The notes: generated by a model not told the origin, from the letters alone. Positions 1 through 64,000 are shown, counted from the first letter of the stretch. The stretch is DNA of 64,000 nucleotides from Negativicutes bacterium (GCA_963665275.2 CAXXIN010000007.1:512001-576000); one strand, 5' to 3'. Program-made: numbers and translations.

Positions 1-679
1 TAAGATAATCAGTATTAAGACCACGATTCTGGATATTAAAATATACGATTAAAAGAGACAGCATCAGCCCTGACCAGTTATAGGAAACTCCATAATGGGT
101 CATCTGTAGGGTTGTGCCGATGGACATCGGTACAAAAAACAAGAGTAATGAAAAAAAGTAGCGTTTTTCTAATAATTCTCGGTTACAGAGTACAAAAACA
201 AAAGCGTATATAACAAGCAAATAGCAAAAAGCCACATGAACAAGGAAATAAGGCCCACGGTGATAGATATTTAGACTATCGACTGAAAAAAACCAACCCG
301 TTTGCAGGCTGACAATCGAAAAAACCGCATTTATTAAACACAAAACAAGCAAACTGTATGCTAACGACTTCACCTTAGCCGGATCCTTATATACCTGATA
401 ATTGGTATATAGTATCCAAAACGCAGGAGCAAGTGGCTCAAAGATATACAGCGCCAAGTTGGAATATTGATTGAGTATAAGGTTGTGTTGCCCAGGCAGT
501 CCGTTGAATACCCACCCTAGGGTATCAATGCCAATCATCACCATGTTGGTCAATAACAGCGCCATAAACAATCGGTAGTGCAAAAACACCTTTTCCGAAC
601 GGTTGTAAGCATTGACACAGACAAAAAACAAAACCAGGAATGATAGTATGCTGGAATCAAGTGTTTCTAATCGCGGCAT
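1..679 (-). CDS. Membrane-bound diguanylate cyclase, N-terminal part (runs off window start)
   Basis: Not in the ORF track; translated by hand from ATG at 679 (GAGG RBS upstream): MPRLETLDSS..., several hydrophobic helices, YHRGPY motif, ending ...GLNTDYL, the D-x-L-T entry to a GGDEF domain. Confidence 0.7.
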   Translation of the reverse strand, partial: MPRLETLDSSILSFLVLFFVCVNAYNRSEKVFLHYRLFMALLLTNMVMIGIDTLGWVFNGLPGQHNLILNQYSNLALYIFEPLAPAFWILYTNYQVYKDPAKVKSLAYSLLVLCLINAVFSIVSLQTGWFFSVDSLNIYHRGPYFLVHVAFCYLLVIYAFVFVLCNRELLEKRYFFSLLLFFVPMSIGTTLQMTHYGVSYNWSGLMLSLLIVYFNIQNRGLNTDYL

Positions 680-796
680 AGACTACCTCAAAAATAAATA
701 GTTCACTAAACCCTATACCTTGTTATATTACATCATCAACTGCGATTTTCCTTCGAACCTTTATTGTAAATCTCAACCCCAACAGGTTCAGGGTCT

Positions 797-2026
797 TTAC
801 TTCAACCCGTCCGCAAGCCTGTCGACGAACTCCTGCCATGGGAATTGCGCGCCGGGGCAATCAGTGTCAACATTCACCGCCCGATGTGGCCGCACTCGTT
901 CCAGTGGAACCCGGTATTTTTTCATGAGCTCCAGAGTCAATCGCGCCGCAGCCTCCAGTTGGATCGGATCTGGCCGAACTTTGCCAAAATCCCCCACCAA
1001 TACGATGCCAAGGCTACGTTGGTTGGTCCCGAACGCGTGAGCGCCAACCATCTCTTCAGGCCGTCCATTCTCTATCAGGCCGTTGGCAAAGACCAATTTT
1101 TGATAGCCAACCCCTGCCCATCCGTTGTTTAAGTGCAATTCATGAATGTCAGCCAGCGAGGTATCGGTCGGCATGGCTGCATGGTGAATAACGATAAGAT
1201 CTGTTTTCTTCCGTGGAGTTAGTCGCTCGGAAAAATACAGTTGAGGCAAAAAATAATTGTCCACTCTTTGCCACGTTCCGTCTGCCGGATACTTCCCAAT
1301 TTCTCCGTTGAATTGGCACCCTATAGCCCTTCCACGCTTCATCAGTTCCTTGATTGCCCCCGGAGAAATCTCGGCAATTTCGAACCCTTTGATTTTCGAA
1401 TGCATGTTGACACAGGTCTTGTCATCATCTGCAAGAACGAAGCGGATCCATCGTTCAGACTGCGCATTTTTGCTGATCCTGACAGCTAGCTGGTCCCGCG
1501 GATAGCTCCTGATGATTGCTGTCGTACTGTCCTTTGCCGTAATTGCCGTATACACTTCAGGGAAATATTGTCCAAAATTCCTGATTTTCAAATTACCATC
1601 TACTAGAAGAGTCGCTCTCGTTACTCGGTCCTTTTTGTCGTATTCGATCCATATCGTAGCATTCATGCCTTGAATTGGAAACGGATACCCATAAGCTTTC
1701 GCCATCACCTGTGCCTTGTTTTGCTCTGTCCATTGCCTGTCCGTCCAGAAGCGAGCGTCATCTCCCTGCACTGCGTATGCTGGACCATATCGCAACTCAA
1801 CTTCGCCTTTGGCATCACCGATAGCAGGCAACGGTGATGCGGAAATCGTTTGAATTGATCCCACAGCAAACATACAGGCCACTCCCAGCAAAGCGATTAG
1901 TTTTCTGAAACACATTGATTTTCCACACAGCCTTTCCAAATAGTGCATACTTGATTTTCCCATGTTGTTTTGCATGTGCGAACGCCATATCGGCCTTATG
2001 TTCGCAAGCAGTTTCGATAGAATCAC
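797..2026 (-). CDS. Secreted N-acetylmuramoyl-L-alanine amidase (Amidase_2/PGRP-like C-terminal domain); true start probably downstream
   Basis: IVIHH, GWAGVGY, GAHAFGTN, SLGIVLVGDF, H...TDCPG motifs; signal-peptide-like segment LIALLGVACMFAVG. Confidence 0.85.
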   Translation of the reverse strand: MILSKLLANIRPIWRSHMQNNMGKSSMHYLERLCGKSMCFRKLIALLGVACMFAVGSIQTISASPLPAIGDAKGEVELRYGPAYAVQGDDARFWTDRQWTEQNKAQVMAKAYGYPFPIQGMNATIWIEYDKKDRVTRATLLVDGNLKIRNFGQYFPEVYTAITAKDSTTAIIRSYPRDQLAVRISKNAQSERWIRFVLADDDKTCVNMHSKIKGFEIAEISPGAIKELMKRGRAIGCQFNGEIGKYPADGTWQRVDNYFLPQLYFSERLTPRKKTDLIVIHHAAMPTDTSLADIHELHLNNGWAGVGYQKLVFANGLIENGRPEEMVGAHAFGTNQRSLGIVLVGDFGKVRPDPIQLEAAARLTLELMKKYRVPLERVRPHRAVNVDTDCPGAQFPWQEFVDRLADGLK

Positions 2027-2034
2027 GAAGAATC

Positions 2035-2065
2035 AAAAATCGCCCGAACCACAGTCCAGGCGAAC
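2035..2065 (-). terminator. Rho-independent terminator (recurring TTCGCCTGGAC-N4-GTTCRGGCGA-T-tract motif)
   Basis: Stem-loop with T-tract on minus strand downstream of the GH13 gene; near-identical copies at ~24094, ~46056 and ~48519. Confidence 0.7.
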
Positions 2066-2143
2066 TTGACTTACTAATTCGTGGTATAGCTAAGGTACTT
2101 GGCAACGCCCAGTCAACTTCCCTGAGGATCGACTTCAAGTTTT

Positions 2144-3955
2144 CTATTCGTCCTGTGAGAAAACCACTACCGTGTATGGGCCGATACCGATTGCGCCGGA
2201 GCAGGGCAGCCCATCGAATTCTTCCGGGTGAGCTTCCACGTCAGGAGTAGGATGATTGGCAAAAGCGGGGTCGTAGTTGTAGGAGTCGCTGTTAAACCGG
2301 GTTTTCCACCATCCGGATCGGGGAAAGCCTATGGTATAACCATCGCAGTAATGATTCGTCATATTCACTACCACAACGACACTGTCGGCAGGCCCGCCTT
2401 TGTCCCAGCGATGGAAAGCGAGGACCTTATCCTTTTCATCAAAATGAAAGATATGAATATTCTGGCCGCACAATCCCCGAGTCATACCCGGCAGATTTCG
2501 CCGCAAGGCGATCAGATCTCGATACATTCCAAGGATACCATGTTCGTCCTGGACCCGGGACCAGTCGATGGGTTCTTTATCCTGGAACCAGCGATCTTCC
2601 AACAGCTCCTGCCCTTCGAATATCATCGGGATGCCGGGCGAAGTAAGAACCAAGGCTCCCCCAAGAGTAGAACGTTTCTTGGAAAACCAGCTATCCACTT
2701 TGCCTGGCCAAATCTCTTCAGGCACGCGGGACCGTCCATTGGCGACTTCGTCGTGCGACTCGGTAAAGATGACGCGCCGAAACGCGTCCAAATCGTAGCG
2801 ATATTCGATCGCCCTGCTGACTGCCGTCAAGTCGCGGGCAGCATCCTTCGGGGTGATTATCGCCTTGCGAACGGGGTTAACAAATTCGCTGTCCCATTGC
2901 GCATTGAAACCTGCGCCGCCTGCCGCTACATCTTTAACAACCAGCGCGATATTGTGCATCCCTTCGGCGATGCTGATTTTACCGGGAAAACGTTTTTGGA
3001 TTTCAGAATTTATCCACTGCATCAGGTTCCAGCCTTCGGGAATATCCTCATTAGGATCTTCACTGCCCTCGATATTCCGGATAAAGGGGATGGCATCCCA
3101 GCGCAAGCCGTCGGCATGGTACTCCTCAAACCACATTATTGCATTATCGCATATGTACTGGCGCACTTCGTTCCGACCATAATCGGGCCGAGTGTCGCCC
3201 CAAGGCGTATGAGAGCGGCGATCATTATAAAAGTAAATCCCACCCTTCTCATTTTCGCTCCAACCGTCAAACTGCCACAAATCAAGATCAGAGGGACCAA
3301 AGTGATTATAAACCACATCCACGATGACCGCGATTCCATGCTCGTGGGCCTCTTTAACAAATTGCTTGAAGGCGTCCGGCCCTCCGTAAATGCTCTCAAC
3401 GGCAAAGGGATGGACCGGATTGTAGCCCCATGAAAAGTCGCCTGGAAACTCTGCAATTGGCAACACTTCTACAGCATTGATCCCCAGTTTTTGAAGATAG
3501 AGCAATTTTTCCCTGGCACTGTCGAACGTTCCCGGGCGGCCCTTTTCTTTGACGTTAAAGGTGCCGACATGCATCTCGTAAATGACAAGTTCATTTCCAG
3601 TGGCCATCTGAAAATTATTGTCCCCCCAGTCGAAGGCTTGGGAGTCATAGATCACTCCATTGCCGATTGAACTGGTGACTTTTCTGGCATAAGGGTCAAT
3701 GCGGGAAATGGGGCCTTGGAGGCCACTAATCATGTACCGATATTCGTCTCCGACTTTTGCCTCTGGTATATCAGATGACCAATACCCGTTCTCCTCTCGA
3801 TTCAAAACTGTTGATGTTTTGTTCCAGTCATTGAAGGTTCCTATCACATAAATTTCTTTTGCATGAGGCGCCCATACGCGAAACGTTATCCCTTTTGCAC
3901 CGGGGACGGCGCCCATACCCAGCTGTTTTATCTCGGCATTTGTTTTTTTCGGCAT
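2144..3955 (-). CDS. GH13 alpha-amylase family protein with CBM48 (1,4-alpha-glucan branching enzyme-like)
   Basis: FRVWAPHA, YEMHVGTF, WGYNP, DVVYNH, DGLRWDA, IAEG, ESHDE conserved regions. Confidence 0.9.
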   Translation of the reverse strand: MPKKTNAEIKQLGMGAVPGAKGITFRVWAPHAKEIYVIGTFNDWNKTSTVLNREENGYWSSDIPEAKVGDEYRYMISGLQGPISRIDPYARKVTSSIGNGVIYDSQAFDWGDNNFQMATGNELVIYEMHVGTFNVKEKGRPGTFDSAREKLLYLQKLGINAVEVLPIAEFPGDFSWGYNPVHPFAVESIYGGPDAFKQFVKEAHEHGIAVIVDVVYNHFGPSDLDLWQFDGWSENEKGGIYFYNDRRSHTPWGDTRPDYGRNEVRQYICDNAIMWFEEYHADGLRWDAIPFIRNIEGSEDPNEDIPEGWNLMQWINSEIQKRFPGKISIAEGMHNIALVVKDVAAGGAGFNAQWDSEFVNPVRKAIITPKDAARDLTAVSRAIEYRYDLDAFRRVIFTESHDEVANGRSRVPEEIWPGKVDSWFSKKRSTLGGALVLTSPGIPMIFEGQELLEDRWFQDKEPIDWSRVQDEHGILGMYRDLIALRRNLPGMTRGLCGQNIHIFHFDEKDKVLAFHRWDKGGPADSVVVVVNMTNHYCDGYTIGFPRSGWWKTRFNSDSYNYDPAFANHPTPDVEAHPEEFDGLPCSGAIGIGPYTVVVFSQDE

Positions 3956-4149
3956 TCATTTCTCCCCCTTTTTGTTTACGGAACTCCGGATTATTTGGGG
4001 GCTAGTGAGCTATTACAGATACTTAATATTTCCTTACCGTTTTGTAAACTCCTTCATATTTTCGCGTATTCACATATTTTCGAGCCGCCGCATGCCCCTG
4101 TCAACGGCAATGATAAAATGCAAAATTAGACTGGCGTTGACACAAAATT

Positions 4150-6606
4150 TCAGTTGTCCCCAAATGCCTGTTTTAATTTAAGGGCCATTCCCAATGAAAG
4201 TTTTGTTTCAAAATCTTCTAGTGATACGTTCAATACTTCTTCAATTCGCCTTTTCCGATATAGAACAGTTTGTCTATGAACGTACAATTGCTTCGCAACT
4301 TCTGATAGGTTATCAGTTTGCAATATTTTTATTAACGTGTCCATCAGTACTGTTCCAAAGGTTTGATCATATTTTTCTAGTTTACCTAGCGTCCGTTTCA
4401 TAAAATCGTTTACATATTCATCATCATTCATGTCAGGGAAAAACTGGAACACCCCAATATCCAAATAGTGATGAACTATTCGGCCTGGATTGATTTTTCC
4501 TCCCAAGGCAACTGCAGTGCAAGCTTGTTTATATAGCTTAGCTAAGAACCAAAAAGTATTGGCATGATATTCAGCGATCCCCATTCTATATTTAAGTAAT
4601 GGAGCATATTTGCGCATAATTTTTTGCCATTGTTCTGCCTGTTGCAACTCTTCCGCCTGATTCTGATGTGTAGAAGGGTCAATTGGAGATAGCAGAGCAA
4701 TGCCTTCCGCACATTCCCAGGCAATGACCCCCTTGTAGTCAGTAAATGCGCATAGAACGCCATCAACTATTTTCTGGAGATTTCTTTGTATCTTCTTGTC
4801 TAAGGCAGTTTCATCCTTTTTAGGTGCTATCAATCCAATTAAATAGAAAGAAAAATCCGGTGATAAATCTATGTTAACGTGCCTAGCTTGGTCTAAAACT
4901 TCTTGCGAAGGCGTAAGTTTTTCAAGCAATAAGTCATTTAACAAATCGCGCTGACATCGCTTTTCATAGATCAATTCCAACATCTTTTTCGTGCGGCTTT
5001 GATCTGTTACATCGGTCCAAAAACATGCTACGGTTGTTCGGTTTTCCCTGTAATAACTTAACGGTGCAATGCGAACTTCAAACTGTCTCATGCTTTCCGT
5101 TAAATTGAGTATACATTCATGAAATTGCAGCATTTTTTTATTCAGTGCCTGATTAATATTTTCGATAAGCCGCTGCGACTCAACTGCCGGTAATACGCAA
5201 GAAAGGCTTTGACCGGGCCAAGTGGTTTCGGATGTCTCCCCCAACAATTGATTATCGTCAAATACGTCGATAATAATTCCGGTTTCATCGACTATCATCC
5301 CGGCGCCTGGGATTGTGCGTGAAAATTCCCGCAATCGGAGAATAGCATCCCTATCTGCTTTCTCCAAGACCCTTTGTTGTGTAATATCATCCACTCTACC
5401 TACAATTTCACGAAGGTCCCCATCGGCATTTTTAAGTAAAGAGGCGGTTATCCGCATTAATCGTTTGGGTTTATTTGGAATATTTACCACTATTTCTTCG
5501 CTAACACACTGGTCACTAATTTGATCAATAAGCAAAAACGCATAGAATTTTTTCTTAATTCTTTTAACCTCTTCTGGATCGGAATGTGAAAACAACGCAT
5601 TATAAGAGTGTTCTTCTATGTTTTGGGGACTAAGATTGAATAACGTTAGAACCCCTTCTGAACAAGTAAACTTTTTTGTTAACAAGTTCATTTTCCAACT
5701 TCCTGTTTGGCCGAGTTTTTCTGCTTCCATGAGTTGACGCTTTACTTCATGCTGCTCGGAAATATCCATAATGACTACGATGATTTTTTCGATTTGTCCA
5801 TTGTCAAAAAATATTGGCTTATATATGCCGTAAGCCCAATAATCTTTTCCTGAACCTCCCACTTTGCAATAGTCCAAAAAATCTACATTCTCACCCTGAA
5901 GGCATTCGGCAAAGATCTGTTCGTGCTTGGCATAGATTTCGAGTGGCAGAGCTTCGCTGAAATGGTGTCCACGGATTTTTTTTTGATCAAGGTTTAGCTC
6001 ATTTGCATAGCGTTGATTGACGTAGAGAAAGTTTCCATATGTATCCAAACAACTTAGACAACAGGGCGCTGAATCCAAAACAGATTGTAAGAATCGTTCC
6101 CTTTCGTCAATTTGATTGTACATGCTCAGTAATTCTTTTTCGTGTTTTAGCGCTTGACTGATGCCAATTGCCTCGACTTTGCCATCAGCCCGGTAAAAAA
6201 GGCAACCGGCTATTTTTGTCCTTATAGGTATTCCTTTGCGTTGCAGTTGTTCAACGATTTTGACAAAGCGAAGTTCTTTATTGGGAGAACTGGCTAGGGT
6301 TTTTAGCCATGTTGGGATACTATCCCTGAGTTTGTCATAAGATGACGGGGTTAGGACATCGCATATAGGCCGACCTATAATGTCATTTGTCATATAGCCG
6401 CTTACGGATTCAATTGATGAACTAACTTCGAGCACTGTCATTGTTTCTATATCACAGCGCCAAGTTACATGGTGAAGCAAGTCGGTCATCATGATGTTGT
6501 AGATTTGCTGATGCTTCCTTTCATCTGATAGAATAGCGCTATTTAAAGCACCTGGATTATGCGATCTAGCAGCCATTACACAAATCACCATACTCTCCCA
6601 TATCAA
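4150..6606 (-). CDS. Multi-PAS sensor fused to PucR/CdaR-family regulator
   Basis: Several PAS/PAC segments (MDISEQ, DDITQQ, TDVTDQ) and C-terminal HTH AKQLYVHRQTVLYRKRRIE. Confidence 0.85.
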   Translation of the reverse strand: MIWESMVICVMAARSHNPGALNSAILSDERKHQQIYNIMMTDLLHHVTWRCDIETMTVLEVSSSIESVSGYMTNDIIGRPICDVLTPSSYDKLRDSIPTWLKTLASSPNKELRFVKIVEQLQRKGIPIRTKIAGCLFYRADGKVEAIGISQALKHEKELLSMYNQIDERERFLQSVLDSAPCCLSCLDTYGNFLYVNQRYANELNLDQKKIRGHHFSEALPLEIYAKHEQIFAECLQGENVDFLDYCKVGGSGKDYWAYGIYKPIFFDNGQIEKIIVVIMDISEQHEVKRQLMEAEKLGQTGSWKMNLLTKKFTCSEGVLTLFNLSPQNIEEHSYNALFSHSDPEEVKRIKKKFYAFLLIDQISDQCVSEEIVVNIPNKPKRLMRITASLLKNADGDLREIVGRVDDITQQRVLEKADRDAILRLREFSRTIPGAGMIVDETGIIIDVFDDNQLLGETSETTWPGQSLSCVLPAVESQRLIENINQALNKKMLQFHECILNLTESMRQFEVRIAPLSYYRENRTTVACFWTDVTDQSRTKKMLELIYEKRCQRDLLNDLLLEKLTPSQEVLDQARHVNIDLSPDFSFYLIGLIAPKKDETALDKKIQRNLQKIVDGVLCAFTDYKGVIAWECAEGIALLSPIDPSTHQNQAEELQQAEQWQKIMRKYAPLLKYRMGIAEYHANTFWFLAKLYKQACTAVALGGKINPGRIVHHYLDIGVFQFFPDMNDDEYVNDFMKRTLGKLEKYDQTFGTVLMDTLIKILQTDNLSEVAKQLYVHRQTVLYRKRRIEEVLNVSLEDFETKLSLGMALKLKQAFGDN

Positions 6607-6706
6607 CGAACCAACATTACGGTTTCTTCTTTATACAATTCGCGCTTCAGAGGCATTTGTCCTTTTCTGCCTGCTTGACTTTTCACAGCAGGTCTATTTT
6701 ACACAA

Positions 6707-9184
6707 TTATACGAACTTAACAGCCACTACCCCAGCTAATATTTTATCTAACAATACCAGCGCATCTTCAAAATTGTAATGATCGATATGTTTTGTCAGC
6801 AGCTCCAATTCCGTGGTCGTAGCGTTCAATAAATTGTGTAGGCGAATCTCTTCGAACACAGAGACTGCTTCCGTTTCATAATGAAGCAGATGTTCCCGCA
6901 AGCGCAGAATGATCCCTTCCATCGCCACGTGCTCCGGGGAAAGATGCGTCGCACCCGTGATAACATCGGATGAGCCTTGTATATAGGCGTCAATTGCCGC
7001 GACAGCAGCATAAAGATTGTTGGAAACATCTTCGTATCCAGTGGCTATATCTTCGGGAATACCGGCGTGCAAGCTCATTTCCATAGCCGCCGCCGCTGCT
7101 TGCAAACGGACGGCGCCCACGGTGCCGGCAACCCCTTTTATATCATGAACGATTAGTTTGACCTGTTCGATATTATTATCCTTGAGCGCTTGACTCAGAT
7201 TTTCTAGAACTGCCCCGCTATTATGAAAAAATTTCTTCAATAATCGAATATGGAATCGATGGTTTCCTTCCAGTCGATTCAATGTTTGTGCAATATCTAT
7301 GATGGGAAGCTCCGTAGCCTCACTACTTTCTTCCACTTCTCGTTCTCCTGAAGATTCCAAAGGAACGCTTTCCGGGCAAAGCCATTTCGACAATGTGGTC
7401 GCCAAATTCTCCGGACTAATCGGCTTCTTGATAAAATCATTCATTCCGGCAGCAATTACTTGTTCCCGGTCGCTGAAGCTGACACTGGCAGTCAGTGCGA
7501 TCACCGGTAAATTTTGCCAGCAAGGCTTTTTCCGCAAAGCTTTCGTCGCTTGGTAACCATCCATTACCGGCATGTGAACGTCCATCAGCACGGCATCAAA
7601 ATCACCGCGCTCCAATTCCTTCAAAGCAACCTTTCCGTTCACTGCTTTCGTCACGGTAACGCCCAACCCGGTAAGCAATTCTCCCGCCACATCCAAATTA
7701 ATTTCATTATCGTCCACCACTAGGATGTTGCACCCCTGCAAATTGCTCTTTTGGCGCAGGACAGATAGTTCAGGCAATGCTTCACTGCCTAACGAGACAG
7801 GATCACCGCCGACACCAAACTGTGCTGTAAAGGAAAATATGCTGCCCTTCCCGGGAAAGCTCTTGACACCAATATCTCCGCCCATGAGGTCAACCAGTCG
7901 CTTGGAAATGGCCAGACCAAGACCGGTGCCGCCGAATCGGCGGCTAATGGATGAGTCTATCTGTGAAAAAGCTTGAAACAATTTTGCCTGCTCCTGCTCG
8001 CTTAAACCAATTCCGGAGTCCTGAACGGAAAAACGCAGGGTGATTTGCTCCTGCCTATCAGTTATCTTGACCACCCGTATGGAAATCCGTCCTGATTCTG
8101 TAAATTTCACGGCGTTACTTAAGAGATTGGTTAGAACCTGATTAAGCCGCAAAGGGTCACCGATGACCACTTCAGGGATGTCCTCCTCTTTTTCCAGTAA
8201 TAAATCCAACCCTTTTTCCGCAGCTTTTTCTCCCACCATCGCCGTGGCCCGATCGAGTACTTCTGCCAAGCGGAATGAGACTTGTTCCAATTCGATTTTC
8301 CCCGCTTCAATTTTAGAAATATCAAGAAGATCATTAATAATACTCAATAGTATTTGACCGGACATTTGTACCTTGTGCAGATAGTTCCGCTGCTTGGTCG
8401 AAAGTGGCGTCTGTTGAATCAGATAAGTCATCCCCAATATCGCGTTCATCGGCGTTCGTATCTCATGACTGATATTCGCCAAAAAGCTACTTTTGACTTG
8501 ATTGGCTTCCTCTGCCTCCACCTTGAGGCGGCCCAAATTTTCATTGAGCTTGAGGACATCTTCGTTGGTCGCGGCCAGTTCCTCGTTCATTGCGGTCAGA
8601 TGATGATTGGCGGCAGACAGTTCCCTAGTCCGGCTTGCGACTTTACCTTCCAGTTCATCATTTTTTTCTTCCAACTTTTTCTTCGCCAGCCCAATCTCAC
8701 CAAAAAGCCGGGACAAGCGCGAAAAAAAGTTCATGGTCATCCGCACCTGCTCCTCAGTAAAGATAGGCACTCTTGCCAAGGCATCCAAATATGCGGTTTT
8801 ATCAAAGCCAAATTCTTCGGCTTGTCGGATGAAATACTCCCGATCCGGTTGCGCAAAGAAAAACTGGCCGGTAAAAAAATTGGCGACGTGTTTCCCGCCG
8901 ATCAATATCGGCACGGCAGCGTCAGTTAGACCGTTTTTACAAACATAAACATTGACTTTTTCGCCTTCTCGCAACTGATTCGAGAGTATCGTGTCGCTTT
9001 CCTTGCAACGAAGAGCTGTTACGGAATGCACTCGGTGAAATTGGGTGCAGATGTCCTGCCAACCGGTAGCGATCAGAATATTTCCCGATAAATCAAGTAT
9101 GGCCATTACCGCTCCCGTGTTTGCATGGTAACTATCGCACAGTTTTTGCAGTTCAGCAATATCCACCAATTCGGCAAAAGCCAC
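6707..9184 (-). CDS. Hybrid histidine kinase: PocR sensor-HisKA-HATPase-REC-Hpt
   Basis: PocR WQDICTQFHR..C..SD..CKNGL; FLANISHEIRTPMN; NLLSNAVKFT; GGTGLGL; LMDVHMP; Hpt HDIKGVAG. Confidence 0.92.
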   Translation of the reverse strand: MAFAELVDIAELQKLCDSYHANTGAVMAILDLSGNILIATGWQDICTQFHRVHSVTALRCKESDTILSNQLREGEKVNVYVCKNGLTDAAVPILIGGKHVANFFTGQFFFAQPDREYFIRQAEEFGFDKTAYLDALARVPIFTEEQVRMTMNFFSRLSRLFGEIGLAKKKLEEKNDELEGKVASRTRELSAANHHLTAMNEELAATNEDVLKLNENLGRLKVEAEEANQVKSSFLANISHEIRTPMNAILGMTYLIQQTPLSTKQRNYLHKVQMSGQILLSIINDLLDISKIEAGKIELEQVSFRLAEVLDRATAMVGEKAAEKGLDLLLEKEEDIPEVVIGDPLRLNQVLTNLLSNAVKFTESGRISIRVVKITDRQEQITLRFSVQDSGIGLSEQEQAKLFQAFSQIDSSISRRFGGTGLGLAISKRLVDLMGGDIGVKSFPGKGSIFSFTAQFGVGGDPVSLGSEALPELSVLRQKSNLQGCNILVVDDNEINLDVAGELLTGLGVTVTKAVNGKVALKELERGDFDAVLMDVHMPVMDGYQATKALRKKPCWQNLPVIALTASVSFSDREQVIAAGMNDFIKKPISPENLATTLSKWLCPESVPLESSGEREVEESSEATELPIIDIAQTLNRLEGNHRFHIRLLKKFFHNSGAVLENLSQALKDNNIEQVKLIVHDIKGVAGTVGAVRLQAAAAAMEMSLHAGIPEDIATGYEDVSNNLYAAVAAIDAYIQGSSDVITGATHLSPEHVAMEGIILRLREHLLHYETEAVSVFEEIRLHNLLNATTTELELLTKHIDHYNFEDALVLLDKILAGVVAVKFV

Positions 9185-9290
9185 CCATCACGCCCCCCTT
9201 ATCCTTTATTGCCCGACTGGGAGTTGTACTCGCTGATTCACCGTTAACCCACAGTCTCTAATGCATATCGCACATGGTTAATTTGGTTGA

Positions 9291-10331
9291 TTAATCCGAA
9301 TAAGCCCGATTGATTTGCAGGAGCTCCGGCAGACAGGTTAGGAATGCATCGACCAAAACCGGATCAAAATGTCTCCCGCCCATTGTTTTGATTTCAGCAA
9401 CTGCATCATCCACAGTCCAAGCCTGTTTGTAAGGACGTTCATGAATCAGCGCGTCAAACACATCGGCGATGGCGACGATACGTCCAACGACAGGAATATT
9501 CGCACTGTTCAGACCATCTGGGTATCCGGTTCCATCCCAACGTTCGTGATGGGTGAGAGCTACCTGGCGGGCCATCTTTAATAACGCCGCAGGATGCTCA
9601 CCGATGATCTTCGCGCCAATCGTCGGGTGTTGCTTCATCATTGCCCATTCATCGACATCAAGCTTACCGGGTTTTAGCAAGACGCAGTCAGGAATGCCAA
9701 TCTTGCCAACATCATGCATTGGCGCCGCCAGCAGTAACAGGTCCGCTTGTTCATCTCCCAAGCCAGCAGTAACGGCCAGCAGTTGCGAATACTGACCTAT
9801 CCGGTGAATGTGGTTGCCAGTATCTTCATCGCGGTATTCCGCCGCCACTCCCAGTCGGTGAATGATCTGGGTGCGGTTCTCCTCAATTTCCGCCGTACGC
9901 TGCTTAACTAATTTTTCCAGTTCCCGGTTTTGATCATAGAGACTAAGATGGTTCTTGATCCGCGCTTTAACGATGGAAGAACGAATCGGCTTGCTGATAA
10001 AATCCACCGCTCCCAAGTCAAGCCCATGAGTTTCGTCTTCCATCTCACCCATGGCCGTTACAAAAATCACGGGGATTTTTTGTGTGAGAGCGTTATTTTT
10101 CAGTTGTGCACAAACCTGGTATCCATCCATTTCCGGCATCATAATATCAAGCAGGATCATGTCCGGAGGTTCCGTCGACGAAGCAATCTTCAGCGCCAGT
10201 CTCCCATTCGTCGCCGCTTTCACCAGGTAAAACGGCCGTAGGATTTCCGCCAGCACACTGATATTGCTTGGGTTATCGTCCACAATCAGAATCGTCGCCT
10301 TGTCGCGGTTAAACTCATTTCGGTTTTCCAT
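9291..10331 (-). CDS. Response regulator with HD-GYP phosphodiesterase domain (RpfG-like)
   Basis: REC (VDD, LLDIMMP, KP) plus HDVGKIG, HHERWDGTGYP, ADVFDAL. Confidence 0.93.
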   Translation of the reverse strand: MENRNEFNRDKATILIVDDNPSNISVLAEILRPFYLVKAATNGRLALKIASSTEPPDMILLDIMMPEMDGYQVCAQLKNNALTQKIPVIFVTAMGEMEDETHGLDLGAVDFISKPIRSSIVKARIKNHLSLYDQNRELEKLVKQRTAEIEENRTQIIHRLGVAAEYRDEDTGNHIHRIGQYSQLLAVTAGLGDEQADLLLLAAPMHDVGKIGIPDCVLLKPGKLDVDEWAMMKQHPTIGAKIIGEHPAALLKMARQVALTHHERWDGTGYPDGLNSANIPVVGRIVAIADVFDALIHERPYKQAWTVDDAVAEIKTMGGRHFDPVLVDAFLTCLPELLQINRAYSD

Positions 10332-10642
10332 TCTCTTGACCTCCCGCTAATATTTCTCCCACTGGCAGCGAGATTCTTCACCAGAATAGCTCGATCAGAA
10401 ATTATCAGAAAAGCGAGATTCTTATTTGTATATTATTCCATCAGATAGAACACTATTTTCTCCATTCTCCTCATAATTATTATTTTCCGGATTGAGCCAT
10501 ACTTCGCCTAGCAACGTCCAGTTCCGAATGTCCCTTGACCACCTTGAAGGATTCCTGAGCTTAGTTCTTCGTATACTCAAACTCTTTGGAAAAATACCTG
10601 ATCCTGATGTCGAAACGTTTGTTTAATATGGGAGAAAAAATG

Positions 10643-11705
10643 CAGGATACTAGGGAGCCGCTGAACAATTGCTGATATTTGCCTCGCGTTCCCAATAATT
10701 CATCTTTTTTGTGAAGTTTTATAAGTTTCGTGCCCACATTTCCTGTTTCGTCCACCCTGCGACCCCAGTTGGGGCTTTGGGGGCAAACTAACCCCTTGCT
10801 GTTCTCAAATCGGCGCTGGCATTACTTTTTTCTCATCACCAACAGGTTGGACGAGGCAAACAACGTGTATAACCGTGATTCATTCTTCGCCAATCCCCTG
10901 TAACGCACTTTGCCGTATCCAAAAACATTCTTGATGGTTTGAAACGGGTGCTCCACGATGGCGCGAACTGAGGCTTTGGCATATTCCTCCGTCCACAGCA
11001 GTTCTTTCTCCAGTCCTTCGGCCATTTTCTTGAAGATCCCGCGCCGCTTGGCTACCAGCCAATGGATGTCTCGGTTCAGTTCTCGTCGATCCCGATATAC
11101 CCTGCGTCCGCCAAGACGAGGTCTTCCTTGCCGTGTAATAACTCGGCGGTTTTGGCAATATCGGCCACATGAGCCGGTGCCGTCACCAGGGTATGGACCA
11201 AACCGCTCGCCGCATCGACGTCGATATGCGCTTTCATGCCGAAGTGCCTATTCGTTGCCTTTCTTCGTCTGGTGCATTTGTGGATCTCGCTCATGGCGCT
11301 CATTCTTTGTTGATCACGATGCTTCAATGGATGGTGTCATCGGGCACAGATTCGTGAGACAAGTCTATCCGACTGAATTTTCGCAGGGACTGGGAGTCAT
11401 AGACTGCGTCTTCCATGCCTTCATCAGACAGGTTGTACCACGCTTGCAGCAAATACAGTCGTAACATCTTTTCACAGCCGATCGGCGGGCGACCACGTTC
11501 TCCTTTGGGATAGATGTTTTTAGATTAAATCAGTGTTTCCCTAGGCAGAAAATCGAGGCTTGGGGGTTAGAGTATAATGATTGGCGACCGTACAGCTCTT
11601 TAGGCAACCAAACACCCAGTAGTTTCAGTGCCAAAGTCATGTCCGAGGCAATGTTAGAAAACGGTTTTCTAACATTTTTCCGGCCCAGTTTTAGGGGAAC
11701 ACTCA
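10643..11705 (+). mobile_element. IS3-family 3' remnant (transposase tail + right end), interrupted by the IS5 element
   Basis: Removing the IS5 restores QDTRQKIEAWGLEYNDWRPYSSLGNQTP, a typical IS3 OrfB C-terminus; right end ...ggcccagttttaggggaacactCA at 11705. Confidence 0.65.
10654..11540 (-). mobile_element. IS5-family element, internally deleted, with pseudogenised transposase
   Basis: Ends GGAAACACTGATTTAAT / GGAGCCGCTGAACAATT, CTAG on both sides (10650-10653, 11541-11544); fragments GRPP, FGMKAHI.VDA.SGLVH, ADAGY, RAIVEHPF..K..FGY.KVRYRGL. Confidence 0.88.
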
Positions 11706-13933
11706 TTCAGGTTTTTCAATCCTAAAAACAGCTCCACAAGATGAGGGTCAAACTGAGTCCCGGCGCCGCGACGCAATTCGGCGAAAACCGAAGTAATATC
11801 CATGGCCTTACGGTACGGGTGATCGCTGGTCATGTCGTCGAAAGCATCGACAATGACTAGCATCCGGCAGGATAGGGGAATATCTTCACCGGCAAGGCCG
11901 AGTGGATAGCCGTTGCCGTCCCACCATTCATGGTGCCTCATGATCAAATCAGCGATCGGCAACAAATCTGGGGCAGACCTGGCTATGCGATAACCTATTT
12001 CACAATGTTGGCGCATTACACGGCACTCATCTTCAGTAAGATTTTCATGCTTAAACAGAATATTATCTGGTATCCCCACTTTGCCAATGTCATGAAACCT
12101 TGCTAGCAGACGATATTCTGCTCTATTGTGTGTCGGCAACTCCATTGCGGAGGCCAGTGCCTCCATCAGTGATTGCAATCTGGTGCAGTGACCTTCGGTA
12201 AAATTGTCCCTGGCATCCAAAGCCTTCATCATCGTTTGCACAATAGCGCTGCGAGCACTCTTACGCTGGTGAAGCTTTTCCCGATACATGTTATTGTCTG
12301 CTTCTTCATACAAGGCGTTTATATCTACGGGAATATCTTTGTTCACCGCATAGCCCATAGAAAGGCTGATAGGGACAATGGGGTTATTAAGATTGTATAT
12401 GTCGACATTTTTTTGAATTTTCTGGTACTCATGTTCAAAAAATTCAAGTGAAATATTCTTTATCAACACAGCAAACTCGTCCCCACCAATACGCGCAACA
12501 ACATCGTTTTCCCGGAAAGAACTTTTGAGAATAGTAGCTACTGCCTGAATAACGACATCTCCCGTATTGTGACCTAAAGAATCGTTGATAATTTTCAGTC
12601 CATCGACATCGCAAATCATTAGACCGGCTGACCCTTTACGCATACTGGCGACCTGTTTCATGGATTCCTCGAAAAAAGCCCGGTTATACAGTCCTGTCAA
12701 TGCGTCATGCATACTGAGCTGGATGAGCTGGCTTTGCGTATGCTGCAACTCCTGTAAAGTTGTCTGCAATTCATCATTTCTTTCGAGACCTTTCTTTTCC
12801 AGTTCTTTCTGAACAAGAATGTCCTTGCGAGCGTCAATAAAACTATTAAACAGCGCCCCGAGTTGTCCAATCTCGTCCTTGCTCCGTATCTCCAGCTTCT
12901 TCTCGTCGCAAATTACGCCGTGTTGCATCGCGGCAAAAGTATCGGAAATTTGTTTGATCGGATAGACTATTCTGTTATAAACAAAGACGGCAAATGCTCC
13001 GGCAATGATCAGGCAAAAGACCAACCAAACAATCAAGGCCATCATCACATAACTGATTTTCTGATAAATCACCCGCAGCGGCGTTAAGTTGGCAATAGTC
13101 CAGCCAGTGTCAGGCAATTTTTCATAGTTGACTGAATGCTCTTCCTCATTTATGGTCTGGATAAAGTTTCCCTGCTGTTCGGTAATACTATCGGAAAACC
13201 TGGTTGATATCCGTTTTCCGATATATGCGCTATCAGGATGATAAATAATATTGTTGTTCTGATCAACGATAAGATAGTATCCAGACTCCCGCAAGTTTTT
13301 AAAATAAACGCCCAAGTCGTAAAGATCATAACTGACGATCATAACCCATCGAGTCCTAGCGGACCCATCCTGTTCACCTGGATAAAGACATTTCACCGCA
13401 TTTATCACGTATTGATGTTTGGAATTAAGGTTAATATTTCTTTCAACGCCACTCCAGTAAACATCGGACATAGAGCGGGACGCTGCTCTGAGTTTTTCAT
13501 TGAGCGCTATATTGATTTTACTGGCGTCGAGGGTTTCTCCCACGTGATAATGTATATTATCATTGGAGATTATGTCGATCGACACCAGACCGATCAGGTT
13601 GATATAACCGCTGAGAATATATCCGATCTTGGCCTGAGTGACTAGCCTGTTATATGTTGAATCAGCGCTCTTTTCATGAAACAGGGCATCCTTGATGTCT
13701 TCATTTCCCGACAAACTGGCAATAAGATTGTCTACATCCCCCATCGTATGTTGGAGAAACAATCGTTTTTCCCGGACAATATCAGCATGATAAGTATCGG
13801 CATCACCCCTTAGCACGTGATATTCCATGGTCACGAAAAAAATGCCAAAGGACAACAACGGAACCATCCCGATAATCAGCGCATACAGGAGAAATTTGCC
13901 TGTTATTCCGTGGGCCAAATACCTACGCAACAT
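11669..13933 (-). CDS. dCache-HAMP-GGDEF-HD-GYP membrane c-di-GMP enzyme
   Basis: Two TM helices around a Cache-like domain, HAMP (DEIGQL), DALTGLYNR, RIGGDEF, HDIGKVG, HHEWWDGNGYP. Confidence 0.92.
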   Translation of the reverse strand: MLRRYLAHGITGKFLLYALIIGMVPLLSFGIFFVTMEYHVLRGDADTYHADIVREKRLFLQHTMGDVDNLIASLSGNEDIKDALFHEKSADSTYNRLVTQAKIGYILSGYINLIGLVSIDIISNDNIHYHVGETLDASKINIALNEKLRAASRSMSDVYWSGVERNINLNSKHQYVINAVKCLYPGEQDGSARTRWVMIVSYDLYDLGVYFKNLRESGYYLIVDQNNNIIYHPDSAYIGKRISTRFSDSITEQQGNFIQTINEEEHSVNYEKLPDTGWTIANLTPLRVIYQKISYVMMALIVWLVFCLIIAGAFAVFVYNRIVYPIKQISDTFAAMQHGVICDEKKLEIRSKDEIGQLGALFNSFIDARKDILVQKELEKKGLERNDELQTTLQELQHTQSQLIQLSMHDALTGLYNRAFFEESMKQVASMRKGSAGLMICDVDGLKIINDSLGHNTGDVVIQAVATILKSSFRENDVVARIGGDEFAVLIKNISLEFFEHEYQKIQKNVDIYNLNNPIVPISLSMGYAVNKDIPVDINALYEEADNNMYREKLHQRKSARSAIVQTMMKALDARDNFTEGHCTRLQSLMEALASAMELPTHNRAEYRLLARFHDIGKVGIPDNILFKHENLTEDECRVMRQHCEIGYRIARSAPDLLPIADLIMRHHEWWDGNGYPLGLAGEDIPLSCRMLVIVDAFDDMTSDHPYRKAMDITSVFAELRRGAGTQFDPHLVELFLGLKNLNECSPKTGPEKC

Positions 13934-13956
13934 AGTTCATCTCTCCTCGTCCGGCA

Positions 13957-14958
13957 TTAAATATCCTTTTTTGTCACCACTTTTACCGGAATATAGGTTT
14001 CCGCATCGACTTTGCCCCCATTTATTAGTTTCACGGCATATTGTACCCCGGTATATCCTTGTAAATCCGCCCGCTGGTCCACAGTGGCAGCTATCGTTCC
14101 TTCCTCAATGGCTGTCCTAACCTCGGCAAGATTGTCGAATCCAGCGACCAGAACATTGTGCCGGCTACTATCTTTTAAATATTGCACCAGCCCCAACGCC
14201 ATCATGTCATTGGCGCAAAATACAACCTTAATGTCCGGATGCTTTTTAAACATGATGGAAGCCACAGTATAGGCTTCGTCAATTTTCCAGTTGGCCGATC
14301 CGCTGTCCACCAACGTGATATTGGGATTTTCGGCAAATGCCTTAACCGCACCTCGCCTGCGTTGCTCGGCATTATCCGCCGCCCTGATGCCTTCGATAAT
14401 GGCCGCTTGTTCAGGCGTTGTTATCATATTGGCAATGTATTTCGCCGACAAGTAGGATCCTTCATCATTATGAACACTGATAAAGGGAACACCTTTCAAT
14501 CCCCGCTTTTTGCAAAGCTCAGGGTCGAGTCGATTGTCAATGTTCACGATGACAATATTTGCATCCTGTGCCTTTTTCAGCACATCCACCAGCTCAGTGG
14601 AACTGCCGGGAGCAATAACGATAGCACTCACCTTCATATTGATGAGCCCTTTAACAATTTCAATCTGCTGCTCGATAGAAGTTTCCTTGGCCCCGGTCTT
14701 GACAATAAGGTCAATGCCCAGCTCTTTCTCGGCTTTACGGGCGCCTTTCTCCATCTCGATAAAAAAAGGATTGGTTAACGTCTTCATGACCAGGGCAATT
14801 TTGGGTTTCTGCGATTGTCCGGTGGGCTGTTGGTCAACGGCAACACCTTTCTGGGTAAGATCATCCGTAGTCTTGATGCCACCGCAGCCTAATAAAAACA
14901 GGCTGATTAAAAAAATCATACTTACTAATTTCTTCATGTCCCCATCTCTCCTCAACAA
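13957..14958 (-). CDS. Sugar-binding lipoprotein (RbsB/AlsB periplasmic-binding family)
   Basis: Lipobox LLGC; KTLTNPFF, ANW, CANDMMALG, GFD, TVDQ motifs. Confidence 0.9.
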   Translation of the reverse strand: MLRRDGDMKKLVSMIFLISLFLLGCGGIKTTDDLTQKGVAVDQQPTGQSQKPKIALVMKTLTNPFFIEMEKGARKAEKELGIDLIVKTGAKETSIEQQIEIVKGLINMKVSAIVIAPGSSTELVDVLKKAQDANIVIVNIDNRLDPELCKKRGLKGVPFISVHNDEGSYLSAKYIANMITTPEQAAIIEGIRAADNAEQRRRGAVKAFAENPNITLVDSGSANWKIDEAYTVASIMFKKHPDIKVVFCANDMMALGLVQYLKDSSRHNVLVAGFDNLAEVRTAIEEGTIAATVDQRADLQGYTGVQYAVKLINGGKVDAETYIPVKVVTKKDI

Positions 14959-15058
14959 TAAAATTATGCCTCAGTGACCGTTGTTTAATCCCCTGTGCTG
15001 TGCACCTGCTTTGCAATAAACCGAATTTTCCGAACCACAAAGAGGACCTTAGCCCTAG

Positions 15059-15497
15059 GGAAAGACCGGGAAGGCTTGGATGAATCACCCACCTTCGTTC
15101 AGTGAACTGGAATACAACGGAAAGAAACGTCAGACGCGCCGGGATCAGTTTTTGAACCAATGGAGCAGCAGGTTCCTTGGAAAGAATGGCTCGCTTTGAT
15201 CGAACCAACCTATCCTAAAGCTGAACGAGGCCGTCCTCCCATCGGCTGTGATAAAATGCTGCGTCTGTACCTGCTTCAAGCTTGGTACAATTTATCGGAT
15301 GAGGGCATGGAAGATGCCATCTATGACTCTTAGACCCTGTGCAAGTTCAGTCAGATCGACCTGACGTGCGAATCCGTACCGGATGACACCATCCATTGAA
15401 GCATCGTGATCAACAAAGAATGAGCGCCATGAGCGAGATCCACAAATGCACCAGAGCAAGAAAGGCAACGAATGTCATTTTGGCATGAAAGCGCATA
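15059..15497 (+). mobile_element. IS5-family 5' remnant (second, diverged copy)
   Basis: CTAG then GGAAAGAC; YPKAERGRPPIG..MLRLYLLQAWYNLSDEGMEDAIYD with stops; ends at FGMKAH. Confidence 0.85.
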
Positions 15498-15611
15498 CAT
15501 TATCTCTTGCAAGTGTTAGTTATCTAAGCCCGCGCGTCTATTTCGGGACTGCGAAAGTTGAGTTATTAAAAAACCTCACCCTGTGGAGGGCGAGGGATGA
15601 TTCTGATTGCT

Positions 15612-17585
15612 TTACACTCTGAACTTGGCAACTGCGGTCTGCAACTCCTGTGCCAGCGTCGCCAGGGCCCGACTGGAAGTCGCGATCTCTTCTATCGACG
15701 CCAATTGTTCTTCCGTCGCCGCCGATACGCTCTGCGATTCCCCTGCTGATTTCTTACTTAAGCCGTCGATCTTATGTACCGACTCCACAATCTTCTCGCT
15801 GCCGGTCGCCATCTCGTGGATCGCCTCCGTAATCTGTTTCACCTGTTCGGAAACCTCCGTCACCAGATCGGCAATCTCACGGAAAGAAGCACCGGCGGCA
15901 TTGACAACGTCAGCGCCGATCTTCACTTCCCGTGTCCCTTGGTTCATCGCGTCAACCGCTTTCCCCGTGTCTACTTGGATCTCACCGATCAAGGAGGCAA
16001 TTTTCTTCGCCGCTTCTTCGGATTGTTCGGCAAGCTTCCTTACTTCTTCGGCCACTACGGCGAAGCCGCGCCCTTGTTCTCCCGCCCGCGCCGCTTCGAT
16101 CGCCGCATTCAGCGCCAGGAGATTCGTCTGGCCGGCAATCCCGGAAATGGTGTCAACAATCTGGCCGATTTCTTTCGACCGCTCGCCCAGTTTTGTCACC
16201 ACTGTCGCCGAAGTATTGACGGTTTCTTCAATCTGACTCATCTGAACAACCGCTTTGTCTACCGCTGCGCCGCCTTTTACGGCTTTGTCCGCCGCCGCTT
16301 CCGTCTGGCTGGCAACCGAGGATGCGTTGGCGGCAATCTGCTCAATCCCCGCCGACATTTCGGTGACAACTGCGGACGCGTCGTCAGCCGCAGTCATTTG
16401 TTCAGCCGCACCGCTGGCTACTTCCTGAATCGAGATTGCCACTTGGTTCGTCGCCTGCGACGACTGATCGGCACTCGCCGTAAGTTCTTCGGAAGAAGCC
16501 GCCAAGTGTTCGGCGTTGGCACTGATCTGATTAATCAAGGAACGTACATTCTGCGTCATTTGCTCAAAACTCTTGGCCAACCGACCTATTTCGTCGTTTG
16601 ACTTGATTTCCAGGCTTGTCAAAGAAAGATCTCCGTCGGCAATTTTATTCGCCGCCAGTTCTAGGGTTTGAATCGGCTTGGCAATACCCTTGGCAAACAG
16701 TGCAATAATGATTGCGGCAACTAGTAATACGACAACAATTGTGACCAGGGAAATCCATTTTAGCGCAGAGATGCTTTCCGTTATTTCTTCCGTGGGAACA
16801 TTGATCCCCAAAAACCATTTCATGCCAGGAACTGGTGCATAGGCCACTAATTTCTCCACATTTTCGAATGAATAAGAAGAAACACCTTTATCCCCTTTGA
16901 TGATTTGTGCATTCACTGCCCGCAGCACTTCCGGCAATTTGGTATCCTTCACCGCATTGACTTTCATCATAATGTCTTTATTGGGGTGGATGATGGATAA
17001 ACCATCTGCCTGAAGAACATATGCATAACCGGTTTTTCCCGCTTTGATTGCTAAAATCTTTTCGGCCAGTTTGTCCATGTTAACAGTGGCAAAAAGCACC
17101 CCAGTTACACGATTATTTTCTTTAACCGGTGCAGCGACTACCACAACTATTTTCCCAGTAGCACGAGAAGTCACCGGATCAGAAACTACCATTTCACCTT
17201 TCAATGCCTGTTGGATGTAGGCACGGTCTTTAAGACTACCGGTTATTCCGGCATCGTCAATAAATGTACCGTCAGGAAAGGCATAACCATAGGTTTCATA
17301 TCGTCCATGTTCCCGCTTCAGATAAGCTAAGAAAGGCACAATTTCTTCGGTTTTGATGCCGCGTAATGTCGGCGAAATCGCGATCCCCGCGATTTCCAGT
17401 TTGGAAGCTTGTATCCACTCACCAATTCCTACAGTAGAATCAGCCACCATGTTGTTCACATTCTGCATGATTTCTTCAGACACGATGACCCGCGCCTTCC
17501 AGTAATTGAGCCCCCCCAAGATTCCCATGGCCACTACAAAAATCAACAGGATAACCACCGTGAGCTTTGTTTGGATGCTTTTCAA
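15612..17585 (-). CDS. Methyl-accepting chemotaxis protein (dCache-HAMP-MA)
   Basis: [38 protein letters not shown] signature; likely TTG start at 17585 after AGGGGG RBS. Confidence 0.95.
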
Positions 17586-17790
17586 TATAACGCCCCCTAT
17601 TTTTTCCCTTAGACGGACTTGCGGATTTTTACCCGTATTTCCCTGATAAGGTTTGCCCATTGATCACGATTCATTCGTTGGCTTTATCTGCTTTTCTTGC
17701 AATTCTTCCTGGCGTTAAATGGATCAACAGGGAGGCTATCTCCCTTGTTTTTAGTTCGGTTATATTTGATGCACGCCAACCCGGAAGAGC

Positions 17791-20700
17791 TCATGCAGGA
17801 TTAAACCGTTTTGATTGCTCCATCGCGATAAACTTGCCTACCAGTTTGGGATCGAACTGAATGCCTGCATTTCTACGCAACTCATCAATAGCAGCCTCCT
17901 CACTCATTGCCTTTCGATACGGTCGATCGTTTGTCATAGCGTCATAAGCATCAATAATAGCCAAAATCCTGCACTCGATCGGAATATCCTCGCCTTTGAG
18001 TCCCACGGGATATCCCTGGCCATTCCACCATTCATGATGTTTTAATATCCAATCAGCTATAGGGGAAAGCTCCGAAGAAGCATGGGCAATGCGATACCCA
18101 ATTTCAACATGCCGTTGCATTTCCTTCTTTTCCACTGCAGTCAACTGATCTGGTTTTAAGAGAATGTTATCCGGAATGCCTACCTTACCAATATCGTGAA
18201 ACTGCGCCAATAAGCGGATATCAGCGATTCTCTTTTCCGCCAGTCCATGCTTCCTCGACAGCTTTATTGCTAAACCTTGCAGCCTATCAGCGTGCCCCTC
18301 GGTATTAAAATCCCGTACTTCCAGAAGTTTCATCGCTGTTTGCACCATATCGCTACGTACACTTTGCTTATGATGCATTTTTTCCCTATACATAGAGTCA
18401 TCAGCCTCTTTGAACAACGCTTCTGCCGAAACCAGGCGTAAACCGCTTACCGTATACCCCAAGGAAATACTGAGATCCACTCCGTTTGTTCCCCGATTGT
18501 GCTCGGAGATTTTCTCCCGAATTCTCTCACAAACCGATTCTACAAAATGCTCGTCGGCTTGCAGAAGAATAATAGCAAATTCATCTCCACCTATCCGGGC
18601 AACCACATCCTCTTCACGTACAGTGTGTTGAAGAATCTCGGCGGCTATCTTCAGTAATCGATCCCCTGCCGCATGTCCCAGAGTATCATTGAACAACTTC
18701 ATGCCATTTATATCACAGATAATCAACCCTATGGGATAATTTCTTTCAGCCCCGGTACGGGTTAGCTTTTCTTCAAAATAGCTTCGGTTATAGCATCCGG
18801 TAAGAGCATCATAACTGGCAACGTATTTAAGTTTTTCTTCCGCTTTCTTGCGCTCACTGATATCGCGTGTAATAAACAAGATGCTCTCTTTTCCATTTGC
18901 TTTGATACTCCGCGCCGAAATCAAACTATAGAGTATATCGCCATCTTTTCTCCGGATTTTTATTTCCAAATTGAAAATCTCGCCGTGACGTTTCACTTCC
19001 TTTATCATATGTTCCCAGTCTCGAGGATCGATCCATAGGCAAAGTGCTAATGACGATTCTTCGATCACTTCTGCTTTGGAATAGCCACTCATTTGGCTAA
19101 ACCCTTCGTTCACCTCAATATACGTGCCATCGTATCGTACAAGAGCGATTCCGTCTGGGCAGATCTGAAAAATTTCGGAAAATTTTTCTTCCGAACTTCG
19201 CAGGTCTTCTTCAATTTGTTTGCGCTCCTGTATCTCTGTTTTATAGTCAGCAACCAGTTGAGCATTACTCAAGGCAAGAGAGACCAAATCGGCAAACCGC
19301 TGGAGTAAATATATTTCGCGATCATCGAGAGTTCGTTCCAAATCGGAAAAAGCCATACTGAATGCGCCCATCATTCTCTCACCATTCTTTAATGGAACGG
19401 AAGCAACATAGTGTATTTCGTCAAAAGCATGATTAGAGAGACGGTGTTCCCATACACAATAATTGTCTACTGCAACAAATTCACCACTTTCATAGGTCTT
19501 GCCAATAATACCTTCCGTGATTTTTCCTTCCATTTCAATTTGAGCAAAGATTCCCGTACCAACTTTCCAGCCATATGTCTTATCTTGTTCGTCGAATAGC
19601 ACTATGCAACCGCTTGAGGCACCAAAAAGCGCTGCTGTGTCATACACAATTTTCTTCAACACCTCATCCGATTCAATGCTATTCATCAACCCCAGAGCCG
19701 TTTCATGCAATAATGTCAATATCACATTCTGGCGATAAATTTGTTCTTCGCGAACTATCAATTCATCTACTTGCTGCCGCAATTCTTCTTCTGAAGCGGC
19801 AAGTTCCTCATGAATCGCCAAAAGCTCTTTGTGTAACCGTCGGTATTTTTCCTCACTTGCACGAAGTCCGATTTCTCTGGTCATCACCTCCGCTACCATG
19901 TTGTTAAAGGCGCCCGCAAGTTGGCCAATTTCATCTTGCGTCGTTATTTCCAGTTTTATTGGTATATCCCCGGCCGCCACGCGGACGGTTGCCGCCGCTA
20001 TTTCTTCAATCGGCTTGACAAGTAACCCTGCAACAACAAAACCTAGCACCATTGCAAGAACAACGGCGAAAATCGTCATAAGCATACTGATGTTTCTTAC
20101 GCTGATCGCTTCAGCCAATGCTTCGGAAAGTGGCTGCTGTGCCACAACTCCCCAACCAGTAAGAGGTATGTAACTGTATCCAGCTAGTTTTTTCTGGCCA
20201 TTAAATTCATATTCCACGCAGCCAGTTTGCTTACTGAGGGCGGCTTTTACCGGGGTCAGAGAAGAAATATCACGATTGCTCCCAACGAGCTCACGGTTTG
20301 GATGAATGAGAACATTTCCGTTCTTATTGACGACATATGCATAGCCGCTACTGCCAATATTAGTTTGTTCAATAAAATCAATAAAATTCTGCAAGTCGAT
20401 GCCGATGATAAGTACGCTGTGAAGTGTCTGGTCATCATTTTTAATCGGCTCCGCAATCATGATGGCCAACTTTCCGGTAGTTTTGGATACGAGTGCGTCT
20501 GAATAAGCAGTTTCACCTGTTCTTCGCACTGTCTGGAAATATTCCCGGTCACTGTAGTTTCCCTCGCCTATCTTCCCATCAGAGCGCACCAGCAACTTGC
20601 CGTTGACATCCACCACAATAGCCATTAATAAATCAGAGTGGTTGGCGGTCAGTTCTTTAAGAGCCTCCACCTGCCTGGAAAAGTCCATGGATTTAACATC

Positions 20701-20961
20701 TGAATTCGCAGCGGCGATTTTCAGCATTCTTGTCTTTTCCACAAGCAATTGATTGAGATTACCGGAAATATCTGTTGCTAGTATGCTATTCCTCTCATAA
20801 GCAGATTTTTCCATTGACTGCTCCGTTATATGCAAGGTCACAGCAGTCATGACGAGCATGGGGATTATTGCCAGTGTGACAAAAGCAATGCTCATTTTTT
20901 TTCGCAGAGTTAGCTTTGCTCTCAGCGTGCCCAGCAACTTCCCAAAACCTTTTCTTGCCAT
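17791..20961 (-). CDS. dCache-HAMP-GAF-PAS-GGDEF-HD-GYP protein
   Basis: SDREYF Cache motif, HAMP, GAF-like and PAS segments, RIGGDEF, HDIGKVG, HHEWWNGQGYP. Confidence 0.92.
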   Translation of the reverse strand: MARKGFGKLLGTLRAKLTLRKKMSIAFVTLAIIPMLVMTAVTLHITEQSMEKSAYERNSILATDISGNLNQLLVEKTRMLKIAAANSDVKSMDFSRQVEALKELTANHSDLLMAIVVDVNGKLLVRSDGKIGEGNYSDREYFQTVRRTGETAYSDALVSKTTGKLAIMIAEPIKNDDQTLHSVLIIGIDLQNFIDFIEQTNIGSSGYAYVVNKNGNVLIHPNRELVGSNRDISSLTPVKAALSKQTGCVEYEFNGQKKLAGYSYIPLTGWGVVAQQPLSEALAEAISVRNISMLMTIFAVVLAMVLGFVVAGLLVKPIEEIAAATVRVAAGDIPIKLEITTQDEIGQLAGAFNNMVAEVMTREIGLRASEEKYRRLHKELLAIHEELAASEEELRQQVDELIVREEQIYRQNVILTLLHETALGLMNSIESDEVLKKIVYDTAALFGASSGCIVLFDEQDKTYGWKVGTGIFAQIEMEGKITEGIIGKTYESGEFVAVDNYCVWEHRLSNHAFDEIHYVASVPLKNGERMMGAFSMAFSDLERTLDDREIYLLQRFADLVSLALSNAQLVADYKTEIQERKQIEEDLRSSEEKFSEIFQICPDGIALVRYDGTYIEVNEGFSQMSGYSKAEVIEESSLALCLWIDPRDWEHMIKEVKRHGEIFNLEIKIRRKDGDILYSLISARSIKANGKESILFITRDISERKKAEEKLKYVASYDALTGCYNRSYFEEKLTRTGAERNYPIGLIICDINGMKLFNDTLGHAAGDRLLKIAAEILQHTVREEDVVARIGGDEFAIILLQADEHFVESVCERIREKISEHNRGTNGVDLSISLGYTVSGLRLVSAEALFKEADDSMYREKMHHKQSVRSDMVQTAMKLLEVRDFNTEGHADRLQGLAIKLSRKHGLAEKRIADIRLLAQFHDIGKVGIPDNILLKPDQLTAVEKKEMQRHVEIGYRIAHASSELSPIADWILKHHEWWNGQGYPVGLKGEDIPIECRILAIIDAYDAMTNDRPYRKAMSEEAAIDELRRNAGIQFDPKLVGKFIAMEQSKRFNPA

Positions 20962-21047
20962 CGACTAACTCCCTCATTTTCGCTTACGTTCCCCTATCAT
21001 TAGGCAGGGAGCAGATACAAGAGCAATTCTCAACCTATTGGCGAAAC

Positions 21048-22766
21048 CTATTTCGGAAGAACAGTCATAGAACTGGAACATTTATTCACAAAAATGGGGA
21101 AAAAATCAAAATCCCCTTGTATGATATGTCCAATAATCACATCCTGAATTAAGTATTTTGCGATATTTATCGGCTCTTCTTCCCCTGAAAGAAATGCATC
21201 AAACAGTTTTAATGTCTTGCAAACCAGATCCTGATGAATTTTCTTGTGCTCAGCATATTTGGTATATTCAAATTCCTCTAGAGAGCTTTCCTCACGTTTG
21301 AAGTGCTCAACAACTTCTTCGGTTAACGCTGAAAACAAACTGACAATAATTTTTTGGTTATTATCTATTAAACAGTTATAAATGATTTCGTTAGACATAT
21401 CTATTAACTTATGATGATCCGAATCTATCTGTGGATGTCCACATCGAAAGAAAGGCCCCCACTCAATCGTCATTGTGAGTCCCTTTATAATCTGCAACTC
21501 TTCATTACTGACAACTCTATTTCTGCCTGTCAATTTTGCCAGATATAAGGAATTGTCTAATCGCTTTAAAGCGCTCTTTTCATCATCGTTCATTTGCCAT
21601 TGAGTTATTCCAAAACTTGCAGTTACACTTCTTGTATCCTTGAAATTATGTTGCTCTATAAGCATTCTCATTTTTTCTGCGATCAGAACGGCTTTTTCCG
21701 CGTCGGTGTTACCCAATAAAACAATAAATTCTTCTCCGCCCCATCGGCATAGAACATCAGTTATTCTTATGCTGTTGTCTATTATATGAGCAATTTCCTT
21801 AAGGACATAGTCTCCCTGCAAATGCCCATACTCATCATTAATGTTTTTAAAATGGTCAATATCAAACAAAATAAGTGAAAACGGCTCCGCGGTTCTACAA
21901 GTCTCAGCTATCTTTTTCTTAAAGGCATCAACAAAACAGGTTCGATTATAAATCCCTGTCAAACTATCCTTTGTTGCTAACTCAAAAAGTTTTTCATTTT
22001 GTCTTGCAACATTACGGTTCAAGTTATGATGGTTAAGACAAAAAACAATTTTGGACATAAACAATCTGTGATTCAATGGCTTTAGCAAATAATCATCTGC
22101 GCCGCAACGCAGACAATGAGGAATTATTTCCCCATTATCGTAAGCCGTAATCAGGATGATTATGGCGTCATCATTTGTTTCCCGAATATGGATAATCAAA
22201 TCCTCGCCATTATGATTTGGCATAACCAAATCAGTTAAATACAAATCATAATTCTTATTACACTTTAAAAATTCAGACGCATCCTGATAATAATCTGCAT
22301 TTTTTATATCATTAATTAAAAAAAAGCTCTTAATGATCTCCAGAGAAAACCGGCTGTCATCCAGCACAGCAATCTTCGCGTTTTTTAAGAATTCGGCATT
22401 TTCTTTTTCTCTGTTTATCGTCTGCAAATACATTTCAAATCGTTGATCATTAAACGCACTCTTATTTAAATAGGCCATAATGCCCAACTTAAAACATCTT
22501 TTCTTCGTCTCAAAGTCTTGTTCTGATGTAATAACAATGATAGAAGGATGTATATAACCATTAGAAGCCATCTGTTTTATCAAATGGTCACTAAATTCTT
22601 GATAAATTTGATGATCAGTAATTAACAAATAATATTCATTTTCTTTAAAAGCTTCACGGATTTGCTCATACGAATCTACACATTGATAGGAAAAACCATT
22701 CTGCCTGACAATGTCTTCGATTAACTTGGAAAAATTTTCATCTTTCTCAAGGTGTAAGACCCGCAT
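21048..22766 (-). CDS. REC-REC-GGDEF diguanylate cyclase with C-terminal hemerythrin domain
   Basis: Two receiver-like domains, DIDHFK, RWGGEEF, then IDSDH..HFKREE..HKKIH..HII..D. Confidence 0.88.
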   Translation of the reverse strand: MRVLHLEKDENFSKLIEDIVRQNGFSYQCVDSYEQIREAFKENEYYLLITDHQIYQEFSDHLIKQMASNGYIHPSIIVITSEQDFETKKRCFKLGIMAYLNKSAFNDQRFEMYLQTINREKENAEFLKNAKIAVLDDSRFSLEIIKSFFLINDIKNADYYQDASEFLKCNKNYDLYLTDLVMPNHNGEDLIIHIRETNDDAIIILITAYDNGEIIPHCLRCGADDYLLKPLNHRLFMSKIVFCLNHHNLNRNVARQNEKLFELATKDSLTGIYNRTCFVDAFKKKIAETCRTAEPFSLILFDIDHFKNINDEYGHLQGDYVLKEIAHIIDNSIRITDVLCRWGGEEFIVLLGNTDAEKAVLIAEKMRMLIEQHNFKDTRSVTASFGITQWQMNDDEKSALKRLDNSLYLAKLTGRNRVVSNEELQIIKGLTMTIEWGPFFRCGHPQIDSDHHKLIDMSNEIIYNCLIDNNQKIIVSLFSALTEEVVEHFKREESSLEEFEYTKYAEHKKIHQDLVCKTLKLFDAFLSGEEEPINIAKYLIQDVIIGHIIQGDFDFFPIFVNKCSSSMTVLPK

Positions 22767-23135
22767 CTCGGCACCCCCTATAATCTTAACTATTTACAGA
22801 AGGCTTATGGAAACACTGATTTTATCGACGCCAATTAGATGTAAACAAATTCTTATTATATTAATTTCGCGATTAATTTAAAGTTCCTATCGACAATCAG
22901 TATAAAAATATGCCCATCCTTTTATATTGGTTGCCACATGTAAGAACCGCTAATTTTTGTTACCATACCCATAAATCTTCCAATAGTCACCTGATTAATT
23001 ATCAGTCAAGATTAAACTCACCGTAAAAAAAAGGACCTCCTGTCGTAGGATAACTATGACAGGAGTGGATAATATTTTCACAAGAGATTCGAAAGATATC
23101 GTCGTTAGAAACGAACAACTGCGCGTCCATTGGTT

Positions 23136-23185
23136 AAAATAAGACAAAGCCCGCTCTAAAAAGCGAGCGGGCTTTGTCTTATTTT
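23136..23185. terminator. Bidirectional-type terminator, 21-bp perfect inverted repeat
   Basis: aaaataagacaaagcccgctc-N8-gagcgggctttgtcttatttt just downstream of the HTH antitoxin. Confidence 0.8.
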
Positions 23186-23219
23186 CGCGCTGACTTAAAA
23201 GCTAGTTCAATAATTTTTC

Positions 23220-23489
23220 TCAACGAAACGAAATATGCACTTCCTTGCCCAAGCCAGCTGCTACCCTTTTGAGGAACTTCAAGCTAGGGTTATAATTTCC
23301 TGATTCCAGACGACTAAGGTGAGATTGATTAATTCCAGTTCGGCGTGAAAGCTCCTGCTGGGAAAGTTGAAGTTCTTCACGAGTGTCGATCATCGCCCGA
23401 ATGATCTCATATTCTGGCTCAAGCTCCTCATACGCATCGCGAAATTCAGGGTCGTCCAGTTTTTGTTTTTTATACTCTTGAAAATTCAT
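23220..23489 (-). CDS. XRE-family HTH antitoxin (HigA-like)
   Basis: DPEFRDAYEELEPEYEI..LSQQELSRRTGINQSHLSRLESG.NPSL. Confidence 0.88.
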   Translation of the reverse strand: MNFQEYKKQKLDDPEFRDAYEELEPEYEIIRAMIDTREELQLSQQELSRRTGINQSHLSRLESGNYNPSLKFLKRVAAGLGKEVHISFR

Positions 23490-23706
23490 TTTGACGACCT
23501 TCTTTCGTAGTCAGATTTATAACGAAGAGCTTTTTCTAATTTTTCTTGAGGTGTTTGGAATAGGGTTTTCGTAACCGATACCCACATTCCGCCAGAATAT
23601 CAAGAGATCGGACGGCTTTGGCCTGCAAGTCGTGAGGCAAGTTGTCAATAAACTCGGTAACCGGTCATTTTCCCGATAGGGCCGTATAAAAAAGGAGATT
23701 GAACAT
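23486..23706 (-). pseudogene. RelE/HigB (Gp49-like) toxin pseudogene
   Basis: MFNLLFY...GK*PVTEFIDNLP..LQAK..R.LDILAECG..LRKPYSKHL joined out of frame to KTPQEKLEKALRYKSDY; stop overlaps antitoxin ATG. Confidence 0.75.
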
Positions 23707-23754
23707 TTTTGCCTCCCTCACAAATTTATTTTATGTCATATATGAAATAATATT

Positions 23755-24070
23755 AAGTCAGAAGAAACTCCTCATACCCTGGTATTCCTCCAACATCCTC
23801 AGGCGGACAAGCGCCTTCTCCTGCCAAAATTATCGGATTAGCCCAATATGATAATCCTCGTCTATTTTATCAAGCGTTATCGTGTGCTCCCAATCATCGC
23901 CGAAGTCATAAACATACTGAATCGTTTTGTACTCCTCAAGATATCGATCTATTTTAACGGTCTGTGGCTGCCTTATCGCCGTTTCCAGAGCTCTAGCAAT
24001 AATCTCAAGCGGATCGTTTCGCTTTGGTGAGCGTTATCTCCTTATATTTCTCTTGATAAAACATAAACTC
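23755..24070 (-). pseudogene. pRiA4b ORF-3 family fragment
   Basis: YVYDFGDDWEHTI and PEDVGGIPGYEEFL motifs in broken frames. Confidence 0.7.
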
Positions 24071-24093
24071 CGCATTCCCACGCTTGAAATGCC

Positions 24094-24125
24094 AATCGCC
24101 CGAACCGAAGTCCAGGCGAACACAA
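24094..24125 (-). terminator. Recurring TTCGCCTGGAC hairpin terminator
   Basis: tgtgttcgcctggacttcggttcgggcgatt right after the stop of the FMN oxidoreductase gene. Confidence 0.65.
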
Positions 24126-24143
24126 TGCTTCATGGGAAGTTAA

Positions 24144-25184
24144 TTATCCACGCACCATATCCTTTGTGATTTCACTCAGGCTAAAGGCGCCACACATAGC
24201 CATCGTGTCCTGCAATTCTCCAGCCAATTTTTCAATATAAATCTTCACGCCTTCCTTTTCACCGCCATAAACGGCTGTAACAAACGGACGACAGATGATA
24301 ACCCCGTCGGCGCCAAGTGCCAGCGCCTTGAAAATATCTGTACCAGAACGGATCCCGCCATCAACGAGGATCTTCATCTCGCTGCCGACAGCCTCCACAA
24401 TTTCTGGCAGAACTTCGGCAGTTGACGGACACTGATCCAGCACCCGTCCTCCATGATTAGAAACAACAATGGCCCTTGCCCCAGCTTCTTTGGCCTTCAG
24501 TGCGCCCTTGACGCTCATAATGCCTTTTACAATAAACGGAACACCGACAATTTCAGAAATTCGCCGAAGCTCTTCGACTGATTTTCCACCGGCCGGAGGT
24601 GTCATGTTTTTTAGGAAAGGCAATCCAGCTGCATCGATGTCCATGGCAACAGCAAAAGCACCTGATTTATGCACTAGCTCCATTTTTTCTTTGATCGTAT
24701 CGATATTCCACGGTTTAACAGTAGGGACGCCGCACCCATTTGCTTTGGCGATTGCCGCTGTCGCGCCCTCCATGACTTGCGGATTCGCGCCGTCGCCAGT
24801 AAAAGCAGCGATCCCATTTTCCATGCAAGCCGACACAAGAATATCATTATAGGACATATCGCTATATTTATCACTGTAATGCATGCTGACCGCGCCAACC
24901 GGTCCTGCGAAGAACGGAAATTTGAAAGTCTGGCCAAATAACTCCAAAGTCGTATCTACTGGTCGGCTCGCACAGAGGGTATCCATATTGACACGGATCT
25001 CCTGCCATTTCTGATAGTTGCGAATGGCCGTATCTCCGACCCCCTTGGCTCCTGGGCCAGGAATAGAATTTTTACACACAACCCCATTACACACATTGCA
25101 CGCCTTGCAGTAACTACCGATACAGGTACGCGCATTTTCCAGTACTTCCTTATAATTCATCCTATTTTCTCCTTCTTTCCTCAT
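24144..25184 (-). CDS. FMN-dependent alpha-hydroxy-acid oxidising enzyme with N-terminal Cys cluster
   Basis: CKACNVCNGVVC, IVKGI, VSNHGGRVLD, DGGIRSGTD. Confidence 0.9.
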   Translation of the reverse strand: MRKEGENRMNYKEVLENARTCIGSYCKACNVCNGVVCKNSIPGPGAKGVGDTAIRNYQKWQEIRVNMDTLCASRPVDTTLELFGQTFKFPFFAGPVGAVSMHYSDKYSDMSYNDILVSACMENGIAAFTGDGANPQVMEGATAAIAKANGCGVPTVKPWNIDTIKEKMELVHKSGAFAVAMDIDAAGLPFLKNMTPPAGGKSVEELRRISEIVGVPFIVKGIMSVKGALKAKEAGARAIVVSNHGGRVLDQCPSTAEVLPEIVEAVGSEMKILVDGGIRSGTDIFKALALGADGVIICRPFVTAVYGGEKEGVKIYIEKLAGELQDTMAMCGAFSLSEITKDMVRG

Positions 25185-25211
25185 CCATTTATCATTTTCA
25201 TGATTAGAATT

Positions 25212-26123
25212 TCAAATCGTTGGGGCTTCGGCCTTGAGAAAGGTTTCAATATTTTTCAGCACTTTTTCGCTCAGTCTGTCAAACGCCTGCCGAGTAAGCC
25301 CGGAAGACACGTTCATGCAGTTCACGTGGGGGTTCCCAAGCAACTTGCCTGTATCATCGCCGAGCGCGGCGGCAGTGTCACAGAAAAATTCGTTATCCCC
25401 ATGTTCAAGCCATTTGGTAAGAGCGGAAACATCGTGCGACGGACCGATCGAAGTATTGAACATTATTTTATGATTTCCAAGCCAACCGAATTGTTCATCC
25501 TGGAACAAGATGACGTTTTTGTTTAGGCAGGTACAGACGACATCCACATTATTTAGCAGTTCTTTCAACGGCAGGTATTTGATGTTTTTTGCTTCTTGTT
25601 CCGGCTTGCGAGTCCGGCTGAAATAATACAAATCGGCTTCAAGGGCCTGAAGGCCGGCTGCAATCAACTGCCCTGAGGTACCGAGACCGACTATGCCGAC
25701 TTTCAAATCGACAAGCTCCACCGGCAGCTCCTGCCACTGTTTATCACCGAAACCGTGAAGATAGCGAATCAGTTCACTCGTAATATATTCGACAACTCCC
25801 TGATCTCCGTAGTCACGGATACCAGATACCTTGATATTTCTGGCTCGCGCTGTGCGAATGTCTACGTTGGCGCTTTCTTCAGAATACAGACTGCAGCACA
25901 TGCCGATGTAGCGTATGCCGTGGCAAGCCTCAAGCACGTTCTGTTCAATACGGCTTGTGAAACTAAGCAACACGGCGTCCGCATCACCGATCCGGCGAAT
26001 TATTTCCGCATCATCTTTCGGAACATCTTCAAACAGGACGACTTTTTTTGCATAATCATGGAGTTTCTGCCGCGCTGATGGAATCAGCCTGACCGGTTCT
26101 ATGGCAACCAGCTTTTCAAACAT
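25212..26123 (-). CDS. D-isomer-specific 2-hydroxyacid dehydrogenase-like NAD(P)-dependent oxidoreductase
   Basis: IGDADAVL, NVDI..A..RNI.V, Rossmann GIVGLGTSG. Confidence 0.75.
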   Translation of the reverse strand: MFEKLVAIEPVRLIPSARQKLHDYAKKVVLFEDVPKDDAEIIRRIGDADAVLLSFTSRIEQNVLEACHGIRYIGMCCSLYSEESANVDIRTARARNIKVSGIRDYGDQGVVEYITSELIRYLHGFGDKQWQELPVELVDLKVGIVGLGTSGQLIAAGLQALEADLYYFSRTRKPEQEAKNIKYLPLKELLNNVDVVCTCLNKNVILFQDEQFGWLGNHKIMFNTSIGPSHDVSALTKWLEHGDNEFFCDTAAALGDDTGKLLGNPHVNCMNVSSGLTRQAFDRLSEKVLKNIETFLKAEAPTI

Positions 26124-26156
26124 TTCGCGAGCCCTCTTTTCAAGTATATTTTACAA

Positions 26157-26426
26157 TCACTTTTTACCCTTATTACCAATCTTACTGCCATTAAATAAAA
26201 ACCGTATAATGGTCAGCGCTTCAGAAGGTTTCATGTTGTCTTCATAGCCTAACTCTTTAAACTCTGCCCAAATACTCTCTTGAATTTCTTGCGAAAGCAC
26301 GGTCAGACTCCGAAGTTCAGGAATCACAGCGTTGATTTCACCGTTATCCATCAATGCAATAATGCCACGGCCTTTTCCAACGCCAATAAGCATCAGAAAT
26401 ATAGCTACCTTTTTTACTGGCAACAA
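26157..26426 (-). CDS. Small protein resembling the FliG N-terminal domain
   Basis: KKVAIFLMLIG...IIALMDNGEI..V..EL..L..LSQE.QESIWAEF pattern; GGAGG RBS. Confidence 0.5.
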   Translation of the reverse strand: MLPVKKVAIFLMLIGVGKGRGIIALMDNGEINAVIPELRSLTVLSQEIQESIWAEFKELGYEDNMKPSEALTIIRFLFNGSKIGNKGKK

Positions 26427-26660
26427 TACAAACTACCTCCAGATGCTTTTCACCTACATTGTGTTTTCCCCAACTTGCTTTGGTGAAGATCGTTTGCTCC
26501 ACTTCTATTATTATACTTTTGCGGCGTTCTTCCTGCCACCGTGCCGATTCTAACAATCCGTTTTGTTTTTTAAAAAATGAAAAGGTGAAAACTCTGTGAT
26601 GGAAGAATACTACTCGTTGAGGCGAAGAAGCGGAATGCAGTTTGGAAAGGAGCACTAATA

Positions 26661-27437
26661 ATGGAAATATTGCGATCAAAAAAAGGCTTTCTTTGTGATA
26701 TGGATGGTGTAATTTATACAGGCAACAACCTGCTTCCCGGCGTCAAAGAATTCGTTGAATGGTTATATCGTGAAAATAAAGAGTTTTTATTTTTGACCAA
26801 TAGCAGTGGCAAAACACCTAGAGAGTTGCAGCAAAAATTGGAACGCATGGGACTAAAGGTAGATGAAAGCCATTTTTACACGAGCGCCTTGGCAACAGCC
26901 AAGTTCTTGAGCCACCAAAGCCCGGGTTGCAGCGCTTACGTAATCGGAGAACCTGGACTCTTTAACGCTCTGCACGATGCCAACATTACTTTCAATGACG
27001 TTGACCCTGACTACGTGATCATTGGAGAAACCATGAATTACAACTATAACCTCATCGTCAAAGCCATGAATCATGTTCTAAACGGGGCCAAACTTATCGG
27101 CACAAATACGGATCTTACAGGACCATCAGAAAACGGCATCTTGCCGGCTTGTCGTGCTCTCGTCGCGCCCATTGAGATTACAACAGGCAAAAATGCATAC
27201 TACATAGGCAAGCCTAATCCGCTGATGATGCGCACCGGCTTGCAAATATTGGGTATCCATTCTGGCGAAACTGCAATGATTGGTGACCGCATGGATACAG
27301 ATATTATCGCTGGCATTGAAAGTGGTCTTGATCCTATTTTAGTTCTCTCTGGCGTCACAAGCATCAACGAAATAACGAACTATCCCTTCCGCCCCAGACT
27401 AGTTCTTGAAGGGGTCGGGGAGATTCCGCCAACTTAA
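26661..27437 (+). CDS. nagD: HAD-IIA hydrolase (NagD-like)
   Basis: DMDGVIY, LTNSS, GKPNP, IGDRMDTDI. Confidence 0.88.
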   Translation: MEILRSKKGFLCDMDGVIYTGNNLLPGVKEFVEWLYRENKEFLFLTNSSGKTPRELQQKLERMGLKVDESHFYTSALATAKFLSHQSPGCSAYVIGEPGLFNALHDANITFNDVDPDYVIIGETMNYNYNLIVKAMNHVLNGAKLIGTNTDLTGPSENGILPACRALVAPIEITTGKNAYYIGKPNPLMMRTGLQILGIHSGETAMIGDRMDTDIIAGIESGLDPILVLSGVTSINEITNYPFRPRLVLEGVGEIPPT

Positions 27438-27541
27438 TCCGCTGATCGGTTAATCATTCTAAGCTTATCACGCCTGTCCGACCTCCCAATCGGAGGTCAT
27501 TATTTTATCATTGCCCAGCTCTCTTTGTTGCGATGCGAATA

Positions 27542-28099
27542 TCAAACACCTGGCGGCACTTTATCTTCCATTAGGCTGCGAAGATTTATAATGTTCCCGT
27601 CGACAACAAAGGTTCCATCCCCGTTCGCATGGAATGTCCGCCGTTCTTTTCGTTTCTGATCGATCCAAGCGCGAACTCCATCCAATACGAAAATACCATA
27701 GGGTTCCAGATAGTCAGTTACGCGACACTCCACGCATGCAAGGCACTCAGCAATCAGCGGAGCTTTAACTTCCGCCGCTGCTAATGCCGTCAGATTAAAC
27801 TTTTGAAATTTGTCCGTTTCTGCGCCGGAGCAATCGCCGATGCCGACTACTGTTTCTGCAAGATCAATCGTCGGAATTGCAAGCACGCATTCCTTGGTAT
27901 CTCTTAGCGCCTGGAAGGAATAATTCCACGGACCGGTTGTCAGCGCAATCCTCGGAGTAAAATCCAGTACCATGTGCCAGGAAATAGTCATGATATTATT
28001 GCGTCCTTTGTTGTTGGTAACGACCAAAATAACCGGCCCCGGCTCAATCAGCATAAACGCCTTGGCAATTGGCAACTTCTTCATCGGCATATCATTCAC
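27542..28099 (-). CDS. Flavin reductase family protein
   Basis: EPGPVILV, NIMTISW, GDCSG..DKF, APLIAEC..ECRV. Confidence 0.85.
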   Translation of the reverse strand: MNDMPMKKLPIAKAFMLIEPGPVILVVTNNKGRNNIMTISWHMVLDFTPRIALTTGPWNYSFQALRDTKECVLAIPTIDLAETVVGIGDCSGAETDKFQKFNLTALAAAEVKAPLIAECLACVECRVTDYLEPYGIFVLDGVRAWIDQKRKERRTFHANGDGTFVVDGNIINLRSLMEDKVPPGV

Positions 28100-28200
28100 C
28101 GCCTTCCTTTTCCTTTAATTTAATAACAAAACTCCCCTTGAGCTAGTCCTGAATATTTCAGGTTTCTATCCCCGGGGAGTATGGGCTGCACTTTATGTTA

Positions 28201-29622
28201 TTACTGCCAATTCAGATAAGTGGCGATCACCAAGAATATCCAACCGGCAATCATCCCTTTAATAACTACCGGAAGAATAAACTGAACCCACTTGTCGAAG
28301 GGAACTCTGGCTAAGGCCAGCATCGCCAGCAACCCTCCCGCTGTGGGAATGATCATGTTGAGAAAACAGTCACCCATTTGAAAGGCCTGAACTGCAATTT
28401 GGCGATTCACACCAATCAGATCACTAAGGGGAATCATGATCGGCATCGTTGCCATCGCTTGTCCGCTCCCTGAGGGGACAAAAAAGTTGATGACTCCCTG
28501 CACCAAGGACATCGCTACCGCTGATAGGGCCGGCGGTAAATTCACCAGCGGCGCCGCCAGGGAATTGATAATGGTATCACCGATTTTGCCTTGATCCAAA
28601 AGAACGCTAATGGACCTGGCAAAGCCGACAATTACCGCGCCGCCGGCAATATCAGAAGCTCCTTGCATAAAGGTATCAGCAATTTTGTCGGCACTAAACC
28701 GCGCCACCAACCCAAACAGCAAGCCGTACACCACAAACAGCGCCGAAAGCTCGGTCAAATACCAATTATATTTGAGCACACCGTAGACAATGACCATAAC
28801 AAAGGAAACGAAAAGCGCCAGAACGACTTTTCCCCGTCCATCAAGATTATATTCATTGATTTTTCCCTTATCAATGGACAATCCTTCTGTTGAAATCCCT
28901 TTTACCAAACTTAGTTCAGGATTCTTTTCGATTTTCTTCATATACAGCCAAATTTGGTGAATTAATATCAAAGTACATACAATCCCGAATAACACCCTCG
29001 GACCCATGCCGGAAAAGATCGGCAATTCAGCGATAGAATGAGCCACGCCGACTGTATAGGGATTGATCGGCGAGGTGCCGAACCCGATGGAAACCCCACC
29101 GATGACAATGGCAGCTCCAACCATCAGATCGTAACCCATCCCAATCGCTACCATGATGCCCAACGGCACAAAAGCGATCACATTTTCAAAACCAACCACT
29201 GCACCAAAGAGCGCGAAAATAAATGTTAACACAACTAACATCCATTGCTTGGATTGTTTCGTTACACCGACTTTGCGAATAGTAATGCCAATTGCATTTT
29301 CAACAGCTTTAGTGCGTTCCAAAATCTTGAACATACCGCCTGCCAATAGCACAATCACCATGATTGGGGCAGCGGCAATCATGCCGGTCGGAATGGCTTT
29401 GAATAGATCCCATACCCCAACGGTCATTTTGGGTGTTTTGGCTAAAAAGGCAAAACTACCGGCAACGACGACATTGCGCCCGTTCACTACCGCTCTTTGA
29501 AACGAACCGGACGGAATCACATATGTTAACAAACTGACGATACAAAGAATTAAAAACAAAATGACAAAGGCGCCCGGTATTTTTTTATACCATTTCGGTT
29601 GACTCTCTTCTTGATTCATCAT
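28201..29622 (-). CDS. YfcC/DcuC-like anaerobic membrane transporter
   Basis: Multi-TM; LTYVIPSG, NPYTVGVA..IAELPIFSG, FFVPSGSGQA..TMPIM.PL. Confidence 0.88.
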   Translation of the reverse strand: MMNQEESQPKWYKKIPGAFVILFLILCIVSLLTYVIPSGSFQRAVVNGRNVVVAGSFAFLAKTPKMTVGVWDLFKAIPTGMIAAAPIMVIVLLAGGMFKILERTKAVENAIGITIRKVGVTKQSKQWMLVVLTFIFALFGAVVGFENVIAFVPLGIMVAIGMGYDLMVGAAIVIGGVSIGFGTSPINPYTVGVAHSIAELPIFSGMGPRVLFGIVCTLILIHQIWLYMKKIEKNPELSLVKGISTEGLSIDKGKINEYNLDGRGKVVLALFVSFVMVIVYGVLKYNWYLTELSALFVVYGLLFGLVARFSADKIADTFMQGASDIAGGAVIVGFARSISVLLDQGKIGDTIINSLAAPLVNLPPALSAVAMSLVQGVINFFVPSGSGQAMATMPIMIPLSDLIGVNRQIAVQAFQMGDCFLNMIIPTAGGLLAMLALARVPFDKWVQFILPVVIKGMIAGWIFLVIATYLNWQ

Positions 29623-29839
29623 TCATCCCCCTATTTCCCCTTATTACATTTTCGAAGCCCCTTACGGCATCTTCAATGATGGTCTTTCTTCCTTATCGGC
29701 CAAGAATTCTCCCAGTATCTGCGTCAACATATAGCACCTGCTGGGCCTGTCAATCTCTCCCATGTTCCATCTCCCTTCTGTCTCATCGCTATGGACTACA
29801 ACCGGTGTTCAACTCCTTGCAGCTCAGAACGGCGACAAC

Positions 29840-30160
29840 CGTCGCCGAAACGAAATCCGGGAGCAGCTTGAAGGTTCGCACCGCTTCGGTTAGCTCCACC
29901 ACTTCGGAATGACATTATTGGCCTGACCGCCGTGGATGCTGCCAAAAAAAAATACACATGGCGCAAGCGAGCGGATCGACGCGACGGCTCACGATCGTTT
30001 GCAAGCCTTGGATAATCGCGGCAGCCGCAATGATTGGGCCATGAGTTTTGTGAGGAGTTGACCCCTGTCCGCCTTTGCCTGTAATGGTGATTGCGATATT
30101 GATACTGTTTGCCATCAACGGCCCATCCATAAGACCGACCTGACCTGCAGGCAAATTGGG
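29840..30160 (-). pseudogene. M20D amidohydrolase fragment
   Basis: PNLPAGQVG...GPLMA...I.ITGKGG..STPH...LQTIVSR..DP, then IHGGQANNVIP after a frameshift. Confidence 0.7.
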
Positions 30161-30164
30161 CGTA

Positions 30165-30275
30165 TTATGATTTTCTTGCGGTACTCTTCCGTGTTTTCCA
30201 AATCAATTTCAGCAAAGAGCAGTTGTTCCTGATCATCAGTCAGGCTGGCAATACTTCCATCAGGAATAAAAAATA
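30165..30275 (-). pseudogene. Carbon-nitrogen hydrolase (nitrilase family) C-terminal fragment
   Basis: PDGSIASL.DDQEQLLFAEIDLE....YR. Confidence 0.5.
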
Positions 30276-30640
30276 GAAATTTACACCCATAATAGTATTC
30301 CGCAGCTCTCATTCGCGAAAAAAACCGATAATATATCTTGCACTTAAGCAAACTATATTAAAATTCACCAACGTTAAGAAGAATCCCTTTAATTTTCAAA
30401 TTGAATGACCGGTTTTAAAACATCCACCGTTGGCAAGTGTTCTTCTGTCACAGAGCCACGCCAATGTGATTTAAACCATTCTTAAACATTGATCTCTTCT
30501 CTCTCGGCAACAAGTATGCCTGAACTGATGTCCTCAATCATTCTGGAAATAGCAAAGTAGAAAATACCGTTCGGGTATACTTCGTCCCCATCCTGAACTG
30601 GCAACGGAATAATTTTTTATTCAGTTTGATTCGCCTGTTC

Positions 30641-30780
30641 TCACTCATCTTCAATTAACCTTGCAACGTCCTTGCCGCACTTCTTGCATTTTCCCTTGAG
30701 TGCGACGCCCAATTTGTCATTATGCATGGAAAACTCAACAATCGTCGTTTCGCCGCAAGCAGAGCAAAAAACATCCATAC
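30641..30780 (-). pseudogene. Small Zn-ribbon protein fragment
   Basis: DVFCSACGETTIVEF...LKGKCKKCGKDVARLIEDE*; followed downstream by another broken ORF (PVQDGDEVYPNGIF). Confidence 0.45.
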
Positions 30781-30854
30781 ATTCAAAAGGCATTGATAAT
30801 TACCACTAAAACTAACAGCCTCAGTCCGACGAAAGCTCGAACCAAGGCTGCTTA

Positions 30855-31112
30855 AAATTGTCACGGATGCCTTCAAGCGCTACGCACGCCAAAATCAGCA
30901 AGACATCCCTCTTTTTTCGAAGTTTGCCAAACTTTTTCGAGTTGAGAAGAAATTACGTGCTTATTCAAACTGGACTGAGTTGGCAACGTTCTTCCGCTAC
31001 TCGGCCGAAATTCGAAAAATTATTCATACAACCAATATCATTGAAAGCTATAACCGGCAGCTGAGAAAAGTGACCAAGCCCAAGAGCGTATTCCCGACGG
31101 ATGATGCCCTGT
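30855..31112 (+). pseudogene. In-frame junction of an AbiEi-like C-terminus and an IS256 transposase fragment
   Basis: IVTDAFKRYAR...DIPL...AKLFRVEKKLRAY runs directly into NWTELATFFRY..EIRKII.TTNIIESYNRQLRKVTK.K.VFPTDDAL. Confidence 0.65.
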
Positions 31113-31320
31113 TCCCTGTTGTCCCTTTCGGGAGGTCAATGTCGATGCGGCAGCATTCACTTTATGTTACAACCCGCCAAATTGTCTTGCTTGAAATCAA
31201 GCAACAACGCCTCAGAGCGCAGATTACGCCGTACTCTGGTTGCTGACTACGGGACTGGCCCTTCCTTTGTCCCGACAGGACTTTCACCTGCAAGCATCCA
31301 AAATCTTAGCTAATTATAAC
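31107..31320 (-). mobile_element. Group II intron 5' remnant (domain I)
   Basis: Minus strand agctaagattttgg..gcaggtgaaagtcctg..gtcagcaacc..gaggcgttg..gtaacataaagtgaatgctg resembles domain I of Firmicute group II introns; no RT ORF. Confidence 0.55.
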
Positions 31321-31344
31321 AAAATTCATTCAACTTTAATGAAA

Positions 31345-31390
31345 CAAAAAAACGGTCAAGGTGAATACCAGTCACCCCAACCGTTTTTTC
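31345..31390 (-). terminator. Probable terminator after fic
   Basis: aaaaaaacggt..ggtga..tcacc..accgttttttc interrupted stem with T-tracts. Confidence 0.55.
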
Positions 31391-31421
31391 GTCTCTATTC
31401 CATTGCGTTTTGATGCTCTTA

Positions 31422-32564
31422 TCAATCCCTGTTGAATATATCAGTATAGGCCTTGTAAACAAATACTTTTTTCCGTTTGCGATTGTCCAGATTGCTTAAA
31501 ATCCCTTCCTCGCAAAGCCGTTCGAGCAAACGACCACTTGTGGCCGGACTGATGTCCAGTTTCGCGATCGCTTCTTCAATACTGACGGTCGGTTTATCAA
31601 ACAAGCCCTCGTATATCAGCATTGCATTTTCACTGGTTCTGCCCAGTGCATTGATCTTGCGCAAATCATTTTCGCGTAACCCTGTGATATCCCGCGCTAT
31701 TTCCACGGCCTCTTTTGCCGTTTCAATCACACCGGTTAAAAAGAACTTGATCCAGGTCTCATAGTCCCCTTTGATATGGATGTTTGAAAGGCAATCGTAA
31801 TAGGCCTGTTGGTTGCGTTTAATAAACTTGGAAATATACAGTGTAGGTTTGTGCAAAATATGATTTGCAGCCAGATAAAAAGCAATCAGCAACCTTCCGA
31901 TTCTGCCGTTACCGTCTAAAAACGGATGGATCATCTCAAATTGACTATGAATCAGCGCTGCTTTAACCAAGGGTGACATGCGGTCATTTTCATGCATAAA
32001 TTTTTCAAAAGTATCTAAGCATCCATTCAAATAGTCAACAGATGGCGGAACATAGCTGGCGGTGTTGATGGAGTATCCGCCGATCCAGTTTTGTGATCGT
32101 CGAAACTCACCTGGTGTTTTATTTTCGCCCCGTACGCCCGTCATTAGAATCGCATGGATTTCCCGGATCAATCGCAAGGAAAGCGGCAACGTTTCCAATC
32201 GCTCGAATCCATAGCTGGTTGCACTAATATAATTTTTGATTTCCTGAACGTCGTTAGGAACTTCATCAGCCATCCCTGCCTCAGCTTTAATCAAGTCGGA
32301 AAAAGTTGCTCTTGTTCCTTCGATTTGCGAAGACAACGCCGCCTCTTTTCTGGCGTACATATACACAAAGAAACTTGGCGAAATCAAGCTATCCGTAACT
32401 TCGTCCAGCCTACCAATATATCGGTTTGCCTCAGACAACAAATAAATCATTTCATCGTCATATTGAATAGTTGGGTTTTGTGGTGGCAGCTTGGCAGGAA
32501 TAAAAGAAAAGAATCCCGCCTCGCCACTTCCTTGTTTCATTTTTTTGCCTGCACGTGCATCCAT
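31422..32564 (-). CDS. fic: Fic-family protein with N-terminal inhibitory motif and C-terminal wHTH
   Basis: HPFLDGNGRIGR catalytic loop; SSQIEG (S/T)xxxE(G/N) motif. Confidence 0.92.
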   Translation of the reverse strand: MDARAGKKMKQGSGEAGFFSFIPAKLPPQNPTIQYDDEMIYLLSEANRYIGRLDEVTDSLISPSFFVYMYARKEAALSSQIEGTRATFSDLIKAEAGMADEVPNDVQEIKNYISATSYGFERLETLPLSLRLIREIHAILMTGVRGENKTPGEFRRSQNWIGGYSINTASYVPPSVDYLNGCLDTFEKFMHENDRMSPLVKAALIHSQFEMIHPFLDGNGRIGRLLIAFYLAANHILHKPTLYISKFIKRNQQAYYDCLSNIHIKGDYETWIKFFLTGVIETAKEAVEIARDITGLRENDLRKINALGRTSENAMLIYEGLFDKPTVSIEEAIAKLDISPATSGRLLERLCEEGILSNLDNRKRKKVFVYKAYTDIFNRD

Positions 32565-32699
32565 AATCCCACCCCTTAATTTTCAGTCCCAAAGTGATTA
32601 TACTTTGATTTAATTTTCATTTCAATTCTTATTTTGAAAATAAAATTATACTATTTGCATTTTCGCAGTATTTCTGATGATAAATTCTCCTCGCGGCTG

Positions 32700-33583
32700 A
32701 CGAGGATCAGCAACGAAGATTTGAGCATAGAACCTGTTCAGCACATCCTGCTGGCATGCAACCTCTTTCATGCACTCCCCTCCGGCAGCAGGTTTCCAGT
32801 GATAGTGAAATAATGGGCGCAGTCATATATTTCAATCCTGCTACCGCGCTTTTTGCACTTTGGCCCCGGCTTCTTGCCCTTGATGATGATATGCAACCCC
32901 CTCCCACTCGGGCTAATTTCCGTATAGGAATTAAACTGCTTCACAATGTCGATCGCACAAGGTTCTATTTCACCCGTTTGTTGGTTTCTGCATTTCTCCA
33001 GGTCAATTCCGCAGTAGGCGTCGGTCGTGAATATTTCGCCCCGAATGCGCAATGAATCCGCACAAAATGAGCAGTCGTCACGCTGGCATTGAGTAGCCCG
33101 TTCAAAACGAAGGCGTATGCCAAACAAATAACTTTTCTGGCAGGGAAGATATCTTGCAAAAGCTAAGCGGAATATAGGATTATGCAGTCACGTTCCGTGA
33201 GGATCGTAAAACAATCCTCGCGGAAACGCGACTCAACTCATAAAATCCGATAATGGATGCGTGAGCACTGCTCATTTCGAGCGTGACGACTGCTCAATCC
33301 GAGCGGAATAGGTGCTCAACTCACGCGAAATATTCAGGTCGAAGCAAATACAAATCCAATGCCAGAAATGTTATTACTCTCTGTCATGGCTTCCGCTGCT
33401 TCCGTATATATCCCCCAGGTGTTAGGGTCTGTAGGATCTGCATTGCTGCCTGTCTTTAGGGTTACCGGTGTTTTGTCAACCATCACTCCTTTGCTGTTTT
33501 TTGCGCGGTCCCCACAAAATCCAATGTGGTCGGTCTTTCAGCTCCTGCGGTATGTTCTCATAGGATATGTTTTGTTTAAGCAA
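32700..33583 (-). pseudogene. Phage/satellite primase-polymerase N-terminal domain, frameshifted, truncated and MITE-interrupted
   Basis: YENIPQELKDRPHWILW..KTP...G.NADPTDPNTWG..GIGFVFASTDAYCGIDL..SYTEISPSGRGLHIII.G..IEIYD..YFTITGN after removing the insert. Confidence 0.8.
33028..33336. mobile_element. 309-bp non-autonomous IS21-type element (MITE)
   Basis: TGAATATTTCGC...GCGAAATATTCA ends, GGTCG duplicated at 33023-33027 and 33337-33341, subterminal TGCTCA repeats, no ORF. Confidence 0.88.
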
Positions 33584-33620
33584 CTTTTATGCACCCCATT
33601 GCTGCCCCCGCATGGCAGCG

Positions 33621-34958
33621 GATAGCGTACAATAAAGTTCGCAAAAGAGAATAGGAAAAACCATCGGCAACTCCGAAAAGGTAAGTGTCCAGCAAACCCA
33701 AAAGGAGTGTAGCGCCGATGGTTTACCAAAATTCTACCGTACCTTTTGAAAAAATGCTAATGAAATTTGTGGCAGACGACGATCCCATGCAGGAAATGCT
33801 CAAGTGGCTCTGCGAACGACTCATGGCAGCCGAAGTGGACGGCAAGCTGGAAGCCCAAAAATCAGAGCGAACCCAAACTCGCCAGGGATATCGCTCAGGT
33901 TATCGAGTCAGGCGATTTGACACGCGAATGGGGACAATGTATCTGATGGTGCCCAAGATCCGAAATGGCGGGTATATCCCATTCTTCCTGGAAGCCAGAA
34001 AACGATCCGAAGCCGCTTTGATGAACGTCATTCAGGAAGCCTATGTAAACGGCGTATCGACACGGAAAATCGACAAACTCACCAAAAGTTTGGGGATCGA
34101 CTCCATCTCCCGCAGTCAGGTTTCGGCCATCACCAAAGAATTAAATGAACAAGTTGAAGCCTTCCGCAATCGCCAGTTGGAAGAGATCTATCCGGTTCTA
34201 TGGGTGGATGCCCTGTATGAACGTATCCGCGATCACCATAGTGTTAAAAACATGGCGGTCCTGGTAGTTACAGGCATTAATTGCGACGGCAAACGCGATA
34301 TCCTGGCGATTGAACCGATGGTTGAGGAATCCGCCGCCACGTATACCCAACTGTTCGACAATCTCAAAGCCCGGGGAGTAAAAAAGGTCTGGTTGGTTGT
34401 ATCGGATGCGCATAAGGGGCTGGTCAAAGCCGTGAGGGAATCCTTCGTTGGTTGCGCCTGGCAACGCTGCAAAGTCCATTTCATGCGAAATATCTTGGCC
34501 CATATATCCAGCCGGGAAAAGAAAACCTTTGCGGAAAAACTCAAGCAAATCTGGCTCCAGCCTGACTATGACAGCGCCAAAAAATATGCGGCGTCTCTGA
34601 TGGACGATTATGAAACAAGATATCCGGAAGCGATTGCCACATTGGAAGACGGTCTGGAAGAATCGCTGCAGTTTTTCAGTTTCAATGAAATCGACTCGCG
34701 AAAAATCTCATCCACTAATCTGTTGGAACGGCTAAACAAGGAAATCCGGCGTCGAACAAAGGTGGTCGGTATCTTCCCGAGTATGGATTCCTATGTTCGC
34801 CTAGTAACCAGTTACTTGATTGAATACAGCGAGGATTGGTCTAGCGGGCGATCTTATATTCATCCCATGATCATTACAGAGATCCAGCAAAAACTCGATG
34901 CGGCTGCTTAACCAAGCTGAAGTGCCGATGATTTTTGCGAACATTATTTGACACTATC
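33621..34958 (+). mobile_element. Complete IS256-family element
   Basis: IRs GATAGCGTACAATAAAGTTCGCAAAA / GATAGTGTCAAATAATGTTCGCAAAA; 8-bp duplication TGGCAGCG at 33613-33620 and 34959-34966. Confidence 0.93.
33685..34911 (+). CDS. IS256 DDE transposase
   Basis: GVSTRK, LWVDA, VVSDAHKGL, WQRCKVHF, STNLLERLNKEIRRR. Confidence 0.95.
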   Translation: MSSKPKRSVAPMVYQNSTVPFEKMLMKFVADDDPMQEMLKWLCERLMAAEVDGKLEAQKSERTQTRQGYRSGYRVRRFDTRMGTMYLMVPKIRNGGYIPFFLEARKRSEAALMNVIQEAYVNGVSTRKIDKLTKSLGIDSISRSQVSAITKELNEQVEAFRNRQLEEIYPVLWVDALYERIRDHHSVKNMAVLVVTGINCDGKRDILAIEPMVEESAATYTQLFDNLKARGVKKVWLVVSDAHKGLVKAVRESFVGCAWQRCKVHFMRNILAHISSREKKTFAEKLKQIWLQPDYDSAKKYAASLMDDYETRYPEAIATLEDGLEESLQFFSFNEIDSRKISSTNLLERLNKEIRRRTKVVGIFPSMDSYVRLVTSYLIEYSEDWSSGRSYIHPMIITEIQQKLDAAA

Positions 34959-35002
34959 TGGCAGCGGGACTTTTTCTCTTAGGAATAGAGAAGGCGACGC
35001 AT

Positions 35003-35948
35003 TTACGCGCCGCCCCAGAGTTCACTCGCCGGCCAATATCCGGCTTGACTGATAGTCTGCTTTCGTTCCGTAATAATTTCATCCACCGCAAGTCTTGGTA
35101 CTGGGTCTTTAACATCGTAGACGTTTCTCCACTCAAGCGCTTTTTCGATCCATACCCTTGTCCGGTTCTTTTTCCTGTCATACATTGTCACAATTCTGTT
35201 AAGGCGATCCAGCTCTTTTTTATTGAGGTAATTTTTTGCCACCGTAATATCGCTTTTCAAAATCTTTCCGGCAGGAGATGCTTTCCAGTTAGTTAGTCCC
35301 ATTGTCGGGTGTGCGCTGGAGGCTCTATCATGAATTATTTCCGCCGCAGTTTTTCCGGTTATGGCAAAGTGCATTTTATTCTGGACAAAAGCATAGAATG
35401 CCTTCGTTTCCTCTGAACCCGAATTATAATCGCTACTGCACTGTTCAAAGACATCGGCAATTTTCTGGTAAGCCCTACGTTCAGAAGCCCTGATCTCCCT
35501 AATGCGCTCTAACAGCTCATCAAAATAATCCTTGCCAAATGGTCTTCCGTTTTTCAGCATCTCATCATTCAATACAAATCCTTTTAAAATGTACTCCTTT
35601 AATGTTTGAGTTGCCCATATTCTAAACTGAGTAGCCTTTATCGAATTCACCTGGTAGCCGACTGCAATAATGGCATCAAGGTTATAAAATTCGACATTGC
35701 GTTTTATATTTCTTTCGCCTTCGTTTTGAACTGTTTCCATAACGGAAACAGTTGCATTTTTTCAAGTTCACCGGATTCATAGATATTTTTAAGATGCTTA
35801 GAAATGGCGGCTTTCTGAACATCGAACAGTTCTCCCATAGCTTTTTGTGTCAACCAAAAATTTTCATCAGCAAAAAAAAACACATGACTTTTACTTTGCC
35901 TTCATCAGTTTGATAAAGTATTATTTTATTTTTTTAATGTTTTATCCA
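35003..35948 (-). pseudogene. rhuM: RhuM (virulence RhuM family) gene, 5' frameshifted and 3' replaced by unrelated sequence
   Basis: WLTQKAMGELF..ISKHLKNIYESGEL upstream out of frame; YNLDAIIAVGYQVNS..ATQFRIWAT, DYFDELLERIREIRASERR; homology stops at RIVTMY (~35180). Confidence 0.8.
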
Positions 35949-35968
35949 CCGTTCGACCTACTCCTTTC

Positions 35969-36988
35969 CTATCCAAGGAAAACATTCTCATTGTGCCATT
36001 CAAGATATTGTGGATCGGGAAGTTGATCTTTTCGTTCCGGCAAAATAATCAATTTGCTGCCATGATGCGCATAGTATTCTTTGCCGTTGCCGAAAACCTC
36101 TTTTATCCGATGACTAACTTCTACGATGAGATTCTTGTCAACGGTAATATAGCCCCTGTCAAAAAGAGTGTGAAAATCACTTCTGAGAAGTAGTCCATTG
36201 CTGATTTTATGTGGCCCCTCCAGACCGTATGGCTTAATATGTGCAGCCTCTAAAACCGGCAAGGTTTTCTCTCCGGTGATTGCACATTTACGTTGATATG
36301 CGTCCGTTATCAAAACCTTGAATGCTCCCTGCCCAATTCTTGGCTTAATGATCTGTTCCTTTCCGTAACGGTTTTCAGCACTTTCCCCCACAGCCCATGG
36401 TTGCATCAATCTTTGCAATTTAAGCTTGTCTTGTACCTGCTCATAAAGCGTCATCCCGATCATTTCTCGCGTATCATACGTTTTACCTTGAACTATGTTG
36501 CGATTCCAATTTTGTGGAACCGGAATCCAGTCCTCTTCATCAAAATAAAATGGCGTGGATAGAATAATACATCCGATGTACGGGTCGGGATCAGATAAAC
36601 GATTCGTTTTTTTGTATTTGTAAATTCGATTGTTAAGTTCCATAAGATTTATAGCGCCATTTGCAATGCCAAATGCCTCCCATGCTAAGGAAGATGGCAA
36701 AATTGAAAACTTCAGAAAGAGCCCTCCGCCCACAATGTAATCCTTGGGGCTATGAAGCTTGAACAAAAAAAGGTCGCCTTCAGCCAGAGCCAAAAAATTG
36801 GTACGGCCTCCCGGCTTCCAAAAATTCACTTCGTCGCAGTTCGCCTGCTTTATAGTTTTAAACCAGTCAAAATCTGTGACCCCGACATACATCTTCACAG
36901 GCATCCGCGTCCTTATCCCAAATTCAAAACTTACCATTTGAGCGGCGGAATTATTCATCACAAGCCGTAATCCGCTATTAACAATCAA
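35969..36988 (-). CDS. HNH endonuclease with N-terminal putative reader domain (candidate modification-dependent nuclease)
   Basis: C-terminal CAITG..LEAAHIKP..NGLLLRSDFHTLFDRGY; N-terminal YVGVTDFDWF..EVNFWKP..FLFKLH. Confidence 0.85.
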   Translation of the reverse strand: MIVNSGLRLVMNNSAAQMVSFEFGIRTRMPVKMYVGVTDFDWFKTIKQANCDEVNFWKPGGRTNFLALAEGDLFLFKLHSPKDYIVGGGLFLKFSILPSSLAWEAFGIANGAINLMELNNRIYKYKKTNRLSDPDPYIGCIILSTPFYFDEEDWIPVPQNWNRNIVQGKTYDTREMIGMTLYEQVQDKLKLQRLMQPWAVGESAENRYGKEQIIKPRIGQGAFKVLITDAYQRKCAITGEKTLPVLEAAHIKPYGLEGPHKISNGLLLRSDFHTLFDRGYITVDKNLIVEVSHRIKEVFGNGKEYYAHHGSKLIILPERKDQLPDPQYLEWHNENVFLG

Positions 36989-37083
36989 ATCCAGTAATTT
37001 CTTCCCTCTGTAAAATCGGTATGCGAAGCATCCCTGAATAAGAGAAACAATACTATATTTTTCTTAAAACAAGGCACCGTTTC

Positions 37084-38136
37084 TTAGTCAAAAAGATGTT
37101 GCGCTTCACAAGCTTCTAAAAAAGGCTTCTTTAAAAAATTGGTATCCGTATTCGGATAACTTTGAGCAAAGCTCAATATTGATTGTAACAACTCATGGGG
37201 AGACAGTTTACCATGAAAATCATTAACCTGAGTAATCCAATCTTTGGCTTCGGCACTACAGCACTTTTCCTTAAAACGTTCTTCAATATCAAATAATTCA
37301 TCCCAAGTTCGAATCTCTGCCGATAAACGGGGTGGCCCTAATGCTATGTTTATATCATGCGGAGCTAAGTGTTCTATATCAGCCGAATTAAGTTGCAAAT
37401 TAATATCCAGCTTGTATGAAGTTGAATTATAGGCGTAGAACGCTTTCCGTCGATTGCCACTTCTATCATGAAGCGGGTCTTTTGCCTGCTTATACATACT
37501 GTTACACTTATTGCATGCTGGAGCCAAGTTTCTAAAATTAATCGACGAAAAAGGGTATTTGCTTTTGGGCAAGTAATGATCATACGCTTCGCGCATCTTA
37601 GAGTACTCACCTTCAATATCACTCAAACCACAAAAAGGGCACTTTCCAAGTTTATTAACGGTCACGAACTGATGATAATGCTCGCCAATCACTCCAATTT
37701 TTTCTGCTACCGTTCGCAAAGTAAGAAAATCCTTTGCATATAGCGGTTCAAAAAATCGTTTTAATGCTCGCCCCAAAGTTGCATGCTGAATATTTATCTC
37801 TGCATATGTTATCGGAACACAGGAAGGATTATTATGGCACAGGTCTTCAATATCATTATTCGATTGATACCAACCTTGTAACTGACTCAGGGAAAACGGC
37901 TTAGGATCTTTAAAGATTAAAAATATCTCTTGTATCCCTTTGATGAAAAAATCTGCACCTTTGGGCTCGGTATGGTAAAAATCAACGATCAGTTCTTTTA
38001 GATCAGGCTTGCCATTAAATAGTGAAATGTCATAATCGCATCCTGGAGCCTTACACCAAACCTGATAAAAAATATAATCAATATACTCCTGCATTTTTTC
38101 CACGGAGTGATTAATATATTTGTAAGGAAATAGCAT
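37084..38136 (-). CDS. HNH nuclease (PtuB-like) partner of the ATPase
   Basis: CPFCG..YDHYLPKSKYP..NLAPACNKCN; start overlaps ATPase stop (TAATG). Confidence 0.8.
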   Translation of the reverse strand: MLFPYKYINHSVEKMQEYIDYIFYQVWCKAPGCDYDISLFNGKPDLKELIVDFYHTEPKGADFFIKGIQEIFLIFKDPKPFSLSQLQGWYQSNNDIEDLCHNNPSCVPITYAEINIQHATLGRALKRFFEPLYAKDFLTLRTVAEKIGVIGEHYHQFVTVNKLGKCPFCGLSDIEGEYSKMREAYDHYLPKSKYPFSSINFRNLAPACNKCNSMYKQAKDPLHDRSGNRRKAFYAYNSTSYKLDINLQLNSADIEHLAPHDINIALGPPRLSAEIRTWDELFDIEERFKEKCCSAEAKDWITQVNDFHGKLSPHELLQSILSFAQSYPNTDTNFLKKPFLEACEAQHLFD

Positions 38137-39854
38137 TATGTGTCCTCCATGCTATCCAGCACTCTTTTCACGAATAGTATCTTCTCAACCGAATCGCCGA
38201 GCAAAGAATTAACTTCTTCAATCAATTCTTGCTTAGGCGCGCCTACCTCAAACCGTTTTTTAATTTCATCAAGTTGCTTTTCGGCGTAGCCGCCAATAGT
38301 TTCAGTCTTGCCAAAAGATGTCATCGTAATTTTGTTGATCGATGCACCCAAAGTATTGTAATCTGGTCGCCGAACCTCTACCGTCTTCATCCTGAAATTT
38401 TTATTAAATAATAGAACATACTCCTTGCGACTATCTGAAATTAAAAAGGGAGAATGAGTTGTAATCAACATTTCGCGCATCGTGTTCTGAGCTTTTCCCT
38501 CACTAAAACACTCGCGCAGCCTTGTGATAAATTTTGCCCGCCAATCTGGGTCGAAGTGGGTTTCAGGCTCATCCATGAGAAAGAGGCAGTTTTCATCTTT
38601 ATATAAAAGACATAATCCTAACGAATGAATAAATTGATGTTCGCCATCAGAAAGCGATTTCGTATAAATCACGCCCTCTATTTCGCCCTTATCAAGCATA
38701 AATTCTTTGATCCGAAAAACACTTTCTTCATTCAAAGAAATCGCAGTCATATCTTGCTTTAAATATATATTTTTCGACTTATAAATGTGTGCTCGGGTTT
38801 CCAAATCAATCACACAATAATTAAGTGTATGTAGTATTTGGAATGCCTGAAATAAATTTAATGGATAACTTTGGAAATGATATTGGAAAGCTTCTTTGGT
38901 TGCTTCATCAACACAAAAATCCAAAATACGAAATTTCGCCATGCCGTCATCGCCATAAATGGTATGTTGAGCAGTAGAACAGTTTTCTAATCGGTCCATT
39001 GTAGTTTTAAGCTTTAAAGTAAGTTCTCTACGAATCTTATTGGGGTCAAGTTTTTCGTTTTCCGTCATTGCTTCAAAAACATCGTCATGAATTATCTCAT
39101 AGCGATGTTTGTTAATAATTAGCCGGAATTCTTTTACTGCTTTAAGGCCTAATTCTTTCTCAAACGGATACAACACGTCTTTGGGTTGCAAAAGAAGATT
39201 GCTCAATAAAATAGCTTGGCTAAGCTGCTCATCAAGATAAATCAACCTTCCCTCCGGGGTTTGTCCGTAATAATCATCCCGTATCAACAAGTCTCTATAC
39301 TCATCAAAGTGAATAAATCTCATTTTGAAAAAAGGCACACTCAAAATTTCATTCTCGCCCGAAGAATACGCCATAATATATTTGGGTAATAGCTGTTTTG
39401 CGGTTTTTTTATCGAGCGCTTCACTGTAGTCAGTCGCTTCGTTTTGGTTAAGCCAAAACATAGCCGGCGGCTTGCTCAATCTTTTTTCGATGCGAACTTG
39501 CGCAATATTGAGCTTGGATTCACTCCTCAAAGAATCTGGCACAGGAATAAAGTACTCCAGTTCAAAAGCATCAGGAGTACTTACTTCTTCTCGAAATCCG
39601 CCTGGATTTTTTTCTTCATCATAGCGAAAATTATCCGGTCGATACTGCAAATACATACATTCAATATGATAAAAGATCGCCGCTAATGCTTCTAATACAT
39701 TAGACTTCCCACTTCCATTCGGTCCCGCCAAAATGTACGGATTGAATTCGCCTGCCTCCGCATAGTTCCAGTCACGCAGAAAATAAACCTCAAAACCCGC
39801 TTGTAAGCTTCTGAAGCCAGTGGGATCGGTTATTTTCAAGCGTAATAGTTTCAT
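38136..39854 (-). CDS. Restriction-system-associated ABC-type ATPase (PtuA-like)
   Basis: Walker A GPNGSGKS, signature LSDGEHQ, Walker B LMDEPETH, H-loop ITTHSP; ATGA overlap with hsdS. Confidence 0.88.
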   Translation of the reverse strand: MKLLRLKITDPTGFRSLQAGFEVYFLRDWNYAEAGEFNPYILAGPNGSGKSNVLEALAAIFYHIECMYLQYRPDNFRYDEEKNPGGFREEVSTPDAFELEYFIPVPDSLRSESKLNIAQVRIEKRLSKPPAMFWLNQNEATDYSEALDKKTAKQLLPKYIMAYSSGENEILSVPFFKMRFIHFDEYRDLLIRDDYYGQTPEGRLIYLDEQLSQAILLSNLLLQPKDVLYPFEKELGLKAVKEFRLIINKHRYEIIHDDVFEAMTENEKLDPNKIRRELTLKLKTTMDRLENCSTAQHTIYGDDGMAKFRILDFCVDEATKEAFQYHFQSYPLNLFQAFQILHTLNYCVIDLETRAHIYKSKNIYLKQDMTAISLNEESVFRIKEFMLDKGEIEGVIYTKSLSDGEHQFIHSLGLCLLYKDENCLFLMDEPETHFDPDWRAKFITRLRECFSEGKAQNTMREMLITTHSPFLISDSRKEYVLLFNKNFRMKTVEVRRPDYNTLGASINKITMTSFGKTETIGGYAEKQLDEIKKRFEVGAPKQELIEEVNSLLGDSVEKILFVKRVLDSMEDT

Positions 39855-41389
39855 TTTTTGCGCCTCATAACCATCATTTTTTTCTCTTTGTCAAAAAGCT
39901 GCACCAACTGAGGATTTTCTCCACTAAGCATTTCAAAGAGTGTCCTTTTCACGTCTTCATATTGGGGCAGTTCGTCAAATGCGGCGGTTTCAATCTTGGA
40001 CCACAATTCGTCAAATGAAAAAGTTTTCTCACTCGTTGTATCGATAAGATTTTTCAAAGCTTCCACTGAATATTTCCGAGAACTCGTCACTTCTGCATTC
40101 GACGGATTCATGGAAAATTTTATGGGATCATTGTGATTAAGCACCTCGTCTGGTACCATCTCTTGAATAGGAACCCGACTCAAATCCAATTCGCCTTTAA
40201 ATGCCCGCTGACTGAGCGAAGCATAAAGGGCCTCCAATCCGGTGAGACTTTCAGTATATCTTGTTTTAAGAGCTTCGACTTTTTCTACAATGTCGGCAAA
40301 TTGATTTTGGAGTGTTCGTTCTGGACTTAATACTTCAAACAAAAGAATATCTTGTTGATTGATACTCGACTGATTTACTGCATTTTTCGCTCTACGTTTT
40401 ATTTGGGCTTTAATATATTCTGTTCTCCACAAGAACATCAAAAAAACTGGTGTTAATAATTTTGGGTTTAAATGGAATTTCATCATGTTTGATTCGTAGA
40501 CAATATCCTCTGAAATATCTGGCACGATACCTATTTTCCCAAGATACTCCATGCTATTAACGCGGTTGATTAATATATCATCTTTTTTCACTGCATATTG
40601 GTCAATTTCGATTTGGGTCAACGTTACTCTTTTTAGTTTTTCAATAAATTCAACATAACCATCATAAAATGAATCTATCCGAATAATTTTTGTTCCGCTT
40701 CCATACATAGATTGATGCTTATACAAGCCATTTTGCGGGAAGATATTTAAACAATCACCTAATCTTTTCTTTTCCCATCCCTTCTCATTCCGCACCGGAT
40801 CGCCAAACATCTCAATAAAAGTACTTTTCAAGAATTCATCCACCAACCTGATGCTCTCTTTTCGTTTGGCAATCAGCGTTTCCGCTCGGGTGAGAACATT
40901 GGCAATGCGAATTTGGTCGTCGAGGTTCTCGGGGAGAGGAATTTGTGTTGACTCTATAAATTGACGGGATATTCCTCCAACAGTTGCGCCACGAAAGTCA
41001 TTAAGTATCTGTTTTTTACCCTCTGACGATCTCAAGAAAAAATAAACATATTTTGCAAAACCTTTTTTTTGATCAATAGCAATACGAAATACATGTTCAT
41101 TAATAGCCGCTTTAGCATAGGGAAATGAATTTCCAACGAAAGATACCTTCCCTGTAGTTGCACCATCTTTTACGATCAAAATATCATTGCATTTTATTTT
41201 TCCCGTTTTCAATCTGCAAAAAAAACTGACTGTAATAAATTTATTTTTATGGAAGTTAAACTTTCCATCTTCTGATAAGTGCTCCGCGCCCAGACTAGGT
41301 ATTGTCCCTGTTTCAGATGAAACACCGCCTTGAGGCCTGGCACCAGATTCCAATTCTTTTACAAGACCAGCAAGTTTAACTACTCTCAT
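39851..41389 (-). CDS. hsdS: Type I RM specificity subunit with ~110-aa C-terminal extension
   Basis: Two TRDs, IPLP..DDQIRIA, F.EMFGDP..N.KGW, LQNQFA..QRAFKGEL, then extra domain. Confidence 0.9.
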   Translation of the reverse strand: MRVVKLAGLVKELESGARPQGGVSSETGTIPSLGAEHLSEDGKFNFHKNKFITVSFFCRLKTGKIKCNDILIVKDGATTGKVSFVGNSFPYAKAAINEHVFRIAIDQKKGFAKYVYFFLRSSEGKKQILNDFRGATVGGISRQFIESTQIPLPENLDDQIRIANVLTRAETLIAKRKESIRLVDEFLKSTFIEMFGDPVRNEKGWEKKRLGDCLNIFPQNGLYKHQSMYGSGTKIIRIDSFYDGYVEFIEKLKRVTLTQIEIDQYAVKKDDILINRVNSMEYLGKIGIVPDISEDIVYESNMMKFHLNPKLLTPVFLMFLWRTEYIKAQIKRRAKNAVNQSSINQQDILLFEVLSPERTLQNQFADIVEKVEALKTRYTESLTGLEALYASLSQRAFKGELDLSRVPIQEMVPDEVLNHNDPIKFSMNPSNAEVTSSRKYSVEALKNLIDTTSEKTFSFDELWSKIETAAFDELPQYEDVKRTLFEMLSGENPQLVQLFDKEKKMMVMRRKK

Positions 41390-43017
41390 CCCAGCATTTC
41401 CTCAAGTTCATTCATTTCTTTACTAATTTCATCTTCCAAAGTCTTGAGCTTGGCCAGAATCACTGTGGGCTTTTCATACACAACTTCTTCGAAAACATCC
41501 TCTTTATACTTGCTCATCGAAAGATCATAGTTTTGTGCCACAATCTCCTTTTGGGGCACAAAGAAAAACTTCGCCTTGCGATCGCTTGCTTTGTGCGGAT
41601 CACGGCTCTTATACTGCGTTACGATATCCTGCAGGTCGCCATATCCCTCCTGCTTTGCGCGCTTGTCATCCAGACTGCGGCCATCACTCTTCATGTCGTA
41701 GAACCAGACATTTTCCGTTTCACCGCCCTTGGTGAAGATCAGAATGGCGGTACTTACTCCGGCGTAGGGTTTGAAAACGCCGCTCGGCATTGCAATGACG
41801 GCTTTAAGTTCACATTTTGTGACGAGTATTTTCCGGGCTTCAACGAAGGCTTTGCCGCTACCGAACAAAACGCCCTGCGGTACGATCACGCCCGCAGTCC
41901 CTCCCATTTTCAGCAAGTTGTAGATGTTCTCCACGAACAGCAGTTCAGTTTTCGTAGTCTCCAGTTCCAGTGATTCATTGATATCGCCTTTGTCGATACT
42001 GCCGGTGAACGGCGGATTGGCCATCACGATCTGATACTTATTGACCTCTGCAAAGCCTTTGCTTAAGGTATCCTGGTAATCAATGTGCGGCGTGTCCACG
42101 CCATGCATCATTAGGTTCATCAGCGCCAGTCGGACCATCGTCACATCGATATCGTAGCCGTAAAGGCTGTCATTCAAAATATCACTAACATCTTTGGTCA
42201 AAAGACTACTCACCGAATTACGGATAAAGCCGTCTTCATCCGGTTGAAGATTCTTCTTGTTCTTGTCGAGTTGAGTCACTATATATTGATAAGCGCCCAA
42301 TAAAAAACCGCCGGTCCCGCAGGCCGGATCGGCAATTTGATGACCCAATTGAGGTTCGACCAGTTCCGCAATGAGCTTGATGATATGACGCGGCGTCCGA
42401 AACTGCCCATTCTTCCCAGCGCTGGCGATTTCGGAGAGAAGCATTTCATAGACATCTCCCTGAATATCTTGAAACGCCTGCCCACCTTCGTTGGCATCTC
42501 GTTCAATTTCCGCAAAAATCTCTTCAATGGTAGACATCGCTTCTGACAGCAATGTCGGTTTAGGAATAATGAAGACGGCGTTTTTCATATGATGCGTAAA
42601 TGAAGATTCATCCCCGTTGAGCGTTTTCAAGAAAGGGAAGACTCTTATCTGCACATGCAGAAGCCTTTCCTCTGGCGGCATGTGACTAAACTGGCTCCAG
42701 CGGAGAGTCTGCTTATCGACCCGGAACGGAGCTTCCTTCTCGTCTTTTTCTTTTTTTGCTTCGTCCAACGGTTTTGTTTCATCCAGTTTGAAAACATGCT
42801 CGGGCGGTACCCAATATCCCTCGAATTTTGACGTATAAGTCTCGTCGGCAAAATCTGCATCAGCGATTCTTTTGAGGTCCAGGTCATCCAAGCGCTTCAT
42901 AAACAAAAGGTATGTTATCTGCTCAATCGCCGTCAATGGGTTGGAAATGCCACCGCTCCAGAATTTATCCCAGAGGGAAGCAATTTTGCTTTTCAGTACC
43001 GGGTTATTTTGTAACAA
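41386..43017 (-). CDS. hsdM: Type I RM m6A methyltransferase
   Basis: GQFRTPRHI, DPACGTGGFL, ANPPF, FKPYAGV. Confidence 0.95.
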   Translation of the reverse strand: MLQNNPVLKSKIASLWDKFWSGGISNPLTAIEQITYLLFMKRLDDLDLKRIADADFADETYTSKFEGYWVPPEHVFKLDETKPLDEAKKEKDEKEAPFRVDKQTLRWSQFSHMPPEERLLHVQIRVFPFLKTLNGDESSFTHHMKNAVFIIPKPTLLSEAMSTIEEIFAEIERDANEGGQAFQDIQGDVYEMLLSEIASAGKNGQFRTPRHIIKLIAELVEPQLGHQIADPACGTGGFLLGAYQYIVTQLDKNKKNLQPDEDGFIRNSVSSLLTKDVSDILNDSLYGYDIDVTMVRLALMNLMMHGVDTPHIDYQDTLSKGFAEVNKYQIVMANPPFTGSIDKGDINESLELETTKTELLFVENIYNLLKMGGTAGVIVPQGVLFGSGKAFVEARKILVTKCELKAVIAMPSGVFKPYAGVSTAILIFTKGGETENVWFYDMKSDGRSLDDKRAKQEGYGDLQDIVTQYKSRDPHKASDRKAKFFFVPQKEIVAQNYDLSMSKYKEDVFEEVVYEKPTVILAKLKTLEDEISKEMNELEEMLG

Positions 43018-43018
43018 G

Positions 43019-45817
43019 TTATGCTGCCACCTTTTTCGTCAATTCCAAAATTTCGTCGATTTCTTTCGGCGTGAATAAACCGCGGATTCCCTGCGGGTGC
43101 AATATTGTAAACGGGGATTCAATTAAATCCCGTTTCTGCACAGTCTCTTTGTCCAAAATAAATTCTTTCAGCAGATTCAAAAAGTCCAACTGCCGTGAGC
43201 TCAGATTCGTATGGCTGCGGATAAACTGATCAAAGGCTTTGGTGACCGTAGCCGGGAAACTCTCCAGGATTTCCAGACCCAATATGTGCCGGATGAATTG
43301 AAGCAAGGTTGCTTTCCGATTCTGATACACCGTCTTGAGCAACTCTTCGGTAATATGAGGATGTTCCTCGTGCAAGAGAGCCGCCAGGCTCTCCGCCTCT
43401 GCTTCGCTAATGGCTTTGCCTTCTTTGATCTTTTGCAGCACCGGATTGCTTTCCGTCAGTTCCGTGATCAGTCTTTCTACCATCTCGCGGTACTGGGAAA
43501 CACTCACCGTCGAATGTTCCGGTCCAAACTCCACGAACTCCTTGGTTTTCAACAAGTCGACAAAATCAAACTGCGCCGGTCCCGACGTTTGATGATCATT
43601 ATCCCGATATTTCATCAAGGCAGATATCTTTTCGGCCAGTTCATCAAAGGTCGCATCGGTTGCCTTGGCCCAAAAGCTATGGGTCTGAGCCGCCCGAATG
43701 ATGACCTCTTCCTTGGCGACAATATTCACGGACAGCGGCAGTTCTCCCACCACTTCGATAATATTATCCTTCAGCGTATCGTATTTTCTTTTGTCCTCCG
43801 CCAATTTCGCCAAGGATGCTTCCAGCAGATCTTTTTGAAAGCGCATCGCCTTAAAATCAGTTTGCGAAACCGTCCGAAACAACGGTTTGATGTAATCCCG
43901 CAAAAACTCGAGTTTTTCATGCGTCAGCCTTGTCCAGAAATTATCATCCGCTAGCTTTTGCAATTCCGTGGCGGCCCCTTGAATCACTACCGAATTTTGT
44001 GGGAGTTCTTCGATCTGTTGCCGGAGCTTGCGAATCTCTTTTGCGGCAATGGCATCGTTTTGCGTGTCGATTGCTGTTTCAATTTTATCGAGCCTGATTC
44101 CGATGAAACGCACTGGGAGTGGGATTTGCGGAAGGGTGTCTTTCCCTTCGGGGTGCAGTTTAAAATACTCAAAGTTGTCCCAGCAGTCTAGGATTAGGAA
44201 CCGGTCTTTTGTCGTGCACCAAGGCTTTATCTTGTGCGATTCCAACAGGCGCGTGCCGCGACCGATCATCTGCCAGAACTTTGTATAGGAAAATACCGGT
44301 TTCGCAAATACCAGGTTCACCAGTTCCCGAATATCAATGCCGGTATCCAGCATATCGACACTGAGGGCAATTCTCGGCAGGTCATTATGCGTGAACTGAT
44401 TCAGCAGCCCGCCCTTGCCATAGACACGGGGGTCATCGGAAACAAGTACTTTCGCCAATTCCCCGTGATACTCCGGGTATAGAGAATCGAAAATCTTTTC
44501 GATTCTTCGCGCGTGAGCCTTGGACGAACAGAAAAATATTGTTTTCCCCGGAAGAACCCCGTTGGAATCTTTGATAGATTCTTCCATGAACTCTTTGACG
44601 ATGAGCGCATTGGTGCCCTTATTGGTAACCGTTTTTTCCAGTTCAGTACCTTCAAAATTAATCTCTTCGACTTCTTTGCCTGCCAGGATCAACCGTTTTT
44701 GATCTTCTAGCGAGATCGTTCGTTTGCTGATTCCTTCATCCTGAAACTTGGTGTGTATCTTCATCACCTGAAAGTTGCACAAGTAAGGCGGCGCGTGGTT
44801 TACAGCTTCCGCGTACGTGTAGGCAAAGCTGGGCAGGCCATCGTCACAATGAAAGAGTTTGAAGGTGTTGTGGTCGATAATATCGGTCGGTGTCGCCGTG
44901 AGTCCGAGACTAAGTGCCTGGAAATAGTCCAGCACTTCGCCATAAGTGTTGTATATGGAGCGATGGCTTTCATCGATCACAATCAAATCAAAAAAGTGCG
45001 GAGAAAGAGTGTTGTCCTCTTCTCTGATAATATTGAGCATGGTGGGATAGGTGGAAACATAGATCCGGCGATCTTTGGCAACGAGTTTTTCGCCAACCTT
45101 CGGCCATAGGGGCTCGTTGGGCAAGTGTTCTTTGAAAGCGGTTAGCGCCTGTTCACGCAAGGCGATTCTATCCACCAGGAACAATACCCTCTCAACATGA
45201 CCCGCGCGCATAAGCGCATCAATCAGCGCAATGCATGTTCTGGTTTTTCCTGTCCCGGTAGCCATCACCAGCAAAAAACTGCGTTTTTTCTTCTCGATCC
45301 CTTCCATGACGGAACGAATGGCGCGAAGCTGATAATCTCGCCCGGCAATTTCTGTGTTAATCAATTCCTCAGCCAGATGCTTTCGATGCTCGCGAATATA
45401 TTGAAACCGCTCTAAGTCATCTCGAGTGGGATAGCCTACCACTTTTCGGGGAGGATAATGTTCCAAGTCCCAAAAATAAATCTCATGACCATTGGTGTAA
45501 AAACAGAACGGCAGTTTGGAACCATATTGTTTTTGAATGTTGTAGCAATACTGCTTCGCCTGTTCCCGCCCGACGGCAGCATCTTTCGCAGTCTTCTTTG
45601 CTTCGACAACCGCCAGCGGTTTTGCGTCTCGTCCCAATAAAACGTAGTCGCTATATTGATGACCGGCATAAGGAGATCGTTCCTCAGCAACCCGATCTAG
45701 GAACGGCACAGAAATATCAAACTCTTTGACAACTTGCGCCAGGTTATTTACATCCCAGCCCGCAGCAAAAAGCTTGGCGTCAATATGTTCTTTTCGCGTT
45801 TGGGCTTCAGATGTCAT
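43019..45817 (-). CDS. hsdR: Type I RM restriction subunit (EcoEI/EcoAI-like C-terminus)
   Basis: DYVL..VVEAKK nuclease motif, MATGTGKT, DESH, LTATP, QMIGRGTR; likely start MTSEAQ at 45817. Confidence 0.93.
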   Translation of the reverse strand: MTSEAQTRKEHIDAKLFAAGWDVNNLAQVVKEFDISVPFLDRVAEERSPYAGHQYSDYVLLGRDAKPLAVVEAKKTAKDAAVGREQAKQYCYNIQKQYGSKLPFCFYTNGHEIYFWDLEHYPPRKVVGYPTRDDLERFQYIREHRKHLAEELINTEIAGRDYQLRAIRSVMEGIEKKKRSFLLVMATGTGKTRTCIALIDALMRAGHVERVLFLVDRIALREQALTAFKEHLPNEPLWPKVGEKLVAKDRRIYVSTYPTMLNIIREEDNTLSPHFFDLIVIDESHRSIYNTYGEVLDYFQALSLGLTATPTDIIDHNTFKLFHCDDGLPSFAYTYAEAVNHAPPYLCNFQVMKIHTKFQDEGISKRTISLEDQKRLILAGKEVEEINFEGTELEKTVTNKGTNALIVKEFMEESIKDSNGVLPGKTIFFCSSKAHARRIEKIFDSLYPEYHGELAKVLVSDDPRVYGKGGLLNQFTHNDLPRIALSVDMLDTGIDIRELVNLVFAKPVFSYTKFWQMIGRGTRLLESHKIKPWCTTKDRFLILDCWDNFEYFKLHPEGKDTLPQIPLPVRFIGIRLDKIETAIDTQNDAIAAKEIRKLRQQIEELPQNSVVIQGAATELQKLADDNFWTRLTHEKLEFLRDYIKPLFRTVSQTDFKAMRFQKDLLEASLAKLAEDKRKYDTLKDNIIEVVGELPLSVNIVAKEEVIIRAAQTHSFWAKATDATFDELAEKISALMKYRDNDHQTSGPAQFDFVDLLKTKEFVEFGPEHSTVSVSQYREMVERLITELTESNPVLQKIKEGKAISEAEAESLAALLHEEHPHITEELLKTVYQNRKATLLQFIRHILGLEILESFPATVTKAFDQFIRSHTNLSSRQLDFLNLLKEFILDKETVQKRDLIESPFTILHPQGIRGLFTPKEIDEILELTKKVAA

Positions 45818-46024
45818 TGATTGTCCTTTCCGCAAAGAAATGCTGCCGATATTGTTGTCGGCAGTTCCCTGCATGCAATTTTATGGCCCCTGTCAATTCT
45901 ATTGATTACACAACTGACTTAAATAGTGTATTGCTTAATCAAGTTTTATTCCACATCTTTTGATAATTCCCCTTCTTGTTAGTTGTTATTGGGAAGGCAT
46001 CTTGCAACAAAGTTCGGATTTCAT

Positions 46025-46152
46025 TTCTGCGCATTCGTTCGACCTCCGAGGGTGCAAAAAATCGCCTGAACCTAAGTCCCGGCGAACACAAATCCAACCT
46101 ATTCAAAATACCCCAAAGCTACGAACCCTTATTATTAGCGCTTATTTCCGTT
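46025..46152 (-). repeat. Direct repeat copy 1: rlmD-like last codons (RK*) + element-end sequence + terminator
   Basis: Aligns with 48488-48615 (ttcgacc..gggtgcaaaaaatcgcctgaacctaagtcc.ggcgaaca..cgaacccttattatt.gcgc.tatt). Confidence 0.85.
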
Positions 46153-46340
46153 ACTGAGTAGAACAGTGGGGTTGCCACCGCCCCCTCATCAAACCGTACG
46201 GGCAGTATACTGCACACGGCTTTCCAATATTCTTCTTCCCTCAGCATTCAGCTAACACGCATCCAGGCAAGACCACTGAAATAAATGAGTTTACGAATTC
46301 CACTCATATGGCCCAATCTATACAGGCGTTGTCGATTGGA
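46153..46340 (-). mobile_element. Group II intron 3' remnant (probable RT tail, domains V-VI)
   Basis: gaaagccgtgtgcagtatactgcccgtacggtttgatgaggggg (domain V-like) followed by a domain VI-like stem ending ctactc. Confidence 0.75.
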
Positions 46341-46341
46341 A

Positions 46342-47550
46342 TCAAATCAGTTCATGTAACGCATCTGCAATTTCTTCAAATGAAACAACAGTGAACAATT
46401 CCCATATAATCCTGTCGTTTCTCTTGTTAAATAGTTCCGCGCTCAAGCTGTCGATTCCGGCAAAGTTAAGCTTTAAAACTTCACGAACGTCTTTAATCTT
46501 TTTCCCACGTTCAGGTCCATATATTGCGCCAAAATTCAGCCTGTCGATCAGATCCTGCATTTCTCGAAATCGCTTAATTTTGTTGTCACCCTGAAAAATA
46601 TAATTGGCCAAAAGTTCCAAATGGCATCCAGCAATTGCCCACTGAGCCTTATCGCGTCTAACACTATTCCGAAGATATAACGATTGAAAGTCGTTCGCCC
46701 TTTGCAGCAGCTCGTCGTCGTTTTCAATATTTTGAACCTGGCGAATCAACAGTTTCATGTCTGCGAAGAGCAAGTCGGGATCATATGAAATATCATGTAT
46801 TGTGCACTCAAATTCAGCTGCCTTTTTATAGTTTGCCAGTACGAACTCCTTATTATCAATAATTCGATCCATATTGAAACTAAACAAAGTAATCACGTCA
46901 TAAATCTGCTTAAACTGTTCATCTGCTCTCTCGGCAGGAACTCCTATCGTATTAGGCCCGAGTGTAGTTAATTTGTCAGCGAACAGCATTTCCAATGTCA
47001 ATAAATTAAATTCTTTTTCAGTCTCTAGCGCGAACAAACTGTTTGGCTTAACTTTTTGCCATTGATATTCCTGCGCTGAAAATAAAAATTCAATTTTTAC
47101 TTCCTGTTTTCCGTTTTGGGCATATAGGTCTGCCCTATTACAAATAGTTGGAACTGTAACAAAATATGTTTCCAGCTCACCCAGTCCAAGTTTGGGATGT
47201 TTGGGCTTGTAGAGTCTGAATTTGCAATACTCTCCGTCGCCCTGAAGATCCGCTTCCACTTCTGCAAGGGCAGCATGCACATCTTCACGGGTTGCCAAGC
47301 TAATCATGTCAATATCTATGCTGGTTCTTTGGGTTGCAGCGGGAATGTAGAACTGCGTTGCCGCACCGCCTTTCAGCATGATTTTCTCTCCAAGCTTTTT
47401 TTGCAGCTGCAAGAACATCTCCAAATCCCAGATAAAAAGTTCAAACTTAGCTTTTGAATTGAATCCGCCATCTGTCATACGCTTTTCTATCTCGCTTTTT
47501 TCAAAAACCGTCGGTCCTAAGATGAGATTTTCTTGTTTTATCCCCTCCAT
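46342..47550 (-). CDS. AbiEii-family nucleotidyltransferase toxin
   Basis: LKGGAATQF..QRTSIDID, ADKL, KQIYD. Confidence 0.8.
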   Translation of the reverse strand: MEGIKQENLILGPTVFEKSEIEKRMTDGGFNSKAKFELFIWDLEMFLQLQKKLGEKIMLKGGAATQFYIPAATQRTSIDIDMISLATREDVHAALAEVEADLQGDGEYCKFRLYKPKHPKLGLGELETYFVTVPTICNRADLYAQNGKQEVKIEFLFSAQEYQWQKVKPNSLFALETEKEFNLLTLEMLFADKLTTLGPNTIGVPAERADEQFKQIYDVITLFSFNMDRIIDNKEFVLANYKKAAEFECTIHDISYDPDLLFADMKLLIRQVQNIENDDELLQRANDFQSLYLRNSVRRDKAQWAIAGCHLELLANYIFQGDNKIKRFREMQDLIDRLNFGAIYGPERGKKIKDVREVLKLNFAGIDSLSAELFNKRNDRIIWELFTVVSFEEIADALHELI

Positions 47551-48326
47551 GGCTCCTCCTTCAATTGATACCTCATGAATTCCAATGTTTTTTCTGGCAA
47601 CCTATTCAATTCTATAAGCCAATTGATTTCCCTGACGATTCCTCTATCTTTTGCAGAAATCTTCATTTTTTCCATTGCAACAGTTTTGTTTCTGCGCAAA
47701 CTTTGATAGATTCGTGACAGTTCAGGAATAGCAATACCATAGCCCATCCTAGTTACTGAGTAATATAGATCGACAAATCCCTTTTCTTTCCGGGCTATAT
47801 GCTCCTTTGACAGCGAAAAGTCCTTCCCTGTAAATAGCACAACGTCAACTTGATCAATATTTATTGTTTTGCCTATGATGTTTCTTTCTTTTTCGGTTAG
47901 CGCCATTAGTAGCTTTTCCTTCAGTATTCCTTGTATTTCGTTTATCCCGCTTTCCTCAGCTACTATCAAGGTTGGATACTTTTCTGGCACATGCAAAATT
48001 TCACCAACCAAAGCATCCAAGCCAGAGATATAAAAATTGTATCCGTAGTCTATAAGAGTATCGTAAATTACCTGTGACTGCTTTTGCATGTAATTATATC
48101 CCATCGCATTATGTTCCTTGACCCCAGTCAGGGCATAGTACCCATGCCCCGTTTTATAAAGTTTCCCGCGCTGAACCAATTCATATAGTCGCCAAGAAAT
48201 AGTTTTTTTGTTGATATCCGGATACAGTGAATATATTGTTCTAACATCTATTTCGTTGCCACTTTCCATGTGTCTTGAAAGTTCATTATAAAATTTCTCT
48301 TCAATTGACACGTTATTCGAATCCAC
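47538..48326 (-). CDS. AbiEi-like antitoxin/regulator (N-terminal wHTH)
   Basis: TISWRLYELVQRGKLYKTGHGYYAL wHTH, EKGFVDLY; overlaps the toxin start. Confidence 0.7.
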   Translation of the reverse strand: MDSNNVSIEEKFYNELSRHMESGNEIDVRTIYSLYPDINKKTISWRLYELVQRGKLYKTGHGYYALTGVKEHNAMGYNYMQKQSQVIYDTLIDYGYNFYISGLDALVGEILHVPEKYPTLIVAEESGINEIQGILKEKLLMALTEKERNIIGKTINIDQVDVVLFTGKDFSLSKEHIARKEKGFVDLYYSVTRMGYGIAIPELSRIYQSLRRNKTVAMEKMKISAKDRGIVREINWLIELNRLPEKTLEFMRYQLKEEPWRG

Positions 48327-48487
48327 ACTGCACCTCTCAAAACTTTTTTAGCAAATTTATTTTTTGCTCATTTTGTTTTGTTAAGTATATCAAAACTTTT
48401 TGAGCAAATCAATGTTTTGGATCGAAAGTTTTGCGAATAATTGTTTCGATTTCAATTGCAAACCCTCTTTTGCTCAGGCTTAGTAAC

Positions 48488-48643
48488 TTCCGCGCAAACG
48501 TTCGACCCCCGGGGGTGCAAAAAATCGCCTGAACCTAAGTCCAGGCGAACATATATCACACCCATCCAATTATCCCCAATCTCGCGAACCCTTATTATTC
48601 GCGCCTATTGCTTCTCTATCAACGCGACGCACTCGACGTGCCA
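48488..48643 (-). repeat. Direct repeat copy 2 with duplicated rlmD/rumA 3' end (relic att site)
   Basis: 48605-48643 encodes WHVECVALIEKQ*, the conserved C-terminus of 23S m5U1939 methyltransferases, followed by the repeat and terminator. Confidence 0.8.
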
Positions 48644-48726
48644 TTTGATAGAAAGGTGATACTAATACGCGTAATTGGAGATTCGCGAGAAGGTTTACCC
48701 CCTTTGAAGAAGGGGGGGCGATGATA

Positions 48727-50736
48727 CTACTCCGCCCTAACATCAACCTTTGTGTCATAAAAAGTACTGCCGGCAGCTTTGTCAGTTAATCGTTGAGAGG
48801 TAAGGGCGTTCACACCTCGCTTTCCAGGGGCGTTCTTAATCCACCAAACCCCTTCGGCAACGGCAACCCCCGACGGCACTTTTTCTGTTGTTTTAAGGAT
48901 GAAGGTGACCTCACCGCGGCAATTAAACGCCACTACCCGTTGCCCATCTGTCAGATTCTTAGCGGCAGCATCAACAAGGTTCATCTGCAAAGTCATGAAA
49001 GTCTGAGCCTTGTCCCCGACAAGATCGTACCGTTCATTAAAAGAAGAGTTAAGCATAATTGTGGTCGGGGCAGTCATCAGCCAATAGGGCGCTTCATCAC
49101 CATTAGGCGCAAAGTAACTTGGTATCGAATCGACTTCTGAGGGATTACGAACTTCAATTTTGCCGGAGGGTGTTCTGAAATCCATTTTATAGCCCGCTGG
49201 CAGTGGCAATTCAATTGGCTTGCCGGATTTTAGTTTTTCCATATCAACGCTAGCCAACCAGGGATTGGGGTTATCCAGCAGATGATCGATTAATTCGTCG
49301 GCAGTCTGCTGAAAATATGTTTCTTCAAATCCCATAGCTTTAGCTAATAAACCGAATACATCCCAGTTGGATTTGGCTTCGCCAACAGATGGTATGGCCG
49401 GATAGGCCCGTTGCATGCAATAGTGCCCGTAGGCTATGAAAAGATCACTGGTTTCCACTGAAGAAGCTGCCGGCAGGACAACGTCGGCGAAGTTTGCCGT
49501 ATCAGTCATAAATCGTTCATGCACCACGGTAAACAGGTCGTCGCGCTTAAGTCCCTCAAATACTGCGTTTTGGTCAGGTGTAACGGCGGCCGGGTTGGAT
49601 TGGTAAACGTAAAGACCCATTACGGGGTTAACCGGCGTTGTCAACGCCCCGCCCAATTGATTCATGTTAATAATCCGTGTCGGCTTTTCCATAAAGTCTT
49701 CGCGAGTTATGGCAGCCATATTAAGCGCGCTGGCGGTAGATATGTTTCCCATTAAGCCGCCCCCCGGTTTTGCCCAGGCGCCGATCAGCGCCGGCAAGCA
49801 GCTGATGATGCGCACCGTGGTTGCACCGTTTCCATATCGCGACAACCCTGAACCCAACCTGATGAAGGGCGCTCTCGCTTTTGCATATTCTCTGGCAAGC
49901 GCTTCGATGGTACTGACCGTTAGGCCTGTGATCTCACTTACAACGCATGGCGAGTACTGGGGTAGAATGTTGTCTCTAAGTTCCTCATAACCTTGAACAT
50001 ACTTGTCAACAAACGCGTCGTCCGCCAGGTCATCTCTGGCGATGATATGCATAATTCCAAGAGCTAATGCACCGTCACTGCCCGGTTTGGTTAAAAAGAC
50101 CCGGTCAGCGATTTGCGCCGTTGGGGTTTCATAGGTATCCACCAACCATACAGTAGCGCCTCGCTTCCTGGCCTCTCTTATCCCGTGCAAAAAGTGTATA
50201 TTTGTGGCAACGGCATTAATCCCCCAAAGGATAATCAGATCACTTTCCATAACTTCGTCTGGATGCGGCGCGAGGGTATTTCCCATTACCGATTTCCATC
50301 CATATCCCTTGGCAGGGGAACAGATCGTCCTGTCAAGTCGGGTGGCGCCTAAACGGTTTAAAAAAGCCTGACCAACATTACGCTGCACTAAACCCATTGT
50401 TCCCGCATACGAGTAAGGCAAAATGGCTTCCGAACCATGAGCTGCGATAATTCCCTGCCACCGACTGGCAATATGATCGATCGCCTCGTCCCAGCTGACT
50501 GAACGGAATTGCCCACTGCCTTTACTGCCTGAACGCAATAACGGCTTAGTTATTCGCAAAGGTGAGTGCACCGTTCTTTCGTAGTGCACCATTTTAGGGC
50601 AGAGGGTCCCGCGGGTGAAGGAGTGCTCCGGGTCACCCAGCACCTGCACTACCTGATCATTTTCCGTATAGATCAATAACCCGCAAGTATCGGGGCAATC
50701 ATATGGGCATACTGAGCGTTTAATTTCGGTTGCCAT
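48727..50736 (-). CDS. Molybdopterin oxidoreductase (bis-MGD family)
   Basis: CPYDCPDTC..LC.K Fe-S motif, SWDEA, DTANFADVVLPA, C-terminal MGD-binding domain. Confidence 0.9.
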   Translation of the reverse strand: MATEIKRSVCPYDCPDTCGLLIYTENDQVVQVLGDPEHSFTRGTLCPKMVHYERTVHSPLRITKPLLRSGSKGSGQFRSVSWDEAIDHIASRWQGIIAAHGSEAILPYSYAGTMGLVQRNVGQAFLNRLGATRLDRTICSPAKGYGWKSVMGNTLAPHPDEVMESDLIILWGINAVATNIHFLHGIREARKRGATVWLVDTYETPTAQIADRVFLTKPGSDGALALGIMHIIARDDLADDAFVDKYVQGYEELRDNILPQYSPCVVSEITGLTVSTIEALAREYAKARAPFIRLGSGLSRYGNGATTVRIISCLPALIGAWAKPGGGLMGNISTASALNMAAITREDFMEKPTRIINMNQLGGALTTPVNPVMGLYVYQSNPAAVTPDQNAVFEGLKRDDLFTVVHERFMTDTANFADVVLPAASSVETSDLFIAYGHYCMQRAYPAIPSVGEAKSNWDVFGLLAKAMGFEETYFQQTADELIDHLLDNPNPWLASVDMEKLKSGKPIELPLPAGYKMDFRTPSGKIEVRNPSEVDSIPSYFAPNGDEAPYWLMTAPTTIMLNSSFNERYDLVGDKAQTFMTLQMNLVDAAAKNLTDGQRVVAFNCRGEVTFILKTTEKVPSGVAVAEGVWWIKNAPGKRGVNALTSQRLTDKAAGSTFYDTKVDVRAE

Positions 50737-50799
50737 GAACATCTCCTCCAATAACATTGCGTCAGATATATACATGAACCAGTTACGTCTGTGTGACTA

Positions 50800-51135
50800 T
50801 TACTGCCTATACCTTTTTTAAAGCTATCCCGGAAAGAGTCAAATAGATGAAGCGCAGCTAATGTGGGGTGTTGAAACATCATCCGAGGTCCTGAAAACCG
50901 CATGACATCCTTAATTTTATTCCGCATTATTCACAGAATAACAGTGAACCGGACAATGCAAGCACACTGGTTTGTGCTCGCCAAATTTACAACTATCCAG
51001 CCTTTTACAAGCATAATCCAGCAGGGCCTGGCAATCCTCACATTTCACTTTATCCGTTCGATGTTTGGCTTTGCAATATATCAATATCATTTTTTCAACA
51101 CAGATTTTTTCTCTGGTTATTCTTTTCCCCAGCAT
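50800..51135 (-). pseudogene. YgbA-like (nitrous-oxide-stimulated promoter family) protein, +1 frameshift
   Basis: REK..VEKMI.IYC..H..C..C..L..YA..RL..C.FG..KP.C..CPVHCY continues in another frame as MR.KI..VMRFSGPRM..HP. Confidence 0.8.
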
Positions 51136-51253
51136 GCCTGCCCTCCCAAACGACGCTCTTGGATAGATATCATTGAATTTCAAGCAGGCTTGTTTAGGGG
51201 ATTACTAATATCTAAATTCGAATTCGACTCACCAGCCGGCCCTTTATGTCACC

Positions 51254-51589
51254 TTACTTAAACATACCAAGTTTCTCAACCTTACTTACTCTTGTGGCAA
51301 AACTGCTATACCAAATATCTTGTCCCATCTTTTGGGCATCTTTATGTTTGGTATTATTCTTCCAATTTTCGATGGCTTGCAATGATTCCCAGTAAGATAT
51401 TCTTATCCCCACACCACTGGTATCTCTGACACTTTCCGCACCTAAAAATCCAGGTTGGCTATAGCCAAGTGCTTCCATTTCGTCGGCTGCCTGTTTAAAT
51501 CCGCCATCCCCATCAGTACGAACAGACGTGAATATAACCGCATAATAGGGTGGGGGTGGGGTTTTAGCTATTGCGCTCATCTCTGTCAC
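51254..51589 (-). CDS. Antibiotic biosynthesis monooxygenase (ABM) family protein
   Basis: PPYYAVIFTS..QPGFLG.ES..SYW..I.NWK..H..AQ..G..WY. Confidence 0.88.
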   Translation of the reverse strand: MTEMSAIAKTPPPPYYAVIFTSVRTDGDGGFKQAADEMEALGYSQPGFLGAESVRDTSGVGIRISYWESLQAIENWKNNTKHKDAQKMGQDIWYSSFATRVSKVEKLGMFK

Positions 51590-51709
51590 TCCTCGTATAC
51601 TTGAATTCGTCTACTGCAACTATTTTTTTTGTCAAAATCGAAACTGGCCAACAGGCTCGTTTCAAAGGTTGCACGGGTCCACGGAAACCCCGATAGCAAT
51701 ATCCGCTAT

Positions 51710-52948
51710 TTATTTGGAGTTGATCGCTGCAACATCATCTGGTTGAAAAAGTTGCCCTGGCAAGAAGAATGCACAGCAGAAGGCGAGTATCGGTATCACA
51801 GCGATCACTGTAAAAACACTAGCTATGCCAAAATGGTCAGCAACATGGCCTAAGAGAACCACCGCGATGCCCCCCAACCCTATACTAAATCCGAGTGTAA
51901 GACTAGCCGCTAAAGCTTCGTACCCAGGCATCATCTCCTGGGCCAATACTATTGTGGACGAGAAAGACGCAATATAGGTAAAACCGATAGCCACCAGCAA
52001 TGGAAAAGTCCAAAAAACGGAGGCAGATCTGAACAACGCAAGCAGAGGCAAGGTGAGAGCCATAGAGGCCAGGATCACTGTTTTGCGGCCAAACCTGTCA
52101 CCAAGGGCTCCTCCTGTATAAGTCCCGACTACGCCACTCAGCATATACCCTGTTATCAGATAGCCGGCATAAACCGGGTTTCCGCCGAGATAGTCCACAA
52201 AATATAAAGGGATGTAGTTCACTAACCCCGCTGCAATACTTGACCGAAGAAAAATATAAATCATTAAAATAATCACCTTGGTATAGAGGATGGGAGCGTT
52301 AACCCTGATTTCCTTTTCGGCAACACGGCTCGCTAATGGCCGGGGAGACATCTGATGCAGGTTTCTCCAGAGTAACGCAGCAAGCACAATTGCCGGAAGG
52401 CAGAAATATAGAGTATTGCTAATAGATCCCGGTAGTGCCAACAAAGCCATCATGAAAACAGATCCGCAGGCTTGGCCTAAATTACCACCCAATGAATAGA
52501 TTGCCATGCTGCGACCCCGACTGTACAGGTTGCTTACTGCATAGACGCTCTTGGCGGCTTGGGGATGGAACGTGGCAACTCCTAGACCTGTGATGGTCAC
52601 GATTGCAAGTAACGCAGGGTAAGAAGGAGCTAAACCAGTGACTGCCGTGCCAACTCCGGCCAGTAGAAGCCCGGCAGGCACCAACCAGCTTAATGCCAAG
52701 CGATCGCTGAAGTAGCCGAAAATGGGTTGAATTACCGATGATGTTAAATTTTGAATTAACACAATAAAGCCGACTTGAGTATAGGTCAGGGCAAAGGCGC
52801 TTTTGAAAAAGGGTAAAAGTATTGGTAGCGCCCCTACACTTAAATCAGCAACTGCATGACTTAAGGAAATTAGCAGCAAGGATTTGTTCAGGTAAGATGG
52901 TTTCTTGTCGGACATATTGTATCTCCCATATGTGTTCATTAACAACAT
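51710..52948 (-). CDS. MFS transporter (Fsr-like)
   Basis: H..AD..LP.LLP, QPIFGYFSDR, FHPQA, GGNLG, LGDRFGRK. Confidence 0.88.
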   Translation of the reverse strand: MLLMNTYGRYNMSDKKPSYLNKSLLLISLSHAVADLSVGALPILLPFFKSAFALTYTQVGFIVLIQNLTSSVIQPIFGYFSDRLALSWLVPAGLLLAGVGTAVTGLAPSYPALLAIVTITGLGVATFHPQAAKSVYAVSNLYSRGRSMAIYSLGGNLGQACGSVFMMALLALPGSISNTLYFCLPAIVLAALLWRNLHQMSPRPLASRVAEKEIRVNAPILYTKVIILMIYIFLRSSIAAGLVNYIPLYFVDYLGGNPVYAGYLITGYMLSGVVGTYTGGALGDRFGRKTVILASMALTLPLLALFRSASVFWTFPLLVAIGFTYIASFSSTIVLAQEMMPGYEALAASLTLGFSIGLGGIAVVLLGHVADHFGIASVFTVIAVIPILAFCCAFFLPGQLFQPDDVAAINSK

Positions 52949-52984
52949 TTCTTATTTCGTTCTGTGTAGAAGCGAAGAAAGCAG

Positions 52985-53386
52985 CTATTTGTCCGTTGTA
53001 CGGGATGCCTCTTTAGCTTTTTTCGCTTGTTTATAAGACGACCAGAACATCTGCATACTCATCACCGCAAAGAAAACGCTGAAAATCTGACGCAGCAGAG
53101 TCTCGGAGATGCTGTTGGCAACATAGGCACCAACTACGCCCCCAAGCATCAGGCCTACAGCAAGAAAAGGGATAACCCGGTAGTTGATCATCTTGTTGCG
53201 GTGATGCCTGGCCACGCCGACCAAAGCGGTCGGAATCATGGCAGCCAGTGCGGCAGCCTGAGCGGCATGCTGGCCGATTCCCATGAATACCACTGCAGAG
53301 GCAACCAATACCGCTCCACCGCCGATTCCGAGCAGTCCGCTGAGCACACCCGTGACCATCCCTGTAAGAATGGCGATAATGATCAC
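52985..53386 (-). CDS. Half-size TauE/SafE (TSUP) permease, second half
   Basis: GVLSGLLGIGGGAVLV..GQHAAQA; GTG start at 53386 overlapping the upstream TGA. Confidence 0.8.
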   Translation of the reverse strand: MIIIAILTGMVTGVLSGLLGIGGGAVLVASAVVFMGIGQHAAQAAALAAMIPTALVGVARHHRNKMINYRVIPFLAVGLMLGGVVGAYVANSISETLLRQIFSVFFAVMSMQMFWSSYKQAKKAKEASRTTDK

Positions 53387-53757
53387 AAGCTCACCCCCAT
53401 CCTGATAGCGATGGAAAGCGCGAGGACCGCAAAAATCATTTTTAGGATATGGGGCTTCACGTAGGGCATGAGGGACGCCCCGATGAAAGCACCAAATATA
53501 CCGCCGACGGCGAACAGCCCGGCAAGCCCAAAGTCGAGCTGGCCGAACTCTTTGTATACAAAAGCGCTGACAACAGCTCCCGGTATAATAACGGCCAGGC
53601 TCGTTGCGTGCGCCATATGCTGGCTCACGCCCAGGAAGCTGACCATGAGAGGAACGAGAATGATGGCTCCGCCGATTCCCAGTAGTCCGCCGACGACTCC
53701 CCCGGCAAAGCCGATGAGGAGGGCTTTCAAATTCTCCACTCGCTGCATCCCTTTCAT
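53383..53757 (-). CDS. Half-size TauE/SafE (TSUP) permease, first half
   Basis: GVVGGLLGIGGAIILVP..SQHMAHATSL. Confidence 0.82.
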   Translation of the reverse strand: MKGMQRVENLKALLIGFAGGVVGGLLGIGGAIILVPLMVSFLGVSQHMAHATSLAVIIPGAVVSAFVYKEFGQLDFGLAGLFAVGGIFGAFIGASLMPYVKPHILKMIFAVLALSIAIRMGVSL

Positions 53758-53943
53758 AAAATACAGAGATCAACCGTGCTTTGAATCAACGGAGCCGACC
53801 TATTTGGGATCGACACCGCTTTGCTTGCTTTACTATGCGAGAAATTCATTTCCTTGTTCACCGCCTTCTTCACCCATTGCCCCGCCCATCGGACGACTAA
53901 ATCGGCGAGATCGTGTTGGTCACGGACAAGCTGCAATTTTTTA

Positions 53944-54525
53944 TTATTGAAGATACTTTTGTTTAAATTCTCCCAGCATCGCGTGAAATTTTTCATGCGT
54001 TCCCATCCCAATGCGTTCTATTTCAATTTTTTCGAAGACTTCCGCCATTTCTTTCTGGTCCTCGGCAGAGATCTTCACATCAGCTATTGTATAGAGGTCG
54101 CGATCCTCCTTGGCAATGTGTTCGGTTAAAAGCCGAGCATAGCTTTTTGCTACCCCACTTAAATCTGACGCTGCGCTCTTGTTTCCCGCCTGGCGCCTTT
54201 TTAGCACTTCAGTCATTTCAACAACCAGTTTCCTGCCCAAAGCATGTTCTGCCAACAAATCCCTCACCAACTCAGATGTGGTCGGCACGCCCTCTTCTAC
54301 CAGTGCAGGGAACAAAACGTCCTCTTCTTTAGCGTGATGGCACTTGTCGACAAAGACTTTGAAGAACTCGATTAGTCTCTCAAGGTCAGCCGCGTATATA
54401 GCACCCTGAGTTCCCGGGGGTTCCACCAGCTTCGCACATAACTGTTCGAGGATCCGAAGTGACATTTTTACTCCATGATGTTCTTCTTTAAGCAGATCCG
54501 TGGCTTGCATCCTACACACCTCCAT
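53944..54525 (-). CDS. Hemerythrin (HHE) domain protein
   Basis: LKEEH, CHHAKEEDVLFP, LAEH, HIAKED..LY. Confidence 0.88.
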   Translation of the reverse strand: MEVCRMQATDLLKEEHHGVKMSLRILEQLCAKLVEPPGTQGAIYAADLERLIEFFKVFVDKCHHAKEEDVLFPALVEEGVPTTSELVRDLLAEHALGRKLVVEMTEVLKRRQAGNKSAASDLSGVAKSYARLLTEHIAKEDRDLYTIADVKISAEDQKEMAEVFEKIEIERIGMGTHEKFHAMLGEFKQKYLQ

Positions 54526-54552
54526 TATATTTTTTTTACGTTGTTCCCGTCC

Positions 54553-55734
54553 TCACTGGCTATATTCTGAAAAACGTCGACCAAATTCAAGGCAAGCCTG
54601 CTCATCCGGACTCCACAGATTTTTTAACTCCCCATCCATGACCGCAAACCCGGCTTCGGTGAGCAGCCGCGCCAAGACCTTGGGTCCTTCGCCACTCCAG
54701 CCATATGTGCCAAACGCTGCTGCCTTTTTCCCTTTGAAGGCAAGGCCTTTAATCTCTTCCATTAATCCCGCAAGAGAAGATAATATCCCCTTGTTGACGG
54801 TTGGGCAACCTAAAAGGATGGCCTTGGATTTAAATACTTCGGTGATGATATCGTTCTTGTCTGTTCGGGAACTGTTATAGAGTTTCACCATGACATCAGG
54901 ATCGGCAGTTCGTATTCCGGCCGCTATCTCTTCTGCCATGCGACGGGTTCCGTCCCACATGGTATCATAAATGATCGTGATCTGATTTTCCTTGTATGCC
55001 GCGGCCCATTTCACATAATTTTCTACGATTTGGAGCGGGTTGCTGCGCCAGAAGACCCCATGGCTTGGACAAATCATATCGATCGGCAGATTGAGAGCGA
55101 CGATGTCTTTGATTTTTTTCGCTACCAGCGGACTGAAAGGATTCAAGATATTGGCATAGTATTTGATGCACTCGGCATATAGTTCGTGTGGATCAACCAA
55201 GTCATTGTACATCTGCTCCGTAGCGTAGTGCTGGCCGAAGGCGTCATTGCTGAAAACGATGTTGTCCCCGGCAAGATAGCTGAGCATGCTGTCCGGCCAA
55301 TGGGGCATGGGCATTTCGATAAATGTCAGCTCTTTTGTACCCAGATTGAATTTGTCCCCTGTTTTCACGGCCTTGAAGTTCCAGTCCTGCCCATATTGAC
55401 CTTTGAGCGATTTTACGGCATTGGCGGTGCAGTAGATCGGCGTCTCCGGAATGCGCCGCATTAGTTCCGGCAGCGCTCCGCTATGATCCACCTCGCCATG
55501 GTTCATGATAATCGCGTCAATCGAAGCGAGATCTATTGTCTGCTGGAGATTATGGACAAATTCCTTGGCAAAAGGCAGCCAGACCGTGTCAATAAGGACA
55601 GTTTTTTCATCCTGAATCAAATAAGAGTTGTACGAAGAGCCCCGATGGGTTGAATACTCTTCGCCGTGAAATTTGCGCAGCTCCCAGTCAATCTTTCCTA
55701 CCCAGGTAACCCCTGGTTTAATTTGAAATGCCAT
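54553..55734 (-). CDS. fprA: Flavodiiron protein (NO/O2 reductase)
   Basis: HGEVDHSG, HWPD, SNDAFGQH, PSHG, flavodoxin TMWDGT..FGTYGWSG. Confidence 0.92.
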   Translation of the reverse strand: MAFQIKPGVTWVGKIDWELRKFHGEEYSTHRGSSYNSYLIQDEKTVLIDTVWLPFAKEFVHNLQQTIDLASIDAIIMNHGEVDHSGALPELMRRIPETPIYCTANAVKSLKGQYGQDWNFKAVKTGDKFNLGTKELTFIEMPMPHWPDSMLSYLAGDNIVFSNDAFGQHYATEQMYNDLVDPHELYAECIKYYANILNPFSPLVAKKIKDIVALNLPIDMICPSHGVFWRSNPLQIVENYVKWAAAYKENQITIIYDTMWDGTRRMAEEIAAGIRTADPDVMVKLYNSSRTDKNDIITEVFKSKAILLGCPTVNKGILSSLAGLMEEIKGLAFKGKKAAAFGTYGWSGEGPKVLARLLTEAGFAVMDGELKNLWSPDEQACLEFGRRFSEYSQ

Positions 55735-55804
55735 TAATGAACCCTCCCCTGCATGATTTTTTCGGGTTGTGCGTTTTTCGAGCTAAAATATCGGTAGTTG
55801 TTCG

Positions 55805-56260
55805 CTACAAACCGTGCTTTCCCGAAATAGTCTCCATGTTCATTTTATAGACTAAAACTCGGTCCAGCATCTTTTCGATCACGGTCAGGCCTTTTTCAAA
55901 GTAATCAGGACTTTTACGTTTCACAACCCAGGTCATCACTTGCCGTTTGAACTCCGGTTCGTCGATCAGCTCAATTCCCCCTTCGACAATGACGGATTTG
56001 TACTTCCTGCCGAATCTACTGGGGACGATCTCATTTTCGCCGATGATCACTGCACATACCCATGGAGTTGCTTTCATGGAGCTCACTTTCCGACCTTCTT
56101 TTGAACCGTGGAAGTATAAGCTATTGCCATCGCGAACATAATCCATCGGTAACCCGTAAGGCCTGTCTGCCGGATCGTTTAGGCAAAGCACCGCATATTG
56201 ATTTTCATCAACAATCGCAAGAGCCTCTTCTTGAGACAACACCAAATCCAGCCGCCTCAT
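55805..56260 (-). CDS. Pyridoxamine 5'-phosphate oxidase/NimA-like protein
   Basis: MRR.D, PYGLPM.Y..LYFHG..EGRK, YKSVIVEG, ISGK. Confidence 0.85.
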   Translation of the reverse strand: MRRLDLVLSQEEALAIVDENQYAVLCLNDPADRPYGLPMDYVRDGNSLYFHGSKEGRKVSSMKATPWVCAVIIGENEIVPSRFGRKYKSVIVEGGIELIDEPEFKRQVMTWVVKRKSPDYFEKGLTVIEKMLDRVLVYKMNMETISGKHGL

Positions 56261-56329
56261 CTTTATTCCCCCTCATAAAAGTTCCGTCTCCTTACCGGCT
56301 TACAATTCAACAACTTCATAGAATTAAGT

Positions 56330-56692
56330 TTATGGAACATTCGTATTTTTGCCACTTTCAATATATTCCTTTAGGGCAACGGCGTTGTTGTGTTCAGTGT
56401 CTTTAGCAGCAAATACGAACGTTAAAGAGCCTACGGACACCTTTTCCATTATCGGGCGAAGTAGGTCATTCTTATTAGATAGTTCTGCAAAATAGCGCAT
56501 TTTAAACTCAGCCCATTTTGCCACATCATGCGCATACCACTTTCGAAGCTTCTCACTGGGGGCGATAGTCTTTTGCCAATCGCTAATTTGGACTTCTGAT
56601 TTAGTTAAGCCCCTCGGCCAAAGTCTATCCACCAAGATTCTGTAGCCGTCGCTTTCATCAACTTTGTCATAGACCCGCTTTATCTTTATCAT
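56330..56692 (-). CDS. DUF488 (YeaO-like) protein
   Basis: IKRVYD..DGYRILVDRLWPRG..IAPS..LRKWY.H..HNNA. Confidence 0.9.
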   Translation of the reverse strand: MIKIKRVYDKVDESDGYRILVDRLWPRGLTKSEVQISDWQKTIAPSEKLRKWYAHDVAKWAEFKMRYFAELSNKNDLLRPIMEKVSVGSLTFVFAAKDTEHNNAVALKEYIESGKNTNVP

Positions 56693-56823
56693 TGTCTTAC
56701 CTCCAGTCCTCGATAACCCACTTCGCCAAGGCGGTGTGACAAATTGGGCATCTTATTTACATAACATGCCCAATTTACAAGGCTATTGAACGCCAGGGCA
56801 GTTATGCCAAAGTTTTTGATAAA

Positions 56824-57063
56824 CTACTCGACAGAAATTACCTGTACAGGACAGACTTCTGCTCCTTGGCGGGCGCACGATGCAAGATTATCCTCGACTT
56901 CTCCTTCAGCAATGTTACCACCGATCTGAAATTTAGCGACAATCTGGCTTTTCGCATCTTCGGCATTTTGTTCGTAGACATCAGAACATCTCGACCAACA
57001 GGCCCCGCAGCTGATGCATCCATCACGGTCTATGATGATTTTTACCATTTCATTCACCTCCAC
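56824..57063 (-). CDS. Single-cluster ferredoxin
   Basis: CISCGAC...C..CPVQVI. Confidence 0.88.
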   Translation of the reverse strand: MEVNEMVKIIIDRDGCISCGACWSRCSDVYEQNAEDAKSQIVAKFQIGGNIAEGEVEDNLASCARQGAEVCPVQVISVE

Positions 57064-57156
57064 ATTTTATCTCAATGGTTATTCTTCAAGGGTTTAACCA
57101 ACCATGAAGTCCATTGGCAATTATACTGCTGCCTTTTTGTGATGTTGTGCCTGGGC

Positions 57157-57603
57157 TCAACCCTGAGTCAACTTGACCCACTCGCCGACCATCATTGAGG
57201 CCGGATATAAAACCTCTTCTTCATTTTGGGCGTGGATCATCAGTCTTTTCGCAAAACGAAGCATTTCAGGCCGATTTTCTTCTTTCGCTGCATCCCGGAG
57301 AATTTTCAGTGCTGCGCCAATATCCTGATGATCTGTCACCCTTAGAGGCAGCTCTTTTTTTAGTTGGTCCGTCAGATAGAGCACTTCCTTCATTTCCTCC
57401 GTTATATTACCTGCAGCCAAAGCGGGCAACAGAGACAATGGCGGCAATACAAGCTGCTCTTCTGTCGCAAAATGAGGCCGGATCATTTCCATCAATTTGC
57501 GGGCAGCATCAGCGACCTTTCCTCCGCCCTGGAACCCGGATTCCAATTCTTTAAGCAAATCTTCGTGTTCCATAGCCAGTGATTTGGGTGTTTTAACTTC
57601 CAT
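57157..57603 (-). CDS. Hemerythrin-like protein
   Basis: EH, HFATEE, DH, HAQNEEEVLYP. Confidence 0.8.
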   Translation of the reverse strand: MEVKTPKSLAMEHEDLLKELESGFQGGGKVADAARKLMEMIRPHFATEEQLVLPPLSLLPALAAGNITEEMKEVLYLTDQLKKELPLRVTDHQDIGAALKILRDAAKEENRPEMLRFAKRLMIHAQNEEEVLYPASMMVGEWVKLTQG

Positions 57604-57732
57604 AAAACAGCACCCCTCTTATATCTCCCTGATCAAACAGTTTTTCCATAGTTTACGTCTTCAACAAAGGGCAGCTGCCCTATCGGTTCGATAGATAATA
57701 ATCGGATGCCAATAGAGTCAGCTTTCTTGCAC

Positions 57733-59364
57733 TTATGCTTTCATAAACAGATCAATGTCGCCCTCAACTGTGCCGATGCCGGCAATTCCAAACGTTTCAA
57801 CCAGCACCTTGGCGACATTCGGGGATAAGAATCCCGGCAGTGTCGGCCCCAGGTGAATGTTCTTCACGCCCAGATACAACAGCGCCAACAAAACAATGAC
57901 CGCTTTTTGCTCATACCAGGCAATGTTGTAGGCGATCGGCAACTTGTTGATATCGTCAAGGCCGAAGACTTCTTTCAGTTTCAGCGCAATCACGGCCAGC
58001 GAATAGGAGTCATTGCACTGCCCTGCGTCCAGCACGCGGGGAATCCCGCCGATATCGCCCAGAGCCAGCTTGTTGTAGCGGTATTTGGCACAGCCTGCCG
58101 TCAGGATAACCGTGTCTTTGGGCAGTTTTGCCGCGAAATCCGTGTAGTATTCCCTCGACTTCATCCGGCCATCGCAACCGGCCATCACAAAGAATTTCTT
58201 GATCGCGCCGGATTTCACCGCAGCCACTACTTTATCCGCCAATGCAAATACCTGCTCGTGGGCAAACCCACCGACAATTTTGCCGGTTTCGATTTCGGTC
58301 GGCGACTTCAGTGTCTTGGCCATGGCAATGACGGCCGAAAAATCTTTTTTACCGTTTTTATCGGCTTCGATGTGCGGGCAGCCGGGATATCCCGAAGAAC
58401 CGGTCGTGAAGATCCGGGCCCGGACTTCCTCGCTGCGGGGCGGAACGATGCAATTGGTCGTGAACAGGATAGGCCCGTTGAATGATTCAAACTCGCCCAC
58501 CTGTTTCCACCAGGCATTGCCATAGTTTCCGACCAGATTGTCATACTTTTTAAACGCCGGATAATAATGGGCAGGCAACATTTCACTATGGGTATACACA
58601 TCGACGCCAGTGCCTTTTGTTTGTTCCAGCAGTTGCTCCAGGTCGGTCAGATCGTGACCCGATATTAGAATGGCCGGATTGTGGCGCACACCGAGATTCA
58701 CTTCCGTAATCTGAGGATGGCCATACTTTGTCGTGTTGGCCTCATCCAGCATCGCCATTGCCGTTACACCAAATTGCCCCGTCTTCAGTGTCAATGCCAC
58801 CAGTTCGTCGGCAGAAAGGCCATCATTGAGCGTTGCCACCAGGGCTTCATAAACGAAAGCGTAAAGTTCATTGTTTTCCTTGCCGATATTCAGGGCATGG
58901 TGCGCATATGCCGCCAGACCCTTCAATCCATAGGTAATCAGTTCGCGCAACGAACGGACGTCTTCATTCTTTGTTGCCAGCACACCAACGGTGGCGGCCT
59001 TAGTCAGCATGCTTTCCAGGGATGAAACTTCGAATGTTGCCGCGTCATGCAATTGTTTCACCGAAATCTTGGCCCGCAGTTCATTGCGCAGCACCAGCAT
59101 TTTTTTGATTTCTTTTTCAAAGGCGGCCCCGTCATAGTTGGCATTCGTAATTGTCATGAACAGGCTGTTGAGCACCTCGTGGTTTACCGGTCCCAGTTCA
59201 TTGACATCCAGTTTGCCTTTGACTACGATTTCCGAGATGCCTTTCAGCGTGTATATGAGCAAATCCTGAAGCTTGGCGATCTCTTCGGTTTTGCCACATA
59301 CGCCTCTGATTTCGCACCCTGTGCCTTTTGCTGTTTCTTGACATTGATAACAGAACATACTCAT
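57733..59364 (-). CDS. hcp: Hybrid cluster protein (hydroxylamine/NO reductase)
   Basis: [43 protein letters not shown]. Confidence 0.97.
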
Positions 59365-59449
59365 GGATATTCCCCCTTCTATTTTCCAGTTACATGGTTA
59401 TGGTGTTCTGGCAGTCAGCCAAATTTAAGGCATTGGCTGTTCATCTGTC

Positions 59450-59740
59450 CTATTGGATTATGATCTTGTAAAAGGTGGGTGTTGGACTCCCTTCAAACAA
59501 CCCAATCACTTTTTTTCCAGCTTCCGCATGGATAGGGCTGGAATGCATGGTCATAAAGTTCTCTTTACCCTCCATTTCAACGACGGCAGCATAGGTGCCG
59601 CCTTTTTCGGGTTCCAGAAGGCTCCTGCGGATAAACCCTGGGAATTTGCTGAACTCCGAGTTTGACCATTTGAACCAGGTCTTAAATGCTTCGTCCTGAC
59701 CGTCTTTAATCTTCGGGAACTGAATAATGGATACGAACAT
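59450..59740 (-). CDS. ABM-family protein
   Basis: F..WF..SN..F...PGFI.R.LL..Y..VE..F..MH.SP.H pattern. Confidence 0.75.
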   Translation of the reverse strand: MFVSIIQFPKIKDGQDEAFKTWFKWSNSEFSKFPGFIRRSLLEPEKGGTYAAVVEMEGKENFMTMHSSPIHAEAGKKVIGLFEGSPTPTFYKIIIQ

Positions 59741-59807
59741 GAACTACACCTTCTTTCCATATTTTTTCGGCTTCGCTTGACCGTCTGGAATTCCCCACTG
59801 ATCACAA

Positions 59808-60395
59808 TTACAAGGCTATGGAACGTTGGTATTGTTGCCAAAGCTTCTGGGGACAGTCGTCCAGCACTTCTTTGTGAACCTGTCCAAGAATGGCCAGCGG
59901 CTGAACCATACCCAAGAACATCATGGCAGCGGCTGTGGCATCAATGTCCGGGCTGATCTCGCCCCTTTCCTGTCCCAGCAGCAGCAGCTTTTTCACCTGT
60001 TGTACATAGAAACCCACCGCAGACAACATGCTGGCCTTCAATTCAGGGTTGCGGTCGCTGCTGAGAAGAAAGTACAGAACGCGCGGCGTCGCAGCTTCTT
60101 CTTTGAGTAATGATACATGCAGTTCAAATAAAATCTTCAACTTGGCTATAGACGTTCCAGTAACGGTATTCATTTGATCTAAGTTATACTTAAGGCGTTT
60201 GTCTATGTGTTCGATTAGGGCGGCGACAATTTCCTCCCGTCCTTTGAAATGCCTGTATATGGCCGCCGGAACGATCCCAACCCTTGCCGCGATGTCCTGG
60301 ATGCTTAATTTGTCCAGTCCACTATGTTCGACAATCGCCAACGCAGCCTGAATAATTTCTTCTCTCCTGACTTCGGTGCTCTTTCTGCTTCTCAC
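59808..60395 (-). CDS. TetR/AcrR family regulator
   Basis: RREEIIQAAL..G..LSIQDIAARVGIVPAAIYRHF. Confidence 0.92.
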   Translation of the reverse strand: MRSRKSTEVRREEIIQAALAIVEHSGLDKLSIQDIAARVGIVPAAIYRHFKGREEIVAALIEHIDKRLKYNLDQMNTVTGTSIAKLKILFELHVSLLKEEAATPRVLYFLLSSDRNPELKASMLSAVGFYVQQVKKLLLLGQERGEISPDIDATAAAMMFLGMVQPLAILGQVHKEVLDDCPQKLWQQYQRSIAL

Positions 60396-60488
60396 GAAAT
60401 CCCTCCTGACAACCTGTCGTTACAATTTCCGATCATTGGTTGTCTTTATGTTGCCGTTTGCCGGAGCCGACTGTCGCCTGGCAATAAA

Positions 60489-60713
60489 CTACGCGACGGC
60501 AATGACCTGCATGGGACATCCGTCAGCCGCCTGACGGACGCAGTCTGCCAAATTTTCCCCGACTTCTCCTTCACCGCTATTCCCCTGGACCTGATATTTA
60601 CCAACAATCTGGCTTTTCGCATCATCGGCATTGGATTCGAAGACTTCCGGGCAACTTCCCCAACAGGCTCCACAACCAATACAACCATCCCTGTCGATCG
60701 CTATTTTTACCAT
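60489..60713 (-). CDS. Single-cluster ferredoxin (paralog of 56824-57063)
   Basis: CIGCGAC...CP..CPMQVI. Confidence 0.88.
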   Translation of the reverse strand: MVKIAIDRDGCIGCGACWGSCPEVFESNADDAKSQIVGKYQVQGNSGEGEVGENLADCVRQAADGCPMQVIAVA

Positions 60714-60777
60714 TTATTTTGCCTCCTGCTTTTATAGTCGAATATTCGTCAGGTTCACCAAAAATCCTGTCCCAACC

Positions 60778-61902
60778 TCAGGCAATATTCTTGTGAAATC
60801 TCTTGACTGCCATTGTTAAAACCAGGCTCCCAAGAACGAACAGTGCCAACATTTGCGGCCATAATATCGCCACTCCAGCTCCCTTTAGAAAAATTCCCCG
60901 GATGATAATCAGAAAATATCGCAATGGATTCAGATAGGTGAACAATTGCACTATCCCCGGCATATTGGCGATGGGGAACATGAATCCGGACAGGAGCACC
61001 GCCGGGAGATAAAAGAAGAAGGCCGACATCATGGCTTGCTGCTGGGTATCCGAAATGGTGGAAATGTAAAGACCGATGCCAATTGTTGTCATCAGATAAA
61101 ACCCATTGGCTGCCAGTAGCATGGCGATGCTGCCCTGAACCGGGATATCGAACCAGAATACGCTAATCAGCGTAACAAAAATCATGTTGACATAACCGAG
61201 AATAATCGACGGCATCGTTTTACCCAAAATAAATTCTGCCGAAGTGATCGGTGTAACAATGATCTGCTCCATGGTGCCCATTTCCTTTTCCCGGACTACC
61301 GACATACTGGTCAGCAGCAAGGTAACCAGCATTACGATCGATGCAATGACCCCCGGAACGTAAAAGTTCCGACTGGTCAAGTTTTCGTTAAACCAGGCTC
61401 GGGTCAGAAGATTGACCCCCATCGGTTCCTTTCCGGGAACCCCCGTTCGTTTCTGCAGAATTTCAATGGCGTCATTTCGTATAATGCCGTTTGCATAGTT
61501 CAAGACTACGCCGGCGGTGTTGGAATCCGTGCCGTCGACAATGATCTGAACTGAGGCCGTGGTCCCGGCTGTCAGGTTGGCGCTGTAATCAGGCGGAATA
61601 CGAAGAATCGCCGACACTTCTGCATGGTCGATGAGTTCGTCCATCTCCCTGTCGCTCCCTATCACTGTCTTAACCGTAAAGTAGCCCGAGCGAACAAATC
61701 GGTCGATCAGATCCCTGCTTTCCGGCGTTTGGCTCTGATCGTAGATGGCAGTGTCCACCTGTTTCACATCCGTTGTCACTGCATAACCAAAGACCATGCT
61801 CTGCACCAGCGGCATCACCAGCACAATCGCCCGCATTTTGGAATTGCGAAATATCTGGATAAATTCCTTCCTGATCATGCACAGTAATCGTTCCATCGCC
61901 AT
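60778..61902 (-). CDS. ABC-2 exporter permease (YbhR-like)
   Basis: KEFIQI.R, VDGTDSN, VREKEMGTMEQ, LSGFMFPI.NMP. Confidence 0.9.
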   Translation of the reverse strand: MAMERLLCMIRKEFIQIFRNSKMRAIVLVMPLVQSMVFGYAVTTDVKQVDTAIYDQSQTPESRDLIDRFVRSGYFTVKTVIGSDREMDELIDHAEVSAILRIPPDYSANLTAGTTASVQIIVDGTDSNTAGVVLNYANGIIRNDAIEILQKRTGVPGKEPMGVNLLTRAWFNENLTSRNFYVPGVIASIVMLVTLLLTSMSVVREKEMGTMEQIIVTPITSAEFILGKTMPSIILGYVNMIFVTLISVFWFDIPVQGSIAMLLAANGFYLMTTIGIGLYISTISDTQQQAMMSAFFFYLPAVLLSGFMFPIANMPGIVQLFTYLNPLRYFLIIIRGIFLKGAGVAILWPQMLALFVLGSLVLTMAVKRFHKNIA

Positions 61903-61905
61903 ATT

Positions 61906-63039
61906 CTACACCAACCTTTTCTTCAGCTTAACGTTGGCGACGACGATCAGCACCACGGCAAAGAGCAGGAGAACTCCGGCCTCATATTTTATCATCGCCA
62001 TTCCGGCCCCTTTGAGGTAGATGTTCTTTAAGATGGCGACAAAAAATCTGGAAGGAACCATATAGGTCAGTCCCTGAATGACAACTGGCATATTCGCTAT
62101 GGAATACATAAATCCCGACAGCAAAAATGACGGCAAAAAGGTCAGCACCATCGCCAGCTGGCTTGCCAGCAGTTGCGACCGGGTTACGATACTGATCAGC
62201 ATTCCCATGGTAAGGGCCCCGGGGAGAAATATCGCCGCCATGCCGAAAACAAGGGCGGCATTGCCGCGGAGCGGAACATCAAATATGATTTGCCCCATTA
62301 AAACCGCCAAAGCGACATCCAGCATGCCGATTACAAAATAGGGAGTCAATTTCCCTGTAATCAATTCACCGGGAGTCAGCGGCGTGGTGATTAACTGCTC
62401 CATCGTTCCGTTCTCCCATTCGCGGGCGATGGTGAGCGAAGTCAGCAATGCGGCGATGACCATCATGATGACAGCGATCAGGCCCGGAATAATATAGTTT
62501 TTCGCCTGCATGTTCTGGTTGAACCATACCCGCGGCTTGGCTTCCAATGGGACGATTGCAGTTTTGGCGCCCCGTTGCCGGGCTGTTTGAATCAGTAGGG
62601 AACTGGTATAGCCGTCTGTCACCATTTGGGCATACCCAATAGCGATAGTGGCGGTATTGGCATCACTGCCGTCGGCAATCAGCTGCACATCAGCAGCATG
62701 ACCGCTCTCCAGCTTGCGGCTGAAGTCACGGGGAACCACCAACGCCAGTATCGCCTCGCGTTTGTCGATAGCCTCTTCAATCTCCGCATAGGAAGTGACA
62801 TAACCGGTCAGACCGAAATAACGGGAAGCGGTAAACCGTCCGATGAATTCGCGGCTGTCGCTGGTTCCGTTTTGGTCCCATATCACCAGTGGCACATTGT
62901 CCACATCCAGGCTCAGTGAGGAACCAAAAAGAAAGATCAGTAGAATGGGCATCGCAATCGCCATTCCAAGGCTGCGGGGGTCGCGGATGATGTGGATGAA
63001 TTCTTTTTTAGCAATGGCGATGATCCGATGGATATTCAT
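61906..63039 (-). CDS. ABC-2 exporter permease (YbhS-like)
   Basis: KEFIHIIRDPRS, DGSDAN, AREWENGTMEQL. Confidence 0.9.
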   Translation of the reverse strand: MNIHRIIAIAKKEFIHIIRDPRSLGMAIAMPILLIFLFGSSLSLDVDNVPLVIWDQNGTSDSREFIGRFTASRYFGLTGYVTSYAEIEEAIDKREAILALVVPRDFSRKLESGHAADVQLIADGSDANTATIAIGYAQMVTDGYTSSLLIQTARQRGAKTAIVPLEAKPRVWFNQNMQAKNYIIPGLIAVIMMVIAALLTSLTIAREWENGTMEQLITTPLTPGELITGKLTPYFVIGMLDVALAVLMGQIIFDVPLRGNAALVFGMAAIFLPGALTMGMLISIVTRSQLLASQLAMVLTFLPSFLLSGFMYSIANMPVVIQGLTYMVPSRFFVAILKNIYLKGAGMAMIKYEAGVLLLFAVVLIVVANVKLKKRLV

Positions 63040-64000
63040 AAGGCCACCGCCGGAATTCCCGTTTTACTGTCACGGGCTTCAATGATCGATACAAACACGT
63101 CTTCAAGAGAGGGCTTGATTTTTTCCAGTTTTGTATATGTGGCTTTCCGCTCCTCTAATGCCGTGACAATAACCGGTATTGCCGTTTGTGCATCTTCGAC
63201 GCTCAGGTGCAGACCGCGCCCGAAGAGCGCTGCTTCCTTTATCTTGGAAATGCCTTTAATTTTTTGCAGTATCCCGAAAGGATCGGGGCACTCCAGATTC
63301 AGGATATCCGCGTTCATGTATCTGGCTTTCAATTCGTCGGGAGTGCCAATGGCCACCATTTCACCCCGGTAAATCATGGCCAGGCGGTCGCAGTATTCGG
63401 CTTCATCCATATAGTGGGTTGTCACGAACACAGTAACGCCTTCAGCGGCAAGCTGGTAAATCAGATCCCAGAAGTTGCGGCGGGAGATCGGATCGACGCC
63501 AGATGTCGGCTCATCCAGAAATATCACCGGCGGTTTATGAAGCAAGGCGCAGCCCAGAGCCAGCCGCTGCCGCCATCCCCCGGGCAAAATGGAAGTGAGA
63601 CTGTTTCGATGCTCTTCCAATCCGGACATTTTTACGACCCAATCTTTGCGCGCTTTTTTTTCTTCTTTCGGAATCTGATAAATACCGCTGTAAAAGTCGA
63701 TATTTTCTTCCACCGTCAGATCTTCATACAGCGAAAACTTTTGCGACATATATCCGATGTGGGCTTTGATCTGTTCAGCTTCTGTAAACACGTCAAAACC
63801 AATTACGTTGGCTTTTCCGGCTGTAGGAACAATGATGCCGCAGAGCATCCGCATGGTGGTCGACTTCCCGGCTCCGTTCGGCCCGAGAAATCCAAATATT
63901 TCACCCCGTTTCACCTGAAAGGACACCTTGTTTACGGCCTGGAAATCTCCGAATCTCTTTTCCAGATTTTCCACCGTTACTGCGTATTCAGGCGTTATTG
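63036..64000 (-). CDS. ABC exporter ATP-binding subunit (YbhF-like); 5' end probably beyond window
   Basis: GPNGAGKST, LPGG, FLDEPT, TTHYMDEAE; frame open to the window edge. Confidence 0.9.
   Translation of the reverse strand, partial: ITPEYAVTVENLEKRFGDFQAVNKVSFQVKRGEIFGFLGPNGAGKSTTMRMLCGIIVPTAGKANVIGFDVFTEAEQIKAHIGYMSQKFSLYEDLTVEENIDFYSGIYQIPKEEKKARKDWVVKMSGLEEHRNSLTSILPGGWRQRLALGCALLHKPPVIFLDEPTSGVDPISRRNFWDLIYQLAAEGVTVFVTTHYMDEAEYCDRLAMIYRGEMVAIGTPDELKARYMNADILNLECPDPFGILQKIKGISKIKEAALFGRGLHLSVEDAQTAIPVIVTALEERKATYTKLEKIKPSLEDVFVSIIEARDSKTGIPAVAL

Follow-up and report, generated by a model that had tools for sequence, protein, structure and literature searches.

A type I restriction-modification operon with a Septu-like ATPase-HNH pair that seems hooked onto its specificity subunit

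By what means bacteria detect that a phage has put their restriction enzymes out of action is a long-standing question, for which worked-out examples (PrrC, PARIS and Ronin) are few. PrrC, which is reported to occur almost exclusively in type I loci (Payne 2024), sits in EcoprrI and is described as becoming active once restriction is blocked by T4 Stp (PMC12707154). In Ronin, HsdMS is reported to keep the toxin RonA suppressed as long as ArdA or Ocr are absent (bioRxiv 10.1101/2023.04.06.535777). Pairs of an ABC ATPase and an HNH nuclease have been placed in similar roles: cleavage of tRNA-Tyr is reported for Septu Ec-B88 and Retron-Eco7 (PMC13096335), the retron being described as co-opting PtuAB via elements that PtuA acquired for binding its new partner (PMC12819146), and OLD-ABC/HNH dyads are reported to be recruited by BREX as back-up effectors (PMC12839542). 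An earlier note on the DNA studied here knew of no mechanism described for the coupling of such a pair to a type I restriction-modification (RM) operon. The novelty of the arrangement was thereby overstated, in that a curated NCBIfam name states the association, PADLOC holds matching models and related ideas are in print, among them 'guilt by embedding' (Payne 2024), PrrC, Ronin and the ABC-ATPase/HNH back-up dyads of BREX. A search of the literature returned no experimental paper on this ATPase-HNH type I family.

The window analysed is a 64,000-nt stretch of a Negativicutes bacterium (GCA_963665275.2, CAXXIN010000007.1:512001-576000), in which five minus-strand genes are arranged head to tail. 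They are hsdR (43019..45874; 951 aa), encoding the restriction subunit; hsdM (41386..43017; 543 aa), encoding the N6-adenine methyltransferase subunit from a TTG start with AAGGTGG 12 nt upstream; hsdS (39851..41389; 512 aa), encoding the specificity subunit; a gene for a PtuA-like ABC ATPase (38136..39854; 572 aa); and a gene for a PtuB-like HNH nuclease (37084..38136; 350 aa). Read directly from the sequence, the junctions consist of a 1-bp gap between hsdR and hsdM (TAA-C-TTG), ATGA overlaps of 4 bp between hsdM and hsdS and between hsdS and the ATPase gene, and a 1-bp TAATG overlap between the ATPase and HNH genes, bearing out the tight coupling that the earlier note had described. Beyond a 95-bp gap lie a second HNH gene (HNH_2; 35969..36988), unrelated to the PtuB-like one, and then a RhuM fragment (35003..35740). 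The earlier note had listed both after the coupled genes, but they are unrelated neighbours outside the unit: the HNH_2 gene was not found beside the module in any of 80 related genome loci, and rhuM-like genes accompanied it in only 6 of the 80. The operon sits in a defence island with AbiE, SoFic, RhuM and the HNH_2 enzyme. As the earlier note had held, a scan of 17 ORFs from 24.1 to 50.8 kb showed no reverse transcriptase, and neither a reverse transcriptase nor a retron ncRNA was found in the region.

The three Hsd proteins have the features of a type I system, namely a PD-(D/E)xK nuclease and SF2 motor in HsdR, an NPPF motif and SAM site in HsdM, and two target-recognition domains in HsdS. 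HsdR matched the Pfam families ResIII (3.8e-41), EcoEI_R_C (2.3e-27) and HSDR_N (4e-9) and the PADLOC model REase_I (2e-158); against the NCBIfam EcoAI/FtnUII family it scored 273 bits, under the cut-off of 550, and by these profile matches it is a relative of the EcoAI/type IB group. Its nuclease residues D76, E91 and K93 and its helicase motifs GTGKT and DESH were invariant in 52/52 systems. HsdM matched N6_Mtase (3e-60) and HsdM_N (9.5e-16) in Pfam and MTase_I in PADLOC (2e-168), its NPPF motif being likewise invariant (52/52). HsdS matched Pfam Methylase_S in two stretches (8e-20) and PADLOC Specificity_I (2.8e-91), the latter match stopping at residue 401 and leaving a C-terminal extension of roughly 110 aa. 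The type I operon is complete, and its enzyme is predicted to be active.

The ATPase aligned over residues 1-570 with positions 1-568 of the 568-position NCBIfam profile TIGR04435, at 714.3 bits against a cut-off of 300. The curated name of this family is "restriction system-associated AAA family ATPase", and the restriction-operon context that it implies is present here, the gene lying directly 3' of hsdS with an ATGA overlap. The protein, which ends at residue 572 without an additional domain, also matched AAA_21 and AAA_15 in Pfam. Its Walker A (GxNGSGKS), signature (SDGExQ), Walker B (DEPETH) and H-loop (H467) motifs were invariant in 52/52 systems. PtuA came out on top both in a PDB profile search (3e-9) and in a Foldseek search (2e-9) with a structural model of moderate quality (pLDDT 68.7), and the PADLOC PtuA model PDLC00293 matched at an E-value of 1.6e-50. 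The HNH protein had no Pfam match at threshold, and in genome annotation its RefSeq label is still "hypothetical protein". It carries an invariant CxxC...DH...N...CxxCN motif, of which C166, C169, D186, H187, N203, C208, C211 and N212 were retained in 52/52 systems; all five catalytic motif sets of the operon, from the methyltransferase and ATPase as well as the two nucleases, were kept throughout these 52 systems. Foldseek alone returned nothing significant for its AF2 model (pLDDT 91). In VIA-align the top four chains were all PtuB (8ee7_C, Z 8.8 over 195 residues; 9kjx_F, 8.6; 9n6b_F, 8.3; 9e8z_E, 7.5), with matches spanning 181-202 residues, and the next-best chain scored Z 4.5. On this predicted model no fold other than that of PtuB matches clearly, and the N-terminal part is helical and enlarged. 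PADLOC matches, judged by E-value alone, were to PDC-M01B (8.5e-16) and PtuB (5.4e-9). The Septu-like character that the earlier note had assigned to the pair is upheld by the PADLOC PtuA match, by PtuA as the closest solved structure to the ATPase and by the PtuB fold.

The TIGR04435-type family spans many phyla, with members in 317 or more species genomes and at least 574 metagenome stretches; within the phylum, one of the 401 genomes sampled scored above the cut-off, and plasmids carried it in 2 of 72,556 records. We inspected 160 loci, those of the 80 best among 317 genome relatives and of the 80 best among at least 574 metagenome relatives. In the genome set, hsdS lay directly upstream of the ATPase gene in 79/80 loci, the 80th having just 219 bp of upstream sequence, and an HNH gene lay downstream in 78/80, the remaining two stopping at a contig edge. 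This repetition of the gene order in 79/80 related loci places the five-gene arrangement far beyond chance. The finding by which the earlier note would have been refuted, homologs mostly without hsd genes, does not hold for this family. In a distant clade from metagenomes, hsdS was adjacent to the ATPase gene in 58 and fused to it in four of the 63 loci that offered 1 kb or more of room. Overall, hsdS was adjacent or fused wherever room existed, the sole exception being locus L162, and no free-standing ATPase-HNH pair occurred among the 160 loci kept. An hsdR gene with intact nuclease residues was present in 59/62 loci with room; it was missing from the other three, which keep hsdM and/or hsdS together with the pair. 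The pairwise identities of the five proteins, compared as matrices, correlated with r of 0.48-0.90, against a permutation maximum of at most 0.18. The five genes are thus inherited and diverge as a set, in a layout that is widespread and already catalogued.

Two features of HsdS point to a physical connection with the ATPase. The first is a C-terminal tail domain formed by its last 85 aa (39854..40108, minus strand), proposed as an ATPase docking module, which belongs to no Pfam family and is conserved over 28 aligned systems (Y invariant, Q at >=90%). A profile of this tail gave exactly one match, at the 3' end of hsdS, in 5/5 genomes holding the system and no credible match in 400 other genomes of the phylum. 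In the distant clade it was found in 48 of the 58 unfused HsdS proteins and was undetectable in the other ten. The second feature is a set of 40 natural fusion proteins (1004-1146 aa) that match the ATPase at E <=1e-20, 39 of which are annotated with Methylase_S and which have the domain order HsdS-ATPase in 6/6 cases checked; the tail occurred in 0/40 of them. In a mirror-tree comparison of related sequences, tail divergence tracked that of the ATPase (partial correlation 0.41, vs 0.05 for the HNH protein). From three indirect lines of evidence, the co-occurrence, the missing tail in the fusions and the mirror-tree correlation, we infer that the tail contacts the ATPase. Where the two proteins are one covalent chain, the pair cannot be activated by the ATPase coming off HsdS. 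Taken together, hsdS linkage, the fusions and the system-specific tail make physical coupling of the pair to the restriction complex well supported at the level of comparative genomics; the pair seems to hang on the subunit that confers DNA specificity, in line with the earlier claim that it is tied to the restriction system and not just beside it.

We propose, with about even confidence, that the operon is a five-gene defence unit in which a complete type I enzyme carries a Septu-type pair on HsdS as a latent back-up effector, switched on when the complex is jammed. The HsdS tail would dock the ATPase, and the methyltransferase core (M2S), with or without HsdR, would serve as sensor and scaffold, a role parallel to that of the RT-msDNA that holds PtuAB in Retron-Eco7. 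As long as the restriction complex works normally the HNH protein would stay latent; jamming, for example by a DNA-mimic anti-restriction protein in the DNA groove of HsdS/HsdM, would switch it on by way of the ATPase as this binds or hydrolyses ATP. The nuclease would then cut host or phage nucleic acid, either tRNA (as in Septu Ec-B88 and Retron-Eco7) or DNA, with abortive back-up upon restriction failure as the outcome. That the RM complex would itself pull this "guard" trigger is our inference. More tentatively, and with somewhat less than even confidence, we suggest that the methyltransferase core is the phage sensor proper, the tail or fusion holding the ATPase in place and occupation of the groove by a DNA-mimic anti-restriction protein or by unmodified target DNA being passed on via the ATPase and unleashing the HNH protein. 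A sensor resting on HsdM and HsdS, as in the five-gene proposal, would accommodate the loci lacking hsdR (3/62). Points that weigh against the five-gene proposal are the indirect nature of the evidence for tail-ATPase contact, the ten unfused HsdS proteins of the distant clade with no detectable tail, the fusions, which leave no room for release, the retention of HsdR in 59/62 loci and the moderate quality of the ATPase model.

HNH domains are typically DNases, which favours a different account, in which M2S carries the ATPase-HNH pair to unmethylated sites and the pair nicks or cuts DNA there, conferring direct immunity without HsdR translocation or collision. We consider this account rather unlikely, although it fits the data about as well as a pair restrained or triggered by the restriction complex. 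The fusions and tail tie the pair to the DNA-reading subunit, the three loci without hsdR retain hsdM and/or hsdS alongside the pair, intact HsdR in 59/62 loci with room is equally consistent with a cooperating DNA nuclease, and PtuAB of retron Ec78 is reported to target plasmid DNA besides tRNA-Tyr (PMC12819146). The characterised relatives Septu Ec-B88 and Retron-Eco7, however, are reported to act on tRNA-Tyr in vivo (PMC13096335), and the HsdR nuclease and motor motifs are kept in 52/52 systems, most of which would therefore have no need of another DNA nuclease.

An improbable alternative is that the pair is an autonomous Septu-type system which merely shares the promoter of the restriction operon and makes no contact with HsdS. 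Such cases are known: TgvAB in the type I cluster of Vibrio VPI-2 is embedded and independent (PMC11411939), as are the HEC systems of Payne 2024, and canonical Septu is reported to work alone. Against a tenancy of this kind in the present family stand the near-absolute adjacency of hsdS in two divergent clades (79/80, and 62/63 loci with room), the 40 HsdS-ATPase fusions, a tail domain seen solely with the module and the lack of a free-standing copy in the 160 loci, which represent the top 80 out of 317 genome relatives and the top 80 out of 574 or more metagenome relatives. Very improbable, finally, is an addiction or quality-control module that kills or arrests cells losing the methyltransferase core, or that regulates restriction (restriction alleviation), with no phage sensing: toxin-like nucleases held in check by a partner commonly serve as stabilising devices, fusion or tail links the pair to M2S and its patchy distribution (1/401 in the phylum, yet many phyla) is consistent with a mobile selfish unit, but the operon lies in a defence island with AbiE, SoFic, RhuM and the HNH_2 enzyme, the characterised relatives (Septu, retron PtuAB, PrrC and PARIS) are all anti-phage, and the family is rare on plasmids (2/72,556 records).

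The family offers a clean and widespread test case for the sensing of disarmed restriction, its handles being a candidate HsdS docking domain, natural fusions that fix stoichiometry and two separable nucleases with known catalytic residues. Among catalogued systems, PDC-M01 is a PADLOC candidate comprising an ATPase and a partner, from genes embedded in RM, BREX or DISARM; it goes back to the 'guilt by embedding' study of Payne et al. 2024, although the main text of that preprint names it 0 times. PDC-M01B models are the best PADLOC matches of the HNH protein (8.5e-16) and PDC-M01A matches the ATPase (6.9e-14), whereas the ATPase does far better on the PtuA model (1.6e-50), all judged by E-value alone. 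PARIS resembles the pair in that an ABC ATPase, AriA, is reported to gate a nuclease and to respond to the anti-restriction protein Ocr; AriA is, however, a weaker match to the ATPase (PADLOC 8.9e-16, PDB profile 1.3e-3, and a weaker fold match too), the effector AriB is a TOPRIM and not an HNH protein, and PARIS is free-standing and senses Ocr directly, not through an RM complex. Ronin shares with our proposal an HsdMS core that is proposed to keep a toxic effector sequestered unless bound by ArdA, Ocr or Aop1. It differs in having no hsdR and in its effector RonA, a 61-aa membrane protein, whereas hsdR is intact in this operon and the effector would be the ATPase-HNH pair.

Like the pair described here, PrrC (EcoprrI, type IC) belongs to a type I locus and is a nuclease under the control of an ABC ATPase. 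In PrrC, however, the anticodon-nuclease domain is part of the one polypeptide, whose gene lies between hsd genes, whereas the ATPase and HNH protein are separate and follow hsdS, and no PrrC model was among the PADLOC families listed for either of them (best 25 of 95 and best 25 of 41). Septu has the same order of an ABC ATPase gene and a translationally coupled HNH nuclease gene; PtuA and PtuB (8EE4/8EE7/8EEA) are the closest solved structures to both proteins, and the PADLOC PtuA and PtuB models match both, as judged by E-value alone. In contrast to Septu, identity in structural alignments is just 10-16%, the HNH protein is ~120-140 aa longer, and the curated cut-offs of NF041760 (PtuA; 43.5/500 bits) and TIGR02646 (HNH; 17.6/52.15 bits), models built for the retron-linked subfamily, are missed. 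Septu is moreover a self-sufficient two-gene system, whereas the pair, in the 160 loci inspected, lies behind or is fused to hsdS wherever there is room, except at L162. In Retron-Eco7/Ec78 (type I-A), as proposed here, PtuAB is captured by a second system acting as putative sensor and restraint; the partner in our operon is HsdS of a type I enzyme instead of RT-msDNA, and the docking element is apparently on the HsdS tail, instead of or besides the ATPase. Different sensors, a retron and a restriction enzyme, would thereby have captured PtuAB on at least two occasions. If the methyltransferase core is indeed the sensor, the family would represent a widespread PrrC-like guard made from unrelated parts, and a third independent deployment of PtuAB, after stand-alone Septu and retron-held PtuAB.

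The five genes of the module follow one another in the same orientation on the minus strand, with hsdR (43019-45874) followed after a 1-bp gap by hsdM (41386-43017, TTG start), hsdM and hsdS (39851-41389) sharing an ATGA overlap, hsdS and the ABC ATPase gene (38136-39854) a second one, and the ATPase gene a TAATG overlap with the gene for the 350-aa HNH protein (37084-38136), all as read in the earlier note. By Pfam, PADLOC and NCBIfam, HsdR, HsdM and HsdS add up to a type I system that is complete and akin to the EcoAI group. The ATPase belongs, over its whole length, to TIGR04435, "restriction system-associated AAA family ATPase" (NCBIfam, 714 bits for a cut-off of 300), and its best PADLOC model is that of PtuA, the Septu ATPase (1.6e-50, residues 1-534). 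PtuA chains also ranked first when the PDB was searched with a 15-homolog ATPase profile (3e-9, C-terminal third only; AriA came next at 1e-3) and in a Foldseek search with an AF2 model of moderate quality (pLDDT 68.7), where they led at 2e-9 ahead of SMC/Rad50 heads. The HNH protein matched no Pfam family at threshold, and its family profile retrieved nothing relevant from the PDB (best E 0.42). A CxxC...DH...N...CxxCN motif is invariant in the family. AF2 modeled the protein with confidence (pLDDT 91); Foldseek returned nothing significant with this model (best hit, PtuB chain 9n69_F, E 2.4), and PtuB was told apart from other folds by VIA-align only, where four PtuB chains led 48,161 chains with Z of 8.8, 8.6, 8.3 and 7.5 (next, 4.5), in alignments of 181-202 residues spanning the whole model. 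Since PtuA leads the ATPase matches and PtuB the HNH fold matches, the pair is a distant relative of PtuAB; it falls short of NF041760 and TIGR02646, curated models of the retron type.

The proposal that a Septu-like pair is embedded in a type I operon was thus borne out, but the second HNH gene (35969-36988, minus strand), which had been counted as part of the module, is an unrelated HNH_2 gene separated from that of the 350-aa protein by a 95-bp gap. It matches Pfam HNH_2 (7.8e-14) and PADLOC 'HNH' model PDLC04132 (2.8e-20) and scores 77 bits of the 180 required on the phosphorothioate-DNA restriction model; the nearest solved chain, with the match confined to the HNH part, is 6yex_A (6.4e-8), which we take to be an EVE-HNH modification-dependent enzyme. 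The gene, which may in fact begin at an internal ATG around 36892-36904, probably encodes a stand-alone type IV restriction enzyme. Further along, a RhuM ORF (35003-35740, minus strand) matches the middle of the RhuM/PDC-S05 models only, its last ~58 residues being unrelated, and adjoins an IS256-family transposase gene (Transposase_mut; 33685-34911, plus strand), whose insertion likely cut an ancestral rhuM to leave this remnant. Operon and neighbors lie in a defence island (~29.7-48.4 kb of the window) flanked by genes for a DcuC transporter and a molybdopterin oxidoreductase, and shared with an AbiEii/AbiEi pair directly upstream of hsdR (46342-48326, minus strand), SoFic (31422-32564; PADLOC 2.9e-119) and, adjoining the latter, a group II intron D1-D4 match (31162-31293, minus strand; Rfam 67.5 bits against a gathering score of 49). 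The 1.8 kb surrounding the intron match lack any ORF reaching 120 aa, hence any RT, and the match probably marks an intron remnant lying at the edge of the island. Other than this remnant, 6 kb away, no retron, RT or structured RNA was found in the region, in agreement with the absence of an RT reported earlier. A scan for promoters and terminators was uninformative (27 promoter-like sites for 27.8 expected; 8 terminator-like sites for 12.7 expected).

That the pair is tied to restriction genes, as the earlier note had supposed, is supported by the neighborhoods of its homologs. A one-genome-per-species scan yielded 317 ATPase relatives, of which the best 80, sharing 42-66% identity and coming from many phyla, were inspected (the first clade). 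Among these best 80 of 317, hsdS lies upstream of the ATPase gene in 79, the remaining locus having 219 bp of upstream DNA, and an HNH homolog lies downstream in 78, the two others stopping at a contig edge. Spacing between hsdS and the ATPase gene is at most 54 bp in 76 of the 79; two apparent gaps are split ORFs, and one locus carries an inserted rhuM. Of the same 80 loci, 73 yielded an hsdM and 59 an hsdR; where hsdR is missing (21 loci), the sequence ahead of the first hsd gene is shorter than 1 kb in 18 cases. hsdR is truly absent from L005, L076 and L077, where at least 6.7 kb of upstream room is available; in L077 (7204-12751), an integrase gene is followed by hsdS, ATPase and HNH genes, with neither hsdM nor hsdR in the whole 21.7-kb locus. 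Upstream genes in L077 are housekeeping (SecA, Omp85-like protein), and in L005 (5217-6790) an AbiEii gene sits directly upstream of hsdM, just preceded by a 218-aa ORF without Pfam family. About half of the loci have an insertion of 346-4109 bp between hsdR and hsdM. The commonest extra neighbor, a Schlafen AlbA_2/HATPase_c_4 gene (e.g. L075, 14688-16361), occurs in 7 of the 80, five copies lying between hsdR and hsdM; a conserved sixth gene was ruled out, this being the biggest neighbor cluster. rhuM-like genes are found between hsdM and hsdS (L040), hsdR and hsdM (L050), or hsdS and the ATPase gene (L079), and after the HNH gene (L013, L034 and L035). Of 401 genomes sampled from the phylum of the window, one, the window's own, exceeded the cut-off of the ATPase family; the family occurs in two of 72,556 plasmid records and none of 50,697 phage records. 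On one plasmid (L166; NZ_CP083584.1, 6295-22169), RefSeq calls the HNH partner a 'hypothetical protein' and lists hsdS only as a short hypothetical protein.

The association with HsdS extends to gene fusion. Forty longer proteins (1004-1146 aa) match the ATPase at E ≤1e-20, and 39 carry a Methylase_S annotation; the six whose domain order was examined all have HsdS at the N-terminus and the ATPase at the C-terminus. In nine fusions inspected, the HsdS core is connected to the beginning of the ATPase by a linker of ~50-100 residues that is basic and rich in proline. Unfused, the window HsdS (512 aa) extends ~110 residues beyond the end of the specificity models, and its last 85 residues (the tail), which matched no Pfam family, can be aligned in 28 systems, where one Tyr is invariant and one Gln conserved at ≥90%. 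A profile of this tail gave a single match, at the 3′ end of hsdS, in each of five system-bearing genomes, three of them outside the tail alignment. Across the 401 genomes of the phylum, it retrieved the window copy (3.7e-25) and two marginal matches outside any hsdS (8.5e-4 and 6.7e-3), the number that chance predicts at that threshold; it matched none of the 40 fusions. Searching metagenomes with the fused clade as seed returned at least 574 relatives (the second clade). In the best 80 of these, hsdS is adjacent to the ATPase gene in 58, fused in 4, without room in 17 and rearranged in one (L162), and an HNH gene adjoins in 74; the tail profile matches 48 of the 58 unfused HsdS proteins, always at the very C-terminus, and the other 10 have no detectable tail. 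Because hsdM may precede or follow the S-ATPase-HNH trio in this clade, the trio is the conserved core. The order hsdS-ATPase-HNH-hsdM is seen in L086, L102, L103, L106, L107, L111, L116, L146 and L155, and L112 contains a 1221-aa ORF labeled by profile as a putative hsdR+ATPase. With HsdR and HsdM divergence held constant, divergence of the tail tracked that of the ATPase (partial r 0.41; permutation maximum 0.15), and its partial r with the HNH protein was 0.05. Fusions, tail distribution and divergence together point, indirectly, to the tail as mediating contact between HsdS and the ATPase.

Across 51 loci and the window, mean pairwise identity was 0.70 for HsdR, 0.67 for HsdM, 0.50 for the ATPase, 0.40 for the HNH protein and 0.28 for HsdS. 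The five identity matrices correlate (r 0.48-0.90; permutation maximum ≤0.18), which we read as co-inheritance only, since sequence relatedness inflates such values. HsdR nuclease residues D76, E91 and K93 and its motor motifs, the HsdM NPPF, the ATPase Walker A, signature, Walker B and H-loop, and the HNH motif are invariant in all 52 systems. The HNH protein as a replacement for a dead HsdR nuclease is ruled out by the invariance of D76, E91 and K93; judged by their sequences, both nucleases are maintained by selection.

The arrangement is not unknown: association with restriction is stated in the curated name of TIGR04435, PADLOC includes matching PtuA, PtuB and PDC-M01 models, and the general ideas of embedded defences (Payne 2024) and of back-up ABC-nuclease dyads (PMC12839542) are in print. 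In the literature searched, no paper was found naming TIGR04435, 'restriction system-associated AAA' or 'restrict_AAA_1', and queries that paired Septu or its proteins PtuA and PtuB with type I restriction, anti-restriction and guard returned no experimental or structural study of the family; Krishnan et al. 2020 on ABC ATPases, which may describe the association, and the Payne 2024 supplements, which may define PDC-M01, were outside the scope. As far as these searches show, neither the HsdS tail domain nor its lack in the fusions has been described.

The pair very probably works physically with an HsdS-containing complex. In the reading that we favor, with about even confidence, it would be a latent back-up effector carried on the methyltransferase core, and a block to restriction would release it into action. 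Its main rival, a somewhat unlikely one in our estimation, has the pair act as a second nuclease that HsdS directs to DNA; the loci without hsdR, and the pair's physical link to the subunit that reads the sequence, would fit either equally well. That the pair is an autonomous Septu is quite improbable, being hard to reconcile with the fusions and the hsdS linkage. We favor the back-up effector because of four analogies: PrrC (PMC12707154), Ronin (bioRxiv 10.1101/2023.04.06.535777), the PtuAB pair held by retrons (PMC12819146), and the cleavage of tRNA-Tyr demonstrated for Septu Ec-B88 and Retron-Eco7 (PMC13096335).
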